From the NCBI GenBank assembly GCA_902622845.1, contig CACNRI010000002.1:85035-149034 (forward strand): a stretch of 64,000 bases of DNA, in the 5' to 3' direction. This document shows, one piece after another, positions 1 to 64,000 of the stretch. Source of the DNA: an uncultured SAR86 cluster bacterium. GTDB taxonomy: Bacteria > Pseudomonadota > Gammaproteobacteria > Magnimaribacterales > D2472. Made by a program: the position numbers and the translations under genes. Every line of letters begins with the position of its first letter. Within the stretch, counting starts at the first letter, position 1. Under the pieces are notes generated by a model. That model had not been told where the DNA came from, ran no database searches, and saw nothing but the letters and a program-made list of their open reading frames with translations.

Positions 1-50
1 AGATGGCTGCTCTAACCGCAATAAATGGAAGGATTGTAAAAGAGATTTAA
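1..50 (+). CDS. leuC: 3-isopropylmalate dehydratase large subunit, 3' end only (partial)
   Basis: Frame from nt 3 reads MAALTAINGRIVKEI*, resembling the LeuC C-terminal (P)xMAAAAAIxG motif; sits immediately before leuD. Confidence 0.75.
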   Translation, partial: MAALTAINGRIVKEI

Positions 51-51
51 G

Positions 52-681
52 ATGAAAGATTTTATTGAAGGCATTGTAGCTCCAATTGATAGAGATAATA
101 TAGATACCGATCAAATTATCCCAACAGAATATTTAAAATCTATTAAAAAATTTGGATATGAGGATTATCTTTTTGATGGCTGGAGATATAAAGATCAGGG
201 TCGTCTTGGAATGAAAAAAGGTGAAAGAAAAATCAATCATGAATTTATTCTTAACAATTCGCCTTATGATGAATCTAAAGTTTTGCTTACAAGAGATAAT
301 TTTGGATGCGGCTCAAGTAGAGAGCATGCAGTTTGGGCTCTCAGAGACTTTGGTATTGAAGTTGTTTTAGCAAGCTCATTTGGCGATATTTTTTATAATA
401 ATTGTTTCAAAAATGGTGTTTTACCGTTAAAGCTCAAAAAAACTGAAATTGAAAAACTATTTTCATTGTCTACAGATAGCCCAGTATCTATTTCAGTAAA
501 TATAAAAGATAAAGTTATACTTTTTAAAGATAAGCTCTCTATTGATTTTGATCTTGATAATAATTTAGCTGAAAGAATCATCTATGGCCTTGATGAGATC
601 GATATTACTCTTAAAGATTCAGAATTAATTAAGAAATTTGAAGAACATAGAAAAGAAAATAACCCATGGATTTTCGAATGA
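52..681 (+). CDS. leuD: 3-isopropylmalate dehydratase small subunit
   Basis: [24 protein letters not shown] and SFGDIFYNN motifs. Confidence 0.97.
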
Positions 682-1763
682 ATAAAAAGATTCTTATTTT
701 GCCAGGTGACGGCATCGGCCCTGAAGTAACAAGTTCCGCAATAGAGATATTAAGATTTGTTAAAGATCTATACTCTCTTGATCTTGATATTGAAACTCAT
801 GATATTGGCGGAGCAGCCTATGATAAGACTGGTTATCCTCTTCCTAAAAAGACTTTGGAGATAGCTAGAAAATCTGATGCTATTCTCTTTGGAGCTGTCG
901 GTGGTCCAGAATGGGAGGATTTAGATTGGGATAAAAGACCAGAGCAAGCATTATTAGGATTGAGAAAAGAGCTAGGATTATTTGCTAACCTTAGACCTGC
1001 CTTCCTTTTTAATGAGCTTGCTTCAGCTTCACCAATAAAAGAGGAAATTATCAATGATTTAGATATCTTGATAGTAAGAGAGTTAACAGGCGGTATTTAT
1101 TTTGGTGAGCCAAGAGGAATTGATACTTCTTCAAACCCTCCACATGCTTTTAATACAATGATTTATGACGAAAAAGAGATCGAAAGAATTGGTCGAGTAG
1201 CTTTTGAATCAGCTCAAAAAAGGAATAAAAAACTATGTTCAGTAGAAAAAGCAAATGTTCTTGAGGTTTCAAAGTTTTGGAGAGAAATAATTACAAACCT
1301 ATCAAAGGAGTATCCTGATGTTGAATTGACACATCAGCTTGCTGACAATACCGCAATGCAATTAGTACTTGATCCCAATCAGTTCGATGTAATTGTTTCT
1401 AGTAATCTATTTGGTGATATTTTATCTGACATTGCTGCAACGCTAACTGGCTCTATTGGTATGCTTCCTTCCGCATCACTCAACAGCTCTTCTCAGGGAA
1501 TGTATGAACCATGTCATGGCAGCGCACCTGATATAGCTGGTAAAAATTTAGCAAACCCTTTAGCAATGATCCTCTCCCTAGCAATGGCTTTTAGGTACTC
1601 TCTTGAAAATTCTGAAGCAGCAAGCATAATCGAAAAATCTGTAAAAGAGTTTATCTCAAGAGGTTTTAGAACAAAAGATTTAACCGATGATTCATCCTTT
1701 TTAGAGACTGATGAAGTTGCTTCCGAGCTTATTTCAATAATCATGGAAAAATCTAATGTCTAA
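678..1763 (+). CDS. leuB: 3-isopropylmalate dehydrogenase
   Basis: [41 protein letters not shown]; ATG at 678 overlaps the leuD stop (ATGA). Confidence 0.97.
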
Positions 1764-2754
1764 GTTAGCTATAGTTGGAGCATCTGGATTGGTTGGAAGA
1801 AATTTACTAGAACAACTACAAAAAAGAGAATTTAAAATCGATGAGATTTTTTTATTAGGTAAAAAATCAGCTGGCTCTTCAATAAATTTTTTAGACAAAG
1901 ATTGCATAATTGAAGACATTGATGAATTTGATTTTAATAAGCCCGACTATGCAATATTGTCTGCTGGTTCTGATGTGGCAAGAGATTATGCGAATAAATT
2001 TATCGAAGCTAATTGTAAGGTTTTAGATATGTCTTCCTACTTTAGATATGATGATAATGTACCCCTTATAATTCCAGAGATTAATGGACATATCATAAGT
2101 AAGAAAACCAGTCTGGTTGCTAACCCTAACTGTTCAACAGCTCAGCTCTTGATGATCCTCGATCATATCCATAAAGAGTTTAGTATCGAAAGTGTAATGA
2201 TCACTACCTTTCAAGCAGTTTCAGGTGCAGGTGAGCAGGGTATAAAAGAGCTTGAAAATCAGTCTCAATCAATCTCTGCTGTTTACAATGTATTTTCTAA
2301 AGCCATAGCTGGAAATGTAATACCTCAGTGCGATAAATTTTTAGATAATGGTTTTACGAAAGAGGAAATGAAGCTCAACTGGGAAACAAAAAAAATATTA
2401 GATGAAAAAATTAATGTAACTTCCACTTGCGTAAGAGTGCCGGTAATAAATGGACACTCTGAATCAGTTTTTATAAAAGTAAGAAATGAAGCCTCAAGAT
2501 CAAGCATAATAAAATTACTTGAAGGCAAAGAGGGCATAAAAGTAATTGATGACCCATCAAAAGAAGCTTTCCCAACTGCTCTTGAAAATGCAAATAAAAC
2601 AAATGATGTTTATGTTGGAAGAATTCGTTCAAGTAAAATAAATAATGAAGATTGGATATCCTGCTGGATTGTAGCTGATAATGTGTTTGGTAAAGGTGCT
2701 GCTTTAAATGCAGTCCAAATCTTAGAATTAATGAAAAAAGCTGATGAAAATTAA
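1756..2754 (+). CDS. asd: aspartate-semialdehyde dehydrogenase
   Basis: GASGLVG Rossmann motif, NPNCST catalytic Cys, [27 protein letters not shown]. Confidence 0.93.
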
Positions 2755-3952
2755 AAAGATAAGTTTTTTTCTTTTTTTTATAATTTTTTCATCACTTTTA
2801 TCATCAGAAATTACCTATTTATCTTCAAAAACATTTCAAGATGAAAATGCAATACAGATAGTAATATCAATTAATTCCACAGAAGAAATCTATAAAAGCG
2901 ATATCAGTATTTTTGAGTATCAAACATCATCTTCAATAAAAGATTCACTTTTTAATTTGAGTCTAAGTAGAGTAAATATTAGTGAATACAATTTAAGTTT
3001 TGAGAAACTAAAAGATACTGATACTCCTTATGCTCTATTCACAATTGAGATTAAAGATAACAGAAAAGACTTTTTTATTTTTCTTTCAGACGACTCATAT
3101 ACTTCTATTCTTCAAAATGAAACAGTTGAGGTCTCTAGCCCTCAAATTATTGAGGAAGAAAAACCTTCCAATGAGCTAGTCATATTAGCTGATGAAATTA
3201 CTACAGTCTGGTCTATGGCTGAATCGCTTAATTACGATGATCTTAGTATTTATCAAGTAATGTGGAGTATTTTCGAAAATAATAGAGGTGCTTTCATTGA
3301 CGATAACATTAATTTAATTAGAAATGATATGGATATTCTTATTCCTGAATTACAGTCAATTAAAGAAATTGATAAGTCTTATGCAAAGTTTAGTATTAGG
3401 GAGATGATAGATACCAATACTTTTGAGACACAGCAAATGCTTACATTGGTGGCTCCAGAACCAGAAGCAATTATTGAACAGGAAATTGAAGTAACTCAGG
3501 AAGAGAAAACCCAAAATTTTGATATCCAAAATCAAGAACAAACTACTTTAGACCCTCAAGCTATAATTGAATCTCAAACAAGAATAATTGAAATTGAAAG
3601 AAATGAGGAAATAGAAATTTCAAATGAAGAAATTAATTCTGGAGTAAATATTTTGCAACTATTAATAGTAAGTTTAGTAAGCCTTGCAGTAGGATTTCTA
3701 ATAGCAATTTTTTTAATAAAAAGGAATTTAGTTACTGCTAAAAATGAATCTAAACCAGATGATGCTTTATCATCGATGCCTAAGGGACTTAGTATCAAAA
3801 ATGATCCTTTCATTCAGCAGTTTGATTTAGCTATAACTCTATATGAAATGAAGGATTATGAAAAAGCCAGAATTTTATTAGATGAAATTATCGATAAAGC
3901 CAAAAATCAAAAACTTATTCAGCAGGCGGTTGATCTGAGATCAAAAATATAG
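2744..3952 (+). CDS. fimV: FimV/HubP-like polar landmark protein (short form)
   Basis: Signal peptide; FimV core-like QVMWSIFENNRGAFIDDNINLI; one TM segment; C-terminal DLAITLYEMKDYEKARILLDEI motif; conserved asd-fimV-truA order. Confidence 0.75.
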   Translation: MKIKKISFFLFFIIFSSLLSSEITYLSSKTFQDENAIQIVISINSTEEIYKSDISIFEYQTSSSIKDSLFNLSLSRVNISEYNLSFEKLKDTDTPYALFTIEIKDNRKDFFIFLSDDSYTSILQNETVEVSSPQIIEEEKPSNELVILADEITTVWSMAESLNYDDLSIYQVMWSIFENNRGAFIDDNINLIRNDMDILIPELQSIKEIDKSYAKFSIREMIDTNTFETQQMLTLVAPEPEAIIEQEIEVTQEEKTQNFDIQNQEQTTLDPQAIIESQTRIIEIERNEEIEISNEEINSGVNILQLLIVSLVSLAVGFLIAIFLIKRNLVTAKNESKPDDALSSMPKGLSIKNDPFIQQFDLAITLYEMKDYEKARILLDEIIDKAKNQKLIQQAVDLRSKI

Positions 3953-3961
3953 GGGTTAAAG

Positions 3962-4732
3962 TTGAAACTAGCCTTCAAGATTCAATATAAAGGAACTAAT
4001 TATTCCGGTTTCCAATCTCAAAAAAATGCTAACTCTATTCAAGATGAGCTTATAAGAGCTTTCAAAGGAATTTCTGTTGATAATGTGCAGATGAATTACT
4101 CAGGGAGAACTGATAAAGGCGTTCATGCGCTTGGTCAGGTTTTCGATGTAGTTGTAAGTCAGGATAGATCAGATATGCAATGGATCAATGGCCTAAATTC
4201 AAATCTTCCTAATGACATATCTGTAGTTGATTTAGATAAAGTAAATGACTCGTTTCATTCAAGATTTGATGCAATTGATAGAACATACTCTTATCTAATT
4301 TTTAATAGTCCATCAAGGAATGTTTTGCTTGATGATTTTTATTATTGGGAGCAAGCAGAGTTAGACATTAAGAGAATGAACGAGGAGTCCAAGTGCCTAA
4401 TTGGAAAACATGATTTCACATCATTTAGGAGTCTAAGTTGCGGATCTAATAATCCCGAAAGGAATATAAAAAAAATAGAAATTAATAAATTAGGAAATAT
4501 CATCGAAATAAAAATAACTGCAAATGCATTTTTACAAAATATGGTTAGAATAATTGTCGGGACTTTATTAGAAATTGGTAAATATCAAATTAAAATCCCA
4601 TTAAAAGAAATACTTGAAAGCAAGGATAGGAATAATGCTGGAACAACTGTAAATCCTAGAGGATTAATTTTTCTTGGCCCTAGTTATGAAAATATTACAA
4701 AGCTTAAACCGGAAAAGAGCCCTTTAATTTGA
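3962..4732 (+). CDS. truA: tRNA pseudouridine(38-40) synthase
   Basis: YKGTNYSGFQ, SGRTDKGVHA, FHSRF, FLQNMVRIIVG. Confidence 0.96.
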   Translation: MKLAFKIQYKGTNYSGFQSQKNANSIQDELIRAFKGISVDNVQMNYSGRTDKGVHALGQVFDVVVSQDRSDMQWINGLNSNLPNDISVVDLDKVNDSFHSRFDAIDRTYSYLIFNSPSRNVLLDDFYYWEQAELDIKRMNEESKCLIGKHDFTSFRSLSCGSNNPERNIKKIEINKLGNIIEIKITANAFLQNMVRIIVGTLLEIGKYQIKIPLKEILESKDRNNAGTTVNPRGLIFLGPSYENITKLKPEKSPLI

Positions 4733-4734
4733 AT

Positions 4735-5343
4735 ATGAAAATAAAAATTTGCGGAATAACAGAAATAGAAACACTTAATTTCCTTATTGAAAATGGAGTT
4801 GACTATGTTGGTTTTATTTTTCATGAAAATAGTCCTAGAAATGTTACTCATGCATTTATAAATGAGATAAAAAATATAGATTTTCAAAAAACTAGGCCTG
4901 TTTGTGTATTTGCTAATCCTGAAGAATCATTTGTTAACTCTTCATTAAGTTACTTTGAAAATCCAATCATTCAATTTCACGGCGATGAGTCAGAAGATTT
5001 TTGTAGATTATTTGATTGCGAATTTTGGAAAGCATTAAGGATAAAAGATTCGAAGTCTCTCGAAGACATGAAGCACTTCAAAAATGCACAAGCAATTTTG
5101 TGTGACACCTTTAAAGAAGGTATTTATGGAGGAACTGGAAGCAGCTTTGATTGGGAAATACTTAATACAGATTTATTCTTTGATAAAAAGATAATTCTTT
5201 CAGGTGGGTTATCTATTGAAAATTTAGAAAATGCCATAAAAATAAACCCATGGTGTCTAGATTTTAATTCTGGGGTAGAATCAGCTCCTGGCTTTAAAGA
5301 TCACTCAAAAATTATGGAAATACTAAGCTCAATAGAGAAATGA
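4735..5343 (+). CDS. trpF: phosphoribosylanthranilate isomerase
   Basis: [36 protein letters not shown]. Confidence 0.96.
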
Positions 5344-6536
5344 AAGATAACTTACCAGATAAAGATGGATTCTTCGGTGAATATGGAGGCAAGTTTGTTC
5401 CAGAAACTCTTATGTATGCCCTCAATGAACTAGAGCAAACTTATAAAACTCTGAAAGATAACAATGATTTTAATGCGGAGTTTCACAAAGATCTTGCAGA
5501 ATTTGTAGGCAGACCATCTCCATTATACTTTGCAAAAAGGCTTACAGAGCATTACAGGACCGCTTCTATTTGGTTAAAAAGGGAAGATCTAAATCATACG
5601 GGTGCTCACAAAATAAATAATACAGTTGGACAAATCCTTTTAGCTAAATATATGGGGAAAAAAAGAATTATTGCGGAAACTGGCGCTGGTCAACATGGAG
5701 TTGCAACTGCTACAGTTGCGGCAAGGCTTGGATTAGATTGTCATATATACATGGGATCTGAGGATGTACGGAGACAATCACTTAATGTATATAGAATGAA
5801 GCTTTTAGGTGCTGAAGTCCATGAAGTAAATTCTGGTTCAGCAACTCTTAAGGATGCCCTCAATGAGGCTTTAAGAGACTGGGTTACTAATATTGAAGAT
5901 ACATACTACATCATAGGCAGTGTTACAGGACCTCATCCATATCCGATGATTGTAAGAGATTTCAATGCAGTCGTAGGATATGAGTTAATTGAACAATCAC
6001 AAGAATCATTTGGAAGAATGCCAGATTCAATAATTGCCTGTGTTGGAGGTGGATCAAATGCAATGGGTATTTTTTATCCTTTTATTAAAATGGATAATGT
6101 AGAACTCATTGGTGTCGAAGCAGCAGGAAAAGGTATTGAAACAGGTGAACATGCAGCTCCATTAAATGATGGAACTCCTGGAGTGCTTCATGGTGCAAAA
6201 AGTTATTTGATGCAAGATGAAAGTGGACAAGTAAAAGGAACGGCTTCTATTTCAGCAGGCTTAGATTATCCAGGTGTAGGACCTGAGCATTCATGGCTAA
6301 AAGATATAAAAAGAGCTAAGTATGTTGCAGTTTCAGATGATGAGGTTATGAAAGCTTTTCATATGGTAAATAAAATGGAAGGAATATTGCCTGCACTAGA
6401 AACAGCTCATGCATTTGCTTACCTTGATGAGCTTATGCCAAAAATGAATGAAGATCAGCATATCGTTATCAACGTATCAGGAAGAGGCGACAAAGACTTA
6501 AATAGCGTGGTTGAAATAGAGGGTATCAAGCTTTGA
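5340..6536 (+). CDS. trpB: tryptophan synthase beta subunit
   Basis: [18 protein letters not shown]-Lys, [26 protein letters not shown]. Confidence 0.98.
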
Positions 6537-7318
6537 AAAGGATTGAAAAGAAGTTAAAAGAGCTTTCACAAGATAATCAAAAAGCTTTTGTTGGTTATAT
6601 AGTTGCAGGAGATCCTGATCTTGAAACTTCTCTTGAATTGATGCATTTAAGTGTTGATTCGGGGGTAGATATCTTAGAAATTGGCGTTCCCTTTACTGAT
6701 CCAATAGCTGAAGGCCCAACAATACAACAAGCTCATGATAGAAGCTTAGAAAATCAGACCAATCTGCAAAAAATTGTTGATCTTGTAGGCAAATTCAGAG
6801 AAAAAGATTCTAATACGCCAATTATTTTAATGGGATATATCAATAATTTCTTGATGTATAAAGATTTGATTAATAGATCTCATGATCTGGGTGTTGATGG
6901 AGTTTTGGTGGTTGATATTCCAGGTGAGCTGTCTCTTGAAGACTACGGTATTGATAATCAAGATTTGGATGTTATCTCACTTGTATCACCAACTACTTCA
7001 AAAGATAGAGTTAAGGAAATTGTAAAAAATAGTACAGGCTTTATTTATTATGTGACCTTGAGAGGAGTTACAGGATCATCAAATCTTGATGGAAATGAAA
7101 TTGAAAAAAATATTAAACATATAAAATCTATCTCATCTATTCCGGTGATGGCAGGTTTTGGTATCAAGAACAGCGACGACGCTAAGCTTCTCTCATCTTT
7201 TTCTGATGGAATTGTGATCGGATCTTCAATAGTTGAGCTTATTTATAAAAATTCAGAAAATAAAGACTTTCATGAAGTAAGTGATTATATTAGTAATATG
7301 AAAGATGCAATTAGATAA
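6533..7318 (+). CDS. trpA: tryptophan synthase alpha subunit
   Basis: [38 protein letters not shown]. Confidence 0.97.
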
Positions 7319-8169
7319 TGAATTGGCTTACAAGATTAATTCCGTCAATAGGAAAGAGTTCTTCTAAATCAAAAAAAAGTAAGATTCCTGATGGTGTTTG
7401 GACATCCTGTCCTTCATGCGAATCAGCACTTTATAAACCTGAGTTACAAAAAACCTTATATGTGTGTCCAAAATGCGATCACCACTTAAGGATCGGTGCC
7501 AGAACTAGATTTAATATTTTTTTTGATAATGGTAATTTCACTGAAATTGCATCAAATGTTGAAACAAATGATCCTCTTGGTTTCAAAGACGTTAAGGCAT
7601 ATCCTGCAAGAATTAAAGAAGCAAAAAAGAATACTGGAGAAAGTGAAGCTTTATTGGTTGGATTTGGCAAACTTGATGGACGCTTGGTAACTGCTGCAGC
7701 ATTTGAATTTAAGTTCATGGGTGGCTCGATGGGAAGCGTGGTTGGAGAGAAATTTGTTCAAGGTATTCAGCAGGCAATAGAGACTAATACTCCATTTATT
7801 TGTTTTTCGACAAGTGGTGGAGCAAGAATGCAGGAATCAATGGTTTCTCTTATGCAAATGGCAAAAACATCTGCTGCAATACAGAAATTAAAATCAAATA
7901 AGTTGCCTTATATTTCTGTAATGGTTGATCCAATATTTGGAGGAGTATCAGCAAGCTTAGCAATGTTAGGCGATATCAACATAGCAGAGCCAAAGGCTTT
8001 TGTTGGTTTTGCAGGAAGAAGAGTAATTGAGCAAACGGTAAGAGTTGAACTGCCTGAAGACTTCCAAAAATCTGAATTTTTACTTGAGCATGGAGCAATA
8101 GATATGATTGTTCATAGATCAGAAATAAGAAGTAAAATAATTGGAATTTTGGATAAAATATCAAAATGA
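7318..8169 (+). CDS. accD: acetyl-CoA carboxylase carboxyltransferase beta subunit
   Basis: CPSC...CPKC zinc finger, FMGGSMGSVVGEK, SGGARMQE, FAGRRVIEQT. Confidence 0.97.
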   Translation: MNWLTRLIPSIGKSSSKSKKSKIPDGVWTSCPSCESALYKPELQKTLYVCPKCDHHLRIGARTRFNIFFDNGNFTEIASNVETNDPLGFKDVKAYPARIKEAKKNTGESEALLVGFGKLDGRLVTAAAFEFKFMGGSMGSVVGEKFVQGIQQAIETNTPFICFSTSGGARMQESMVSLMQMAKTSAAIQKLKSNKLPYISVMVDPIFGGVSASLAMLGDINIAEPKAFVGFAGRRVIEQTVRVELPEDFQKSEFLLEHGAIDMIVHRSEIRSKIIGILDKISK

Positions 8170-8549
8170 ATTTAGAAAAATTTGTTGGCTTAATATTTGT
8201 AATTCTAATGGGGTTAATAATTTTTATATTTGTATTGTCACCTCAACCTAAATACCAAGATTCAATTAGTTACCAGTTAGCCCCAAATGCAAGAAGCTTG
8301 ACTAAAGATGATTTTGAGATGTATGTAGTCAGAGTAAATGTTTTTGAAAATGTAGAAAATGCAAATGCATTAAAAAAGAATATTAATAATTATTTTCCAG
8401 CTTATACTGAAGCCTTGCCAAACGATAATGCTTTAACTGCTGTTTATGTCGGCCCTTTTAGAACAAAAGAGGATATTGATAAGAATATAGATTTTATATA
8501 CGAGATTTCAGAAACTAATTCAGGAGAAGTTGTTTTATGGAAACCCTAG
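8166..8549 (+). CDS. dedD: SPOR-domain cell division protein, DedD-like (very short)
   Basis: N-terminal TM segment; SPOR-like YVVRVNVFENVENANAL...VYVGPF; position upstream of cvpA. Confidence 0.7.
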   Translation: MNLEKFVGLIFVILMGLIIFIFVLSPQPKYQDSISYQLAPNARSLTKDDFEMYVVRVNVFENVENANALKKNINNYFPAYTEALPNDNALTAVYVGPFRTKEDIDKNIDFIYEISETNSGEVVLWKP

Positions 8550-9058
8550 GTCTTAATGTCACAGATCTAGTCATATTGTTTGTTATTGGCTCCTCAGGAA
8601 TCATTTCATTATTTAGAGGTTTTACAAAAGAGTTTTTATCATTATTATTGTGGGTTTTTGCTTTCTTTGCAGCGGTAGGCTTAGAGGGATATGTGACACC
8701 AAAAATTTCTGAGATTATTGGAAATGAAGAAGCTTCAAAAATTATTGCGTCCGTTCTCATATTTATAATTTCTATCATAATTGGCGGATTTTTGATCAAT
8801 TTGATTTCAAGAATAGTTAAATGGTCAGGAATGTCTGGCTTTGATAAATTTATGGGTGTATTATTTGGAATAGGTAGGGGCTTAATTGTAATTTTGGCAA
8901 TTTACTTTTTATTACCCTCGAGTTTGAAAGAATCTGAAATCTTTACTTCTTCAAAGATTTCACCATTTTTCGAGGAATTTTTGCCAGTTTTAGAGACTTA
9001 CATTAAAGAACTTTTAGCGGAATCAGATATTGAGGATATAGTTAAAGACGGGGAATAA
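8537..9058 (+). CDS. cvpA: CvpA family membrane protein
   Basis: RGFTKEFLSL and DKFMGVLFGIGRG motifs; upstream of purF. Confidence 0.92.
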   Translation: METLGLNVTDLVILFVIGSSGIISLFRGFTKEFLSLLLWVFAFFAAVGLEGYVTPKISEIIGNEEASKIIASVLIFIISIIIGGFLINLISRIVKWSGMSGFDKFMGVLFGIGRGLIVILAIYFLLPSSLKESEIFTSSKISPFFEEFLPVLETYIKELLAESDIEDIVKDGE

Positions 9059-9061
9059 AAA

Positions 9062-10540
9062 ATGTGCGGAATTATAGGGATTTCTGCAGAAAATAATGTA
9101 GCTGAAGAGATTTATGAATCTCTATTGATGCTCCAGCATAGGGGGCAAGATGCAGCCGGAATGGTTGTTTGTGAACCTAGCGGTAAACTTAATAGTCGAA
9201 AATCAAAGGGCTACGTGAGGGATGTCTTTCAGCAAAACCATATGAATAATCTCCAAGGTAATCTTGGTATAGGACATGTTCGATATCCAACAGCAGGTGG
9301 AATAGGTAAGGAATTTGCTCAACCTATGTATGTGAATACACCTTATGGTATAAGTCTAGCTCATAATGGGAATCTAACTAACTCAAAAAAATTAGCTGCT
9401 GAACTATTTCATGCTGAGAGACGTCATATAAATACAGATTCTGATTCAGAAGTTTTACTTAACATTTTTGCATTAGAGCTTTCCAAACAGGAAGCTGTAT
9501 TTCCAAAACCAAAAGATTTCTTTTCAGCTGTTGAGAAGACACACTTGAGAATTAATGGTGCATATGCAGTTGTAGCCTTGATTACAGGATATGGAATTCT
9601 AGCATTTAGAGATCCTCTTGGAATAAGGCCTTTATCAATTGGAATTAGAAAAGGAAAAAACAGAAATGAATATGTTGTATCTTCTGAAACTGCACTTTTC
9701 TCATCAACAGGTTTTAAATTTTTAAGAGATGTTGAGCCTGGTGAGGCTGTTTTTATTGATAATGCAGGGAAAATCTTCACTCAGCAATGCTCAACTTCTT
9801 CGCAAAAAAGGCCATGCATATTTGAGTATGTTTATCTCGCAAGACCCGATTCAACAATCGATGAGATATCAGTTTATAAATCGAGAATGAGAATGGGTCT
9901 TAAGCTGGCAGAAAGAATAAGAAGTCTTAATTTAGTTGATGAAATTGATGTAGTAATACCTATTCCTGATAGCTCAACAACTGCCGCCTTACAACTTGCT
10001 GCAGATTTAAATAAACCCTACAGGCAAGGGTTTGTAAAAAACAGATATATTGGTAGAACATTTATCATGCCTCTTCAAGAAGAAAGGAAAAAGTCGGTTA
10101 GAAGAAAACTAAATATTCTTGATCTAGAGTTTAAAGATAAAAACGTTTTACTTGTTGATGATTCAATTGTTAGAGGGACAACAAGCAAACAAATTATTGA
10201 AATGGTTAGAGAAGCAGGAGCAAAAAAAGTTTTATTCGCATCTGCAGCTCCTCCTGTTAAGTTTCAAAATCTATATGGTATTGATATGGCTGCTACGAAA
10301 GAATTAGTTGCTCATAATAAGTCAGAATCAGAAATTGCTGAGATTATTGGAGCAGATGAATTGATTTATCAAACTCTTAACGATCTTATTAGTTCTGTTC
10401 AAGAAGGAAATCCGGAAATTAAAGAGTTTGAGACTTCGATTTTCACTGGCAAGTATCCTACAGATATAGATGATGGATATCTTGAAAACCTTGAAGAAGA
10501 GAGAAGCGACATTGTCAAAATGTCAAAAACAAAAAATTAA
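9062..10540 (+). CDS. purF: amidophosphoribosyltransferase
   Basis: MCGIIG N-terminal Cys, QHRGQD, VDDSIVRGTTS PRPP loop. Confidence 0.98.
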   Translation: MCGIIGISAENNVAEEIYESLLMLQHRGQDAAGMVVCEPSGKLNSRKSKGYVRDVFQQNHMNNLQGNLGIGHVRYPTAGGIGKEFAQPMYVNTPYGISLAHNGNLTNSKKLAAELFHAERRHINTDSDSEVLLNIFALELSKQEAVFPKPKDFFSAVEKTHLRINGAYAVVALITGYGILAFRDPLGIRPLSIGIRKGKNRNEYVVSSETALFSSTGFKFLRDVEPGEAVFIDNAGKIFTQQCSTSSQKRPCIFEYVYLARPDSTIDEISVYKSRMRMGLKLAERIRSLNLVDEIDVVIPIPDSSTTAALQLAADLNKPYRQGFVKNRYIGRTFIMPLQEERKKSVRRKLNILDLEFKDKNVLLVDDSIVRGTTSKQIIEMVREAGAKKVLFASAAPPVKFQNLYGIDMAATKELVAHNKSESEIAEIIGADELIYQTLNDLISSVQEGNPEIKEFETSIFTGKYPTDIDDGYLENLEEERSDIVKMSKTKN

Positions 10541-10543
10541 TTC

Positions 10544-13120
10544 TTAAGAAACTATATTTACAGCGGAAATTTCTGCTTTTTTTGCATCATTTAGAAACTC
10601 AGGAAGTTGATCGAAGTTTAAGTATCTATATATCTCTTCTGAGAGTGGATTAATCTCATCCATGAATTCAAGATATTCTTTGGGAGTTGGTAATCTTCCA
10701 AGAACGGCAGCTACTGAAGAGAGTTCTGCAGAAGCAAGAAAAACATCCGCACCATCACCGAGTCTGTTCGGATAGTTTCTCGTTGATGTTGAAACAACAG
10801 TTGAGTTTGCTAGAACTCTTGCTTGGTTACCCATGCAAAGAGAGCAACCTGGCATCTCAGTTCTTGCTCCTGAAACTCCAAAGATATTATAAATACCTTC
10901 CTCCATAAGCTGTTGTTCATCCATTTTAGTAGGTGGCACAACCCAGAATCTTGCTTTAGTTCCATTATGTTTTTTAAGAAGGTGACCTGCAGCCCTAAAA
11001 TGTCCAATATTTGTCATGCATGACCCAAGAAAGACTTCATCAATTTTCGTATTTTGGACTTCTGAAAGTGGTTTAATATCATCTGGATCATTTGGACATG
11101 CCAAAAGAGGCTCTTTAATTTCATTTAAATCAATTTCAATTATGGCTGCATATTCAGCATCCTTGTCCGGTTCAAGCAGTTTAGGATCTTTTATCCATTC
11201 TTCCATTGCACTGGCTCTTCTCTCAAGTGTTTTAGGATCACCATATCCGTTTGTAATCATCCATCTCAACATGACTATATTTGAATTAAGGTACTCAATG
11301 ATTGGTTCTTTATCCAATCTAATAGTACATCCAGATGCAGATCTCTCTGCAGAAGCGTCAGAGATTTCAAAGGCCTGTTCTACTTTTAAATGAGGTAGAC
11401 CTTCAACTTCTAAGCATCTTCCTGAAAAAATATTTTTTTTGCCTTCCTTAGCAACTGTGAGATGACCTTGCTGAATTGCAGCATATGGAATCGCATTAAC
11501 TAAATCTCTAAGAGTAATACCGGGCTGCATCTCACCCTTAAACCTAACCAAAACTGATTCAGGCATATCTAAAGGCATAACACCAAGTGTTGCTGCAAAC
11601 GCTACTAGTCCTGAGCCTGCTGGGAAACTTATACCAATTGGAAACCTTGTATGACTATCACCACCTGTACCTACGGTATCAGGTATTAACATTCTATTAA
11701 GCCAAGAGTGAATAATTCCATCTCCAGGTTTTAGAGAAACTCCACCTCTAGTTTTAATAAATTCTGGAAGAGAGTGTTGAGTATCGATATCAACTGGTTT
11801 TGGATATGCAGCAGTATGACAAAAAGATTGCATTACTAAATCTGCTGAGAATCCAAGACATGCAAGCTCTTTCAATTCATCTCTGGTCATTGGTCCCGTA
11901 GTATCTTGAGATCCAACTGTACTCATTCTTGGTTCACAGTAGTCCCCAGGTCTTACTCCCTCAACTCCACATGCTTTACCAACCATTTTTTGAGCCAAAG
12001 TGTATCCTTTTTTAGAAGTATCATTTTGATTCGGTCTTCTAAAAATATCAGTAGGTTCTAATCCTAAAACTTCTCTGGTTTTATCTGTTAACTGTCTTCC
12101 AATGATTAGAGGAATTCTTCCATTTGCTCTTACCTCATCAAGAAGTACTTCAGTCTTTAATTTAAATTCACAAAGGAGCTCATTAGTTTTGGCATCAGTG
12201 ATTTGACCTTTAAACGGTTCAAATATGATTTCTTGTCCCATTTCTAATTTTGAGACATCACATTCAACTGGAAAAGCTCCAGAATCCTCGAGAGTATTAT
12301 AAAAAATAGGTGCAATTTTTCCTCCAAAACAAAAACCACCTTCTTTTTTATTTGGAATTGCAGGAATCTTATCTCCCATGTGCCATAAAACTGAATTAGT
12401 TGCAGATTTTCTTGATGAGCCAGTTCCAACAACGTCACCTACAAAAACAACTGGATTTCCCTTTTGCTTTAATTCTTCAATAGTTCCTAGAGGATCATTT
12501 ATGCCATCCCTTGGCATTTTTAACATTGCAAGCGCGTGAAGAGGAATATCTGGCCTTGACCAAGCATCCGGAGCAGGGGAAAGATCATCGGTATTTATCT
12601 CACCAGGCACCTTAAAAACCGTAAGTTTGATGCTTTCCGCTATTTCTTCTTTGCTTGTGAACCACTCTGCATTTGCCCATGAATCGATAACTGTTTTTGC
12701 ATGTTCATTAGTTTTTGATAGTTCATAGATATCATTAAACGCATCAAAAATTAGAAGTGTATTACTTAATGCACTTGCGGCGTCATCGGCTAATCCATCA
12801 ATCTCAAGACAGTCAATCAAGGGTTGTATGTTATAACCACCAAGCATAGTTCCCAAGATTGCTACCGCATCTTCTTTTGTAATATAAGGGCTTTCTGTCT
12901 TTCCCTTTGTTAAATCTGATAAAAAACCTGCTTTAACATATGCTGCATCATCTACTCCTGCAGGAACTCTCTCTTTCAGCAGGTGAAGCAAAAGATCATT
13001 CTCATCATGTTCTTTTTTTAATAAATTAATGACTGCGGCTGTTTGTTCAGCATCTAAGGGAAGAGGGGGTATACCCATCTCTTCTCTTTCTTTGCAATGC
13101 TTTTTATAGTCCTCTAACAC
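10544..13120 (-). CDS. acnB: aconitate hydratase B
   Basis: [50 protein letters not shown]. Confidence 0.98.
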
Positions 13121-13196
13121 GCGCCTATTTTACTTCTCTTAGGTTAAACTTTCCAACCAAATTACAAAAATTAAATATTATTGTATTATTAAATCC

Positions 13197-13646
13197 ATGC
13201 GTAAGAATCGTTCATCAACACCTTGCATCGGTATATGTTCTACAACCTTTGGTGATGATGTTTGTAAAGGCTGCAAAAGGTTTTCACATGAAATTACTAA
13301 TTGGGGTAAGTTCTCGACTGATGAGAGGGCGGTTGTTAATTCTAGGCTCGAGCAATTTAAGATAACTATTCTTGAAGAAAAATTTACTATTTCTGATAGC
13401 GAACTCTTCGAAAGTAAGATGAATGAATTTTCTATTAACTTCAATAGCTCTCTTGAGCCTATTACTTGGATTTTTGACTTACTTCGAGCTTCAAGCAATA
13501 AAGATTTGAATGTAAATGATTTTGGGGTTGAAATATTGCCAGCATTTTCTGATCTTTCACTTATAGATCTTCGGGATTTGATTAATCAAGAAATGCTTCA
13601 ACTATCAGAAGCTCATTATTATAAATTCTTTAAGCGGGCTACTTAA
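13197..13646 (+). CDS. DUF1289 family (putative Fe-S/Cys-cluster) protein
   Basis: [25 protein letters not shown] motif; divergent from acnB. Confidence 0.85.
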
Positions 13647-14898
13647 CCATAGGTAGATCACTCCATCTAGTAGTGTATCTCGGAGATATCATATTTCTCT
13701 GTATGGGCTTAAACCTTCCTATATTTTGTGAAGCAATATAGATCTGCTTTTGATTTAGATTTAACTCATCAATCACTTGCATCAATTTTGAGTCCATCTT
13801 GTAAGTATGGCTTTCACTAAATAAAGAGTTTTGTACATAACCAATATCTGAAAATGAACTTAACATAATCCCAGCTTTTGAATATCTATAATTAGGTCTA
13901 TAGATTTTGGGTAGAATCTTTCTTACGGCATACAAAAAGTCTCTTGAATCATCTGTTGGATAAGTGAATGAATAGCTCTTTATAGCCCTGTAACTTTCGT
14001 TAGTGTCAAAAGGACTAGTTCGAATAAATACTGATATTCTTGAACTTTTCTGTTTTTCGGATCTTAATTTTTCAGCTGCTCTCACCACATAATCATTAAC
14101 AACAGTATTTAGGACTTCTAAATTAGTAATCTTTTTTGCAAAACTTCTACTGACCACAATTTGTTTTTTAGTCGGAGAAACATCTTCAATATCTAAACAT
14201 TTCTCACCATTAAGCTCTCTAACTGTACGCTCTAAAACAATACTAAACCTTTTTCTTATATCCTGAGGTGGGGCATATGATAGTTGCAGAGCATTTCTAA
14301 TACCTGCCATTGATAGTTTTCTATTTAATCTTCTGCCAACTCCCCATATCTCACCAACTGGAGTACTTTTAAGGGCTTCACTTATATCTCTCTGACTATC
14401 CAGCACTAAAACTCTTGATTGAATATCTCTTTTCTTTATTTGGTAGCTAGCAATCTTAGCTAGCGTCTTAGTAGGCCCTATACCTATTCGTACAGGTATT
14501 CCTGTCCATCTTCCTACAGTATTTTTTAGATGTAAGCCAAAGTCGAAACAGCCTATATTTTTTTCGGTACCTGAGAAATCTAAAAATGCTTCATCAATAC
14601 TATAGACTTCTGTTTTTGGAGAAATGGAATTTAAAATATTCATAACTCTCCTGGACATATCTCCATAGAAAGCAAAATTAGATGAGAAAACAATACCGCC
14701 TTTTCTAATATACCTATCTTTGATCTTAAACCAAGGAACTCCCATCTTTACACCCATCGCTTTTGCCTCTGAGCTCCTTGCAATTACGCAGCCATCATTA
14801 TTAGAGAGGACAACGATGGGTCTATTCTTAAGATCAGGGCGAAATACTCTTTCACATGAAGCATAAAAGCTATCACAATCTACTAGGGCTATGCTCAC
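13639..14898 (-). CDS. umuC: Y-family DNA polymerase V catalytic subunit
   Basis: [46 protein letters not shown]. Confidence 0.96.
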
Positions 14899-15326
14899 GT
14901 GAATTGATTAATGACTGAAGTTACTAGTCCAGTTACTTCGAAGTCTATTTGGCTATTTATATAGATTGGTTTATAGCCTTTATTTTCAGCAACTAGGCAT
15001 AATTTAGGCTTAGTTTTAAGTCTTCTACAAACAAACTCACCATCAACTGCTGCCACTATGATGCTGTTATGAGAGGGCTTAATACTTCTGTCTATTATGA
15101 GAGTTGCACCATCATTAATGCCTGCACCTATCATAGATTTTCCACTTACTCTGACAAGAAAGGTAGCAGCATTATTCTTTATTAAATATTTATTTAGGTC
15201 TATAGGTGATTCTATGAAATCACTTGCAGGACTAGGGAATCCGGCATGCACCATATCTTGGAAATATGGCAGCATTAGTTCAGATAAATTATCTGCAATC
15301 ACCGTACCGATGTAATTAATTTTCAT
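14895..15326 (-). CDS. umuD: DNA polymerase V accessory subunit (S24 peptidase)
   Basis: AGFPSPA cleavage-site motif, RVSGKSM catalytic Ser; directly upstream of umuC with ATGA-type overlap. Confidence 0.93.
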
Positions 15327-15345
15327 AATATAGGAGTGCTAAAAA

Positions 15346-15365
15346 TACTGTATAAATATACAGTA
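15346..15365. promoter_or_regulatory. LexA (SOS) box upstream of umuDC
   Basis: TACTGTATAAATATACAGTA, a near-perfect palindrome matching the gammaproteobacterial CTG-N10-CAG consensus; about 20 bp upstream of the umuD ATG. Confidence 0.93.
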
Positions 15366-15383
15366 CTTTTAAAGAGGTTTCAA
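15355..15383 (-). promoter_or_regulatory. sigma70 promoter of umuDC
   Basis: On the minus strand, -35 TTGAAA (15383-15378), 17-bp spacer, -10 TATATT (15360-15355); the -10 lies inside the LexA box. Confidence 0.7.
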
Positions 15384-15387
15384 CGCT

Positions 15388-16116
15388 TTATTCAATCTTG
15401 AATTTAAATAAATCAGGACCATTGGCATCAAGTTTTAAGCACCATCCGAAAGTATCCCAATCTCCCAAAACAATTCGTTGGGTTGAATAATCTCCATACT
15501 CTAAGTCATGAAGATCAGGTCGATGAGTATGGCCATGAATGAAAAGATTTGGCCTTTCTTGTTGAAGAAATAAATCTACATCATTTGAATTTACGTCAGT
15601 TATTTCAGAAGATTTATTTTTGCTAGCAGATTTACTGGCATCCCTCATGTCGTCTGCAATTTTTTTTCTCTCCTCTAGGGGTTTGCTGAGAAAGTCATCT
15701 TTCCAAGCCTGAGATCGGACTTGTTTTCTGAAGTCCATATATTCTGAATCATGAGTGCATAAAAAATCACCATGACTGATGATAATTTTCATTTCGTTAA
15801 AGGTTATTGTGCAAGGGTCTTCAAGGATTTCAATATCTGCTGAAGTTGCAAAGCTTTTATCAAGCAGAAAGTCTCTGTTACCAGCAATAAAAAATAGCTT
15901 ATTCCCTTTGCTAGCAAAATCACTCAGCTTAGACTGAATAACTGCTGCAAGCTCACTATCATCATCATCTCCAATCCAAACCTCAAATAAATCACCCAGT
16001 ATGTAAAGACTGGTAGGAGTAGATATCTTACTATCTAAAAAATCAAAGAATGATTTGGTGATAGGTGAATCAACTGAACTTAGATGTAGGTCTGAAATGA
16101 AATATATTGGATTCAT
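15388..16116 (-). CDS. lpxH: UDP-2,3-diacylglucosamine hydrolase
   Basis: [37 protein letters not shown]; follows ppiB. Confidence 0.95.
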
Positions 16117-16634
16117 TCCATAACAGATATCGATTGAATCATAATTGGCTCAACTGGAACATCTGCATACTGTTGAAAGTTGCCGGTATCAACTACAGCA
16201 ATAGCATCAACAACATCCATCCCATCTGTTACCTTCCCAAATACCGCATATCCCCAGCCACGCATGGTTTCTGATGAATGATTTAAGAAACTATTATCTT
16301 TATGATTAATAAAAAACTGACTTGTAGCTGAATGAGGATCATTAGTTCTTGCCATAGCAATAGTTCCTCTATCATTTGGCAAGCCATTATTTGCTTCATT
16401 TTGTATTGGTTGAGTACCAGAAGGCTTAGTTCTCATATCAGCTGTTAAGCCTCCTCCTTGAACCATAAAACCGTCAATCACTCTATGAAAGATAGTCTCA
16501 TCATAGTATCCAGATTCAACAAGATTAATAAAATTTTCAACTGTACCCGGAGCCTTTTCTTTATCAAGCTCTAGAGTAATGTCACCAAGGGAAGTTGAAA
16601 TAACCACTGCAATAACTGTTTTTGTCATACTCAT
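16113..16634 (-). CDS. ppiB: cyclophilin-type peptidyl-prolyl cis-trans isomerase
   Basis: [40 protein letters not shown]. Confidence 0.95.
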
Positions 16635-16662
16635 ACCTTTTAAATTTAAATGTTTATTAATA

Positions 16663-17772
16663 CTAGTTTATTTGCCATTTAGAGGCAATGCGATCTTCTA
16701 TAATTTCCTCAGTCAAACCATAATCTTTGAGCTCATAGTCGTGCTTTCCATGTTTATGTTTCTTATGATTCTTTATATAAGATTCCATTTTGATTTTAAT
16801 GCTCTCCTCGAAGGGCTTATTAATAAAATCGTAAATATTCTCCATTGTCTTAATAGGATCTTTAATAAAATCAGCATAATCGATATCAAGGTTTGTTGTT
16901 GAATCGAGCAAAGTTCTTCCTTCTTTATTTTTTAATATTGCATTTTCCCAAAACTCAACCGTTTGTTTTCCAATAAGTTCTCTATCAATTTGGTTACACA
17001 GCCCATTCCAAAGTTTTTCAGTAAGACTGCAAGTTGAGGTAATTGATTTTATAGGATCTCTAAATATGTGAACAAATCTTGCCTTTGGATAAATCTTTAA
17101 GATTTCAGGTATGTGTTCAATGTGTGATGGATCTTTGAATAGCCAGTTTTTAGGTCTGCCTGAGAGTTCTAAAATTTGGAAAAACTTTTTATGCCACTCA
17201 AATACATTTGTAAAATCAGTTTCCATTAAAAACTTTCTATAGTTTGGAAGATGAGACATATAAATATAGACAACACTCTTTGCAGTCACTGTATTAAATT
17301 GCTCACATTCCTCAGGAGATAAAGCTCTTAATTTGTGCATAGCATCTAGCATTGGAACTACAAGCCTAGCAAAACGAAGCTCAGCATCAGTTGCAAAAAT
17401 CCTCAGCGACTCTCGCCAACTTCCTTTTTCTAGCAATGGAAGGGGTCTTGTTATTTCCCAGTAAAGCGGACTTCTATGATCTGCATCATTACAGAGAATA
17501 TCAAAAAGAAAAGTGGTTCCTGATCGTGGAAGGCCTGTTACGATAATAGGTGCTGCTGGATCAGGCATATATTTATATTGCGATCTCGAGAACTTATGAA
17601 TTTTCTCTCTGACATTTATTCGATTTTGTAGTTGGTGCATGAAGGCAATAATGCCATTCATATTTATTTCTTTATTTGCATTAATATCATCCACTAATAA
17701 TTCTAAAGCTTCCACAAATTCAGGTTCACGAGCAGTGGTTATATTCAGCAGTATTTCTTTTGATATTTTCAT
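16663..17772 (-). CDS. PAPS-dependent sulfotransferase (Stf3/Sulfotransfer_3-like)
   Basis: GLPRSGTT 5'-PSB motif, KDPSH, HIFRDP...S 3'-PB motif. Confidence 0.88.
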
Positions 17773-17858
17773 TTCTACTCATTAATGGTAACAAAATATA
17801 TTTTCAATTTCTTTGGGTCTAGTGGTATTGTAGTTACTTAGAAATTTAGGAGGAAATT

Positions 17859-18290
17859 ATGAAAAAAATTCTATTTTTGTCACTACTTGTTCCTTTCTTT
17901 AGCTTTGCTGAGATCTGGGTAGATTATGAGCCTGCTGAGCAAGTTACAGAAATGACTGTTGTTAAAGTTAAACCAAACATGCTTGATGATTACATTATGG
18001 GCATTAAAAAAACTTGGGTTGATTCTTGTGAAATCCAAAAAGAGCTTGGACATATTGTTGGATGTGCGGTCTATACTGCAAACACTGCTGGTACAGACCC
18101 AAATGTCTTCTTAACAATTACTTATGAAAATCTTGCTGCAATGGGTCCTGATAAAGAAAAATATGAGGAATTTATGGAAGCTTGGAGAAAAAAGATTTCT
18201 GAAGATGATCAGAGTGAAATAGCTGGCGGCTATGGTGATATGAGAGAAATCGTAGACCTAGTTGTTTTAAGAAAAGTAAACTTTAAATAA
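17859..18290 (+). CDS. secreted hypothetical protein, NIPSNAP/dimeric alpha-beta barrel-like
   Basis: Sec signal MKKILFLSLLVPFFSFA; strong AGGAGG RBS; own terminator; fold is my inference from the VKVKPN..DDY pattern. Confidence 0.75.
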   Translation: MKKILFLSLLVPFFSFAEIWVDYEPAEQVTEMTVVKVKPNMLDDYIMGIKKTWVDSCEIQKELGHIVGCAVYTANTAGTDPNVFLTITYENLAAMGPDKEKYEEFMEAWRKKISEDDQSEIAGGYGDMREIVDLVVLRKVNFK

Positions 18291-18294
18291 TCTT

Positions 18295-18321
18295 ATTTGG
18301 GCAGGTTAATCCTGCCCAAAT
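18295..18321 (+). terminator. stem-loop / intrinsic terminator
   Basis: ATTTGGGCAGG-TTAAT-CCTGCCCAAAT perfect 11-bp inverted repeat just after the stop codon. Confidence 0.75.
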
Positions 18322-18328
18322 TTAAACT

Positions 18329-18745
18329 ATGAATATCTTGTTTCTTTGTGTTGGCAACTCAGCTCGAAGCCAAATTGCTGAAGGCCTCGCAAAATCGATG
18401 ATGGGCCCTGAATACAATATACAAAGTGCAGGGTCCCAACCAAGTGGCTCAGTGCATAAAAATGCAATTAGCACCATGAAAGAAATAGGAATTGATATTT
18501 CAGATTATGAATCTAAGAGTTTAGAAGATCTTGATATGGATTTTATAAATGATATTGATTACATAATTACCTTGTGTGCTGAGGAATTCTGCCCAACTCT
18601 AAACAACAAAGCAAAAAAAATTCATTGGGCAAATGAAGATCCAGATAACGACAGCTATTCAGATCAACAGTTAGAAAAAGAATTTCGAAGGACCAGAGAA
18701 AATATATTTAAGCTTTTAAAAAAATTTTTTGTTGAAAACTCTTAA
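18329..18745 (+). CDS. arsC: LMW-PTP family arsenate reductase
   Basis: CVGNSARSQ P-loop (CX5R), LCAEEFCP redox cysteines, HW..EDP. Confidence 0.85.
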   Translation: MNILFLCVGNSARSQIAEGLAKSMMGPEYNIQSAGSQPSGSVHKNAISTMKEIGIDISDYESKSLEDLDMDFINDIDYIITLCAEEFCPTLNNKAKKIHWANEDPDNDSYSDQQLEKEFRRTRENIFKLLKKFFVENS

Positions 18746-18749
18746 AACT

Positions 18750-19256
18750 TTAATAGAAAGAGATCTCTTTGACTTTTAAATCGACATCGAAGTCTCTGCC
18801 ATACCCAGCAAAACTAATATCTCTAATATTGCTAGGATTTAGCCTTGGAGACATACCAGATTTCTTTTCAAAATCTGAGAAATTGATTTCAAAGTTTTGC
18901 CACTCAGAAGAAACATCAAAAGTTGAGCTGTGATATGCCCATGGAGGCATCCTTAAGCCCTGCATAGTTACATGAACCTCATAGGTTTCATTATTTCCTT
19001 TTGCAATAAAGCGAATACCCTTAACCTCCTTATCAACGCTATCTGGTCTGTGGGCTAACCTTACGAAACCACCATTATTAACAGTAGTTACATATCCTTT
19101 TAAACTGAATACACCATCATCAAAACCGGCTTCCAATTCTGACTTACCCCCCATAACTTGATCGGTAACGATATACCAACTGGATGGATTATTTGAAATA
19201 TCAGAAAAAGTGCTCATTGATATAATAAGTAGTAAAAGTGAGAAAATTTTTTTCAT
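18750..19256 (-). CDS. CIA30-family (CBM11-like) secreted protein
   Basis: WYIVTDQVMGGKS, NNGGFV and WQNFEINFSDF CIA30 motifs; signal peptide starting at MKKIF (ATG 19256). Confidence 0.85.
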   Translation of the reverse strand: MKKIFSLLLLIISMSTFSDISNNPSSWYIVTDQVMGGKSELEAGFDDGVFSLKGYVTTVNNGGFVRLAHRPDSVDKEVKGIRFIAKGNNETYEVHVTMQGLRMPPWAYHSSTFDVSSEWQNFEINFSDFEKKSGMSPRLNPSNIRDISFAGYGRDFDVDLKVKEISFY

Positions 19257-19277
19257 GGTAGCAGTATAAATCAACTA

Positions 19278-19352
19278 TGGCTCCCCCGGTGTGGATCGAA
19301 CACACGACCAATTGATTAACAGTCAACTGCTCTACCGCTGAGCTACAGGGGA
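19278..19352 (-). tRNA. tRNA-Asn(GTT)
   Basis: Reverse complement TCCCCTGTAGCTCAGCGGTAGAGCAGTTGACTGTTAATCAATTGGTCGTGTGTTCGATCCACACCGGGGGAGCCA; cloverleaf, GTT anticodon, encoded CCA. Confidence 0.97.
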
Positions 19353-19399
19353 GCGTGAAAAGCATTATAATTAATTTTTATTTAATAAGTAAGAAATAA

Positions 19400-21409
19400 A
19401 TGACGAAAAAACTAGAAGTAGTAAGTAATTTTGATCCAGCAGGAACCCAACCTGAGGCAATTAAAAGTCTGGTATCAGGCATAGATAACGGCTTGCTCCA
19501 TCAAGTTCTTTTGGGGGTAACGGGTTCTGGTAAAACATACACTATGGCAAAAGTTATTGAAGAGACTCAGCGTCCAGCAATAATCATGGCACATAATAAA
19601 ACTCTTGCCGCTCAACTCTACGGTGAATTTAGGGATTTTTTTCCAAATAATTCTGTTGAGTATTTTGTTTCTTACTATGATTATTATCAGCCTGAGGCCT
19701 ATGTCCCAGCCTCAGATACTTATATTGCCAAAGATGCATCAATTAATGAGCATATTGAGCAGATGCGATTATCTGCAACAAAAGCACTGATAGAGAGAAA
19801 AGATGCAATTGTTGTTGCAACAGTTTCATCCATTTATGGATTAGGAGCACCTGAGTCTTATTTAGAGATGGTCATGCATTTAGACAGAGGTGATGAAGTT
19901 GATCAAAGGCAACTTTTAAAAAAGCTATCTGTTATGCAATACACCAGAAATGATCTTGATTTTAGAAGATCAACTTTTAGAGTCAGAGGAGATACTATAG
20001 ATGTATATCCAGCTGACTCAGAGAGAGAAGCATTGCGCATTCAGATGTTTGGAGATGAAATTGAAAGTCTCCTATGGATCGACTCACTAACAGGCGAGAT
20101 TATTTCAGAAACACCAAGAGCTACTATTTTTCCAAAAACTCACTATGTAACTCCTAGAGAAAAAATCAATGCATGCATTCCTGAAATTGAAGAGGAGCTC
20201 AAAGATAGACTAGCCTTTTTAAAGGAAAATAATAAATTAGTTGAGGCTCAAAGACTTCAAGAGAGAACGCAATATGATTTAGAAATGATGCGAGAGCTTG
20301 GCTATTGTCAGGGAATTGAGAATTACTCACGATATCTTTCAGGCAGAGAGTCAGGAGAACCGCCGCCTTGCTTATTCGATTATGTTCCAAAAAATGCTTT
20401 AGTTTTCATCGATGAGTCTCACGTGACAGTTCCGCAAATAGGCGCTATGTATAAGGGTGATAGATCAAGAAAAGAAACCTTAGTTGAGTATGGTTTCAGG
20501 CTTCCATCTGCTGTAGATAATAGGCCTTTAAGATTTGAAGAGTGGGAGTTACTTGCATCACAAAGAATTTATGTCTCTGCTACACCTAATAAGTATGAGT
20601 CAGAAAGGAATGATAACTTAGTTGAGCTTCTTGTAAGACCGACTGGTTTAACGGATCCAGAAGTTGAAATAAGACCAGCTACATCTCAGGTTGATGATGT
20701 GATTGGCGAATGTAATGAGAGAGCGATGCTTAAGGAGAGGGTACTGATAACTACTTTGACTAAAAGAATGGCAGAGGATCTGACTGATTATCTTAATGAG
20801 AATGATATCAAAACTCGATATATGCATTCGGATATTGACACTGTTGAAAGGGTAGAAATTATTCGAGATCTCAGACTTGGTAAATTTGATGTCTTAGTAG
20901 GCATTAATTTACTAAGAGAGGGGCTCGATATTCCCGAAGTGAGCCTTGTGGCAATTCTAGATGCAGATAAAGAGGGCTTTTTAAGATCTGAAACAACCCT
21001 TATTCAAACTATAGGAAGAGCGGCCAGAAACTTAAGAGGAAAAGCAATTCTTTATGCAGATAAAAAAACCGGATCAATGGAGCGAGCTTTAGCTGAAACT
21101 TCAAGAAGGCGAGATATCCAGCTTGAATTCAATGAAAAAAATAATATTAAACCTCAGTCAATTAAAAAAGAAGTAAAAGATATTATGGAAGGTGCCAGGG
21201 TCAATAAAAGAGCCTCCAAAAACAGACCGCAAGACTATTCAAAAGATTTGAAATTTAGAATCAAAGAGTCAAATCCTGATGAAATCTCAAAATCAATTAA
21301 TAAGCTAGAAGAGCAGATGTATAAGTATGCAAATCAAACTGAGTTTGAAAAAGCTGCTTATTGCAGAGATAAAATTAAAGAACTTAAAAGAAAGTTAATA
21401 GAAGTCTAG
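19400..21409 (+). CDS. uvrB: excinuclease ABC subunit B
   Basis: [18 protein letters not shown] beta-hairpin, [14 protein letters not shown]-terminal UVR motif. Confidence 0.98.
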
Positions 21410-21473
21410 ATTGCTACTGTTTGAGCAAAGTTTTTATCCTATAATTGTATTAAGGTTTTTAAATCTTTAATAA

Positions 21474-24400
21474 GTGCCAAATTTAAAAATTAATATCTTC
21501 TCAGGGGGAAATGCCTTTTCTTCGGCAACTGCCGCCAAGCTTACTGACGAATTCAATTTTTCAAATAATTCCAAAGCGACTATTGAATGTATAGAGGTTT
21601 TCTTGCTTAGTGCAGAGGAGTCTTGTAATGAGCTTGATAGATGTAAAACAATTCTTGGCTGCGAGGAGCTAGCTGAAGAATTTGATTTTTTTGTAGGACC
21701 TAGAAGATCAACCATTAGTCCTTGGTCTTCAAAAACTGAAGATATTTTTAAAAATGTCGGGATTGTTGGAATATCCAGAATTGAGAGGTTTTATGGCTTT
21801 AAGATTTCTAACTTAGAACCTAATTCAAACCTTGACCTTTCCTCGGTCTTTGATCGCATGACTCAATCCATTTACTCAACAGTTGAAGAGTTAGCAGAAT
21901 TTTTCTTTGAGTTAGATAAAAGAGGCCTCGGTGAGATTGATATTATTTCTGGTGGGAAAAAAGCTCTTGAGGATGCAAACACAAAATATGGTTTTGCAAT
22001 TTCCAATGATGAAATAGATTATCTCTTAGATTTTTATAATTCGATTAATAGAAATCCTACTGATGCTGAACTCATGATGTTCTCACAAGCAAACTCAGAA
22101 CATTGCAGGCATAAGATTTTTAACACCGACTGGCAAGTAGATGGGGAAGAAAAAGAAGATTCTTTATTTCAGCTTATTAAAAAGACCAGTAAAGAGTCGC
22201 CAAAAAATATTATTTCTGCCTATAAAGATAATGCCGCAATTGTTGAAGGTGTTAATACTAAAAGGCTTTCAGTAAATGATGATCAAACTTATGAACTCAT
22301 TCAAGAAAAGATTAATTCAACTATAAAGGTAGAAACTCATAATCACCCGACCGCAATTTCACCATTTCCAGGAGCGTCTACAGGATCAGGTGGAGAAATA
22401 AGAGATGAGGGTGCAACTGGAATGGGAGCAAAGCCAAAAGTTGGCTTGGTTGGGTTTAATGTTTCTAACTTGAGACTCCCTGACTTTATTCGCCCTTGGG
22501 AGGACGATGAGAATAAACCAGAAAGGATCGCTTCGCCGCTTGAAATAATGGTTGATGCACCTCTCGGAGGCGCAGCATTTAATAATGAATTTGGTCGCCC
22601 ATCAATATTAGGTTACTTCAGAAGTTTTGAAACTTCTTTTAAAGATTCAACAGCATACGGTTATCACAAACCAATTATGCTTGCAGGTGGAATCGGAGAG
22701 ATTATTGATAGGAATAATTTTAAAAAACAAATTAGTGAGGACTATTTAGTAATTGTTTTAGGTGGTCCATCAATGCTGATTGGTCTTGGCGGCGGCGCTG
22801 CATCATCAATGTCATCAGGACAAAGTGATGAGGATTTAGATTTTGCTTCAGTACAAAGAGATAACGCAGAAATGGAAAGACGGTGCCAAGAAGTAATTAA
22901 TACTTGTAATAATAAAAATCCAAGCATCATAGAGTTTATACATGATGTAGGTGCAGGTGGTCTTTCAAACGCAATACCAGAATTAGCTAAAGATAGTGAA
23001 TTGGGAGTATATATAAATCTTAAAGACATTCCATGTGCGGATCTCTCAATGTCACCGATGGAAATCTGGTCAAACGAATCTCAGGAAAGATATGTTTTAA
23101 GCATTCATTCTAATAATGAAGAACTATTTAGAGAAATTTGTGAGAGAGAACGTTGTCCTTTTGCAGTTGTAGGAAAAACAATAACTGAAAAATATATAAA
23201 ACTTTTTGATGAAAGTGCTAATAACTATCCAGTGGATGTACCCTTATCTATGCTGTTTGGTGAACTGCCACTAGAAAAGAAAGTCGTTCAAGAAGAAAAA
23301 AATGTTTTTAATGTTGAGCAAAAGATAGCAATAGATGCAGATAATGATTTAGATATTTCAGAGCTTGATCCAAAAGCAAAAGAGTCTGTTAAAAAACATA
23401 TTGATAAAAGTGCTGAAAATGTTCTTAGTCATCCAACGGTTGGCTCAAAATCTTTTTTAATTACTATCGGTGATAGATCGGTAGGAGGAATGGTTGCAAG
23501 AGATCAATTTGTTGGAAAGTGGCAGGTGCCTACATCAAATTATGCTATGTCCTTGAGATCTTTTGATGATGTTTGCGGAGAAGTCATAAGTATCGGAGAG
23601 AGACCAGCTTTATCCATTCATAATGCAGCTGCTTCAATGCGAATGGCAGTAGCCGAAGCAGTAACCAATATGATGTCAGTTCCAATTGAATCTATTTCTT
23701 CTATAAGAGCATCAGCTAACTGGATGGCGGCTTGTGGAGAAAATATTGAAGATTTAAATCTTAGAAAAGGAGTGGAAGCACTATCAAACTTTTGTATTGA
23801 TCTCGGGATAGCAATTCCTGTTGGTAAAGATTCTTTGTCCATGAGAACAACTTGGGAAAAAGATCAATCAAACTTCACCGTTAAAAGTCCAATGACAGGA
23901 ATCATTTCAGCTATGGCGCCTGTCAAAGACGTAAGAACATCAATAACTACAGAGTATAAAAACTTAGAAGATCCATGCTTGGTTTTAGTAAAACCAAACA
24001 ATTTTTTTAGATTGAATGGATCAATTTATCAAGATATTTTTGAAACATCATTTACTGATACGCCAGATATTTCATCAGAAGAGCTCTTAAATTTATTTAA
24101 TTTTATTCAGAAAGGAGTAAATAAAAAAAATATTCATGCGCTTCATGATATTTCTGATGGGGGAATCCTTACCACCTTATCTGAACTTTGCTTTACAAAT
24201 AAAATAGGATGTTCAATATCGCTTGATAACAATTTCCAGGTTTCTCCGGAGCAATTCTTATTTTCGGAAGAGATTGGAGTTGTTATCCAAATAAATGAAT
24301 CTAAATTAAAGGAATTAAAGCAATCAGCTCATTCTCAAAACCTTTTATTCCAGTATTTAGGAAAGATTGGCGGAAGTAATTTTGATATTTTAGATAAAAA

Positions 24401-25382
24401 TAAGGATAAATTATTCTCACGAGACATTGCAGAGCTTGAACAGGCTTGGTCTCAGGTCTCATATCGCATTAAATCAATAAGAGACAATAAAGATGATGCA
24501 AAATCGGAGTTTGATCTTATTTCAAAGACCTCAAATACTGGATTATTTTCAAATGACTCTTTTAAGCAACCTAAAAAAGTTCTGAAAATACTCAATTTCC
24601 TGAAAAACAAACCAAAAGTTGCAATTTTAAGAGAGCAAGGTGTAAATGGGCAAAATGAAATGGCAGCTGCATTTATAAAAGCAGGTTTTGAAGCACATGA
24701 TGTTCATATGCAGGATTTGTTAGAGCAGAAAAAAGATTTAAATCAATTTAATGGTCTCGCTGTTTGTGGTGGATTTTCATATGGAGATGTTTTAGGAGCA
24801 GGAAAGGGTTGGTCTAGCACAATCAATTTTAGTGATAGCATCCAAGAAAAGTTTTTAAAATTTTTTGAGGACGAGAAAAAATTTACACTTGGTGTTTGTA
24901 ATGGATGCCAAATGCTTTCCTCCATAAAAGAAATAATTCCCGGAACAGATTCTTGGCCAAGTTTCCAAAAGAATCATTCCGATCAATTTGAAGCAAGACT
25001 GAGTCAAGTAAAAATTCTAAAATCAAAATCTGTACTGTTAAATGATATGGAAGACTGGTCGCTACCAATTATTGTTTCGCATGGAGAGGGTAGAGCAAGT
25101 TTTGAAAATGAAGATGAAATAAAAAAACTTTTTGATTCAGAAAAGATCTGTATGACTTTCGTTGATTCAGCTGGATATCAAACTGAACAATATCCATTGA
25201 ATCCAAATAAATCACCTTCAGGAATTACAGGAATTACAAATGATAATGGAAACATAACAATCATGATGCCTCACCCGGAGAGAGTTTTTCGTTCTCATCA
25301 ATTTTCATGGAAACCATTATCTTGGGGAGAATTTTCTCCTTGGATGCAGATCTTTATAAATGCTAAAAAGTTTGTGAGTTAG
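21474..25382 (+). CDS. purL: phosphoribosylformylglycinamidine synthase (large single-chain form)
   Basis: NSEHCRHKIFN, KVETHNHPT, HDVGAGG, GGFSYGD, GVCNGCQ, MPHPER. Confidence 0.98.
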   Translation: MPNLKINIFSGGNAFSSATAAKLTDEFNFSNNSKATIECIEVFLLSAEESCNELDRCKTILGCEELAEEFDFFVGPRRSTISPWSSKTEDIFKNVGIVGISRIERFYGFKISNLEPNSNLDLSSVFDRMTQSIYSTVEELAEFFFELDKRGLGEIDIISGGKKALEDANTKYGFAISNDEIDYLLDFYNSINRNPTDAELMMFSQANSEHCRHKIFNTDWQVDGEEKEDSLFQLIKKTSKESPKNIISAYKDNAAIVEGVNTKRLSVNDDQTYELIQEKINSTIKVETHNHPTAISPFPGASTGSGGEIRDEGATGMGAKPKVGLVGFNVSNLRLPDFIRPWEDDENKPERIASPLEIMVDAPLGGAAFNNEFGRPSILGYFRSFETSFKDSTAYGYHKPIMLAGGIGEIIDRNNFKKQISEDYLVIVLGGPSMLIGLGGGAASSMSSGQSDEDLDFASVQRDNAEMERRCQEVINTCNNKNPSIIEFIHDVGAGGLSNAIPELAKDSELGVYINLKDIPCADLSMSPMEIWSNESQERYVLSIHSNNEELFREICERERCPFAVVGKTITEKYIKLFDESANNYPVDVPLSMLFGELPLEKKVVQEEKNVFNVEQKIAIDADNDLDISELDPKAKESVKKHIDKSAENVLSHPTVGSKSFLITIGDRSVGGMVARDQFVGKWQVPTSNYAMSLRSFDDVCGEVISIGERPALSIHNAAASMRMAVAEAVTNMMSVPIESISSIRASANWMAACGENIEDLNLRKGVEALSNFCIDLGIAIPVGKDSLSMRTTWEKDQSNFTVKSPMTGIISAMAPVKDVRTSITTEYKNLEDPCLVLVKPNNFFRLNGSIYQDIFETSFTDTPDISSEELLNLFNFIQKGVNKKNIHALHDISDGGILTTLSELCFTNKIGCSISLDNNFQVSPEQFLFSEEIGVVIQINESKLKELKQSAHSQNLLFQYLGKIGGSNFDILDKNKDKLFSRDIAELEQAWSQVSYRIKSIRDNKDDAKSEFDLISKTSNTGLFSNDSFKQPKKVLKILNFLKNKPKVAILREQGVNGQNEMAAAFIKAGFEAHDVHMQDLLEQKKDLNQFNGLAVCGGFSYGDVLGAGKGWSSTINFSDSIQEKFLKFFEDEKKFTLGVCNGCQMLSSIKEIIPGTDSWPSFQKNHSDQFEARLSQVKILKSKSVLLNDMEDWSLPIIVSHGEGRASFENEDEIKKLFDSEKICMTFVDSAGYQTEQYPLNPNKSPSGITGITNDNGNITIMMPHPERVFRSHQFSWKPLSWGEFSPWMQIFINAKKFVS

Positions 25383-25915
25383 CTCAGTAAAATCTCTTCT
25401 TCACGAAATTCAAAATTGTCTTTTTTGGAATCCTCAACGAAATATTTTAGAGTCATTGAAACTGTTGGGAAAGCTAATTCATCCCATGGAATTTCTGACA
25501 TTTCAACCAGCTTCACTTCACTACTTTCATTGGTTGGTCCAAAGGAGTCTGAAAGAAGTTTAGCTAGATAAAAAACGTGTATCTGACTGATATGCGGTAG
25601 ACTTATGACAGTATATGGCTTAATTATTTCAGCTTTAGCTTGAGTTTCTTCTAATGTTTCTCTTAATGCACCAGCTTGCATCGTTTCTGCATTTTCAAGA
25701 AAACCTGCCGGCAAGGTCCACTTATCTTTACGCGGATGAATACTTCTTTTAGCAATTAATATTTTATTATCAAATGTTGATAATGTGCCCACTACTAGAT
25801 TTGGATTTGTATAAAAAATTGTATGACAATCATTACAACAATATCGCTTTCGATTATCATCTTCAGGGATTTTAAATTCTAAATTTGAGCTTCCACAATT
25901 TGAACAATACTTCAC
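25379..25915 (-). CDS. NUDIX hydrolase with N-terminal zinc ribbon
   Basis: CSNCG...CNDC; LPAGFLENAETMQAGALRETLEE Nudix box. Confidence 0.92.
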   Translation of the reverse strand: MKYCSNCGSSNLEFKIPEDDNRKRYCCNDCHTIFYTNPNLVVGTLSTFDNKILIAKRSIHPRKDKWTLPAGFLENAETMQAGALRETLEETQAKAEIIKPYTVISLPHISQIHVFYLAKLLSDSFGPTNESSEVKLVEMSEIPWDELAFPTVSMTLKYFVEDSKKDNFEFREEEILLS

Positions 25916-25958
25916 AACTTAACCAATATTTTTTCTAAAAAAAGTTAAACTATCTTAA

Positions 25959-26534
25959 ATGATTTCTTCAATAAAAGATAAATTAAGTAATATTAATTAT
26001 GATGCGACTACTGGAAACAGAAAAGCTGGCGTTATGATTTTATTATCAAAAATTAGTGACAAAAATTTTTCAATTAAATTTACTTTGAGATCATCGAAAA
26101 TGAAAACTCATGCAGGTGAAGTCAGTTTTCCAGGTGGAATGATGGAAGAGATTGATCACGATATTTTTCAGACTGCTCTTAGAGAATGTGAAGAAGAAAT
26201 TAATCTCCAATCAACAAATTTAGAGATTCTAGGAAAAATGGATTATTTTATTTCGAGACATAAAGTAGAAGTTCATCCAGTTGTTGGATTTTTAGAAACT
26301 AATCAATCCTTTAAATCCAATTATGAAATAGATGAAATATTTGATGTCCCCATTTCATATTTACTTGATGAAGAAAATATTATTTGGCAAGAATTAGAAA
26401 GAGATGGAATTAAGTTCAAATCACCATCATGGAGTTATAATGGATTTAAAATTTGGGGACTTACTGCAATGATTACAACGATTTTTGTTAATGATTATTT
26501 TGATGCAGGAATAAAATTGGACTGGAAGCGATGA
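25959..26534 (+). CDS. CoA pyrophosphatase (NudL/PCD1-like NUDIX)
   Basis: [25 protein letters not shown]. Confidence 0.9.
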
Positions 26535-27046
26535 TTTACGAACTAGATGGAAAAAAACCTAAAATGCGGGATGAAAATTACTGGATTGCCAGTAACGCTA
26601 CCGTCGTAGGTGATGTTTTCTTAGATACAGATGCAAGTATTTGGTTTAATTGCGTAGTTAGAGGAGACAATGAGCCAATTTCTATAGGGAAAGGGTCAAA
26701 TATTCAAGAAGGTTCTATTATTCATACAGATCCTGGTTTCAAATGCACCATTGGTAATAATGTTACCGTTGGGCACATGGTAATGCTTCATGGATGTGAA
26801 ATAGGTGATGGTTCTCTAATTGGTATAAATTCAGTCATTCTAAATGGTGCAAAAATAGGTAAAAACTGCATAATTGGAGCCAAAGCTTTAATTACTGAGA
26901 ATGCTGTAATCCCTGATGGTTCAATGGTTATGGGCATTCCAGCAAAGGTAAAAAGAGAGTTATCGGAGGAAGAGCAACAACTACCAACTTTGAACTCAAA
27001 ATTTTATGTTGAAAATTATAAAAGATATAAAAAAGGAGATTTTTAA
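26531..27046 (+). CDS. gamma-carbonic anhydrase family protein (YrdA-like)
   Basis: [25 protein letters not shown] hexapeptide repeats with three His ligands. Confidence 0.92.
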
Positions 27047-27838
27047 ATGTCATATGCAATAGTTACAGGGGCTTCAGCCGGAATTGGAAAAGAAATAGCA
27101 ATACAGCTTGCTGAAAGAGGTCACGATATTATTTTGACTGCTAGAAGAGAAAATAGATTACAAGAACTAGCCTCAGAAATTAGAAGCAGGTATCAAGTAA
27201 ATGTTGATTACATCACAGCTGATTTAGCTGAAGTTGATGCACCAGATCAAATTCATGAATTTTGTAAGAATAATAATTATGACGTAGAAATTCTTATCAA
27301 TAATGCAGGTTATGGGTTACCAAAACCGTTTCATGAAGTTCCTATGGAAGATGAAGAAAAAAGCCTCAGAGTGCTAGCAATATCAGTAATAGCTCTAACA
27401 AAAAAGTTTGTGCCTGATCTTCTTGCAAGGGGCGGCGGAAAAGTTATGATTGTCTCTTCAGTGGCATCTTTTGCTCCACCATCCGCAATCCAGACACTTT
27501 ATGGACCAATTAAAACATTTATGAATAGATTTAGTGATTCTATAAATATAAATTACAAACGTAAGGGCATTTCTTCAACTTCAGTTTGCCCAGGCTATAC
27601 AGTTACTGAATTCCATTCTGCATCAGGCACTCAAGAGCAAATGGACAAAGTTCCAGCATTTATGAAATTAACTGCTGAGAGAGTAGCTAGAGAAGGACTT
27701 GATGCAATGTTTGCTGGCAAGCGTCTTTCTATCCCAAGTAAAAGATACAAGGTATTAGTCTTTCTTATGACATATTTTTCATTTTTAATTAATATTTTTA
27801 GTAATGCACTTACAGGCGGCAGATACGAAAAAAAATGA
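27047..27838 (+). CDS. short-chain dehydrogenase/reductase
   Basis: TGASAGIG, NNAG, YGPIK (YxxxK). Confidence 0.92.
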   Translation: MSYAIVTGASAGIGKEIAIQLAERGHDIILTARRENRLQELASEIRSRYQVNVDYITADLAEVDAPDQIHEFCKNNNYDVEILINNAGYGLPKPFHEVPMEDEEKSLRVLAISVIALTKKFVPDLLARGGGKVMIVSSVASFAPPSAIQTLYGPIKTFMNRFSDSININYKRKGISSTSVCPGYTVTEFHSASGTQEQMDKVPAFMKLTAERVAREGLDAMFAGKRLSIPSKRYKVLVFLMTYFSFLINIFSNALTGGRYEKK

Positions 27839-30405
27839 ATACTAATGAGATAAGAGAAGCATTTCTAGAATTCTTTAAAAGCAAGAATCATAATATTGTT
27901 TCTTCAAGTTCTCTCGTACCTAACAATGATGACACTTTGCTTTTCACTAATGCAGGCATGGTTCAGTTTAAAGATGTCTTTTTAGGCCAAGAAAAACTTA
28001 AATATTCCAGAGCCACCTCTTCCCAAAAATGTATTCGTGCTGGAGGTAAGCATAATGATCTTGAAAATGTAGGCTATACACTTCGCCACCATACTTTTTT
28101 TGAAATGCTTGGGAACTTTAGCTTTGGTGACTATTTTAAAGAGGAGGCTATAGTTTTTGCATGGGAGTTTTTAACTGATGTTCTCAAACTAGATAAAGAT
28201 AGGTTATGGATTACAGTTTATAAAGATGATGACGAGGCAAAAGAAATTTGGATAAATAAGATTGGCATTGATCCGGATAGAATTGCGAAGCTTGGAGATA
28301 AAGATAATTTTTGGTCAATGGCTGATACTGGACCTTGCGGCCCTTGCTCAGAAATCTTTTTTGATCATGGAGATAAATATGAAGGAACACCGCCAGGTGA
28401 AGATGGAGAAGAGGGCGACAGATTTGTTGAGATATGGAATTTAGTATTTATGCAATTCAACCGAGATTCAGATGGCGTGCTGCATGATTTACCAAAGCCG
28501 TCAGTTGATACTGGAATGGGACTAGAAAGAATTGCTGCAGTAATGCAAGGAGTAGGATCAAACTATGAAACTGATATCTTTTCAAATCTAATTAAAGAAT
28601 CCGAGAAAGTGCTTGGAAGTGCTGGAGATGTCTCCCACAAAGTAATTGCTGACCATCTTAGATCTTCATGCTTCTTAATTTCAGATGATGTTTTTCCATC
28701 TAATGAAGGAAGAGGCTATGTTCTCAGAAGAATCCTGCGAAGAGCTATTAGGCACGGCTATAAGATTGGAGCAGATAAGCCTTTTATGCATAAGTTAGTT
28801 AAAACTTTCGTTAACGCGATGGGTGATCCCTATCCACAACTAAAAAATGACGAAGAAAGAATTAAAAAACTCATCAAAAATGAAGAGACTCAGTTTTTAC
28901 AAACTCTCGATAAAGGTATTCAAATTTTGGACTCCACTCTTGCAGAAGGGAATAAAGAAATTATTTCAGGAGATTTGGCCTTTAAGCTTCACGATACTTT
29001 TGGTTTCCCATTTGATCTGACGGCTGATATTGCAAGAGAAAAGGGTATTGACATTGATGAAGAAGGATTCAAGAACAATATGGAATCTCAACAACAAATG
29101 TCAAAGGCATCAAGTTTGTTTGTGTCAAAGATTCCCACAGCAGAGGATATAAAGGAAACAGATTTTATTGGTTATGAATATTTATCTTCAGACTCAAATG
29201 TAATAGCAATTTGGAATAAAAATGAAAAAGTTGAGCTTGCTAAAGAACCACAAGAGTACTTTATAGCACTTAACCAGACTTCAATTTATGCAGAGTCAGG
29301 TGGACAGGTTGGTGATAGAGGTATGTTTAAATCTAAAAATGCAGAGGGTAGTATTTTAGATTGCAAAAAATCTGGAAAAGTTTTTATGCACCTTATAAAG
29401 TTAGACAAAGGAAGCATAAAAATTGATGATAAAATTGAAGTTAACGTGAATAAAGAAAAAAGAGAGAAAACCGAAGCTCATCATTCTGCTACCCATTTAG
29501 TCCATGCTGCACTAAAAAGGGTTTTAGGAGATCATGTTAAGCAAAAGGGTTCCCTTGTTGATGAGCACAAACTCAGATTTGACTTCTCCCATGATGAATC
29601 TTTATCAGATGAAGAGATATCCAAAATTGAAGATTTAGTAAATCAAGAAATACTAAAGAATTCTGCTGTAAGCACAAAAATAATGGATTTAGAAGATGCT
29701 AAGAATTCAGGTGCAGAGTCTTTATTTGGTGAAAAGTATGAAGATCAGGTAAGAGTCTTATCTATTGGTGAAGATGATTTTTCTCTTGAGCTTTGTGGTG
29801 GAACACATATCTCAAGAACAGGGGATCTTGGTATTTTCATTATAATAAGTCAAAGCAGTGTAGCCTCTGGTATTAGAAGAATTGAGGCATTGTCTGGTCC
29901 TAGAGCTCAAGAATATTTATCAAATCTTAAAAATCAAACTATTCAACTCCAAAAACTATTAAATGCTCCTGCTGAAGAAATTGAAGATAAGGTGAGTAAG
30001 CTTTTAAAGGAAAATAAAAGCTTAAAAAAAGGCGGTAAAACCGCCAAAGCAGCCACAATTAAATCCTCTAATACTCATGATATTGATAACTTTAAATTAG
30101 TAATTGAAGAGGCAGAATCAGAGGATATAAAAGAATTAAGACCACTACTCGATGAAAAAGCGAAAAATGCAAATAATTCTATCTTTATTATTCTAAGTTC
30201 TAAAAACGAAACATTAACTATTCTCTGTTCCGTATCAAAAGACCTTCAATCGAGAATTTCAGCAAAAGATCTCATTAATGCTTTAACGTCACCTATCGAA
30301 GGTAAAGGGGGTGGAAGAGTAGAATTTGCTCAAGGCGCAGGTAAGCCTTCCGATAGAGAAAAATTTGTTTCTGATATCCCTAATATCGTACAATCGCTCG
30401 CATAA
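27835..30405 (+). CDS. alaS: alanine--tRNA ligase
   Basis: LLFTNAGMVQFK, HHTFFEMLGNFSFGDYFK, HSATH and ELCGGTH editing motifs, GKGGG. Confidence 0.98.
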   Translation: MNTNEIREAFLEFFKSKNHNIVSSSSLVPNNDDTLLFTNAGMVQFKDVFLGQEKLKYSRATSSQKCIRAGGKHNDLENVGYTLRHHTFFEMLGNFSFGDYFKEEAIVFAWEFLTDVLKLDKDRLWITVYKDDDEAKEIWINKIGIDPDRIAKLGDKDNFWSMADTGPCGPCSEIFFDHGDKYEGTPPGEDGEEGDRFVEIWNLVFMQFNRDSDGVLHDLPKPSVDTGMGLERIAAVMQGVGSNYETDIFSNLIKESEKVLGSAGDVSHKVIADHLRSSCFLISDDVFPSNEGRGYVLRRILRRAIRHGYKIGADKPFMHKLVKTFVNAMGDPYPQLKNDEERIKKLIKNEETQFLQTLDKGIQILDSTLAEGNKEIISGDLAFKLHDTFGFPFDLTADIAREKGIDIDEEGFKNNMESQQQMSKASSLFVSKIPTAEDIKETDFIGYEYLSSDSNVIAIWNKNEKVELAKEPQEYFIALNQTSIYAESGGQVGDRGMFKSKNAEGSILDCKKSGKVFMHLIKLDKGSIKIDDKIEVNVNKEKREKTEAHHSATHLVHAALKRVLGDHVKQKGSLVDEHKLRFDFSHDESLSDEEISKIEDLVNQEILKNSAVSTKIMDLEDAKNSGAESLFGEKYEDQVRVLSIGEDDFSLELCGGTHISRTGDLGIFIIISQSSVASGIRRIEALSGPRAQEYLSNLKNQTIQLQKLLNAPAEEIEDKVSKLLKENKSLKKGGKTAKAATIKSSNTHDIDNFKLVIEEAESEDIKELRPLLDEKAKNANNSIFIILSSKNETLTILCSVSKDLQSRISAKDLINALTSPIEGKGGGRVEFAQGAGKPSDREKFVSDIPNIVQSLA

Positions 30406-30414
30406 ATTTTTCTT

Positions 30415-31629
30415 ATGCAACAAGTTATAGTTCAAAAATTTGGAGGTACATCTGTTGGCTCGGGAGAGCGTATAGCTGCAGTTGCTGAAATCATTAAAAA
30501 TGAGGCAGAGATTAACACTGTTGTAGTTGTTGTATCAGCAATGGCAGGAGAGACTGATCGACTTATAGAACTCTCAAAATTATTTGGAGATAATCCGAAT
30601 ACAAGAGAATTTGATGCCCTGATATCAACTGGTGAGAAAGTAAGCGCATCTCTTTTAGCTATGGCCCTCAACTCTCTTGGCTTGAAAGCCAAATCTTATT
30701 CAGCTGCTCAAGTTTCACTTAAAACTACATCTAACTTTTCAAAGGCTAAGATTTTGGATATAGATAAAACAAAAATGGAAGAGATTCTTGCAGATGGCTC
30801 AATTCCAATTATTACCGGTTTCCAAGGAATAACTGAAACTGGAGAAGTTACTACCTTAGGAAGAGGTGGATCTGATACTACTGCTGTTGCAATTGCTGCT
30901 TCTCTTAAAGCTAACCGTTGTGATATTTATACGGATGTTGATGGCATTTACACTACAGACCCAAGAATTGTTCCCAATGCAAAGAAACTTGATGCAATTT
31001 CAATGGAAGGCATGCTTGAGCTTGCAGGACAAGGAGCTAAAGTCATTCAAATAAGAGCTGTAGAATTCGCAAATAAATTTAAGGTTCCTGTGAGAGTTTT
31101 ATCGAGCTTTTCATCAGGTACTGGTACTATGATAACTTTAGAGAATGATACTATGGAAAATGCAGAAATTTCAGGAATAGCCTTCCAAACAGACCAAACA
31201 AAAGTAACTTTTACTGCGGTTGAAGATACTCCAGGCATAGCATCAAAGATACTTGGTCCGCTGAGTGAATTAGATATGAAAGTTGATGTTATTGTTCAAA
31301 ATGTTGGAATTGAAGGCAAGACGGATTTTACTTTTACCATAGCAACCGAGGAAAAAAGTTTGTTGGATGAAGCAATTAACAATATTCAAAAATCCATAAA
31401 CTATAAAGAAGTAATAATTGACGATGAAATTGCTAAAGTTTCTATTGTTGGTGTTGGAATTAGGTCTCATGCTGGAGTTGCAGCAAAAGCTTTCCAAGCG
31501 TTATCTGAAAACGAAATAAATATTGGCATGATTAGCACATCCGAAATTAAGTTGACTTTGGTTATCAAAAAAGATGATCTTGAAAAAGCCGTAAAAGTCT
31601 TACATGATGTATTTGAGCTAGATAAATAA
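30415..31629 (+). CDS. lysC: aspartate kinase
   Basis: QKFGGTSV, TLGRGGSDTTA, DVDGIYTTDP, two ACT domains. Confidence 0.96.
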   Translation: MQQVIVQKFGGTSVGSGERIAAVAEIIKNEAEINTVVVVVSAMAGETDRLIELSKLFGDNPNTREFDALISTGEKVSASLLAMALNSLGLKAKSYSAAQVSLKTTSNFSKAKILDIDKTKMEEILADGSIPIITGFQGITETGEVTTLGRGGSDTTAVAIAASLKANRCDIYTDVDGIYTTDPRIVPNAKKLDAISMEGMLELAGQGAKVIQIRAVEFANKFKVPVRVLSSFSSGTGTMITLENDTMENAEISGIAFQTDQTKVTFTAVEDTPGIASKILGPLSELDMKVDVIVQNVGIEGKTDFTFTIATEEKSLLDEAINNIQKSINYKEVIIDDEIAKVSIVGVGIRSHAGVAAKAFQALSENEINIGMISTSEIKLTLVIKKDDLEKAVKVLHDVFELDK

Positions 31630-32963
31630 TGTATGACTTAGTCCTTAAAAACTGCAATGTTATCAATGAAAATGTTGAATCACAGGTAGATATTGCAATT
31701 AAAAATCAAAGAATTGAAAAAATAGCTGCTTCAATTGATTCAGAATCTTCAGAAGAACTAGATTTATCAGGAAAGCTTGTAATTCCTGGTCTTATTGATG
31801 ATCAAGTTCATTTTAGAGAACCAGGCCTAACCCACAAAGGTGAAATTGCCAGTGAATCAAAGGCCGCTCTTGCCGGGGGCGTAACAAGTTATTTTGAGAT
31901 GCCTAATGTAAATCCTAATACCTCTACTATTGAGAATTTAGAGAAAAAGTTTGAGATGGCCTCATCAAAATCCGTTGGTAATTACTCATTTTATTTAGGT
32001 GCAACAAATGACAATATTGAAGAGATAAAAAAACATGATCCAAAAACCTCATGTGGCCTCAAAGTATTTATGGGAGCATCTACTGGTGATTTACTGGTTG
32101 ATAAATATGAATCGCTTGAGCAGATTTTTGAACATTGTCCTACAAATATTGTCACTCACTGTGAAGATCCTAAAAGATTAGTGGAAAATGAGAGACTATA
32201 CAAAGAAAAGTATGGCGACAAGCTCGAAGCTGCTCATCATGCAGTTATAAGAGATGAGGAATGTTGCTATTTATCCAGTTCATTAGCTGTTGGGCTGGCA
32301 AAAAGATTTGGGTCTAATTTGCATGTTCTTCACCTTTCCACAGCAAGGGAAATGGAATTATTTACAACTGATCCAATTGAGAACAAACATATTACTGCTG
32401 AGGGTTGTGTTCATCACCTAACTTTTAGCGACAAAGATTATGAAGATCTTGGTAATTTTATTGTTTGCAATCCCTCAATTAAAACAGAGGAAGACAGACT
32501 TGGAATTATTGAAGCCGTAAAAGCAAATAAAATTGACATTTTCGCAACCGATCATGCTCCTCATACTTTTGAAGAAAAAAGCCAAAAATATCCAAATATT
32601 CCTGCAGGTATTCCTTTAGTTCAGCACTCTCTTCAGATGCTACTCGAGTTTTATTTTGATGATATTTTCTCTTTAGAAATGATCGTCGAAAAGTCCAGTC
32701 ATAATGTTGCAAAGAGATTCAATATCAAAGATAGAGGATTCCTAAGGGAAGGGTACTTCGCAGATATAACATGTGTGGATATGGATAAAACCTATACAGT
32801 AAATAAAGAAAATATCTTACATAAATGTGGGTGGTCCCCTCTAGAAAATAGAACAATGCGCTCATCAATTCATGCAACCATCCTCAATGGAAATATTGCT
32901 TATAAAGAAGGGCAATTTTCTGAGTCTTTGAATTTTGGTCATAGACTAGAATTCGATAATTAG
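31629..32963 (+). CDS. pyrC: dihydroorotase (long, amidohydrolase type)
   Basis: DDQVHFREPG, EMPN, KVFMG, HCED, LHLST, TDHAPH. Confidence 0.9.
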   Translation: MYDLVLKNCNVINENVESQVDIAIKNQRIEKIAASIDSESSEELDLSGKLVIPGLIDDQVHFREPGLTHKGEIASESKAALAGGVTSYFEMPNVNPNTSTIENLEKKFEMASSKSVGNYSFYLGATNDNIEEIKKHDPKTSCGLKVFMGASTGDLLVDKYESLEQIFEHCPTNIVTHCEDPKRLVENERLYKEKYGDKLEAAHHAVIRDEECCYLSSSLAVGLAKRFGSNLHVLHLSTAREMELFTTDPIENKHITAEGCVHHLTFSDKDYEDLGNFIVCNPSIKTEEDRLGIIEAVKANKIDIFATDHAPHTFEEKSQKYPNIPAGIPLVQHSLQMLLEFYFDDIFSLEMIVEKSSHNVAKRFNIKDRGFLREGYFADITCVDMDKTYTVNKENILHKCGWSPLENRTMRSSIHATILNGNIAYKEGQFSESLNFGHRLEFDN

Positions 32964-33005
32964 AATCGTTAAGCATCATAAAATTGTCTGTATAATAAAA
33001 AACTC

Positions 33006-33095
33006 GGAGAGTTGGCTGAGTGGTCGAAAGCGCCTCCCTGCTAAGGAGGTATACGGGTAACTGTATCGAGGGTTCGAATCCCTCACTCTCCGCCA
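33006..33095 (+). tRNA. tRNA-Ser(GCT)
   Basis: GGAGAGTTGGCTGAGTGGTCGAAAGCGCCTCCCTGCTAAGGAGGTATACGGGTAACTGTATCGAGGGTTCGAATCCCTCACTCTCCGCCA; long variable arm, GCT anticodon, encoded CCA. Confidence 0.97.
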
Positions 33096-33109
33096 TTTTG
33101 GAGAAAAAT

Positions 33110-33475
33110 ATGAATGATAATGAAATGATAAAGGATTGTATTCAGTTATATTTTGATGGATGTTATGAGTCTGATCCTGAAAAAATTAAAGCTTCTTTTA
33201 ATCCAAATGCTTCCATAACAGGGTATCTCCCAGATGGTTTTCATGAAATGAGTGTTGATGATTTTGCTGGTTTTGTAGCGTCGCAACAGCCATCACCGAT
33301 GGAAAATAATGATGAAAAGATGCTAGAAATAATCTCATGTGAAGTTTATGGAAATACTGCAGCTGTTAAAGTTAGAGAAGCATACCTAGGAATGATTTTT
33401 ATAGATTGTTTATCCTTTTTAAAGAAAGATGATGAATGGAAAATTTATACAAAGCTTTTTCATGTAGAATCTTAA
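33110..33475 (+). CDS. NTF2-like 'putative lumazine-binding' family protein
   Basis: YFDG..ESD...KASF.P.A, GNTAAVKV, FIDCLSFLK.DDEWKIYTKLF pattern; ATG at 33110 follows GGAG (the longer ORF from 33020 runs through the tRNA). Confidence 0.8.
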   Translation: MNDNEMIKDCIQLYFDGCYESDPEKIKASFNPNASITGYLPDGFHEMSVDDFAGFVASQQPSPMENNDEKMLEIISCEVYGNTAAVKVREAYLGMIFIDCLSFLKKDDEWKIYTKLFHVES

Positions 33476-33556
33476 ATAATATCTTTTTATAAAAAAGTCA
33501 CTATTTGATTATTTTTTTTGTAATATAAATACTTATTAATTTTTTTCGGAGATTTT

Positions 33557-34321
33557 ATGAATATAATTCAAAAAAGTTTGTTGTCCATTTTTTCAATAAT
33601 TTTTATTGTTAGTTGCTCTAACTCAATGGATGATGCTGATGCTCAACAAACTGTTTACTTTAATCAATTCATTCCTTGTGTTGCTGGTCCTGATTATTCA
33701 GAAGAAACAATGAAGAATTTTGTTGCTGAATGGAATGAATTAGTAGCAGTATATGATGAAATGGTTTGGGCTGGAGGTTATGCTCCAGCAAGTGGTCAAC
33801 AGAACGGCTGGTGGGAACTTCAATGGACTTCAAAGGATGCTGCAGATGCTGCATGGGAGTCTTGGCTCTCTAATGCAGAAGCTCAAGAATGGGATCAGTC
33901 ATCAAGAAATGTATTGGATTGTGATAATACTAAAGTTGGTGATTTTGTTTTTCATAGCTCAGGAATTACTTCCCCAGACTTTGATTGGACATCATTTACT
34001 ACTGAATCTTTTGCATGTAGATTTACTGATGGAACGACAGAAGAGGATTTAATGGCAGATATGGCTCTATTTAACCAGTGGGTTGCTGACAATGGAACTG
34101 GAGATCCTTTTACCTATGGCGTTTATATTCCAAAAGATTCTAGTGATCCTTATGATTTTTATTGGCTTAACTGGCATCAAAATATCAAGGCTTTAGAGGC
34201 TGGGAATATGAATTGGATTGAAAGCGGTGCTGATATGCAGGCAGCATTTGACAAACATTCTTCATGTGATGATTCACAGTTGTGGAATAGTGCTGAATTT
34301 AAAAATGAGCTAAACAGTTAA
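33557..34321 (+). CDS. hypothetical lipoprotein with two internal repeats
   Basis: Lipobox IVSC; two ~110-aa halves, each C...W-rich...CD; GGAG RBS; own terminator. Confidence 0.8.
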   Translation: MNIIQKSLLSIFSIIFIVSCSNSMDDADAQQTVYFNQFIPCVAGPDYSEETMKNFVAEWNELVAVYDEMVWAGGYAPASGQQNGWWELQWTSKDAADAAWESWLSNAEAQEWDQSSRNVLDCDNTKVGDFVFHSSGITSPDFDWTSFTTESFACRFTDGTTEEDLMADMALFNQWVADNGTGDPFTYGVYIPKDSSDPYDFYWLNWHQNIKALEAGNMNWIESGADMQAAFDKHSSCDDSQLWNSAEFKNELNS

Positions 34322-34337
34322 ATCTTAACTTTTTATT

Positions 34338-34363
34338 AAAGGCCGCTCTTGCGGCCTTTTTTT
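34338..34363 (+). terminator. intrinsic terminator
   Basis: AAAGGCCGC-TCTT-GCGGCC followed by T7. Confidence 0.9.
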
Positions 34364-34399
34364 ATTGAATTAAAAAATTAAATCATTAAGTAAAGTTAA

Positions 34400-35887
34400 A
34401 TGATAGATAAATCCTTAAGATTGATTCTTGGAAATCAACTTTTCCCCTTAGAGATCCAAAAAATAGAGGATACAGAAACTATTTTTATGTGTGAGGACTC
34501 AGGTCTTTGCACCTATGAAAAACATCATAAGTCTAAAATTGCATTATTTTTTAATGCAATGAGGTCGTTTAGAGACTCTTTGGAGAAATCAAAAATAAAA
34601 AATATTTATTATGATTTTAACAATAGATTTAATGATCCTTTTATTGAGAAATTAGCTGACGAGATCAAGAGAAATAACTTTACCAAAATTAAGTTTTTTG
34701 AAATAGAAGACAAGCCTTTTGAAAAAGAAATACTTGGACTAGTCAACGAATTAGAAATTAAATATGAAATTTTGAAAACTCCCATGTTCATTGATACAAG
34801 GCAATCATTTAAAGAATATATAGGGGATAAAACTTTTATATTACAAGCAAACTATTACAAGAAAGTTAGAAAAGAGATGGATCTTCTTTTAGAAGCTGGA
34901 AAGCCTTTGGGTGGTAAATGGAGCTTTGATGATGAAAATAGAAAAAAGCTTCCTAAAGGTTACATAATTCCAGAACTTCCAACTATCAAAAAACGAGATG
35001 ATTCTGAAGAAATTTCTAATTTTATAAATACTGAATTTAAAGATCATCCAGGGATAATAAATAATATTTTCCCTTTTACTTCTGAACAAGCTTTAGATTG
35101 GCTTAATGTTTTTTTTGATGAGCGTTTTAAAGATTTTGGGCCATACGAAGATGCTATTTTTATGGGCGAACATTTTCAACTTCATTCTGCGTTAAGTAGT
35201 TCAATGAACCTTGGGATTATTACTCCACAGCAAGTAGTAACTGAGGCAAGAAATTATGCTGAGGAAAATGATATACCTCTGAACAGCTTAGAAGGATTTA
35301 TAAGACAAATCATTGGTTGGAGAGAATTTATAAGAGGCATTTATCAAAACTTCTCTGAAAAAATGATTGATTCTAATTATTGGAATCATCAAAGAAAACT
35401 ATCCGATGCATGGTATACAGCAGAAACAGGTATAGAACCTCTAGATGATGCCATAAAAGGCGCAAAAGAGTTTGGGTATACTCATCACATAAATAGACTT
35501 ATGGTTTTAGCTAGCATAATGAATATGTCAAGAATCCATCCATCAGAGATTTATAAATGGTTTATGGAAATGTTTGTTGATTCTTCTGAGTGGGTAATGG
35601 TTCCAAATGTTTTTGGTATGGGAACATTCGCTGATGGAGGAATATTTGCTACCAAGCCATATATTTGTGGATCAAGTTATATATTAAGGATGTCAAATTT
35701 TAAAAAGGGAGATTGGTGTGAAATTGTCGATGGCCTTTATTGGAAATTTATTGAAGACAATAAAGAATTCTTTGCTTCAAATCCACGTCTTTCGCTAATG
35801 ATAAGAGCTCTTGATAAACTTGATAAGGATAGGAAATTAAGAATTTTTAGGGCCGCTGATATTTTTATTGAGGAAAAAACTCTTTGA
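34400..35887 (+). CDS. bacterial (6-4) photolyase / cryptochrome, PhrB/CryB (FeS-BCP) class, apparently FeS-less
   Basis: LILGNQL, HKSKIALFFNAMRSF, GGKWSFDDENRK, FGPYEDA, EGFIRQIIGWREF, HHINRLM, ADGG..ATKPY. Confidence 0.92.
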   Translation: MIDKSLRLILGNQLFPLEIQKIEDTETIFMCEDSGLCTYEKHHKSKIALFFNAMRSFRDSLEKSKIKNIYYDFNNRFNDPFIEKLADEIKRNNFTKIKFFEIEDKPFEKEILGLVNELEIKYEILKTPMFIDTRQSFKEYIGDKTFILQANYYKKVRKEMDLLLEAGKPLGGKWSFDDENRKKLPKGYIIPELPTIKKRDDSEEISNFINTEFKDHPGIINNIFPFTSEQALDWLNVFFDERFKDFGPYEDAIFMGEHFQLHSALSSSMNLGIITPQQVVTEARNYAEENDIPLNSLEGFIRQIIGWREFIRGIYQNFSEKMIDSNYWNHQRKLSDAWYTAETGIEPLDDAIKGAKEFGYTHHINRLMVLASIMNMSRIHPSEIYKWFMEMFVDSSEWVMVPNVFGMGTFADGGIFATKPYICGSSYILRMSNFKKGDWCEIVDGLYWKFIEDNKEFFASNPRLSLMIRALDKLDKDRKLRIFRAADIFIEEKTL

Positions 35888-36027
35888 AAAGAATAAAAAA
35901 ATCCAATCTTCCTCAAAAAATTTGTGTAACATGTAATAGGCCTTTTACATGGAGAAAAAAATGGGAAAGATCTTGGGATGAGGTCAGATTCTGTAGTAAA
36001 AGATGCAAAACCAATGCTAAGGAGTAA
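35884..36027 (+). CDS. DUF2256 family small Cys-rich protein (47 aa; not in the ORF track)
   Basis: TTG start overlapping the photolyase stop; translates as MKRIKKSNLPQKICVTCNRPFTWRKKWERSWDEVRFCSKRCKTNAKE, the typical LPxKxCxxCxRPFxWRKKWxxxWxxVxxCSxRC signature. Confidence 0.9.
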   Translation: MKRIKKSNLPQKICVTCNRPFTWRKKWERSWDEVRFCSKRCKTNAKE

Positions 36028-36030
36028 AAA

Positions 36031-36705
36031 ATGACAGATTACGCAACTCTTGAAAAAATCGATGATGTATCAGTATTAAGCTTAGATGATGGAAAGGTAA
36101 ATGTCTTTTCTATAGAAATGCTTGAAGCGATTAATAATTGCTTAAATGATGTTCCTAAAGATAGTGGCTCTCTAGTGATAAAGGGTAAAGATGGAATTTT
36201 TTCTGCCGGCTTTGATTTAAAAACCTTTGCATCAGGAGATATGGAAAAAATATCAAAAATGAGTGATCTCGGAATGAGGTTTATGTATGACATTTTTACT
36301 TTTCCAAGGCCGGTTATTGCTGCTTTATCTGGGCATACTATAGCAATGGGTCTTTTTGTAGCATGTGGATGTGATTATAGAATAGGCCTGAAAGGAGATT
36401 TTGTAACTCAAGCTAACGAGGTTAGAAATAATATGGATATTCCAACTAGTATTATGCAGATTGCTGCAAGTAGAATTTCTAAAAAACATGCATATTCTGT
36501 TCTGCTTCATGCTGATCCATACCCATTTGCTAAAGCGGTTGATGCAGGAATAATAGATGAGCTAGTTGAAGAGTCTGATTTTGAAGCTAGAGTTATGGAA
36601 AAGGCTATCGATCTTGCTACCTTGGGCCATCCCCATTACGAAAAAACAAAAAATGCATATATTGCTGATGATGTAAAAATTATTAAACCTTTGATAGTTA
36701 AATAA
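36031..36705 (+). CDS. crotonase / enoyl-CoA hydratase-isomerase family
   Basis: DDGKVN, FSAGFDL, PRPVIAALSGHTIAMG. Confidence 0.9.
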   Translation: MTDYATLEKIDDVSVLSLDDGKVNVFSIEMLEAINNCLNDVPKDSGSLVIKGKDGIFSAGFDLKTFASGDMEKISKMSDLGMRFMYDIFTFPRPVIAALSGHTIAMGLFVACGCDYRIGLKGDFVTQANEVRNNMDIPTSIMQIAASRISKKHAYSVLLHADPYPFAKAVDAGIIDELVEESDFEARVMEKAIDLATLGHPHYEKTKNAYIADDVKIIKPLIVK

Positions 36706-36708
36706 AGA

Positions 36709-36999
36709 ATGCCAAAAGGTTATTGGGTAGCTAAAGCAAACATTCTCGATGATGAGAAGCTCTCAAGGTATGGTAAACAAGCTGAAATAGCAATAGAGAA
36801 ATTTGGTGGTAAATTTCTTGTTAGGGGTGGTCAACATGAAACCAAAGAGGGAATCGATTTCTCCAGAAATGTAGTTGTTGAATTTGATTCCTATGAGACT
36901 GCACTGGCTGCTTACAGCAGTTCAGAATATAAAGAGGCATTAACTTTGCTTAAGGGCGGAGCCGAAAGAATGTATGCAGTAGTTGAAGGCTATGAATAA
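36709..36999 (+). CDS. DUF1330 family protein
   Basis: GGKFLVRGG, VVVEFDS..A...Y.S.EY pattern. Confidence 0.9.
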   Translation: MPKGYWVAKANILDDEKLSRYGKQAEIAIEKFGGKFLVRGGQHETKEGIDFSRNVVVEFDSYETALAAYSSSEYKEALTLLKGGAERMYAVVEGYE

Positions 37000-37029
37000 G
37001 ATGCTGTCAATAATTTAGGACTAACTTAA

Positions 37030-38373
37030 ATGGACAAATCTCCAAACTTCTATGCTGAGCAATTTGCTTCAGCTGCTTGGGGCCCATGGCTAATATTTCT
37101 ATTAATTGGATCTGGGATATTTTTTTTAATTTATTCAAGATTTAAGATTTTTAAATATCTTCTGCATGCTTTTAGGATCCTTTTTTCCAAGGAAAAGAGG
37201 GATGATGAGGGCGAAGTAAGTCCCTTCCAAGCACTTACCACATCATTGTCGGGGACAATTGGGTTGGGTAATATTGCTGGTGTTGCCCTTGCAATTTCAG
37301 TAGCAGGACCTGGCTCAATTTTTTGGATGTGGGTGACAGCAATCATAGGTATAGCAACAAAATTTTTTACTTGTACTTTGTCGGTGATGTATCGAGAAAA
37401 GACCAAAGAAGGAGAAATCTTTGGCGGCCCCATGTATGTAATAAAGAATGGTCTTCCAAAAAGAATGTTACCCCTTGCATATTTTTTTGCTTTGGCAGGA
37501 ATGATAGGCTGCTTGCCAGCTTTTCAAAGCAATCAACTCATTCAAATCACCGGGGACCTTGCTTTTTCAGAAATTGAAAATTTTAATGTTTTTGGAGGTT
37601 TAGTCCTCGCAGGTATTACTGGAATAGTGGTAATTGGTGGTTTAAAAAGAATAGCTGAAGTTGCAACATTTCTTGTACCTCTAATGGGATCAATTTATTT
37701 TGGAGCAATGCTTGTAGCGCTCATACTAAATTTAAACCTAGTTTTACCTGCCTTTAAATTAATTTTTATCGATGCATTTAATGGAACTGCTATTGCAGGT
37801 GGTACCTTTTTTGGAGTGTTAATTTATGGCGTTAGAAGAGGAGCTTTTTCAAATGAAGCAGGTATGGGAACTGAATCTTTGGTTCATGGAGTTGCTAAAG
37901 TTTCAAATCCAGTTAAACAAGGTTTAGTAGCCATGACAGGACCAATTTTTGATACATTAATTATATGCACAGCCACTGCTTTAATGATTCTAGTATCAGG
38001 AGTTTGGGAAACATCATCGTCCCAAGGCGTTACATTAACAGCAGAAGCATTTAGTATTTTGTTAGGTAACTTTGGTGGCTTAATTCTTTTCGTATGCGTC
38101 ATTTGCTTTGGCTTGAGCACAATCTTTACTTACTCTTATTACGGAGCATCGTGCTCAAGATTCCTATTTGGAAGATTTGGCATGAAATTCTATATTTATC
38201 TATACATTTTAAGTATTTTCATTTATTCGATAGTACCAATTGATATTGCTATAAATATAGCTGATGGTGCATTTGCTATGATGGCTATTCCAACTCTGAT
38301 TTCTGCATTATGGTTGGCACCAAAAGTAATGCAGGCTTCAAAAATTTACTTTAAACTTATAGATAACAATTAA
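37030..38373 (+). CDS. alanine/glycine:cation symporter (AgcS/AlsT family)
   Basis: GTIGLGNIAGVA, GPGSIFWMW, GGPMY, FSNEAGMG, DTLIIC. Confidence 0.95.
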   Translation: MDKSPNFYAEQFASAAWGPWLIFLLIGSGIFFLIYSRFKIFKYLLHAFRILFSKEKRDDEGEVSPFQALTTSLSGTIGLGNIAGVALAISVAGPGSIFWMWVTAIIGIATKFFTCTLSVMYREKTKEGEIFGGPMYVIKNGLPKRMLPLAYFFALAGMIGCLPAFQSNQLIQITGDLAFSEIENFNVFGGLVLAGITGIVVIGGLKRIAEVATFLVPLMGSIYFGAMLVALILNLNLVLPAFKLIFIDAFNGTAIAGGTFFGVLIYGVRRGAFSNEAGMGTESLVHGVAKVSNPVKQGLVAMTGPIFDTLIICTATALMILVSGVWETSSSQGVTLTAEAFSILLGNFGGLILFVCVICFGLSTIFTYSYYGASCSRFLFGRFGMKFYIYLYILSIFIYSIVPIDIAINIADGAFAMMAIPTLISALWLAPKVMQASKIYFKLIDNN

Positions 38374-38377
38374 AAAA

Positions 38378-39082
38378 ATGAAATTTTTAAGTTCTCTGTT
38401 TCTATTCTTTTTAGCTATACCAATTTTTTCAGAAGAAAAAGGTCGACTCGATAGAGAGATATTTGATTTTAGATATACCTATCTAGGAATAAGCTATATT
38501 GGAGCAAGCAATGCAGATAGTGGCTTAGCAATAAATACCTCATTTAACCTGCCTGGACCTTTATATCTTAAGTTTGAAAGAAGAGGCGACGGAATAGACT
38601 TTGAGAAAGAAACAGTCGACAAAACTACTGATTCTTTTAGAATTGGAGCTCATGCTGGAATAGGGGACATATTAAGTAATATTTCAGCACGCGGAGTCAA
38701 CTTAGAAATTAAAAATTTATTTGAGCTCTATGGAGAGTTTGGGGTAAAAAGTTGGTCAGTAGAAAACGATAACTTCAATTTTGATGAAAATGCATATGAG
38801 GCAAATTTTGTGTCAGGCATTCATTTTGGTGACAGTAATGATTGGGAAGGAAAGATTTTCCTTGATGTCGCATCAGAAGCAGAACCAATTATCAATGATG
38901 ACATTGTATGTTTGGAACTAGATTGTCCAACAATTTATGAGATTTCGGATGATCAAAACAGAAGATTTGGTTTTGAAGCAATCTACAACAGAGGCAAGTA
39001 TACAGCCTTTACTATCGGTGCGAGCACAAACTCTCTATATGATTCAACAACTTTTGAGATAGGTTTTCGTATAAATCTATAA
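38378..39082 (+). CDS. secreted, probable outer-membrane beta-barrel hypothetical protein
   Basis: Signal peptide; alternating aromatic/hydrophobic strands; C-terminal FEIGFRINL strand. Confidence 0.55.
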   Translation: MKFLSSLFLFFLAIPIFSEEKGRLDREIFDFRYTYLGISYIGASNADSGLAINTSFNLPGPLYLKFERRGDGIDFEKETVDKTTDSFRIGAHAGIGDILSNISARGVNLEIKNLFELYGEFGVKSWSVENDNFNFDENAYEANFVSGIHFGDSNDWEGKIFLDVASEAEPIINDDIVCLELDCPTIYEISDDQNRRFGFEAIYNRGKYTAFTIGASTNSLYDSTTFEIGFRINL

Positions 39083-39724
39083 ATTATTATCAGAAACAAA
39101 AGGATTAGTTGATCGCTCAACTTTAAAATTTGAGGGTGGTCCATGACCAGGAACAAAAGCTATATCTTCACCAAGGGGCCATAGTTTTGTCTTAATTGAT
39201 TCAATCAATTGCGCATAGTTACCTCCAGGTAAATCTGTTCTTCCAATTGATCCGGCAAAAAGAACATCACCCACAATAGCTAACTTCGAGGGCTCATGAA
39301 AAAAAATAATATGTCCTGGAGTATGACCTGGAGTAAGAAATACTTTTAATATTGCATTACCAACTGATACGGTTTCTCCATCATTTAACCATAGATCTGG
39401 TGAGCAATTTTGAGCAGATAATCCAAGCATAGAACCTTGAGCTTCTAATTCATCCAAGAGAAACTTATCATCAATGTGAGGACCAATTATCTCCAAGTTG
39501 AGTGTATTAGCTAGCTCAGTAGCACCAGCAGCATGGTCTATATGCCCATGAGTAAGTAATATTTTCTCTGGAATTAGGTCATTATTTGCAGCACTAGCTA
39601 GCAGTACATCTAAATCTCCCCCTGGATCAACAAAAGCACATTTTTTAGTTTCCTCACAAAATACAATGGGTGCATTTTGTTGAAATGGAGTAACAGGATT
39701 TATTAATGCTTTTATATTAGACAT
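39077..39724 (-). CDS. MBL-fold metallo-hydrolase (YcbL/GloC-like glyoxalase II)
   Basis: PVTPFQQN, THGHIDH, PGHTPGH, GDVLF, GRTDLPGG, PGHG; likely start MSNIK at 39724. Confidence 0.92.
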   Translation of the reverse strand: MSNIKALINPVTPFQQNAPIVFCEETKKCAFVDPGGDLDVLLASAANNDLIPEKILLTHGHIDHAAGATELANTLNLEIIGPHIDDKFLLDELEAQGSMLGLSAQNCSPDLWLNDGETVSVGNAILKVFLTPGHTPGHIIFFHEPSKLAIVGDVLFAGSIGRTDLPGGNYAQLIESIKTKLWPLGEDIAFVPGHGPPSNFKVERSTNPFVSDNNL

Positions 39725-39770
39725 TGCTACAATAGTTTCTGTTAATAATAACAGTTTTAAGCGAAGAAAA

Positions 39771-40475
39771 ATGGCAATAAAAAGCTCAACTAAAAATAAA
39801 ACAATGGTGGTGACGATCTCATCTCCACCAGTAAATGCATTTTCATCTGATGACTTAATAGAAATGAATGATCTCATCGAAAAAGCTTCTTTTGATAACC
39901 AAATCTCTGTGATAATTATTGAAAATGAAGGTAAAGGTTTTTCAGCAGGAGCAGACAGAAAGGAGCATGGCCTTGATAAAGAAAAGCTTGAAATAATTAA
40001 TGATTATCTCTGGAAGCTTTCAAATGCAATCTATAATTCAGACGTTCCCATAATTTGCTGCTGTGATGGATTTGTTATAGGTGCTGGTTTTTTTATTCCA
40101 TCTTCTTCAGATATAGTTTTAGCAACAAAAGATAGTTATTTTCAGATGCCAGGAATAAATTTTGATGTGCTGGTTGGAAGTGCACACTTAGGAAGAATAA
40201 TCCCAAAACAAAGAGTAAGGGAAATGGTTTTCACTGGTGAAAGAGTTGGAGTTGAGGAGATTCTTTCATATGGCGGCATAAGCTCAACACATGAAGATAA
40301 AGAAAGCATGATGAAGAGGGCGCATGAAATAGCTTCAAAAATAGTCTCAATGGAGAGAGATTCAATTAAAGTTCTTAAAAAGATTCTCAATTCCAACGAA
40401 CCAGTAGATGTAAATAGAGCTTTTAAAAAAGAACAACAGCTTACATTTCAAAATAAAAAAAACTTATCAGATTAA
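39771..40475 (+). CDS. enoyl-CoA hydratase/isomerase family
   Basis: PPVNA, FSAGAD, VPIICCCDGFVIGAG. Confidence 0.88.
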   Translation: MAIKSSTKNKTMVVTISSPPVNAFSSDDLIEMNDLIEKASFDNQISVIIIENEGKGFSAGADRKEHGLDKEKLEIINDYLWKLSNAIYNSDVPIICCCDGFVIGAGFFIPSSSDIVLATKDSYFQMPGINFDVLVGSAHLGRIIPKQRVREMVFTGERVGVEEILSYGGISSTHEDKESMMKRAHEIASKIVSMERDSIKVLKKILNSNEPVDVNRAFKKEQQLTFQNKKNLSD

Positions 40476-40546
40476 GGATTTCCCTTTATTTTGGTGCTAA
40501 ATATCATTAATATAATCCCCTCATTGGAGATCAAAGGAGATCAAAT

Positions 40547-41131
40547 ATGACAGATAACAAAAAACCAACTCGAGAAGAAGCGGAAGCTGCAGTAAGAACT
40601 ATGCTTGCTTGGACAGGCGACAACCCTGATAGAGAGGGTTTGGTAGAGACTCCTAAGAGAGTCGTTAGGGCTTATGAGCAATTCTTTGCAGGGTATGAAA
40701 TGGATCCAAAAGAAGTTCTTTCAAAAGTGTTCGAAGAAGTTGAAGGTTACGATGAAATGGTAATAGTGAAGGATATTCGAGTTGAATCTCATTGTGAACA
40801 TCACATTGTTCCTATCCTTGGAAAGGCACATGTTGGTTATTTGCCAAACAAAAGAATCGTTGGCATAAGTAAACTTGCCAGAGTTGTTGATATTTTTGGT
40901 AAGAGACTTCAAACCCAAGAAGTAATGACTGCTCAAATAGCAAACGTAATCAATGAAGTGCTTGAACCAAAAGGTGTTGCAGTTGTAATGAATGCAAAAC
41001 ATCAATGTATGACAACAAGAGGAGTTCATAAACCAGAAAGTTCAACAATAACATCTACTATGCTTGGAGCCTTCAGAGAGAACCCAGACACACGTGCTGA
41101 ATTTATGAACTTAATAACAACTAGTTCATAG
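40547..41131 (+). CDS. folE: GTP cyclohydrolase I
   Basis: [38 protein letters not shown]. Confidence 0.97.
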
Positions 41132-41140
41132 TAGCTGACT

Positions 41141-41752
41141 TTGGTGCTGCCTAAAGTTTCCAAAACTAAAAAAAAATTAATTCTTGCCAGCGGCTCAAGA
41201 ATTCGCAGACAATTACTTGAAGGAGTTGGTCTTGAGTTCCAAGTTATAAATTCCAATGTAGATGAAGATTTAATTAAAGAGGAACTTCATGGGAGATCAT
41301 TTAGAGAGCAGGTGTCAAGATTAGCCTCTGAAAAAGCGCGCACAGTAAGTATGGATAATTTAGAAGCATTCGTTATTGGATCAGATAATATGTGCACGAT
41401 CGATGATGAGATTTTTGATAAACCTATTGATCATGAGGATGCTGTGAATCATCTTTCATCCTTATCTGGAAAAAAACATTTCCAAAATAATGGTATTTCT
41501 ATATTTCATGAAGGAAAAGAGATTTGGTCAAATTATGATGTAACTGAGTTGGAAATGAAGAAACTATCACCACAAGAAATTGAGGATTATTTGAATTTAG
41601 ATAAACCTTACAGTGCATGTGGTTGTTACCATTTTGAGTCTAACGGAAAAGATCTTTTTACTAGCATTAATGGCCTTGAAAGCACAGTCATGGGATTAGC
41701 AATGGAGCACCTCATTGAAAAGTTAAATCAACTAGGTGTCATTGAGTTATAG
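41141..41752 (+). CDS. maf: Maf family nucleotide pyrophosphatase
   Basis: LILASGSRIRRQLL, DE, KA, IGSD, KP, LSGK, MGL. Confidence 0.9.
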   Translation: MVLPKVSKTKKKLILASGSRIRRQLLEGVGLEFQVINSNVDEDLIKEELHGRSFREQVSRLASEKARTVSMDNLEAFVIGSDNMCTIDDEIFDKPIDHEDAVNHLSSLSGKKHFQNNGISIFHEGKEIWSNYDVTELEMKKLSPQEIEDYLNLDKPYSACGCYHFESNGKDLFTSINGLESTVMGLAMEHLIEKLNQLGVIEL

Positions 41753-41760
41753 TAATAGTC

Positions 41761-43131
41761 ATGAGCGAAATCTATTTATATGATTCTTTATCTAACAAAA
41801 AGAAAAAGTTTGAGCCAATAGATCAAAACCATGTCCGCATTTATGCTTGTGGACCTACAGTTTATAACTATGCACACATTGGTAACGCAAGGATGGCGGT
41901 AGTTTTTGATTCGTTTGTAAGGCTATTAAGAAATAAATATCCAAACGTTACATATGTATCAAACATTACTGATATAGATGACAAGATAATAGAAGCCGCA
42001 AATGAATCAAATATACCTATAAACGAATTAACAAAGAAATATACGAATATCTATAATGCAGATATGTCTTATTTGAATGTTCTTCATCCGGATATACAAC
42101 CAAAGGCAACAGAGTATGTTGAGGATATGATTAATTTTATTGATAAATTAATCCAGAAAGATAAAGCTTATGAAAAAGATGGGCATGTATTTTTTCATGT
42201 TCCTTCATATGAGGGGTATGGAAAATTATCAAACCGAGATATAGATCAGCAACTTGCTGGAAGCAGGGTGCAAGTCTCCGATATCAAAAAAAATCAACAG
42301 GATTTTGTTTTGTGGAAACCTTCAAGCGAAAGTCAGCCTGGATGGGAATCACCATGGGGCATTGGAAGGCCAGGATGGCATACAGAATGTTGTGTGATGT
42401 CTGAGGTGAATTTAAAAATACCTTTTGATATCCATGGTGGTGGGCAAGACTTACTCTTTCCGCATCATGAAAATGAAATTGCCCAATCTTGTGCAAGCGT
42501 TAATTCTGACAATCCTGAAGATTATGCTAAGTATTGGATACATAATGGTTTTGTAACAATAGATGGAGAAAAAATGTCAAAATCTCTTAATAATATTATT
42601 CTTCTAAATGATCTTTTAAAAGAACATGATGGAGAAACAATAAGACTAGCACTGTTATCTTCCCATTATCGAAAATCACTTGATTGGAATGACAATGTAA
42701 TAAAACAGTCAAAAGTATTGTTGGACAAAGTTTATGATTTTCTTGATACCTGTGACGATGATCTGGAAGGTGAAATTGATGAAAGTCTCATAGAAAACTT
42801 TTCTAATGATCTGGACATACCAAAAGTATTAACTTCCATTAATGAGCTTTTAAAAAATAGAAATTCCTTAAACACTCAAACCATCAAACAGTCTCTATTA
42901 TTTGCGGGGAGCATTTTAGGAGTATTTGATAAAAAACCATCAGAATGGAATAAGCAAATTGAAATTAGTGATTCTGAATTGGCAGAAATAGAAAAGCTAA
43001 TAAATGAAAGGAAAAATCTCAAAGAAAGCAAAGATTTTCGTGGCGCAGATGCAATAAGAGATTCATTATTAGAAAAAGGTATTGAGCTTATAGATTCTGA
43101 AGATGGCACCACTTGGAAATCTAAAAACTAA
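41761..43131 (+). CDS. cysS: cysteine--tRNA ligase
   Basis: CGPTVY..HIGN, DFVLWK, GRPGWHTEC, FPHHENE, KMSKS. Confidence 0.97.
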   Translation: MSEIYLYDSLSNKKKKFEPIDQNHVRIYACGPTVYNYAHIGNARMAVVFDSFVRLLRNKYPNVTYVSNITDIDDKIIEAANESNIPINELTKKYTNIYNADMSYLNVLHPDIQPKATEYVEDMINFIDKLIQKDKAYEKDGHVFFHVPSYEGYGKLSNRDIDQQLAGSRVQVSDIKKNQQDFVLWKPSSESQPGWESPWGIGRPGWHTECCVMSEVNLKIPFDIHGGGQDLLFPHHENEIAQSCASVNSDNPEDYAKYWIHNGFVTIDGEKMSKSLNNIILLNDLLKEHDGETIRLALLSSHYRKSLDWNDNVIKQSKVLLDKVYDFLDTCDDDLEGEIDESLIENFSNDLDIPKVLTSINELLKNRNSLNTQTIKQSLLFAGSILGVFDKKPSEWNKQIEISDSELAEIEKLINERKNLKESKDFRGADAIRDSLLEKGIELIDSEDGTTWKSKN

Positions 43132-43194
43132 TTTCACCAAATTCTTTCTTAACTGTAACAAACTTATAGTAATATTTAATAGGAGGATATTATT

Positions 43195-43629
43195 ATGAAA
43201 TATTTTTTATTATTAACATTTTCAATGTTTTCATTTGCAGACGATCATCGCATTTCAACAAATTTCTCAGACTGCGATGGAAAAGTTGTCAATTACTATG
43301 TTTCTAAAATTATTTCTGGTGGAAGTGTTGAAGGAATGATGAAAGCTAGCAAGATGCATCAAAACTTTTACGATGAGCAAGGCGCAAATGTAAAAGTTTA
43401 TCCAGCACTCCAGTATTTAAGAAATGATGATGGCACAGAAGAAAAACTTCATCGTATCTCAACAATGGTTGTTTGGGATAGTGTTAACTCATGGAACGAA
43501 TGGAGAGAGAGCATTGAAGCTTTATCTAAAGATGATAGAGAACTTGCTGATAAGCAATACAATGCCTTTGTTGCCATGTACAACAAGAATACTGAAGTTG
43601 TTGCTGAAAGAAGATGGTGTATGCTTTAA
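43195..43629 (+). CDS. secreted hypothetical protein (DABB/NIPSNAP-like)
   Basis: Signal MKYFLLLTFSMFSFA; AGGAGG RBS; one Cys near each end; own terminator; fold inferred. Confidence 0.75.
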   Translation: MKYFLLLTFSMFSFADDHRISTNFSDCDGKVVNYYVSKIISGGSVEGMMKASKMHQNFYDEQGANVKVYPALQYLRNDDGTEEKLHRISTMVVWDSVNSWNEWRESIEALSKDDRELADKQYNAFVAMYNKNTEVVAERRWCML

Positions 43630-43648
43630 ATTTTTGAGCTATTCAAGT

Positions 43649-43681
43649 AAAAAAAGCCAATACTAAGTATTGGCTTTTTTT
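43649..43681. terminator. bidirectional intrinsic terminator
   Basis: A7-GCCAATAC-TAA-GTATTGGC-T7 between convergent genes. Confidence 0.9.
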
Positions 43682-43695
43682 ATTACTATTTGAAT

Positions 43696-44061
43696 TTAAA
43701 CAAGCGCGCATGCCATAGCAATTAAAGATCCAATTGAACCAAAGTATGCAAGTGTTCTCAAATATTTTATGCCCCCAATATAGCAAACTCCATGAGCTAC
43801 TCTAAATATTAACCACCAACAGGCAGCATTAGTGACATCAATATCCAATATCATGGATAAAAGTGCCAATGCTAAGAAAGCTGGTAAGCTTTCTTGAAGA
43901 TTTGATCCTGCCTTATTTGCTCTTGCAAGAAGTGGCGTCTCCTCAATCGAAGTTTCTCTATTTCCTATCATCCAATTGAGATTTTTTATATTAATAGTCA
44001 TTGGGATAAGCCAAATTTGAAGAATAGCTAGCACTAATGACATAACAATTAAGGTTTCCAT
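43696..44061 (-). CDS. MAPEG family membrane protein
   Basis: RANKAGSNLQESLPAF and FRVAHGVCYIGGI..LRT pattern; four TM segments; GGAG RBS before ATG 44061. Confidence 0.85.
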   Translation of the reverse strand: METLIVMSLVLAILQIWLIPMTINIKNLNWMIGNRETSIEETPLLARANKAGSNLQESLPAFLALALLSMILDIDVTNAACWWLIFRVAHGVCYIGGIKYLRTLAYFGSIGSLIAMACALV

Positions 44062-44146
44062 AATCACTCCAAAAAATGTTAAAAAATAAGACTAGCAGTG
44101 TGAATTTATAAATTCAACAACAAATACTTTAGAATAAGCAATACAA

Positions 44147-45991
44147 ATGCCAACTCTAAAAGAAAATAAAACTTTAATAGCAATTGCATCGCTGATACTT
44201 CTCTTTAGTTATTTAGCTTCATTATTTCTCACAAGCTTTGGATCAGTGGAAGTGAAAAGCTTAAGATTAGATACACAAAATGGGCAGTATATAATTTATG
44301 ATCTCTATAAACCAAAGACAGCAACAAAGGATAGTAAAGCTCCTTTTATAGCCATCATTCCAGGATTTCAAAGATCTAAAGAAGCTCTATCGAATATAGC
44401 TATTGAGCTCTCTAGAAGAGGATATGTAATTGCTTTAATTGATCCATATGCGCAAGGACTCTCTTCGGCATCTCTCAGTACTAGGGCTGCAACTACCGAA
44501 GGATATGGCATGTTTGCACTAGTAGAACACATTCACTCCGGAGCTTTTGAATTTGTTGATACAAATAAAATAGGAGCCACGGGTCATTCAATGGGAGGTA
44601 ATGCAGCTATCAGGGGAGCCGATTTTTTTGGAAAACAGGCAACTGAAAAAAATATAAAAAGTAAATTAGATTCTGTTTACGTCTCCGGTTATGTCCTTAC
44701 TTTAAGAAATAATATCTTAAGAAACTCAAGATCAAATATGGGTGTTAGCTATGCCCTATATGATGAAGGAGCTTTCAGAAATGAGCTGAGCGGATGGGAT
44801 TCTGCCAACATGAAAATTGCACCTGAATCTCTGCGAGTCGTAAATAATATTCTTTCAACAGATCAGCAAATTGAGGAAGTTGATTTGGGTAAATATTATG
44901 GATCTAAAGAAAATAATACTCTTAGAGTGATTTTCAATGAACCGGTATTACATCCTTTTCAGCCATATAATTTTGAAGCAACCTCAAATCAACTAGATTA
45001 TTTTGAAAAAGTCTTTGGAGCTCCAAAATATATTAATTCAGTTAATCAAATTTGGCATTGGAAAGAAATTTTTACTCTTATAAATATGGTCTTAGCATTA
45101 TCTATGCTTATTCCGCTAACTAAACTCCTCTTAAGTTTTAATTTTTTTTCATCAATTAGTAAAAACATACCAGTACCTTTAAATACTCCTAAAAGAGAGG
45201 GAAAAATTATCTTCTGGAGTATTTTTTTTATCAGTGCCCTTATAGCTTGCGTAACATTTATCCCCATGGTTGAGGTTGCAAAGATTTTATTTGAAGATGC
45301 TGCAAATAGGAAATTAACATGGTTTTTCCCGCAAAGAATGAATAATCCTGTGATGTTATGGGCAGCATTCAATGGCGCATTGGGCATTATTATTTTTTAT
45401 CTTTCTTATAAACTATTTGGGAAAAAAAATGGTGTTAGTTCAGAATCTTGGGGCCTTAAGATAAACAAAAATGATTTTTTTAAGACCATTATTCTAGCAT
45501 TCGTAATATTCAGTACTTTTTATATTTTCCTGTATATAAATTATTATCTTTTTCACGTTGATTACAGGTTTTGGTTTATGGGTGTGAGAATATTTCAACC
45601 TGAAATGCTTATTGTTCTAATGATGTATTTTCCTTTATTTTTTATATTTTTCTTTTCAAATTCTTTAAGAGTCAATGGTGCCATGAGATTTAAGGATCAA
45701 CCAGAGTGGCTATCAATGCTGATTGCAGGCTTTGCAAATTCGCTTGGATTAATGCTAATTATAATTATTCAATATTTTGCATTCTTTAAAACTGGAACCG
45801 TTTTTTGGACAACAAATTGGTTAAGCGTAAATCTTCTTTTTGGAATTGTTCCAATGATGTTTATCTTGCCATATTTTAATAGAATATTTTTCAATATGAC
45901 TGGAAGAGTATATCTTGGACCATTAATTACGTGTTTAATATTTATAATGATACTATCGACAAATACAGTAGTTTATCTTCCAATAGATTAA
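44147..45991 (+). CDS. membrane-embedded alpha/beta hydrolase
   Basis: N-terminal TM; PGF oxyanion region; GHSMGG nucleophile elbow; about 8 C-terminal TM segments. Confidence 0.82.
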   Translation: MPTLKENKTLIAIASLILLFSYLASLFLTSFGSVEVKSLRLDTQNGQYIIYDLYKPKTATKDSKAPFIAIIPGFQRSKEALSNIAIELSRRGYVIALIDPYAQGLSSASLSTRAATTEGYGMFALVEHIHSGAFEFVDTNKIGATGHSMGGNAAIRGADFFGKQATEKNIKSKLDSVYVSGYVLTLRNNILRNSRSNMGVSYALYDEGAFRNELSGWDSANMKIAPESLRVVNNILSTDQQIEEVDLGKYYGSKENNTLRVIFNEPVLHPFQPYNFEATSNQLDYFEKVFGAPKYINSVNQIWHWKEIFTLINMVLALSMLIPLTKLLLSFNFFSSISKNIPVPLNTPKREGKIIFWSIFFISALIACVTFIPMVEVAKILFEDAANRKLTWFFPQRMNNPVMLWAAFNGALGIIIFYLSYKLFGKKNGVSSESWGLKINKNDFFKTIILAFVIFSTFYIFLYINYYLFHVDYRFWFMGVRIFQPEMLIVLMMYFPLFFIFFFSNSLRVNGAMRFKDQPEWLSMLIAGFANSLGLMLIIIIQYFAFFKTGTVFWTTNWLSVNLLFGIVPMMFILPYFNRIFFNMTGRVYLGPLITCLIFIMILSTNTVVYLPID

Positions 45992-45992
45992 G

Positions 45993-47261
45993 ATGAAAAA
46001 GAATAAAATATTATTTGCACTTTTGTTCCTCGCAAGCTGTGGCGGAGGCGGGGGTGGAGGTATGGAAGTTCCATTGAATAGCCCGCCTGTCATTACTAAT
46101 AGCTCTTCTTCCTACTCGGTATTAGAAAATCAAAACTTTGCTTTTACTCTTCAAGGATCCGATCCTGATGGTGATACCGTCAGTTTTAATATTTTTGCCG
46201 GTGAGGATCAAAATTCGTTTGCAATAAATGATAGTAATCAAGTTATTTTTTTAACTAATCCAGATTTTGAGAATCCCACAGACTCAAATAATGATAATGT
46301 TTTTGAAGTTTCAATAAGAGCCTTTGATGGTAGTTCGTATTCATCTGGATATGACTTTAATATAACTGTCCTAGATGATGAGAGTGATAATGGAGATGGT
46401 GTTGTTACACCAAACTGTTCTGAACAAACTCCGGACACCTCTTATTGCACATTAAGTTGGGAAAGTCGCTCTCGTGAATTTTATATTGTTACACCAGAAA
46501 ATTTTTCGATCGATCAAAATTTACCACTTTTAATTAGTCTTCATGGCGGAGATGATTATGCAGATGCAAACATGGAATATACTGGATTTAAAACTATTAA
46601 AGATGAAAATAACGTTGTTCTCATGTTTCCACAAGGAACAGTAGCGGAGGGAAAAGGATCAACAGGCTGGTATGCCGGAGGCGACTGTACAGCTTTGGAG
46701 GTCTGTGATCTTTCCTATATCGAAGCATTAATAGATTTTTCAGTTAACGACTTAGGAATAAATCCCGAAATGGTTTATGTCTCAGGTTTTTCTAACGGAG
46801 CTTTTATGGCATATACCCTCGCTTGTTTTTTAAGCAATAAAGTTGCAGCTTTTGCTCCAGTTGCGGGCTCACTTTCACCAGAAGACTATGATAGTTGTAA
46901 TCCCCAAAGGCCAGTCCCAATTATTCATATCCATGGAGTTAATGACTCCCAAATTCCAGTTCAAGGAAATGATTACGTAACCCCTGTTCAACTAGTATTC
47001 AATTACTGGAGTAGTTTCAATGAATGTAGTTCAACTTCTGTAATTGATGGAGATGATAATAATGGCGATGGGTATGGCTGGTACTCAGATGTATCATCAG
47101 GCTGCCAGCAAGGAGTTAGCATTAATTATACCTATTTAGAAAATTTTGATCATTACTGGCCAAGCAGCAATGCTGATAAGGGAGGGGGTTCTGATATAAA
47201 TGGAGCAACATATATTTGGGACTTTTTATCAAAATACGATATCAATGGCTTGAGAAACTAA
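45993..47261 (+). CDS. lipoprotein: cadherin-like domain + PHB-depolymerase/LpqC-type esterase
   Basis: Lipobox LASC-G6; PDFENPTDSNNDNVFEV..A.DG cadherin-like motif; LHG, GFSNG, HG.ND, HYWP triad motifs. Confidence 0.85.
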   Translation: MKKNKILFALLFLASCGGGGGGGMEVPLNSPPVITNSSSSYSVLENQNFAFTLQGSDPDGDTVSFNIFAGEDQNSFAINDSNQVIFLTNPDFENPTDSNNDNVFEVSIRAFDGSSYSSGYDFNITVLDDESDNGDGVVTPNCSEQTPDTSYCTLSWESRSREFYIVTPENFSIDQNLPLLISLHGGDDYADANMEYTGFKTIKDENNVVLMFPQGTVAEGKGSTGWYAGGDCTALEVCDLSYIEALIDFSVNDLGINPEMVYVSGFSNGAFMAYTLACFLSNKVAAFAPVAGSLSPEDYDSCNPQRPVPIIHIHGVNDSQIPVQGNDYVTPVQLVFNYWSSFNECSSTSVIDGDDNNGDGYGWYSDVSSGCQQGVSINYTYLENFDHYWPSSNADKGGGSDINGATYIWDFLSKYDINGLRN

Positions 47262-48212
47262 ATGAGATTTTATCAACTCTCCCTTTTATTTACCTTAATA
47301 ATAATAAGTTCCTGTGGTGGGGGATCATCTTTAAGTGAAATTGAAATAGATTCTGAAGTCGATAGCTCTGATGAGCCCTGTATCAACTATCAAACCAGTC
47401 TTGGTGAAGGTACTACTTTAAATTGCAGGATTGTTTATGACAATGTTATCAGACAATTTTATATTTATCTTGGGAGCACTTATCAATCAACTTCACCAGT
47501 TTTATTTAGTTTGCATGGATACACAAGTAGGGCTCTTTGGAATATGAATTATACTGGATTTCAATCAATAGCAGATGAGTTTGGTTTCATAGTTGTCTAT
47601 CCCCAAGGCACTCTTTTACCAGCAACTGGGCAAACTCATTGGAACGTTGGTGGATGGACAACTAGCAGCATCACTGATGATGTTGGATTCCTTAACGAAG
47701 TGATTGATTTTCTAGATGATGAGTATTCAATTAATTTAAAGAAAATATATTCAACAGGCATGTCAAATGGAGGTTACATGAGTTACAAGCTTGCCTGTGA
47801 CTTAAGCTCGAGGATTGCAGCAGTTGTCTCTGTAACTGGTTCGATGACTGTTGAAACTGTAGAAGGTTGTAATCCATCTCATCCTACATCAATTGCACAA
47901 ATTCATGGATTAGAAGATTCTGTAGTTAGTTACTACGGTAATGCTTTTAGTAAACCAATCGAAGAGGTAATGGATTACTGGATAGACTACAATAATTGTT
48001 CTTCTGAGCCTAATACATCTGATATAGGCGGAAGCAATGGAGGAGGAATTCATGATGTATATTCTGGCTGCGATAACCAAACTAATGTTGAATTATTTCT
48101 CATGACTAATATGGGACATGATTGGCCAAATATTAATGATCATGATCTGCAAGCATCAACAACAATATGGGATTTTTTATCAAAATACGATATTGATGGA
48201 TTAATTGAGTAA
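47262..48212 (+). CDS. lipoprotein PHB-depolymerase/LpqC-type esterase
   Basis: Lipobox ISSC; LHGY, YPQG, DDVGF, GMSNGG, HGLED, GHDWP. Confidence 0.87.
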   Translation: MRFYQLSLLFTLIIISSCGGGSSLSEIEIDSEVDSSDEPCINYQTSLGEGTTLNCRIVYDNVIRQFYIYLGSTYQSTSPVLFSLHGYTSRALWNMNYTGFQSIADEFGFIVVYPQGTLLPATGQTHWNVGGWTTSSITDDVGFLNEVIDFLDDEYSINLKKIYSTGMSNGGYMSYKLACDLSSRIAAVVSVTGSMTVETVEGCNPSHPTSIAQIHGLEDSVVSYYGNAFSKPIEEVMDYWIDYNNCSSEPNTSDIGGSNGGGIHDVYSGCDNQTNVELFLMTNMGHDWPNINDHDLQASTTIWDFLSKYDIDGLIE

Positions 48213-48241
48213 TACTATTAAAATAGTGTAAAAAAATTAAT

Positions 48242-50176
48242 ATGGAAATAAATTTACCAGATGGATCTTCAAAAAAGTTAGAGCTAGGCTCTAACGGGCT
48301 AGATCTTGCAAAATCTATTGGTTCTAGGCTTGCAAAAAGTGCTGTAGCTGTATTAGTGGATGGTGAACAGAGAGATTTACTAGATGAGCTTCCTGATAAA
48401 GCTTCTGTATCGATTATTACAATTGAATCTGAAGAGGGCCTTCAAATAATGAGACATACCCTCACTGCACAAGTTCTTGCAAAAGCAGTAAAAAATTTAT
48501 ATGCAGATTCTAAGTTGGCTATTGGACCGACAATTGAAAATGGATTTTACTATGATGTTTCAACTAAAACACCAATATCTATTGAAGATTTACCTAGAAT
48601 AGAAAATGAAATGATAAGAATATTGGAAAAGAAATCTAATATTATTAAAACTTTACATTCTGAAAAAGATGCAAAAAAATTATTTAAAGAAAGGGGTGAA
48701 AGCTTCAAAATTGAAATAATTGATGATGCTGATCAAACTGATAACTTTCAAATTTATACAAATAATGATGCAGATTTTATTGATTTATGCAGAGGACCAC
48801 ACCTACCAAACCTGTCTTTTGTAGGGGCTTTTAAGCTTACCAAAGTCTCTGGAGCATACTGGAAAGGTGACTCCTCTAACGAAATGCTTACAAGAATTTA
48901 CGGAACTGCGTGGAGAAATGAAAAAGAGCTACAAGAACATCTTAAGTCTATTGAGGAAGCAGAAAAAAGAGATCATAGGAAAATTGGAAAAGATATGGAT
49001 CTTTTCCATTTTCAAGATGAAGCTCCAGGCATGGTTTTTTGGCATCCAAAAGGCTGGTCTATTTATTCAACTCTAAAATCTTATATGTCAGATATGCAAA
49101 AGAAAGCTGACTATAAGGAAATTAATACTCCATTAGTGATAGATAGGAAGCTTTGGGAAAAATCGGGACATTGGGATAAATATAGAGAAAACATGTTTAT
49201 TACTGAAATCGATGAAGAGCATGCAAATGAGAAAAGAGTAAATGCTTTGAAACCTATGAATTGTCCCGGACATGTTCAAGTTTATAACCAAGGCGTAAGA
49301 TCATATAAAGAACTTCCATTTAGATTATGTGAATTTGGTTCATGTCATCGATATGAAGCATCAGGTACCATGCATGGTTTAATGAGAGTAAGGGGTTTCA
49401 CGCAAGATGATGGGCATATTTTCCTTACAGAGGATCAAATCGAGTCGGAAACAGCGATCTTTATTGATTTACTATCAAAGGTTTATGCTGACCTTGGATT
49501 TAATGAATTTGAAATTAAACTGTCAACACGTCCTGAACAAAGAGTCGGATCTGATGAAATTTGGGACAAAGCTGAATTGTCTCTAAAAAATGCAATCGAA
49601 AAACTTGGATTGGAATATAGAATTGATGAAGGAGATGGAGCATTTTATGGTCCAAAATTAGATTTTGTATTAACAGATGCTATTGGAAGAAAGTGGCAAT
49701 GCGGAACTCTTCAGCTAGATTTCAATCTTGCTGATCGACTAGATGCTCAATATGTTGCAGAGGATGGAAATAAATATAATCCAGTTATGTTCCATAGAGC
49801 AATTCTTGGTTCTTTTGAAAGATTCATAGGTATTTTAATTGAGAACTACAGTGGAAATCTTCCTTTATGGCTAGCTCCAACTCAAGTGACTGTTTGTTCA
49901 GTTACAGATGAGGCTGATGATTATGTAAAAGAAATATCTGAAATATTAAGAAGTAAAAATATTCGATGTAACTCAGATTTAAGAAATGAAAAAATTAGCT
50001 ATAAAGTTAGAGAGCATAGTGTCTCAAAAGTACCTATAATTATTGCTGTTGGAAAAAAAGAGGTTTCAGACAGAACTGTTTCAATAAGAAGGCTTGGCAG
50101 TGATGAAACATCTATATTATCCCTTGATGATTTTACAACTTCAGTAGTACAAGAATCTCTTGCCCCAAATAAATAA
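48242..50176 (+). CDS. thrS: threonine--tRNA ligase
   Basis: TGS domain, DLCRGPH, RDHRKIG, KPMNCPGH, RVRGFTQDD, GAFYGPK, HRAILGSFERF. Confidence 0.98.
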   Translation: MEINLPDGSSKKLELGSNGLDLAKSIGSRLAKSAVAVLVDGEQRDLLDELPDKASVSIITIESEEGLQIMRHTLTAQVLAKAVKNLYADSKLAIGPTIENGFYYDVSTKTPISIEDLPRIENEMIRILEKKSNIIKTLHSEKDAKKLFKERGESFKIEIIDDADQTDNFQIYTNNDADFIDLCRGPHLPNLSFVGAFKLTKVSGAYWKGDSSNEMLTRIYGTAWRNEKELQEHLKSIEEAEKRDHRKIGKDMDLFHFQDEAPGMVFWHPKGWSIYSTLKSYMSDMQKKADYKEINTPLVIDRKLWEKSGHWDKYRENMFITEIDEEHANEKRVNALKPMNCPGHVQVYNQGVRSYKELPFRLCEFGSCHRYEASGTMHGLMRVRGFTQDDGHIFLTEDQIESETAIFIDLLSKVYADLGFNEFEIKLSTRPEQRVGSDEIWDKAELSLKNAIEKLGLEYRIDEGDGAFYGPKLDFVLTDAIGRKWQCGTLQLDFNLADRLDAQYVAEDGNKYNPVMFHRAILGSFERFIGILIENYSGNLPLWLAPTQVTVCSVTDEADDYVKEISEILRSKNIRCNSDLRNEKISYKVREHSVSKVPIIIAVGKKEVSDRTVSIRRLGSDETSILSLDDFTTSVVQESLAPNK

Positions 50177-50177
50177 A

Positions 50178-50399
50178 ATGATCGGCAAATTTTTTATTGC
50201 AGTAATCAAAATTTATCAAAAGTTTTTTTCGCCATTGCTTGGAAGTAATTGTAGGTTCCAGCCAACATGCTCCACATATACTATTGAGGCTATTAAGAAA
50301 TTTGGTGCTCTCTCGGGAATCATTTTAGGATTTAGAAGAATCCTTAAGTGCAGACCTGGTGGAGAGTGTGGGTATGACCCGGTACCAGAGGAGTTGTAA
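50178..50399 (+). CDS. yidD: membrane protein insertion efficiency factor
   Basis: YQKFFSPLLGSNCRFQPTCSTY...RILKCRP..GYDPVP. Confidence 0.93.
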   Translation: MIGKFFIAVIKIYQKFFSPLLGSNCRFQPTCSTYTIEAIKKFGALSGIILGFRRILKCRPGGECGYDPVPEEL

Positions 50400-51166
50400 T
50401 GATTTTTGATATATTTACTAGTAACTTCTATCTACTTTTAAGCCTTTGGATTGGTGTTGCATTCATTACTTTCTTCTATCTTTTCTTCGTTACTGCACCG
50501 TATGGCCGCCATGCTAATACTAATTGGGGGCCTTCAATGGATGCTAGATGGGGTTGGATAGTTATGGAATCTCCATCTGTATTCTTAATAGGGGGTCTAT
50601 GTATATTTTTTAGGGAAAATCTAAGCCTAGTATCATCAATTTTTGTACTAATTTATATTTTTCATTATTTCCATAGGACCTTAATTTGGCCTTTTATTGC
50701 TGAAATGGATGGTAAAAAGATGCCTATTTTTGTGGCTTTTCTAGCATTTGTTTTTAACATTTTTAATGTCCTTTTTCAGTGTACATGGATTCTTTTTATT
50801 GCAAATTATGAGAAAAGCTGGCTTACAAGTTTTCCATTTATTTTAGGAATATTAATCTTTGTAGCTGGATTCTATATAAATGTTAGATCTGACTATATGC
50901 TTATTAATTTGAGAAAAGATAAAGGACCTGGATATCATATTCCAGGGGGATTTCTGTATGAAAAAATATCTGCTCCAAACTACTTTGGAGAGATGTTAGA
51001 GTGGCTTGGGTGGACAATAGCTAGTTTAAGCCCTTCCGGATTAGCTTTCTTTATTTGGACATCTGCAAATCTCATACCAAGAGGAATTTCCAATCATAAG
51101 TGGTGTAATGAAAATATAGAGAACTATCCTCAAGGCAGAAAAGCAGTCATTCCAGGCATTATTTAA
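50399..51166 (+). CDS. steroid 5-alpha-reductase (SRD5A/DET2) family membrane reductase
   Basis: APYGRH, W..MESP, HYFHR, D..L..LR, Y.IP.G, PNYFGE..EW.G, NL.PR...HKW. Confidence 0.88.
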   Translation: MIFDIFTSNFYLLLSLWIGVAFITFFYLFFVTAPYGRHANTNWGPSMDARWGWIVMESPSVFLIGGLCIFFRENLSLVSSIFVLIYIFHYFHRTLIWPFIAEMDGKKMPIFVAFLAFVFNIFNVLFQCTWILFIANYEKSWLTSFPFILGILIFVAGFYINVRSDYMLINLRKDKGPGYHIPGGFLYEKISAPNYFGEMLEWLGWTIASLSPSGLAFFIWTSANLIPRGISNHKWCNENIENYPQGRKAVIPGII

Positions 51167-51167
51167 A

Positions 51168-52157
51168 ATGATTTTTAGGTTTTTTTTATTACTAGCTTTA
51201 TCTTTTTCATATTTTATTTCAGCTGAGCAGATTTCCATTATGTCCTACAATCTAAATAATTTATTTGATGCTCAGGATGATGTTGGAAAAGATGATAAAG
51301 CTTATTTACCTATTGAGCTCAAAAACAATGATGATCATATTATGGGATGCTTACAAGTTAAGAATTCTAAGTGGAGAAATGAATGCTTATTCCTCGATTG
51401 GGATGATGAGGTAGTTCAAAAAAAGATTTCAAATATTTCAGATCTTTTGATCTCAATGGGAGAATCTCAACCAGATATCATCGCAATACAAGAAATTGAA
51501 AATTTAAATGTTCTTCGAATGCTCTTTAGAAAAATAGAAGGCTTTGGATATACAGATTTTGCTCTTATTGAAGGCGAAGATTATAGAGGAATTGATAATG
51601 CCATTATTTCAAAGTACCCAATCTATGGTGCAAGAAATTTTAAGATAAGGTTCTCAGATTCTGTCGAGGTGACAAGTTCGAGACCAATTTTTGAGGTGAA
51701 ACTTGGTCTTAATAAAGAAATCATAAGAGTTTATGTTGTCCATTTTCCTGCTCCATATAACAGCGCTAATTCAAGAATTGACGCATTAAATAACCTTTAT
51801 GCGATTGTGAACTCTCATGATGATAAGTGGATTGCTTTAGGAGATTTCAATATCACTTCTCAAGAGGAGAAAGAACTAGGTATATATTCTCAACTTAATA
51901 GTGATTGGTACGTCTCTCATCTTGACGGATGTACAAAATGTAAGGGTACTTTCTTTTATAGTCAGGATGGAACCTGGAGTTTTTTAGATGCAATTGTTTT
52001 TCCAAAAAATAAAAAGATGAGTTTAGATACCGCATACATCTTCAAAAATGAAATAAATGTTGATACCAAAGATGGTAAACCAAGGAATTTTGGAATCTTA
52101 ACAGGTAAGGGTATTTCAGATCATCTGCCTGTCGTAGCAGAAATAAATATCAATTAA
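51168..52157 (+). CDS. secreted endonuclease/exonuclease/phosphatase (EEP) family nuclease
   Basis: Signal peptide; YNLNNLFD, QEIEN, RGID, HFP, GDFN, SDHLPV. Confidence 0.9.
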   Translation: MIFRFFLLLALSFSYFISAEQISIMSYNLNNLFDAQDDVGKDDKAYLPIELKNNDDHIMGCLQVKNSKWRNECLFLDWDDEVVQKKISNISDLLISMGESQPDIIAIQEIENLNVLRMLFRKIEGFGYTDFALIEGEDYRGIDNAIISKYPIYGARNFKIRFSDSVEVTSSRPIFEVKLGLNKEIIRVYVVHFPAPYNSANSRIDALNNLYAIVNSHDDKWIALGDFNITSQEEKELGIYSQLNSDWYVSHLDGCTKCKGTFFYSQDGTWSFLDAIVFPKNKKMSLDTAYIFKNEINVDTKDGKPRNFGILTGKGISDHLPVVAEININ

Positions 52158-52977
52158 CTCTAATATTTTCTAATTTTGCTTTTGTTTTTGACTTCTCATC
52201 AAGAAGTTCAAATCCATATATAGATTGTTCCCAATGGCCGTAAACAGGGTTGGCTAGCATAAACCACTTATTACCCCACATATTCTCATGTTTAACAACA
52301 GAGTCTTTTCTAGTGACATAATCAGCTTTATCTGGAAGATCAAAGAAATCATTAAGATTATCTCCAAACATCATTATCACTCTATGATCTTTAGAAACAT
52401 GTGACCTTCTTGAAGCTTTACTAGAACCCCAACCGTTTTCACCTCGTGTTAGGAGTACATCAATATCATCATCAAATGGTAGCCCAAGTTTTTTAATATT
52501 ATTTTTTGTAGCCTCCTCATAAACAGTTCTTCGATTAGTAACGTAAAAGATTTTTACCCCTTTTTCTTGAGCACTCAGAAGGAAATCCTTAACCCCGGGA
52601 ATCAAAGTTGCTTTTTCTTCATATATCCATATATCCCAACCCTCAGGATAGTTAGTTTGATTCATGATAGATCTTGCATTGAAGGGCGTATTGTCTAATA
52701 CAGTCTCATCAACATCTAAGATTATTGCGGGAGTTCTTTCTGTCTTTCCCTTGGATTCAAGAACTGCATCCCAATTTTCATCATTTATAGCTCTATCTAG
52801 AAGATCAGTTGCAGTGTTATAGGTCTGAACAAAGGTAGCCTTTATCTCACCAGATGTTTGTGAATAAAGAACTGACATAAGTGATTCAAGGTTTTTATCA
52901 GCACCTGAACTAACACTAAAGAGAAAAATAACGCTTGAAAAGAAAAGGTTTCTTTTATTTATCACGCCAACCTTCAC
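52150..52977 (-). CDS. class C acid phosphatase / 5'-nucleotidase (e(P4)-like HAD)
   Basis: LDVDETVLDN, YVTNR, K..RR, GDNLNDF, NPVYGHW; signal peptide; the start may be GTG 52965. Confidence 0.9.
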   Translation of the reverse strand: MKVGVINKRNLFFSSVIFLFSVSSGADKNLESLMSVLYSQTSGEIKATFVQTYNTATDLLDRAINDENWDAVLESKGKTERTPAIILDVDETVLDNTPFNARSIMNQTNYPEGWDIWIYEEKATLIPGVKDFLLSAQEKGVKIFYVTNRRTVYEEATKNNIKKLGLPFDDDIDVLLTRGENGWGSSKASRRSHVSKDHRVIMMFGDNLNDFFDLPDKADYVTRKDSVVKHENMWGNKWFMLANPVYGHWEQSIYGFELLDEKSKTKAKLENIRVN

Positions 52978-53356
52978 GATCGAAAATTCTTAAGTAAGCT
53001 AGCTGATCGTGCTCTGATTTATTTGATACTTTTACGTAGTCTCCTGATTGAACAAGAATGACATCACCAGTAACTAAATCATATGAGTCTTGATGTTCAA
53101 CACCATAGGATGGGTCACCACCATGTCCTTCCTCAGAATTCATGTATTCTACAACCTCCATTCTTCCGCGACCATTCACAACTACGTAGACTACATCTGA
53201 ATCTATAAGCTTGTGACCCTCAGTCGACTGACCTGGCTGAATAATAGTTTTACTTGCTATCACCTTACCAAGGAGATCATTTGTCCAAACAGTATAAGCA
53301 TCTGTTTCTTTGTATGGGGAACCCCCAACTCTAAAATTAACGTATTTTCTTGCCAT
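52955..53356 (-). CDS. cupin-fold protein with a degenerate metal site
   Basis: IQPGQSTEGH....VYVVVNGRGRMEV and GDVILVQSGDYVKVSN cupin motifs. Confidence 0.75.
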   Translation of the reverse strand: MARKYVNFRVGGSPYKETDAYTVWTNDLLGKVIASKTIIQPGQSTEGHKLIDSDVVYVVVNGRGRMEVVEYMNSEEGHGGDPSYGVEHQDSYDLVTGDVILVQSGDYVKVSNKSEHDQLAYLRIFDREGWRDK

Positions 53357-53486
53357 AATAATTCTCTAAAACATAATGATACTTGATCAAAAAAAAATAT
53401 CATTGATTTTTTTGGATTTTTTTCTTTTTAATTCATCAAAATAAAGCTTTATAATATCGTTCATCAAATTTTAAAAAATAATTCAT

Positions 53487-54779
53487 ATGAGCAAAATCTA
53501 CAAAAACCCAGAAACCATAGGACTTCATGCAGGCTGGCGTAAAGATGAGAATACTAATTCAGTAGCAGTGCCGATTCATCAGACTACAAGCTATCAGTTT
53601 GATGATTGTGATCATGCTGCTAATTTATTTGCACTATCTGAACTTGGAAACATTTATACAAGGATAATGAATCCTACAGTTGCAGTTCTTGAGGATAGAA
53701 TATCAGCTATTGAAGGAGGAGTTGGTGCCTTGGGTGTTGCTTCAGGCTTAGCGGCATCTGCTTATGCTATTCAAAATCTATGCAAAAGTGGAGATAATTT
53801 TATCTCATCGACACACCTCTATGGAGGAACCTATAATCAGTTTAAAAATACTTTTGCTAGCATGGGTATTGAAGTAAGATTTGTTGATCCAAGTGATCCT
53901 CAAAACTTTTTAGATGCTGTAGATGAGAAAACAAGAGCCTTTTATGGTGAAACTTTACCAAATCCAAGTTTTGAAGTTTTTCCAATTGGTGAAGTTGCAG
54001 CTTTAGGAAAACCTTTAGGTATTCCATTAATTATTGACAATACAGCAGGTCCAGTTATTTGTAGACCTTTTGATCACGGTGCTGCAGTAATAGTCCACTC
54101 AACAACAAAATACATTGGTGGTCATGGAACATCAATTGGAGGAATAATTGTAGATAGTGGAAATTTTGATTGGGAAGCTGTTCCAGAGAGACAGCCATCT
54201 CTAAATACTCCTGATCCCTCTTATTCCGATGCTATTTGGACTGAAGCAGTTAAACCGCTCGGACCTATTGCATATATTTTGAAAGCGAGAACCACTCTTT
54301 TAAGAGATCTTGGAGCAGCAATGAGTCCTTTTAATGCATTTATGTTTATTCAAGGACTTGAAACGCTAGCATTAAGGATGAAAGAGCACTCAAAGAATGG
54401 AGCTAGAGTTGCAGAATTTTTACAAAATCATCCAAAAGTTGAAAGGGTCAGCTATCCTTCAGTAGCAGACGGCTTTAAAAAAGAAAGAGCTGATAATTAT
54501 CTTAATGGAGGCTGTGGAGGCTTAATGGGTTTTGAAATCAAAGGCGGACTGGAATCTGGTAAGAAATTTATTGAGTCGCTAGAAATGTTTTACCATGTTG
54601 CCAATATTGGAGATTCAAAAAGTCTTGCAATACATCCTGCAAGTACAACACATAGCCAACTTAATGAGGAAGAGCTTTTGAGTGGGGGCGTTAGTCCCGG
54701 CTATATAAGACTCTCTATTGGGATAGAGCATATAGATGATATTCTTGAGGATCTTGGCAATGCGCTCGATAATAGCTAA
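53487..54779 (+). CDS. metY: O-acetylhomoserine/O-acetylserine sulfhydrylase
   Basis: PIHQTTSY, YTRIMNPT, YGGT, DNT, HSTTKYIGGHG PLP-Lys, NIGD, RLSIGIEH. Confidence 0.93.
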   Translation: MSKIYKNPETIGLHAGWRKDENTNSVAVPIHQTTSYQFDDCDHAANLFALSELGNIYTRIMNPTVAVLEDRISAIEGGVGALGVASGLAASAYAIQNLCKSGDNFISSTHLYGGTYNQFKNTFASMGIEVRFVDPSDPQNFLDAVDEKTRAFYGETLPNPSFEVFPIGEVAALGKPLGIPLIIDNTAGPVICRPFDHGAAVIVHSTTKYIGGHGTSIGGIIVDSGNFDWEAVPERQPSLNTPDPSYSDAIWTEAVKPLGPIAYILKARTTLLRDLGAAMSPFNAFMFIQGLETLALRMKEHSKNGARVAEFLQNHPKVERVSYPSVADGFKKERADNYLNGGCGGLMGFEIKGGLESGKKFIESLEMFYHVANIGDSKSLAIHPASTTHSQLNEEELLSGGVSPGYIRLSIGIEHIDDILEDLGNALDNS

Positions 54780-54782
54780 AGC

Positions 54783-55292
54783 TTGAATAAGTTAATAAAC
54801 TATATATATATCGGTTCAGAAAAAAGGTTAGGCCAACTCAAGCTATTCAAAGAAGAAAATTTTGAAAAAGTTACAAAATTGAATTTCTCTAATGAAAGAG
54901 ATATAGGAGATTTGTTGGACACTGAGGTAGCAGATTTCGAAGGAAATATTATTGTTATTCTCCTTCCAGGCTGTGTTCCAAGCAAAGATGCAAGAGCTAC
55001 ATTAAAAAAGATTGCATTGATAAATCAGCTTTCATGGGGCTGGTTTGAAGGAAATAAGAAATTTACAGATATGATTTCGCAAATTAAGAAAATTAGTACC
55101 ATAGTCACTAAAACGCCAAACACCGATCAAGGTATATATTTGTCGAGAGAACTTTATTTTTCACTAGGAGGTTTTGGAGAGCTTAATAAATTCTCATTTA
55201 AAGAAATCTCAAAAAGACTTTATTCGAGACTCGACCCCCAAAAACCATTGCCACCACTTATAATTAAATCAAAGAAGGTCCAAGTCTCATAA
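54783..55292 (+). CDS. hypothetical protein resembling a degenerate GT2-like (TIGR04283-type) transferase
   Basis: WGWF, DQGIYLSRELYFSLGGF and EISKRL resemble the C-terminal half of that family; the DxD motif is absent. Confidence 0.5.
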   Translation: MNKLINYIYIGSEKRLGQLKLFKEENFEKVTKLNFSNERDIGDLLDTEVADFEGNIIVILLPGCVPSKDARATLKKIALINQLSWGWFEGNKKFTDMISQIKKISTIVTKTPNTDQGIYLSRELYFSLGGFGELNKFSFKEISKRLYSRLDPQKPLPPLIIKSKKVQVS

Positions 55293-55294
55293 CT

Positions 55295-55864
55295 ATGCAT
55301 TTTTTAGAAGCTAAAAACATTTCATATAAGATTAATGATAGAAATATACTAAGTAGCATAACTTTCGATATAGGCTTTGGCGAGTTAGTAAAAATCTCAG
55401 GAAGAAATGGATCAGGAAAAACTACACTTTTAAAAATAATTATTGGATTAACAAAACAGACAAAGGGATCCTTAACAAGGAAGAGTGAAGAAAAGATCTG
55501 TTTTCTTGGACACAAAAGTGGGTTAAAAAACTATTTAACTGTCAGAGAAAACCTCCTTATACAAGATTTAAAAATAGATTCATTAAACCTTGACCTCCTT
55601 GAAAAATTTAATCTAAAGAGACATATCGACAATTCTGTTGGAACTCTATCTTTTGGACAACAAAAAAAATTATCTTTAATAAGGATTTTAAATGCAAAGG
55701 AGAGAATTATAATTCTAGATGAGCCTTTTGTGGGATTGGATGAAGAAAGTAAAAATATCCTAAGAGAGTTTATGGATTCCGTAAAAAAAGATAACAGAAC
55801 TCTCATATTCACATCTCATATTGATCTTGAAGATAACTATAGGGAAATCAAGATAGATGACTAG
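55295..55864 (+). CDS. ccmA: heme ABC exporter ATP-binding subunit
   Basis: GRNGSGKTT, LGHK.GLK..LTVREN, LSFGQQKK, LDEPF, TSH; first gene of the ccm operon. Confidence 0.9.
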   Translation: MHFLEAKNISYKINDRNILSSITFDIGFGELVKISGRNGSGKTTLLKIIIGLTKQTKGSLTRKSEEKICFLGHKSGLKNYLTVRENLLIQDLKIDSLNLDLLEKFNLKRHIDNSVGTLSFGQQKKLSLIRILNAKERIIILDEPFVGLDEESKNILREFMDSVKKDNRTLIFTSHIDLEDNYREIKIDD

Positions 55865-56507
55865 AAATTTACTATTTATTGAGGGCTTTAAACTATTTAA
55901 AAGGAGTAGGGCTTGGGTTGGACCTGTATTAGTTTTCCTTTTAATAATAATTTCTTTTCCTTTAACGCTGGATATAAATAGCGATAATCCGCCTCAAATT
56001 TATCTATCTTTTATTTGGATTTCTACACTTTTGGTTACTATGCTAGGAACTGAATTGATTTTCTCTGAAGATTTTGAGGATGGTACTCTCGAGCAATATG
56101 CAGTAAATAACAAGCTTTTTGAAATTGTTTTTTACAAAATCCTTGTTCATTGGGTATTGATTGGCATTCCTCTGGCTTTTGTCGCTTTTCTATTTATCTT
56201 ATCTTTGAACATATCAATCTATATAAGTTCAATTGCTTTGCTATGTTTAGTAATCTCAAATCTAATTTTTATTAATTTCTTTTCTCTAGGAAATGCCCTT
56301 AGCCTTAAAAAAGGATCTATTCTAGGTCTTTTAATAACGATTCCATTTTTAATTCCTGTATTGATTGTTCTTGGCAAAATCACAACGTCAACCCTGCTGG
56401 GGTTAAGTTTGGTGGGTCATTTGAGCCTTTTAGTAGGAGTAATGATTCTGGTAGCAAGTTTTATACCATTTATTATTTCATTTATACTGAGAACGCATTT
56501 GGAATAG
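55857..56507 (+). CDS. ccmB: heme exporter membrane protein B
   Basis: F.EDFEDGTLEQ, K.LVHW, LL..P..IPVLI. Confidence 0.9.
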   Translation: MTRNLLFIEGFKLFKRSRAWVGPVLVFLLIIISFPLTLDINSDNPPQIYLSFIWISTLLVTMLGTELIFSEDFEDGTLEQYAVNNKLFEIVFYKILVHWVLIGIPLAFVAFLFILSLNISIYISSIALLCLVISNLIFINFFSLGNALSLKKGSILGLLITIPFLIPVLIVLGKITTSTLLGLSLVGHLSLLVGVMILVASFIPFIISFILRTHLE

Positions 56508-56532
56508 CAAAAAAAACCCATATATTATTTTT

Positions 56533-57261
56533 GTGATTAAAAAATTTTTTCATCAATTTGCCTCTCCTAAGAGTTACTTTGCTATTGCTAATAAGTTTGG
56601 TAAGCCTTTTTTGACATTCTTTTTTTTACTTTATATTAGCGCTTTAGTATGGGGGCTTTTTTTTACGCCTCCTGATTTAGTCCAAGGAAATTCTTACAGA
56701 ATAATTTATATGCATGTTCCAGCATCATTTATGGCTCAAATTCTTTTTGTTGTAATGGCAATTACCTCAGCTGTCTTTCTTATTTGGAGGCTCAAATTAG
56801 CTGCTTATGTTTCAAAATCAATCGCCCCAATTGGAGCAATTGTGACTTTCTTCGCGCTATTTTCTGGCTCTATATGGGGAATACCAACTTGGGGTACCTG
56901 GTGGCAGTGGGATGCCAGAATTACCTCTACATTAATTTTATTCATAATGTATCTTGGTTTGATTTCTTTGCACGCATCTTTTGAAAATAAAGATAAGGCT
57001 GACAAGTTTTTCTCAGTGCTGGTTTTAATAGGATTAGTGAATATACCAATAATTAAGAAATCAGTAGATTGGTGGTCAACACTTCATCAGTCTGCATCCA
57101 TAACATTGACGAGCAAGCCCGCAATTGATCCAGTGATGTTGTATCCCTTAATGTTTTCTATAGTCAGTTTTATAGGCCTAATTTTTGGGTTAATTATTCT
57201 TTCTTCACAGAATGAAATCTTAAAAAGGGAAAAATATAAAAGCTGGGTAAAAAATATTTGA
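56533..57261 (+). CDS. ccmC: heme exporter protein C
   Basis: QG.SYRIIYMHVP, WG.PTWGTWWQWDARITS (WWD domain), TLHQ. Confidence 0.96.
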   Translation: MIKKFFHQFASPKSYFAIANKFGKPFLTFFFLLYISALVWGLFFTPPDLVQGNSYRIIYMHVPASFMAQILFVVMAITSAVFLIWRLKLAAYVSKSIAPIGAIVTFFALFSGSIWGIPTWGTWWQWDARITSTLILFIMYLGLISLHASFENKDKADKFFSVLVLIGLVNIPIIKKSVDWWSTLHQSASITLTSKPAIDPVMLYPLMFSIVSFIGLIFGLIILSSQNEILKREKYKSWVKNI

Positions 57262-57263
57262 AA

Positions 57264-57422
57264 ATGAATCGAGATGGCTTAATAAATATTCTAAGCTTGG
57301 GAGATCATGGAGTGTATGTATGGATTGTTATAGTTGTTCTTTTTGTAATCCTGGGATCTACGATCATTCTCCTGAATAGAAAAATACGACAAGCCAAGAA
57401 AGAAATAAATGAAGAAGCATAG
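57264..57422 (+). CDS. ccmD: heme exporter protein D (52 aa; not in the ORF track)
   Basis: Translates as MNRDGLINILSLGDHGVYVWIVIVVLFVILGSTIILLNRKIRQAKKEINEEA: GxHGxYVW motif, one TM, basic tail; lies between ccmC and ccmE. Confidence 0.85.
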   Translation: MNRDGLINILSLGDHGVYVWIVIVVLFVILGSTIILLNRKIRQAKKEINEEA

Positions 57423-57822
57423 AAAAAAAAGACTTTTTGGAGTTCTTCTAATTATAGGCAGCTCTTGTTTAGGTATTGGTTTAATTTTGTATGCGCTCAA
57501 TTCAAACCTTGATTATTTTTTAACACCTAGCGAACTAAAAAAAAGTAATGAAAATGTTGTTTTATCATCAAATACAAGAGTTAAGCTTGGTGGTATGGTA
57601 AAAAAAGATAGCTTTTTCATAAATGAAAACAAAGTAAACTTCGAGGTTACTGATTTTGAAGACTCTATTAAAGTTATTTATGAAGGCTTATTACCAGATT
57701 TATTTAAAGAGGGAAAAGGTATTGTTGTCCTTGGCAAATACAATGATGGAATTTTTTATGCAGATGAAGTTTTTGCCAAGCATGATGAGAACTATATGCC
57801 ACCAAACCTAGAATTGGACTAA
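57409..57822 (+). CDS. ccmE: heme chaperone
   Basis: LGGMV, YEGLLPDLFKEG, AKHDENYMPP heme-binding HxxxY. Confidence 0.96.
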   Translation: MKKHRKKRLFGVLLIIGSSCLGIGLILYALNSNLDYFLTPSELKKSNENVVLSSNTRVKLGGMVKKDSFFINENKVNFEVTDFEDSIKVIYEGLLPDLFKEGKGIVVLGKYNDGIFYADEVFAKHDENYMPPNLELD

Positions 57823-57824
57823 TT

Positions 57825-59717
57825 ATGTTAGGTGAAATAAGTCACTTCTTAGCTTTTTCCTCATCAATTGTGTTTTTGGCCTGCTTTGTTCTAGCTTTCT
57901 TGTCCTATTCCTCAAATACTAACAGCATAAGTATTTTTGTTCCCAAGGTTTTTGTATTGGGATCATTAACATTAATTACTTCATTTTTACTATTTGTTTA
58001 TTTAGCAATAATCGATGATTTCTCTATGGCTTACATAGCGAGTCACTCAAACTCAAATCTTCCAACCTTTTATAAAGTTACTTCAATATGGAGCGCACAT
58101 GAAGGTTCACTATTTCTTTGGGTTTTAATAATTTCTTTATGGGGCCTATTTTTCTTAATATTTAGAAATCGTTCAACAACGACTTTTTATCCTCAAACAA
58201 TAGGGATAATTTCATTAGTGGTAGCATGCTTCCTTCTTTTTTTATTATTCATTTCAAGTCCATTTGAAAGAATCTTGCCTTTTGGAGTTCCCGATGGAGC
58301 TGACATTAATCCCATCTTGCAAGATCCAGCTTTAGCAATTCACCCACCAATGCTTTATTTCGGTTACATTGGTTTTGTTATTCCTTTTGCATTTGTTACA
58401 GCTTTTCTAATAAGTGGAAGGTTTGAAAAGTTTCCAATTGCAGAAATTAAGAGTTTTATATTGTCATCTTGGATATTTCTTACAATTGGAATAGCTCTTG
58501 GAAGTTGGTGGGCTTATTACGAACTTGGTTGGGGTGGCTATTGGTTTTGGGATCCAGTGGAAAATGTTGCTCTGATGCCTTGGTTGGCAGGGACAGCGCT
58601 TCTCCATACAGTTTACGTTTCTTCTAGATCAAAGAATCTAATAGCATGGACAATATTTTTATCAATTCTTGCATTTACGCTGAGTTTATTTGGAGCTTTC
58701 ATTGTTAGATCTGGGATAATTGATAGCGTTCACTCATTTGCAAATGACCCAACAAGAGGTTTGTACTTGCTTGGAATGTCTGCATTCTTAATTACTGGCC
58801 CAATTATGCTTTTTGTTAAAAATTTATCAAGAATCTTATCTATTAATAAGGTAAAAGACTTTTCTAAAGAATTTTTTATTGGTGCAAACAATATCTTTTT
58901 CATTACCGCAGTATTTATTATTTTCTTAGGCATATCCTATCCATTAATACTAGAAGCGTTTTCAGATTCTAGAGTTTCAGTAGGAAGTCCTTTCTACAAT
59001 AAAGTATTTGCCCCACTAACCTTTATAACCTCTTTATTCTTGGTTTTTTCAACTTATTCAATATGGTCTCGCGATATACCTATAATGAGAATCATAAAAT
59101 CTTCAACAGTAATCTTTGCTTTAACGATATTGTCTTCCATCGCGATCATATTTTTTCTAGATAGTTTTGAGTGGTGGCTAATAGGAGGTATTTTTTTTGG
59201 TAACTTAATTCTTATAAGATACATATTATTGATTATTGATTCTGTTATTTCTAAAAAATACTTTAATCAAGGGAGTGCAATAGCACATATAGGTTTTGCA
59301 CTATTGATCATCTCTATTTCATTAAATGCTGCTCTCAGCAGTGAAAGAACATTTAGCATGAGTGTCGGAGATGAAGTTAAATTTAATGAGAATACAATTG
59401 AGTTTGATAAGATTTCATTACAAAAAAGTTCTAACTTTGAATCCCTTTCTGCAGACTTTATTTTTTCAAATGGAGATGATACTTTTAAGCTTTATCCAGA
59501 AAAAAGAAAATATTTTGTAAGAGGTGAAATTACAACTGAATCAGATATATCCATAAAGCCTATAAAAGATATATATATAACAATTGGCGAGCAGCAATCC
59601 AGCGGCAAATGGATAGTTAATGTACAAGAAAACTATTTTGTTAGATTGATTTGGATTTCTGCAATAATAATGAGCTTAGGCGCAGTTTTAGTGATCAGAA
59701 GAAAAATTTATGTTTGA
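57825..59717 (+). CDS. ccmF: cytochrome c heme lyase subunit
   Basis: HEGS, HPPMLY, WAYYELGWGGYWFWDPVEN, SVHSF. Confidence 0.96.
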   Translation: MLGEISHFLAFSSSIVFLACFVLAFLSYSSNTNSISIFVPKVFVLGSLTLITSFLLFVYLAIIDDFSMAYIASHSNSNLPTFYKVTSIWSAHEGSLFLWVLIISLWGLFFLIFRNRSTTTFYPQTIGIISLVVACFLLFLLFISSPFERILPFGVPDGADINPILQDPALAIHPPMLYFGYIGFVIPFAFVTAFLISGRFEKFPIAEIKSFILSSWIFLTIGIALGSWWAYYELGWGGYWFWDPVENVALMPWLAGTALLHTVYVSSRSKNLIAWTIFLSILAFTLSLFGAFIVRSGIIDSVHSFANDPTRGLYLLGMSAFLITGPIMLFVKNLSRILSINKVKDFSKEFFIGANNIFFITAVFIIFLGISYPLILEAFSDSRVSVGSPFYNKVFAPLTFITSLFLVFSTYSIWSRDIPIMRIIKSSTVIFALTILSSIAIIFFLDSFEWWLIGGIFFGNLILIRYILLIIDSVISKKYFNQGSAIAHIGFALLIISISLNAALSSERTFSMSVGDEVKFNENTIEFDKISLQKSSNFESLSADFIFSNGDDTFKLYPEKRKYFVRGEITTESDISIKPIKDIYITIGEQQSSGKWIVNVQENYFVRLIWISAIIMSLGAVLVIRRKIYV

Positions 59718-60231
59718 GTCAACTTTGAGAACCTTAATAGTAATTATATTTTTATCAGCTGTTATTCTTTTTACATCTTTAATAAGAAATAATAATAACA
59801 GCCAGTCTCAAGCAGATCTCAATACTCCATTACCTGAATTTACTCTTGGGACTCTTCATTTAGAAAAAAAGATTACAAATGAGGATTTAGAAGATCTTTT
59901 TGTGCTTAATGTTTGGGCAAGTTGGTGCATAACTTGTAGAGTTGAGCATCCATTCTTAGAAGAGATATCAAAAACAATTCCTATCATTGGACTAAATTAT
60001 AAGGATGAAAAGAACAATGCTACTGACTGGTTAAATAAGCTTGGAGATCCATATATTTTTTCTCTATATGATTATTATGGAGAGCTTGCACTTGATTTAG
60101 GCGTAACAGGAGCTCCAGAAACATTTTTAGTTCATAAAGGAAGAATAATTTCACATCATGTCGGCGAAGTAAATCAGAAGGTGTGGAGCTCTAAATTTTT
60201 ATCAAAAATAAATCAAATTAATAATGATTAG
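59710..60231 (+). CDS. ccmG: thiol:disulfide interchange protein DsbE
   Basis: NVWASWCITCRVEHP, GLNYKD, GVTGAPETF. Confidence 0.95.
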   Translation: MFESTLRTLIVIIFLSAVILFTSLIRNNNNSQSQADLNTPLPEFTLGTLHLEKKITNEDLEDLFVLNVWASWCITCRVEHPFLEEISKTIPIIGLNYKDEKNNATDWLNKLGDPYIFSLYDYYGELALDLGVTGAPETFLVHKGRIISHHVGEVNQKVWSSKFLSKINQINND

Positions 60232-60592
60232 GCTCATTACTATCTCCATGATTTTTTCAGTATATACAGCTGCGGAATCTCTTTTCATTTTTAATTCTGA
60301 TGAAGATGAGGCTAGATACTACCAAATTATAAACGAGATTAGATGCCCAAAATGCACTAGTGGCTCATTATCAAGCAGCAATGCACCAATATCTGAAGAC
60401 CTTAAGAGAAAGATTTATGAGCTCATTCAAGAGGGCCGCTCTGATCAAGAAATTAAAGATTATGTTGTTCAACGATATGGAAAAGATTCATTGTATGAGC
60501 CGGACTTCTCAGAGAATTTATTTTTATGGTTAAGTCCCGTTATATTTCTGATCCTAATAGCTGTTAGTGTCCTGCTAATAAGAAGAAGATGA
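60224..60592 (+). CDS. ccmH: cytochrome c biogenesis protein CcmH
   Basis: IRCPKC, SNAPISEDL, RYG...LY.P, C-terminal TM. Confidence 0.93.
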   Translation: MIRLITISMIFSVYTAAESLFIFNSDEDEARYYQIINEIRCPKCTSGSLSSSNAPISEDLKRKIYELIQEGRSDQEIKDYVVQRYGKDSLYEPDFSENLFLWLSPVIFLILIAVSVLLIRRR

Positions 60593-61371
60593 TGATATTG
60601 AGTTTAATAATTTCTTTTTTAATTGCTGCGCCATTCTTTTTATATATTTTTAATATTGGAAATAGGGCGAGATCGCTTGCCCTTTTCTTTGGCTTATTAA
60701 TTATTTTCATTCCCTCTTTCCTTTTTTTGAGTAAATACTCTGTAATTGGCTCATCAAAGGAGATAATTCTTGTTAGCGAAGTGAATTCTAAGATAATTTC
60801 GGGCGAGGCTTTAAAAACATCAGATTTAAAAAAAATAAGAAACTTTGCTCCTGAGGATGAGCTAGTTTTATGGTTTGAAGAGATTATAAGAAAGTCCATT
60901 CAAGAAAATAATTTAGATACTGCAGAACTCACTCTTAGATATGCTGAAGAAGATTTTATGCAATCTGGTAATGAGACCTCCTATTATTTTCTTTTTTCAC
61001 TTTTAAGAGATAAAAAATTTCCTCAATTTGCTTCTGCGTCAATCACATTAGATATCTCTGATCTACCCAAATGCGCCATTGAAAACTCTGTCTTTAAGAT
61101 TTTTATCAATGATGGACCTCTTATTCCTTTAGCAATCTCACAAAATAACTCCAGTGAGGTTGCTCACAAGATTACAAATGCTAATTCTCCAATTCCTGGA
61201 TTTGATATATCTTCTGCATTTATGAATGAATCTACTCTTCGAATTATCTCCAAAGTAATTTGTAAGAATGATGATATTTTTGAGGCAAAAAGACTGTTTA
61301 AATTGTCCAAAAATGATGTGAATGTGACCTATAAAATCCCTTCAAATCAATGGTTAATAGCCCTTAAATAA
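60589..61371 (+). CDS. CcmI/CycH-like protein (divergent, shortened)
   Basis: Two N-terminal TMs; last gene of the ccm operon; C-terminal beta-rich region (PLIPLA...SPIPGFDISSA...LRIISKV) resembles the CycH C-domain. Confidence 0.5.
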   Translation: MMILSLIISFLIAAPFFLYIFNIGNRARSLALFFGLLIIFIPSFLFLSKYSVIGSSKEIILVSEVNSKIISGEALKTSDLKKIRNFAPEDELVLWFEEIIRKSIQENNLDTAELTLRYAEEDFMQSGNETSYYFLFSLLRDKKFPQFASASITLDISDLPKCAIENSVFKIFINDGPLIPLAISQNNSSEVAHKITNANSPIPGFDISSAFMNESTLRIISKVICKNDDIFEAKRLFKLSKNDVNVTYKIPSNQWLIALK

Positions 61372-61406
61372 GGTAAAATAAGCATTTAATTTATTGATAT
61401 TTTTTG

Positions 61407-63590
61407 ATGCAGCTTAAGCACATTAAATTGGCTGGTTTCAAAAGTTTCGTGGATCCCACGAGGATATCTTTCCCAACAAATATGGTAGCCGTTGTAGGTC
61501 CAAATGGATGTGGAAAATCTAATATTATCGATGCTGTCAGATGGGTGCTTGGTGAACTCTCAGCAAAAAATCTCAGAGGCGATTCAATGTCAGATGTTAT
61601 TTTTAATGGATCTGAGCAAAGAAAGCCATCTGGGCAGTGTAGTATTGAACTTTTATTTGATAACTCAAGTGGAAAAGTTGGAGGCGAGTATGCAGCTTTC
61701 AATGAGATATCCGTAAAAAGAGTTATGACTAGAGATAGTCAATCAAGTTATTACATCAATAACACTAAGTGCAGAAGGAAAGATGTTCAGGATATTTTTC
61801 TTGGAACAGGGCTTGGCCCAAGCAGTTATGCAATTATCGAGCAAGGAATGGTTTCCTCTTTGGTAAGTGCAAAGCCTGAGGAGTTAAGAACACACATCGA
61901 AGAGGCTGCAGGGGTTTCAAAATATAGAGAAAGAAGAAAGGAAACAGAAAGCAGAATAAAAAAGACAAAGGAAAACTTATCTAGAGTCAATGACATCAGA
62001 GATGAAATTGGAAGATTGATAAGAAGATTAGAAAGCCAGGCTAAAGCTGCTGATAGATACAAAGATTATAAAAATCAAGAAAAAGAAAAAGAGTTGAATG
62101 TTGCTATCCTGTTTTCTCTTGATGCCAGAGACAAAAGAGATCTTTTGAATAATAATCTCGCAGCGCTTCAAAAGGATGAGTCTATAAAAGAATCAGAAGT
62201 TTCAGTAAAGCAAGCTAAGCTTGATCAATACAAAACAGAGCATGAATCAGTTCTTTCTAAATATGAAGATGCACAGAAAAAGTTTTATGAGGTTGGGTCA
62301 GAAATAGCGAGGTTTGAACAGAATCTTCAAAATATTAGAACAACTAAAGATAATACGACGAGAGAACTTGAGAGAGTAAAAGCGGCTTATGAAGATGCTC
62401 TTGAAAAAGCTTCAGATTTTGAAAACTTGTCTCCCAAAGAGAAGGCTATTCACTTAATAGATGAAATTATTTCTAAAATCTCTATTCCTGAAATCAAAAG
62501 CAAAGCAGAACAACTTAAAGATATATTGCTCAGCATATTCAATATTGTTCTTAAACAGTCTAAAGAAATTAGCGATGAATATCTAAACCAGCAAGAAAAC
62601 CTAGAGACAGAACTTAAGAAAACAACGCAAAGCTCAAAAGAAATTTCTACAAAACTTCAAGAGCTTATAGAGACAAGTGCCTCTGCAGAAGCTGAGTTAA
62701 ACTCTATTAGAAAAGACCAACAAGAAGTAGATAGAGAAATAAGAAGATTGGAAAATGAAAAAAGTGTTTCCCTATTGGATCTTAAAGCAATTCAGGAAAA
62801 AATAACCAATACAAAAATTGAAATAAGTTCTCATAGTGTTCATCTTGAAAATTCATCAAAAAGAATATCTGAATCGGGAATTGATATTAATGATATTGAC
62901 AGAGCCAACTATCAAGATTTATCAATAGAAGAACTTCAATCGGAACTTGAGACCATTAGATCTAAAATTATCAGATTGGGTGCCATCAATTTAGCAGCTC
63001 CAGATGAAATTGCTGAGGAGAGAAAAAGAAAAGATGAGTTGGATAAGCAAAATGAAGACTTAGAAGAAGCACTTGAGAAGTTAAACAAGGCCATTTCACA
63101 AATCGATAAAGAGACTAAAGAAAAATTTATTGAGAGTTTTGATGCAGTAAATAAAAGATTGAAATCTATCTTCCCAATAATGTTTGGAGGAGGTAATGCA
63201 GAGTTATCTCTTACTGATAATAGCTACCTAAATGCTGGTGTTAAGCTTATGGCTCGCCCACCAGGTAAAAAGAATTCGACTCTTTCGCAGTTATCAGGTG
63301 GAGAAAAGGCTATGACCGCTTTAGCTTTAGTCTTTGCTTTGTTTGAATTAAATCCTGCACCTTTTTGCCTACTCGATGAAGTTGATGCGCCGCTTGATGA
63401 TCTAAATACTTCAAGATTTATCAATATGGTTGAAGAAATGTCAAAGAAAATTCAGTTTATCTTTATAACCCATAACAAGGTATCAATGGAAAAAAGTGAC
63501 CACCTAATGGGAGTTACAATGCAAGAAGCTGGTGTTTCCAGAGTCGTGTCTGTTGATGTTAATCAAGCAGTAGAGTTCGCAGCCCAATAA
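61407..63590 (+). CDS. smc: SMC-family ATPase, unusually short, no recognisable hinge
   Basis: GFKSF, GPNGCGKSN Walker A, IEQG Q-loop, EEAAG, LGAINLAA, LSGGEK signature, LDEVDAPLD, ITH; smc-zipA synteny. Confidence 0.93.
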   Translation: MQLKHIKLAGFKSFVDPTRISFPTNMVAVVGPNGCGKSNIIDAVRWVLGELSAKNLRGDSMSDVIFNGSEQRKPSGQCSIELLFDNSSGKVGGEYAAFNEISVKRVMTRDSQSSYYINNTKCRRKDVQDIFLGTGLGPSSYAIIEQGMVSSLVSAKPEELRTHIEEAAGVSKYRERRKETESRIKKTKENLSRVNDIRDEIGRLIRRLESQAKAADRYKDYKNQEKEKELNVAILFSLDARDKRDLLNNNLAALQKDESIKESEVSVKQAKLDQYKTEHESVLSKYEDAQKKFYEVGSEIARFEQNLQNIRTTKDNTTRELERVKAAYEDALEKASDFENLSPKEKAIHLIDEIISKISIPEIKSKAEQLKDILLSIFNIVLKQSKEISDEYLNQQENLETELKKTTQSSKEISTKLQELIETSASAEAELNSIRKDQQEVDREIRRLENEKSVSLLDLKAIQEKITNTKIEISSHSVHLENSSKRISESGIDINDIDRANYQDLSIEELQSELETIRSKIIRLGAINLAAPDEIAEERKRKDELDKQNEDLEEALEKLNKAISQIDKETKEKFIESFDAVNKRLKSIFPIMFGGGNAELSLTDNSYLNAGVKLMARPPGKKNSTLSQLSGGEKAMTALALVFALFELNPAPFCLLDEVDAPLDDLNTSRFINMVEEMSKKIQFIFITHNKVSMEKSDHLMGVTMQEAGVSRVVSVDVNQAVEFAAQ

Positions 63591-64000
63591 ATGCTTTCAA
63601 ATACTGAGATTTACTTAATAGGTTTAGGTTTTTTCTTAGCCATACTTGGGGCATTTCTTTATTTTAGAAAAGTATCTAATTCGAACAAAATGCTTTTGAA
63701 AGCAAAGCAGGCAAATTTAAAGGACTTTAGCTATAAAAGTGAAGCTTTCGCAAAGCAAGATTTAGTGATTCTATATTTATTTAGTATTGATGATAACTTC
63801 TTTGATATGAGTCAATTAAATGATTTTTTAATTAATTATGGATTACAAAAGAATGATGACTTCTTTTCTATTTATGACAATGATATTGAGAAATTTAGAG
63901 TGGCAAATGCCATAAAACCAGGCACTCTTAATGAAGATACTCAAACTCAAGCATTACTTTTAGCGACTGATCTGGCTGCACAGGAAAACGCAACTGACAG
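63591..64000 (+). CDS. zipA: ZipA-like cell division protein (partial, runs off the window end)
   Basis: ATG 63591; N-terminal TM (IYLIGLGFFLAILGAFLYFRK); FRVANAIKPGTL resembles the ZipA FtsZ-binding-domain FSxANxxKPGTF; directly after smc. Confidence 0.75.
   Translation, partial: MLSNTEIYLIGLGFFLAILGAFLYFRKVSNSNKMLLKAKQANLKDFSYKSEAFAKQDLVILYLFSIDDNFFDMSQLNDFLINYGLQKNDDFFSIYDNDIEKFRVANAIKPGTLNEDTQTQALLLATDLAAQENATD

What the first reader, a model, noticed from the sequence alone, without database searches (positions are those of the whole stretch)
61407..63590. Miniature SMC with no recognisable hinge, in the normal smc-zipA locus
Seen: a complete SMC ATPase head (Walker A, Q-loop, LSGGEK, DEVD) and SMC-specific EEAAG and LGAINLAA segments, in one intact ORF of only about 727 aa. 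Between the Gly at ~62295 and the Gly at ~62877 (about 190 aa) there is no glycine at all. Established: bacterial SMCs are about 1150-1200 aa and dimerise through a globular alpha/beta hinge carrying a conserved GX6GX3GG motif, which therefore cannot be present here. At the midpoint of the arms (~62420-62580) is an amphipathic helix-Pro-helix, LSPKEKAIHLIDEIISKISIPEIKSKAEQLKDILLSIFNIVLK. It has no CxxC zinc hook either. Inference: a condensin with roughly half-length arms whose apex dimerises as a helical bundle (RecN-like) or does not dimerise. Either would be an unusual ring architecture for chromosome organisation in a tiny cell. This is my best candidate for an undescribed system here.
Basis: partly seen in the sequence, partly recalled or inferred. 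Interest (0 to 1): 0.85.

Follow-up and report, generated by a model that had tools for sequence, protein, structure and literature searches.

The report
Hinge-less half-length SMC of SAR86
This marine bacterium's only chromosome-folding SMC protein lacks the hinge domain that normally joins two SMC arms and has arms about half the usual length, a trait shared by its whole order, so it is a natural test of what the hinge is for.

Summary
Window 61407..63590 (+) encodes an intact 727-aa protein that is a true SMC (TIGR02168 834 bits, cut-off 567). All ATPase motifs are present. There is no SMC_hinge match even at E<=10, no Gly in residues 298-490 and no Cys in the arms. AlphaFold2 predicts helix only between the head halves, with a turn at residues 358-360.

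It is not an artefact: contigs from four studies cross the centre without indels. The locus is ccmFGH-smc-zipA-ligA. The 1.19-Mb genome also has scpA-scpB and parB, but no second SMC, MukB or RecN was found.

The trait is order-wide (SAR86): 0 of 266 genomes have a hinge match, against 250 of 300 in the class sample. Hinge-less forms fall into length classes (727-736, 810-827, 906, 995-996 aa).

Within the window's family, the 995-aa form is the short form plus a nested duplication of the distal arm, capped by the same conserved apex (LSPKEKA...ELKxLLxxILNIA).

I infer, without having shown it, that this helical apex replaces the hinge as the distal closure.

A 2025 paper already reported "hinge-less" ocean SMCs, assigned to Actinobacteria. 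This is therefore a new variant of a known kind.

The parts
61407..63590 (+). smc gene, 727 aa plus stop (an in-frame TTG lies at 61404)
   Evidence: ORF. TIGR02168 834.5 bits against a cut-off of 567. Start set by orthologues and 727-aa database copies.
61407..61916 (+). N-terminal half of the ATPase head (residues 1-170: Walker A 31-38, Q-loop Q146, EEAAG 165-169)
   Evidence: SMC_N match 4-140. Invariant columns of A1. Mean pairwise identity 0.84 within the family.
61917..62408 (+). N-terminal arm helix, residues 171-334
   Evidence: AF2 helix 171-334, pLDDT about 80-88.
62409..62576 (+). Apex module that stands where the hinge would be (residues 335-390): linker 335-342, helix 343-357 (SPKEKAIHLIDEIIS), turn 358-360, start of the C-arm helix with the hydrophobic stretch LKDILLSIFNIVL
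   Evidence: AF2 elements. Local conservation peak of 0.50 against 0.21-0.34 in flanking windows, and the hydrophobicity maximum of the arms. All 7 invariant columns of the 22-sequence alignment A2 map to residues 341-384. The same module sits at the tip of the 995-aa forms.
62577..62873 (+). C-terminal arm helix, residues 391-489
   Evidence: AF2 helix 361-489.
62874..62996 (+). Joint-like break in the C-terminal arm (residues 490-530), ending in LGAINLAAP
   Evidence: AF2 breaks at 490-506 and 524-530. The motif is invariant in A1.
62997..63587 (+). Head-proximal C-arm and C-terminal half of the ATPase head (signature LSGGEK 629-634, Walker B 655-660, H689)
   Evidence: SMC_N second stretch. 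A1 invariant columns. PDB Smc head matches.
63591..64000 (+). Start of zipA (187-aa ORF that runs past the window end), followed by ligA
   Evidence: ORF in L012. ZipA_C 2.2e-11 and DNA_ligase_aden 3.7e-91.
57825..60592 (+). Upstream ccmF, a redoxin (ccmG-like) and ccmH. These are context only, not part of the system.
   Evidence: Pfam CcmF_C 4.5e-59, Redoxin 1.2e-12, CcmH 5.1e-32.

Best explanation
This is the cell's only SMC: the ATPase of an Smc-ScpAB condensin in a SAR86-order gammaproteobacterium.

Shown:
- The head is a complete, conserved SMC ATPase.
- The hinge domain and the distal half of both arms are absent.
- scpA, scpB and parB are kept.
- The condition is shared by the whole order.

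Inferred:
- Two SMC chains still form a closed complex.
- The heads are bridged by ScpA/ScpB as in canonical Smc.
- The far ends are held together by the short helical apex (helix 343-357, turn, hydrophobic start of the return helix). This would most simply be two hairpins packing into a four-helix bundle.
- The result would be a lumen of roughly 22-26 nm arms, which loads at ParB/parS and extrudes or holds DNA as ordinary Smc does.
- It would lack the hinge channel that has been proposed as a gate for bypassing large obstacles.

Relatives in the same family carry the same apex on arms lengthened by a nested duplication to about canonical length.
For: Identity as SMC:
- TIGR02168 834.5 bits (cut-off 567.35) in two stretches, the first covering residues 3-350 = profile 1-347 of 1181. 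RecN scores 50 bits (cut-off 408). Rad50 models score 55 bits or less.
- 45 of 45 PDB matches at E<=1e-10 are SMC proteins.

Hinge loss:
- No PF06470 match at E<=10.
- 0 of 6 order representatives hit it, against 2 of 2 full-length controls.
- 0 of 266 order genomes hit it, against 250 of 300 class genomes.
- BLAST to a full-length SMC aligns residues 1-387 and 399-726 to its 1-383 and 843-1170.
- AF2 predicts only helix between the head halves.

Partners and uniqueness (genome 91% complete):
- ScpA 99.8 bits and ScpB 166.7 bits, in a scpA-scpB-rluB operon.
- ParB 113.8 bits.
- No other SMC-type frame among the SMC_N matches.
- No MukB.

Functional constraint:
- Head identity is 0.76-0.84 across genera.
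- The gene is present in metatranscriptome-library contigs.

The apex as a functional element:
- It is a local conservation peak and the hydrophobicity maximum of the arms.
- All 7 invariant columns of A2 lie in residues 341-384.
- The module is retained at the tip of the 995-aa forms, although their inner arm copies diverge about twice as fast as the outer ones.

Precedent:
- B. subtilis Smc with a Rad50 zinc hook in place of the hinge supports normal growth, and shortened arms work in certain length ranges (PMC5344682, sections 9 and 12 read).
Against: - Dimerisation at the apex is not shown by any result here.
- Apex conservation is only moderate. The window ranks 36 of 313, and every higher non-overlapping window the script printed (its first 20) is head-proximal.
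- AF2 confidence at the apex is lower (block means 55-75) than in the arms.
- The apex sequence is not conserved across the order. The 733-736-aa family has a Gly/aromatic-rich tip, and the 810-827-aa families have other tips. There is no single order-wide closure motif.
- The apex profile finds no solved dimerisation domain, only generic helical proteins.
- Published work reports that channel-less hinges go with longer arms, not shorter (PMC12647877 passages). The 727-aa form runs against that trend.
- The genome is 91% complete, so the absence of a second condensin or of RecN is not proven.
Confidence: 0.6

Rival explanations
1. Open-ended SMC. The apex is only a hairpin cap and does not join two chains. 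The complex is held together solely at the heads (ATP engagement, ScpA bridging, the ScpB dimer) and perhaps by side-by-side arm contacts. It would act as a clamp or tweezer without a topologically closed ring.
For: No dimerisation evidence was obtained. The apex differs between families of the order, as expected if it is not a specific interface. AF2 confidence at the apex is modest. Kleisin and ScpB are retained and could give dimerisation at the head end.
Against: The apex is more conserved and more hydrophobic than the flanking coiled coil. It is retained unchanged in kind on both short and long arms. A stretch such as LKDILLSIFNIVL is more hydrophobic than a two-helix hairpin needs (my inference). 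In B. subtilis a distal dimerisation domain of some kind was kept in every functional construct (PMC5344682 section 12).
Confidence: 0.25
2. Repurposed protein. With RecN not found in the genome, the miniature SMC has taken over (or added) a RecN-like role in tethering DNA ends during repair, and is no longer a chromosome-organising condensin.
For: RecN was not found: TIGR00634 gives only weak hits, to the SMC itself and to RecF. The overall shape (head plus short hinge-less coiled coil) resembles RecN as I recall it.
Against: The head is an SMC equivalog far above cut-off, while RecN scores 50 of 408 bits. scpA/scpB and parB are kept in a 1.19-Mb genome. The gene keeps the smc-zipA-ligA position. 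The genome is 91% complete, so recN may simply be unassembled.
Confidence: 0.07
3. A cryptic, extremely reduced hinge. The 50-aa apex is a remnant of the hinge fold that profile methods miss.
For: PF06470 can miss real hinges. 3 of 10 class genomes without a hinge match turned out to have full-length SMCs of 1157-1192-aa frames that cover the whole TIGR02168 profile. The 1110-aa protein P0253 has a Gly-rich centre but no Pfam hinge hit.
Against: There is no room for it. The span between head-proximal landmarks is 359 aa against 783-803 aa. There is no Gly in residues 298-490. AF2 predicts no strand in the centre. The full-length alignment skips about 460 residues of the reference.
Confidence: 0.05
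4. An assembly artefact or a decaying gene.
For: None found.
Against: 9 of the 10 genus genomes with a hit, the window's own included, carry the same 730-aa frame; the tenth is cut at a contig end. 18 near-identical protein clusters come from metagenomes. Contigs from four studies cover all 30 bins with no indel and no joint, including single contigs spanning 61995-62986 and 62208-63085. All catalytic motifs are invariant.
Confidence: 0.01

Closest known systems
Canonical bacterial Smc-ScpAB (e.g. Bacillus subtilis Smc, 1186 aa)
   Same: Same head family (TIGR02168 above cut-off; best PDB matches are Bs/Gs Smc heads). ScpA, ScpB and ParB are present. There are coiled-coil arms with a joint-like break ending in the LGxxN motif.
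   Different: No hinge domain. Arm of about 164-187 aa, against 344 aa in Bs Smc (PMC5344682 section 9). A helical apex sits where the hinge would be.
Engineered Bs Smc(Zh) and Mini-Smc (Burmann et al. 2017, PMC5344682)
   Same: They show that the hinge fold can be swapped for an unrelated dimeriser and that shortened arms can work (sections 9 and 12 read). The SAR86 proteins look like the natural counterpart.
   Different: The engineered forms keep a proven dimeriser (hinge or zinc hook). Here the dimeriser is only inferred. Functional engineered arms were 253-267 or at least 321 aa. The 727-aa form is shorter than any they report as functional and lies between their natural modes of 163 and 238 aa.
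'Hinge-less' SMC cluster from ocean metagenomes (Environ Microbiome 2025, PMC12153180)
   Same: SMC head, no hinge, no CxxC, very abundant in ocean data, not accompanied by a regular SMC in single-cell genomes (section 15 read).
   Different: That cluster is annotated as Actinomycetes and placed near actinobacterial SMCs. SAR86 and Gammaproteobacteria are not mentioned. No apex, arm-length, locus or partner analysis is given. I could not compare sequences because supplements are closed. The atlas lists a 736-aa cluster labelled Actinomycetota as a look-alike (a lead only), so it may be a parallel case.
SMCs with channel-less hinges (Wadjet-II/III JetC, MukB, Acetobacter Smc; PMC12647877)
   Same: They are loop-extruding SMCs that have lost the hinge channel, so they are predicted to lack hinge-gated obstacle bypass (passages read).
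   Different: They keep a globular hinge-like dimeriser and tend to have longer arms (511-512 aa in Acetobacter Smc, against 330 in Bs Smc, as quoted in that paper). The window's protein has no globular tip and shorter arms.
RecN
   Same: An SMC-superfamily head with a short hinge-less coiled coil. This is my recollection, not tested beyond the profile.
   Different: The RecN profile scores 50.4 bits against a cut-off of 407.85. The protein has ScpAB partners and an smc locus. It is not a member.
Rad50/SbcC
   Same: SMC-like head and a coiled coil without a hinge.
   Different: No CxxC zinc hook, since the cysteines are only at 35, 78, 122 and 654. Rad50 profiles score 55 bits or less against cut-offs of 700-1087.

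Membership tests
SMC (prokaryotic Smc, TIGR02168) | Profile score above the curated cut-off | tested here: met
   834.5 bits against a cut-off of 567.35.
SMC (prokaryotic Smc, TIGR02168) | Complete ABC-type head: Walker A, Q-loop, signature LSGGxK, Walker B with catalytic Glu, H-loop | tested here: met
   All are invariant in the 14-sequence alignment A1. SMC_N 1.9e-63. Best PDB matches are Smc heads.
SMC (prokaryotic Smc, TIGR02168) | Long helical arms that fold back so the N- and C-terminal halves form one head | tested here: inconclusive
   AF2 gives long helices 171-334 and 361-489 with one turn at 358-360. Only secondary structure and pLDDT were returned, and pTM is 0.35, so antiparallel pairing was not inspected.
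SMC (prokaryotic Smc, TIGR02168) | Globular hinge dimerisation domain (PF06470) with conserved glycines | tested here: not met
   No match at E<=10, with 2 of 2 positive controls hitting. No Gly in residues 298-490. No strand predicted in the centre.
SMC (prokaryotic Smc, TIGR02168) | Kleisin ScpA and ScpB encoded in the genome | tested here: met
   ScpA 99.8 bits and ScpB 166.7 bits, adjacent genes.
SMC (prokaryotic Smc, TIGR02168) | Homodimer, and physical binding of ScpA to neck and cap | not testable with these tools
   The single complex job (apex homodimer) gave no verdict (see Tried and rejected). The ScpA-SMC pair was not submitted.
RecN | TIGR00634 above cut-off | tested here: not met
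   50.4 bits against a cut-off of 407.85.
Rad50/SbcC | CxxC zinc hook at the coiled-coil apex; Rad50 profile above cut-off | tested here: not met
   No Cys between residues 123 and 653. Rad50 models score 55 bits or less against cut-offs of at least 700.
MukB / MukBEF | MukB N-terminal domain (PF04310) | tested here: not met
   0 matches at E<=1 in the genome.
Hinge-less ocean SMC cluster of PMC12153180 | SMC head, no hinge, no CxxC | tested here: met
   compared with the paper's section 15.
Hinge-less ocean SMC cluster of PMC12153180 | Same clade (their cluster 9, annotated Actinomycetes) | not testable with these tools
   The sequences are in supplements, which are closed. The text does not mention SAR86.

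The most novel reading that the evidence does not exclude
SAR86 bacteria run their chromosomes with a condensin whose hinge has been replaced by a small helical apex. This would be a new kind of SMC closure element. The main SAR86 family keeps two discrete arm-length versions of it (727-733 aa and 995-996 aa). The two differ by one ancient nested duplication of the distal arm that restores roughly canonical arm length. Both versions occur among close relatives in at least two genera. Arm length has therefore either been switched repeatedly or been kept as a long-lived two-allele state. Hinge loss may be convergent in several streamlined lineages, with atlas leads in Actinomycetota, Parcubacteria and Spirochaetota. 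Together these would form a natural experiment on what SMC hinges and arm lengths are for.
Probability: 0.4. Interest if true: 0.8.

Novelty: new variant of a known kind. Interest (0 to 1): 0.62.

Why it matters
The hinge is one of the three defining parts of every textbook SMC. It has been credited with dimerisation, DNA binding, loading and, most recently, gated bypass of large obstacles (PMC12647877). Engineering in B. subtilis suggested that its fold is dispensable provided something closes the far end (PMC5344682).

This case looks like nature doing that experiment in one of the most abundant bacterial groups of the surface ocean. The hinge is absent from all 266 genomes searched in the order. 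The arms are shortened to about half in many lineages. In others they have been re-lengthened by duplication to about the canonical length.

If the apex closes the ring, it defines a minimal SMC architecture and a new dimeriser. If it does not, models that need a topologically closed SMC lumen would have to account for it.

It also gives the 2025 'hinge-less SMC' metagenomic report a concrete genomic home, or a second and independent one, with partners and locus defined.

Tried and rejected
1. Apex homodimer prediction. Two copies of residues 291-430 were submitted with the 22-row alignment A2. Verdict: no answer (median score 0.21, mark 0.42, controls not run). I count it neither for nor against binding.

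2. PDB sequence search with the apex profile A2. It returned 7 weak matches (best E 3.8e-4), all generic helical or coiled-coil proteins: an adhesin fragment, EsxA, designed bundles, prefoldin and flagellin. No hinge, MukB hinge, RecN or hook appeared. It was not informative.

3. Self-BLAST of whole proteins to find internal repeats returned no off-diagonal rows for any protein. The repeat was shown instead by BLAST of the excised central 312 aa against short forms.

4. Fit to the roughly 91-99-aa arm periodicity of PMC5344682. The long and short forms differ by about 134 aa per arm (120-124 on the N side, 146-147 on the C side). That is not a whole number of periods. I dropped the claim that the classes obey that rule, and say only that the 995-aa form comes close to canonical arm length.

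5. Independent origin of the g7 long form. This was rejected by the AU test (delta lnL 88, p 5.9e-45). The group was named after the tree was seen, and long branches are involved.

6. Transfer of the long allele between genera. The inner/outer distance ratios fall from about 2 (close pairs) to 1.1-1.3 (deep pairs). That could mean transfer or simply saturation, so it is left open.

7. Taking absence of a PF06470 match as proof of hinge loss outside the order. This was rejected, because 3 of 10 such class genomes have full-length SMCs.

8. ESM Atlas gave only cluster-level leads without ids. None was tested.

So no source names were obtained for the representative proteins.

10. Supplements of PMC12153180 could not be seen. 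They may hold the sequences that would decide whether their cluster is this lineage.

11. I did not run fold search, because the head parts of both models are below pLDDT 50.
Full report
**1. The observation**

The window has one intact ORF at 61404..63590 on the + strand. Orthologues begin at the following ATG (MQLKH...), and the metagenomic copies are 727 aa.

Every sequence statement in the finding checks out.
- The head motifs are present and invariant across 14 orthologues.
- Glycines lie at residues 297 and 491 and nowhere between (nt 62295 and 62877).
- The only cysteines are C35, C78, C122 and C654.
- Prolines lie at 343 and 361.
- Pfam finds SMC_N (1.9e-63) and no SMC_hinge even at E<=10.
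- NCBIfam places the protein in SMC_prok_B at 834.5 bits (cut-off 567.35). RecN scores 50 bits and Rad50 models 55 bits or less.
- All 45 PDB matches at E<=1e-10 are SMC proteins, with bacterial Smc heads first.

**2. It is not an artefact**

Of the 10 genus genomes with a hit, the window's own included, 9 carry the same 730-aa frame and the tenth is cut at a contig end. Eighteen near-identical protein clusters come from metagenomes.

Twenty sequencing runs from 11 studies hold most of the gene, six of them metatranscriptome libraries. I laid contigs of four runs from four studies on the gene. All 30 bins are covered, and no indel or joint is reported. Single contigs cross the centre: DNA 61995-62986 and 61957-62776, and RNA library 62208-63085. 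Contigs in an RNA library suggest transcription but do not prove it.

**3. Context**

The locus is ccmF, a redoxin, ccmH, a 260-aa ORF with no Pfam match, smc, zipA and ligA.

The genome is 1.19 Mb in 9 contigs and 91% complete.
- It has adjacent scpA and scpB followed by a pseudouridine synthase gene.
- It has parB.
- Among its SMC_N matches, only this gene is an SMC-type frame.
- No hinge match, no MukB and no RecN were found.

Record titles of related loci include the single-cell genomes SCGC AAA076-P13 and AAA168-P09. PMC9771814 (passages read) calls AAA076-P13 a genus of the gammaproteobacterial SAR86 cluster, with cells about 0.3 um across. The window's genome is in the same family by the tool's kinship codes.

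**4. Structure**

AlphaFold2 was run on a 14-row alignment. Mean pLDDT is 70.5, the arms are at 80-90 and the heads are poor. It gives:
- helix 171-334;
- a low-confidence linker 335-342;
- helix 343-357;
- a turn at 358-360;
- helix 361-489;
- a joint-like break at 490-530 that ends in LGAINLAAP;
- helix 531-593.

No strand is predicted between residues 123 and 596. The centre is therefore helical, with no room for a hinge fold.

Between the landmarks EEAAG and LGxxN the protein spans 359 aa, against 783-803 aa in three full-length relatives. BLAST to a full-length SMC skips its residues 384-842.

Scaling from the 344 aa and roughly 47 nm given for Bs Smc (PMC5344682 abstract and section 9), an arm of 164-187 aa is about 22-26 nm. 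This figure is my arithmetic.

**5. The trait is order-wide**

PF06470 matches 0 of 61 relatives and 0 of 266 genomes of the order (4 families, 22 genera; 57 are at least 90% complete). These genomes are kin, so this probably reflects one loss, not 266.

In a class-level sample, 250 of 300 genomes have a hinge match. That count includes four unpublished genomes (G302, G379, G523, G533). Without them it is 246 of 296.

I checked ten class genomes that lack a match. Six have no SMC match. Three have full-length SMCs with frames of 1157-1192 aa. One has a fragment at a contig end. None is a short hinge-less SMC. This also shows that a missing Pfam hinge hit alone is not proof of loss. For the SAR86 order the length and alignment evidence supplies the proof.

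Among the best 150 of the 50%-identity representatives, 139 are 1139-1220 aa and 11 are shorter. Of the five unclassified short ones:
- two (990 and 1003 aa) keep a hinge;
- one (1071 aa) has a sub-threshold hinge hit;
- one (1110 aa) has a Gly-rich centre collinear with a full-length SMC;
- one (906 aa) is another hinge-less form, collinear with the 827-aa family.

**6. Length classes**

Gene models are as follows.
- 727-733 aa: the window's family, short form.
- 733-736 aa: a second family.
- 810 aa: a third family.
- 822-827 aa: a fourth family.
- 995-996 aa: the window's family, long form.

In the window's family all 118 hits are visible.
- 74 are short (frames of 729-749 aa).
- 38 are long (996-1010 aa).
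- 6 are shorter partial frames (152-666 aa). At least two of these abut a contig end; the others were not checked.
- Nothing lies in between.

By genus:

| Genus | Short | Long |
|---|---|---|
| g1 | 9 | 0 |
| g2 | 1 | 0 |
| g3 | 1 | 0 |
| g5 | 33 | 0 |
| g8 | 9 | 0 |
| g10 | 3 | 0 |
| g4 | 0 | 6 |
| g6 | 0 | 24 |
| g7 | 2 | 3 |
| g9 | 16 | 5 |

**7. The long form is a nested duplication**

Residues 1-350 and 658-993 of the long form match the short form's 1-350 and 390-725, at 72-74% and 62% identity.

The central 312 aa align collinearly, through the apex, with short-form residues 226-537. The values are E 8e-39 against the window protein and E 4e-72 (41% identity) against the same-genus short form. 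Full-length outgroup SMCs give nothing, or E 2e-5.

The long form carries a relic DLSPK at about residue 340 and a relic LGSINLASPDEY at about 649-660. The full apex module sits at about 458-512.

AF2 of the long form (28 rows) shows helices broken exactly at these points and a turn at 480-482.

The g9 long forms are exactly 995 aa and collinear with the others without gaps. Their outer parts are 80-82% identical to the g9 short form.

In trees of the repeat units, all inner copies form one clade (SH-aLRT 99). Its branching, (g9, (g7, (g4/g6))), mirrors that of the outer copies. An independent g7 duplication is rejected (AU p 5.9e-45), with the caveats given under Tried and rejected.

In a quick tree of the head parts, the g7 long form is sister to a g7 short form (support 100).

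The simplest reading is one old duplication near the base of the family. It was followed either by repeated loss of the inner copies or by long persistence of both alleles. I cannot tell which.

The long form's landmark span is 627 aa, about 313 per arm. Full-length relatives give roughly (783 to 803 minus about 180 for the hinge)/2, or about 300-310. The hinge size here is my assumption. On that estimate, the duplication restores about canonical arm length.

**8. The apex**

Within the family the apex core (residues 340-386) has mean pairwise identity 0.50. The 21-aa windows on either side score 0.21-0.34. The apex also holds the hydrophobicity maximum of the arms, 0.42 around residue 371.

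In a 22-sequence alignment covering both length classes, all seven invariant columns (L341, P343, E345, K346, L370, L374, Q384) fall in the apex. So do four of the eight nearly invariant ones.

The effect is moderate and the head-proximal neck is more conserved. Other families of the order have different tips.

I infer that the apex is a functional closure element. No result here shows dimerisation.

**9. Literature**

Searches:
- 'SMC' + 'hinge' + 'hingeless';
- six phrasings of lacking a hinge;
- 'SAR86' + 'SMC' + 'chromosome segregation' (0 papers);
- 'SAR86' + 'condensin' (5 papers, with neither term in any title or abstract; listing only).

The one relevant prior report is PMC12153180 (section 15 and passages read). 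It describes an abundant 'hinge-less' SMC cluster in OM-RGC, annotated as Actinomycetes, with the host lineage left open. SAR86 is not mentioned.

From PMC5344682 I read sections 8, 9 and 12, the abstract, and passages that include the figure legends. It gives the arm-length modes (163, 238, 341, 423 and 515 aa) and describes the functional zinc-hook chimera.

PMC12647877 (passages read) proposes the hinge as a bypass gate. It notes that channel-less hinges go with longer arms.

Within these searches I found no description of a hinge-less SMC in SAR86, of its apex, or of the long/short duplication.

**10. Verdict**

This is a new variant of a known kind. Its interest is above average for SMC biology because it is order-wide in an abundant group, has defined partners, and comes with a natural arm-length series.

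Noticed in passing
L054:3001-5985, L125:708-3695, L135-L139 (relatives; corresponds to window residues 226-537 of the smc gene): The 995-996-aa SMC of related genera is the short form plus a nested duplication of the distal N-arm and C-arm, with the same apex. In the family, 74 frames are short, 38 long and none intermediate. Genera g7 and g9 hold both. The inner copies form one clade that mirrors the host branching.
   Followed up: yes
P0266 (906 aa, representative library): A further hinge-less SMC length class, collinear with the 827-aa family (41% identity), with an all-coiled-coil-looking centre. Its host is unknown. The atlas lists a 905-aa Pseudomonadota cluster of 243 members.
   Followed up: partly
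ESM Atlas clusters (no ids): The nearest look-alike clusters include short SMC_N proteins labelled Actinomycetota (736 aa), Candidatus Parcubacteria (752 aa) and Spirochaetota (919 aa). These may be further independent hinge losses. The actinobacterial one may be the published hinge-less cluster.
   Followed up: no
window 63591-64000 (continues to L012:4251): ZipA is only 187 aa: an N-terminal hydrophobic stretch plus a ZipA_C domain (2.2e-11). The long linker region seems to be missing. E. coli ZipA is much longer as I recall. This would be another miniaturised cell-cycle protein next to the miniature SMC.
   Followed up: partly
whole genome G000: No RecN was found. TIGR00634 gives only weak hits, to SMC and RecF, in a genome that is 91% complete.
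   Followed up: partly
window 60589-61371 (+): A 260-aa ORF between ccmH and smc has no Pfam match at E<=0.001. Its N-terminus looks membrane-spanning. By position it could be a divergent CcmI-type protein. This was not tested.
   Followed up: no
G293, G345, G326 (class sample): Three genomes without any PF06470 match nevertheless have full-length SMCs (frames of 1157-1192 aa) covering the whole TIGR02168 profile. The Pfam hinge model therefore misses some divergent hinges. P0253 (1110 aa, Gly-rich centre) is a similar case.
   Followed up: partly
P0200 (990 aa), P0227 (1003 aa): These are short-armed SMCs that keep a hinge (PF06470 at 1.1e-5 and 4.7e-12). They have nearly the same total length as the hinge-less 995-aa form but a different architecture.
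   Followed up: partly
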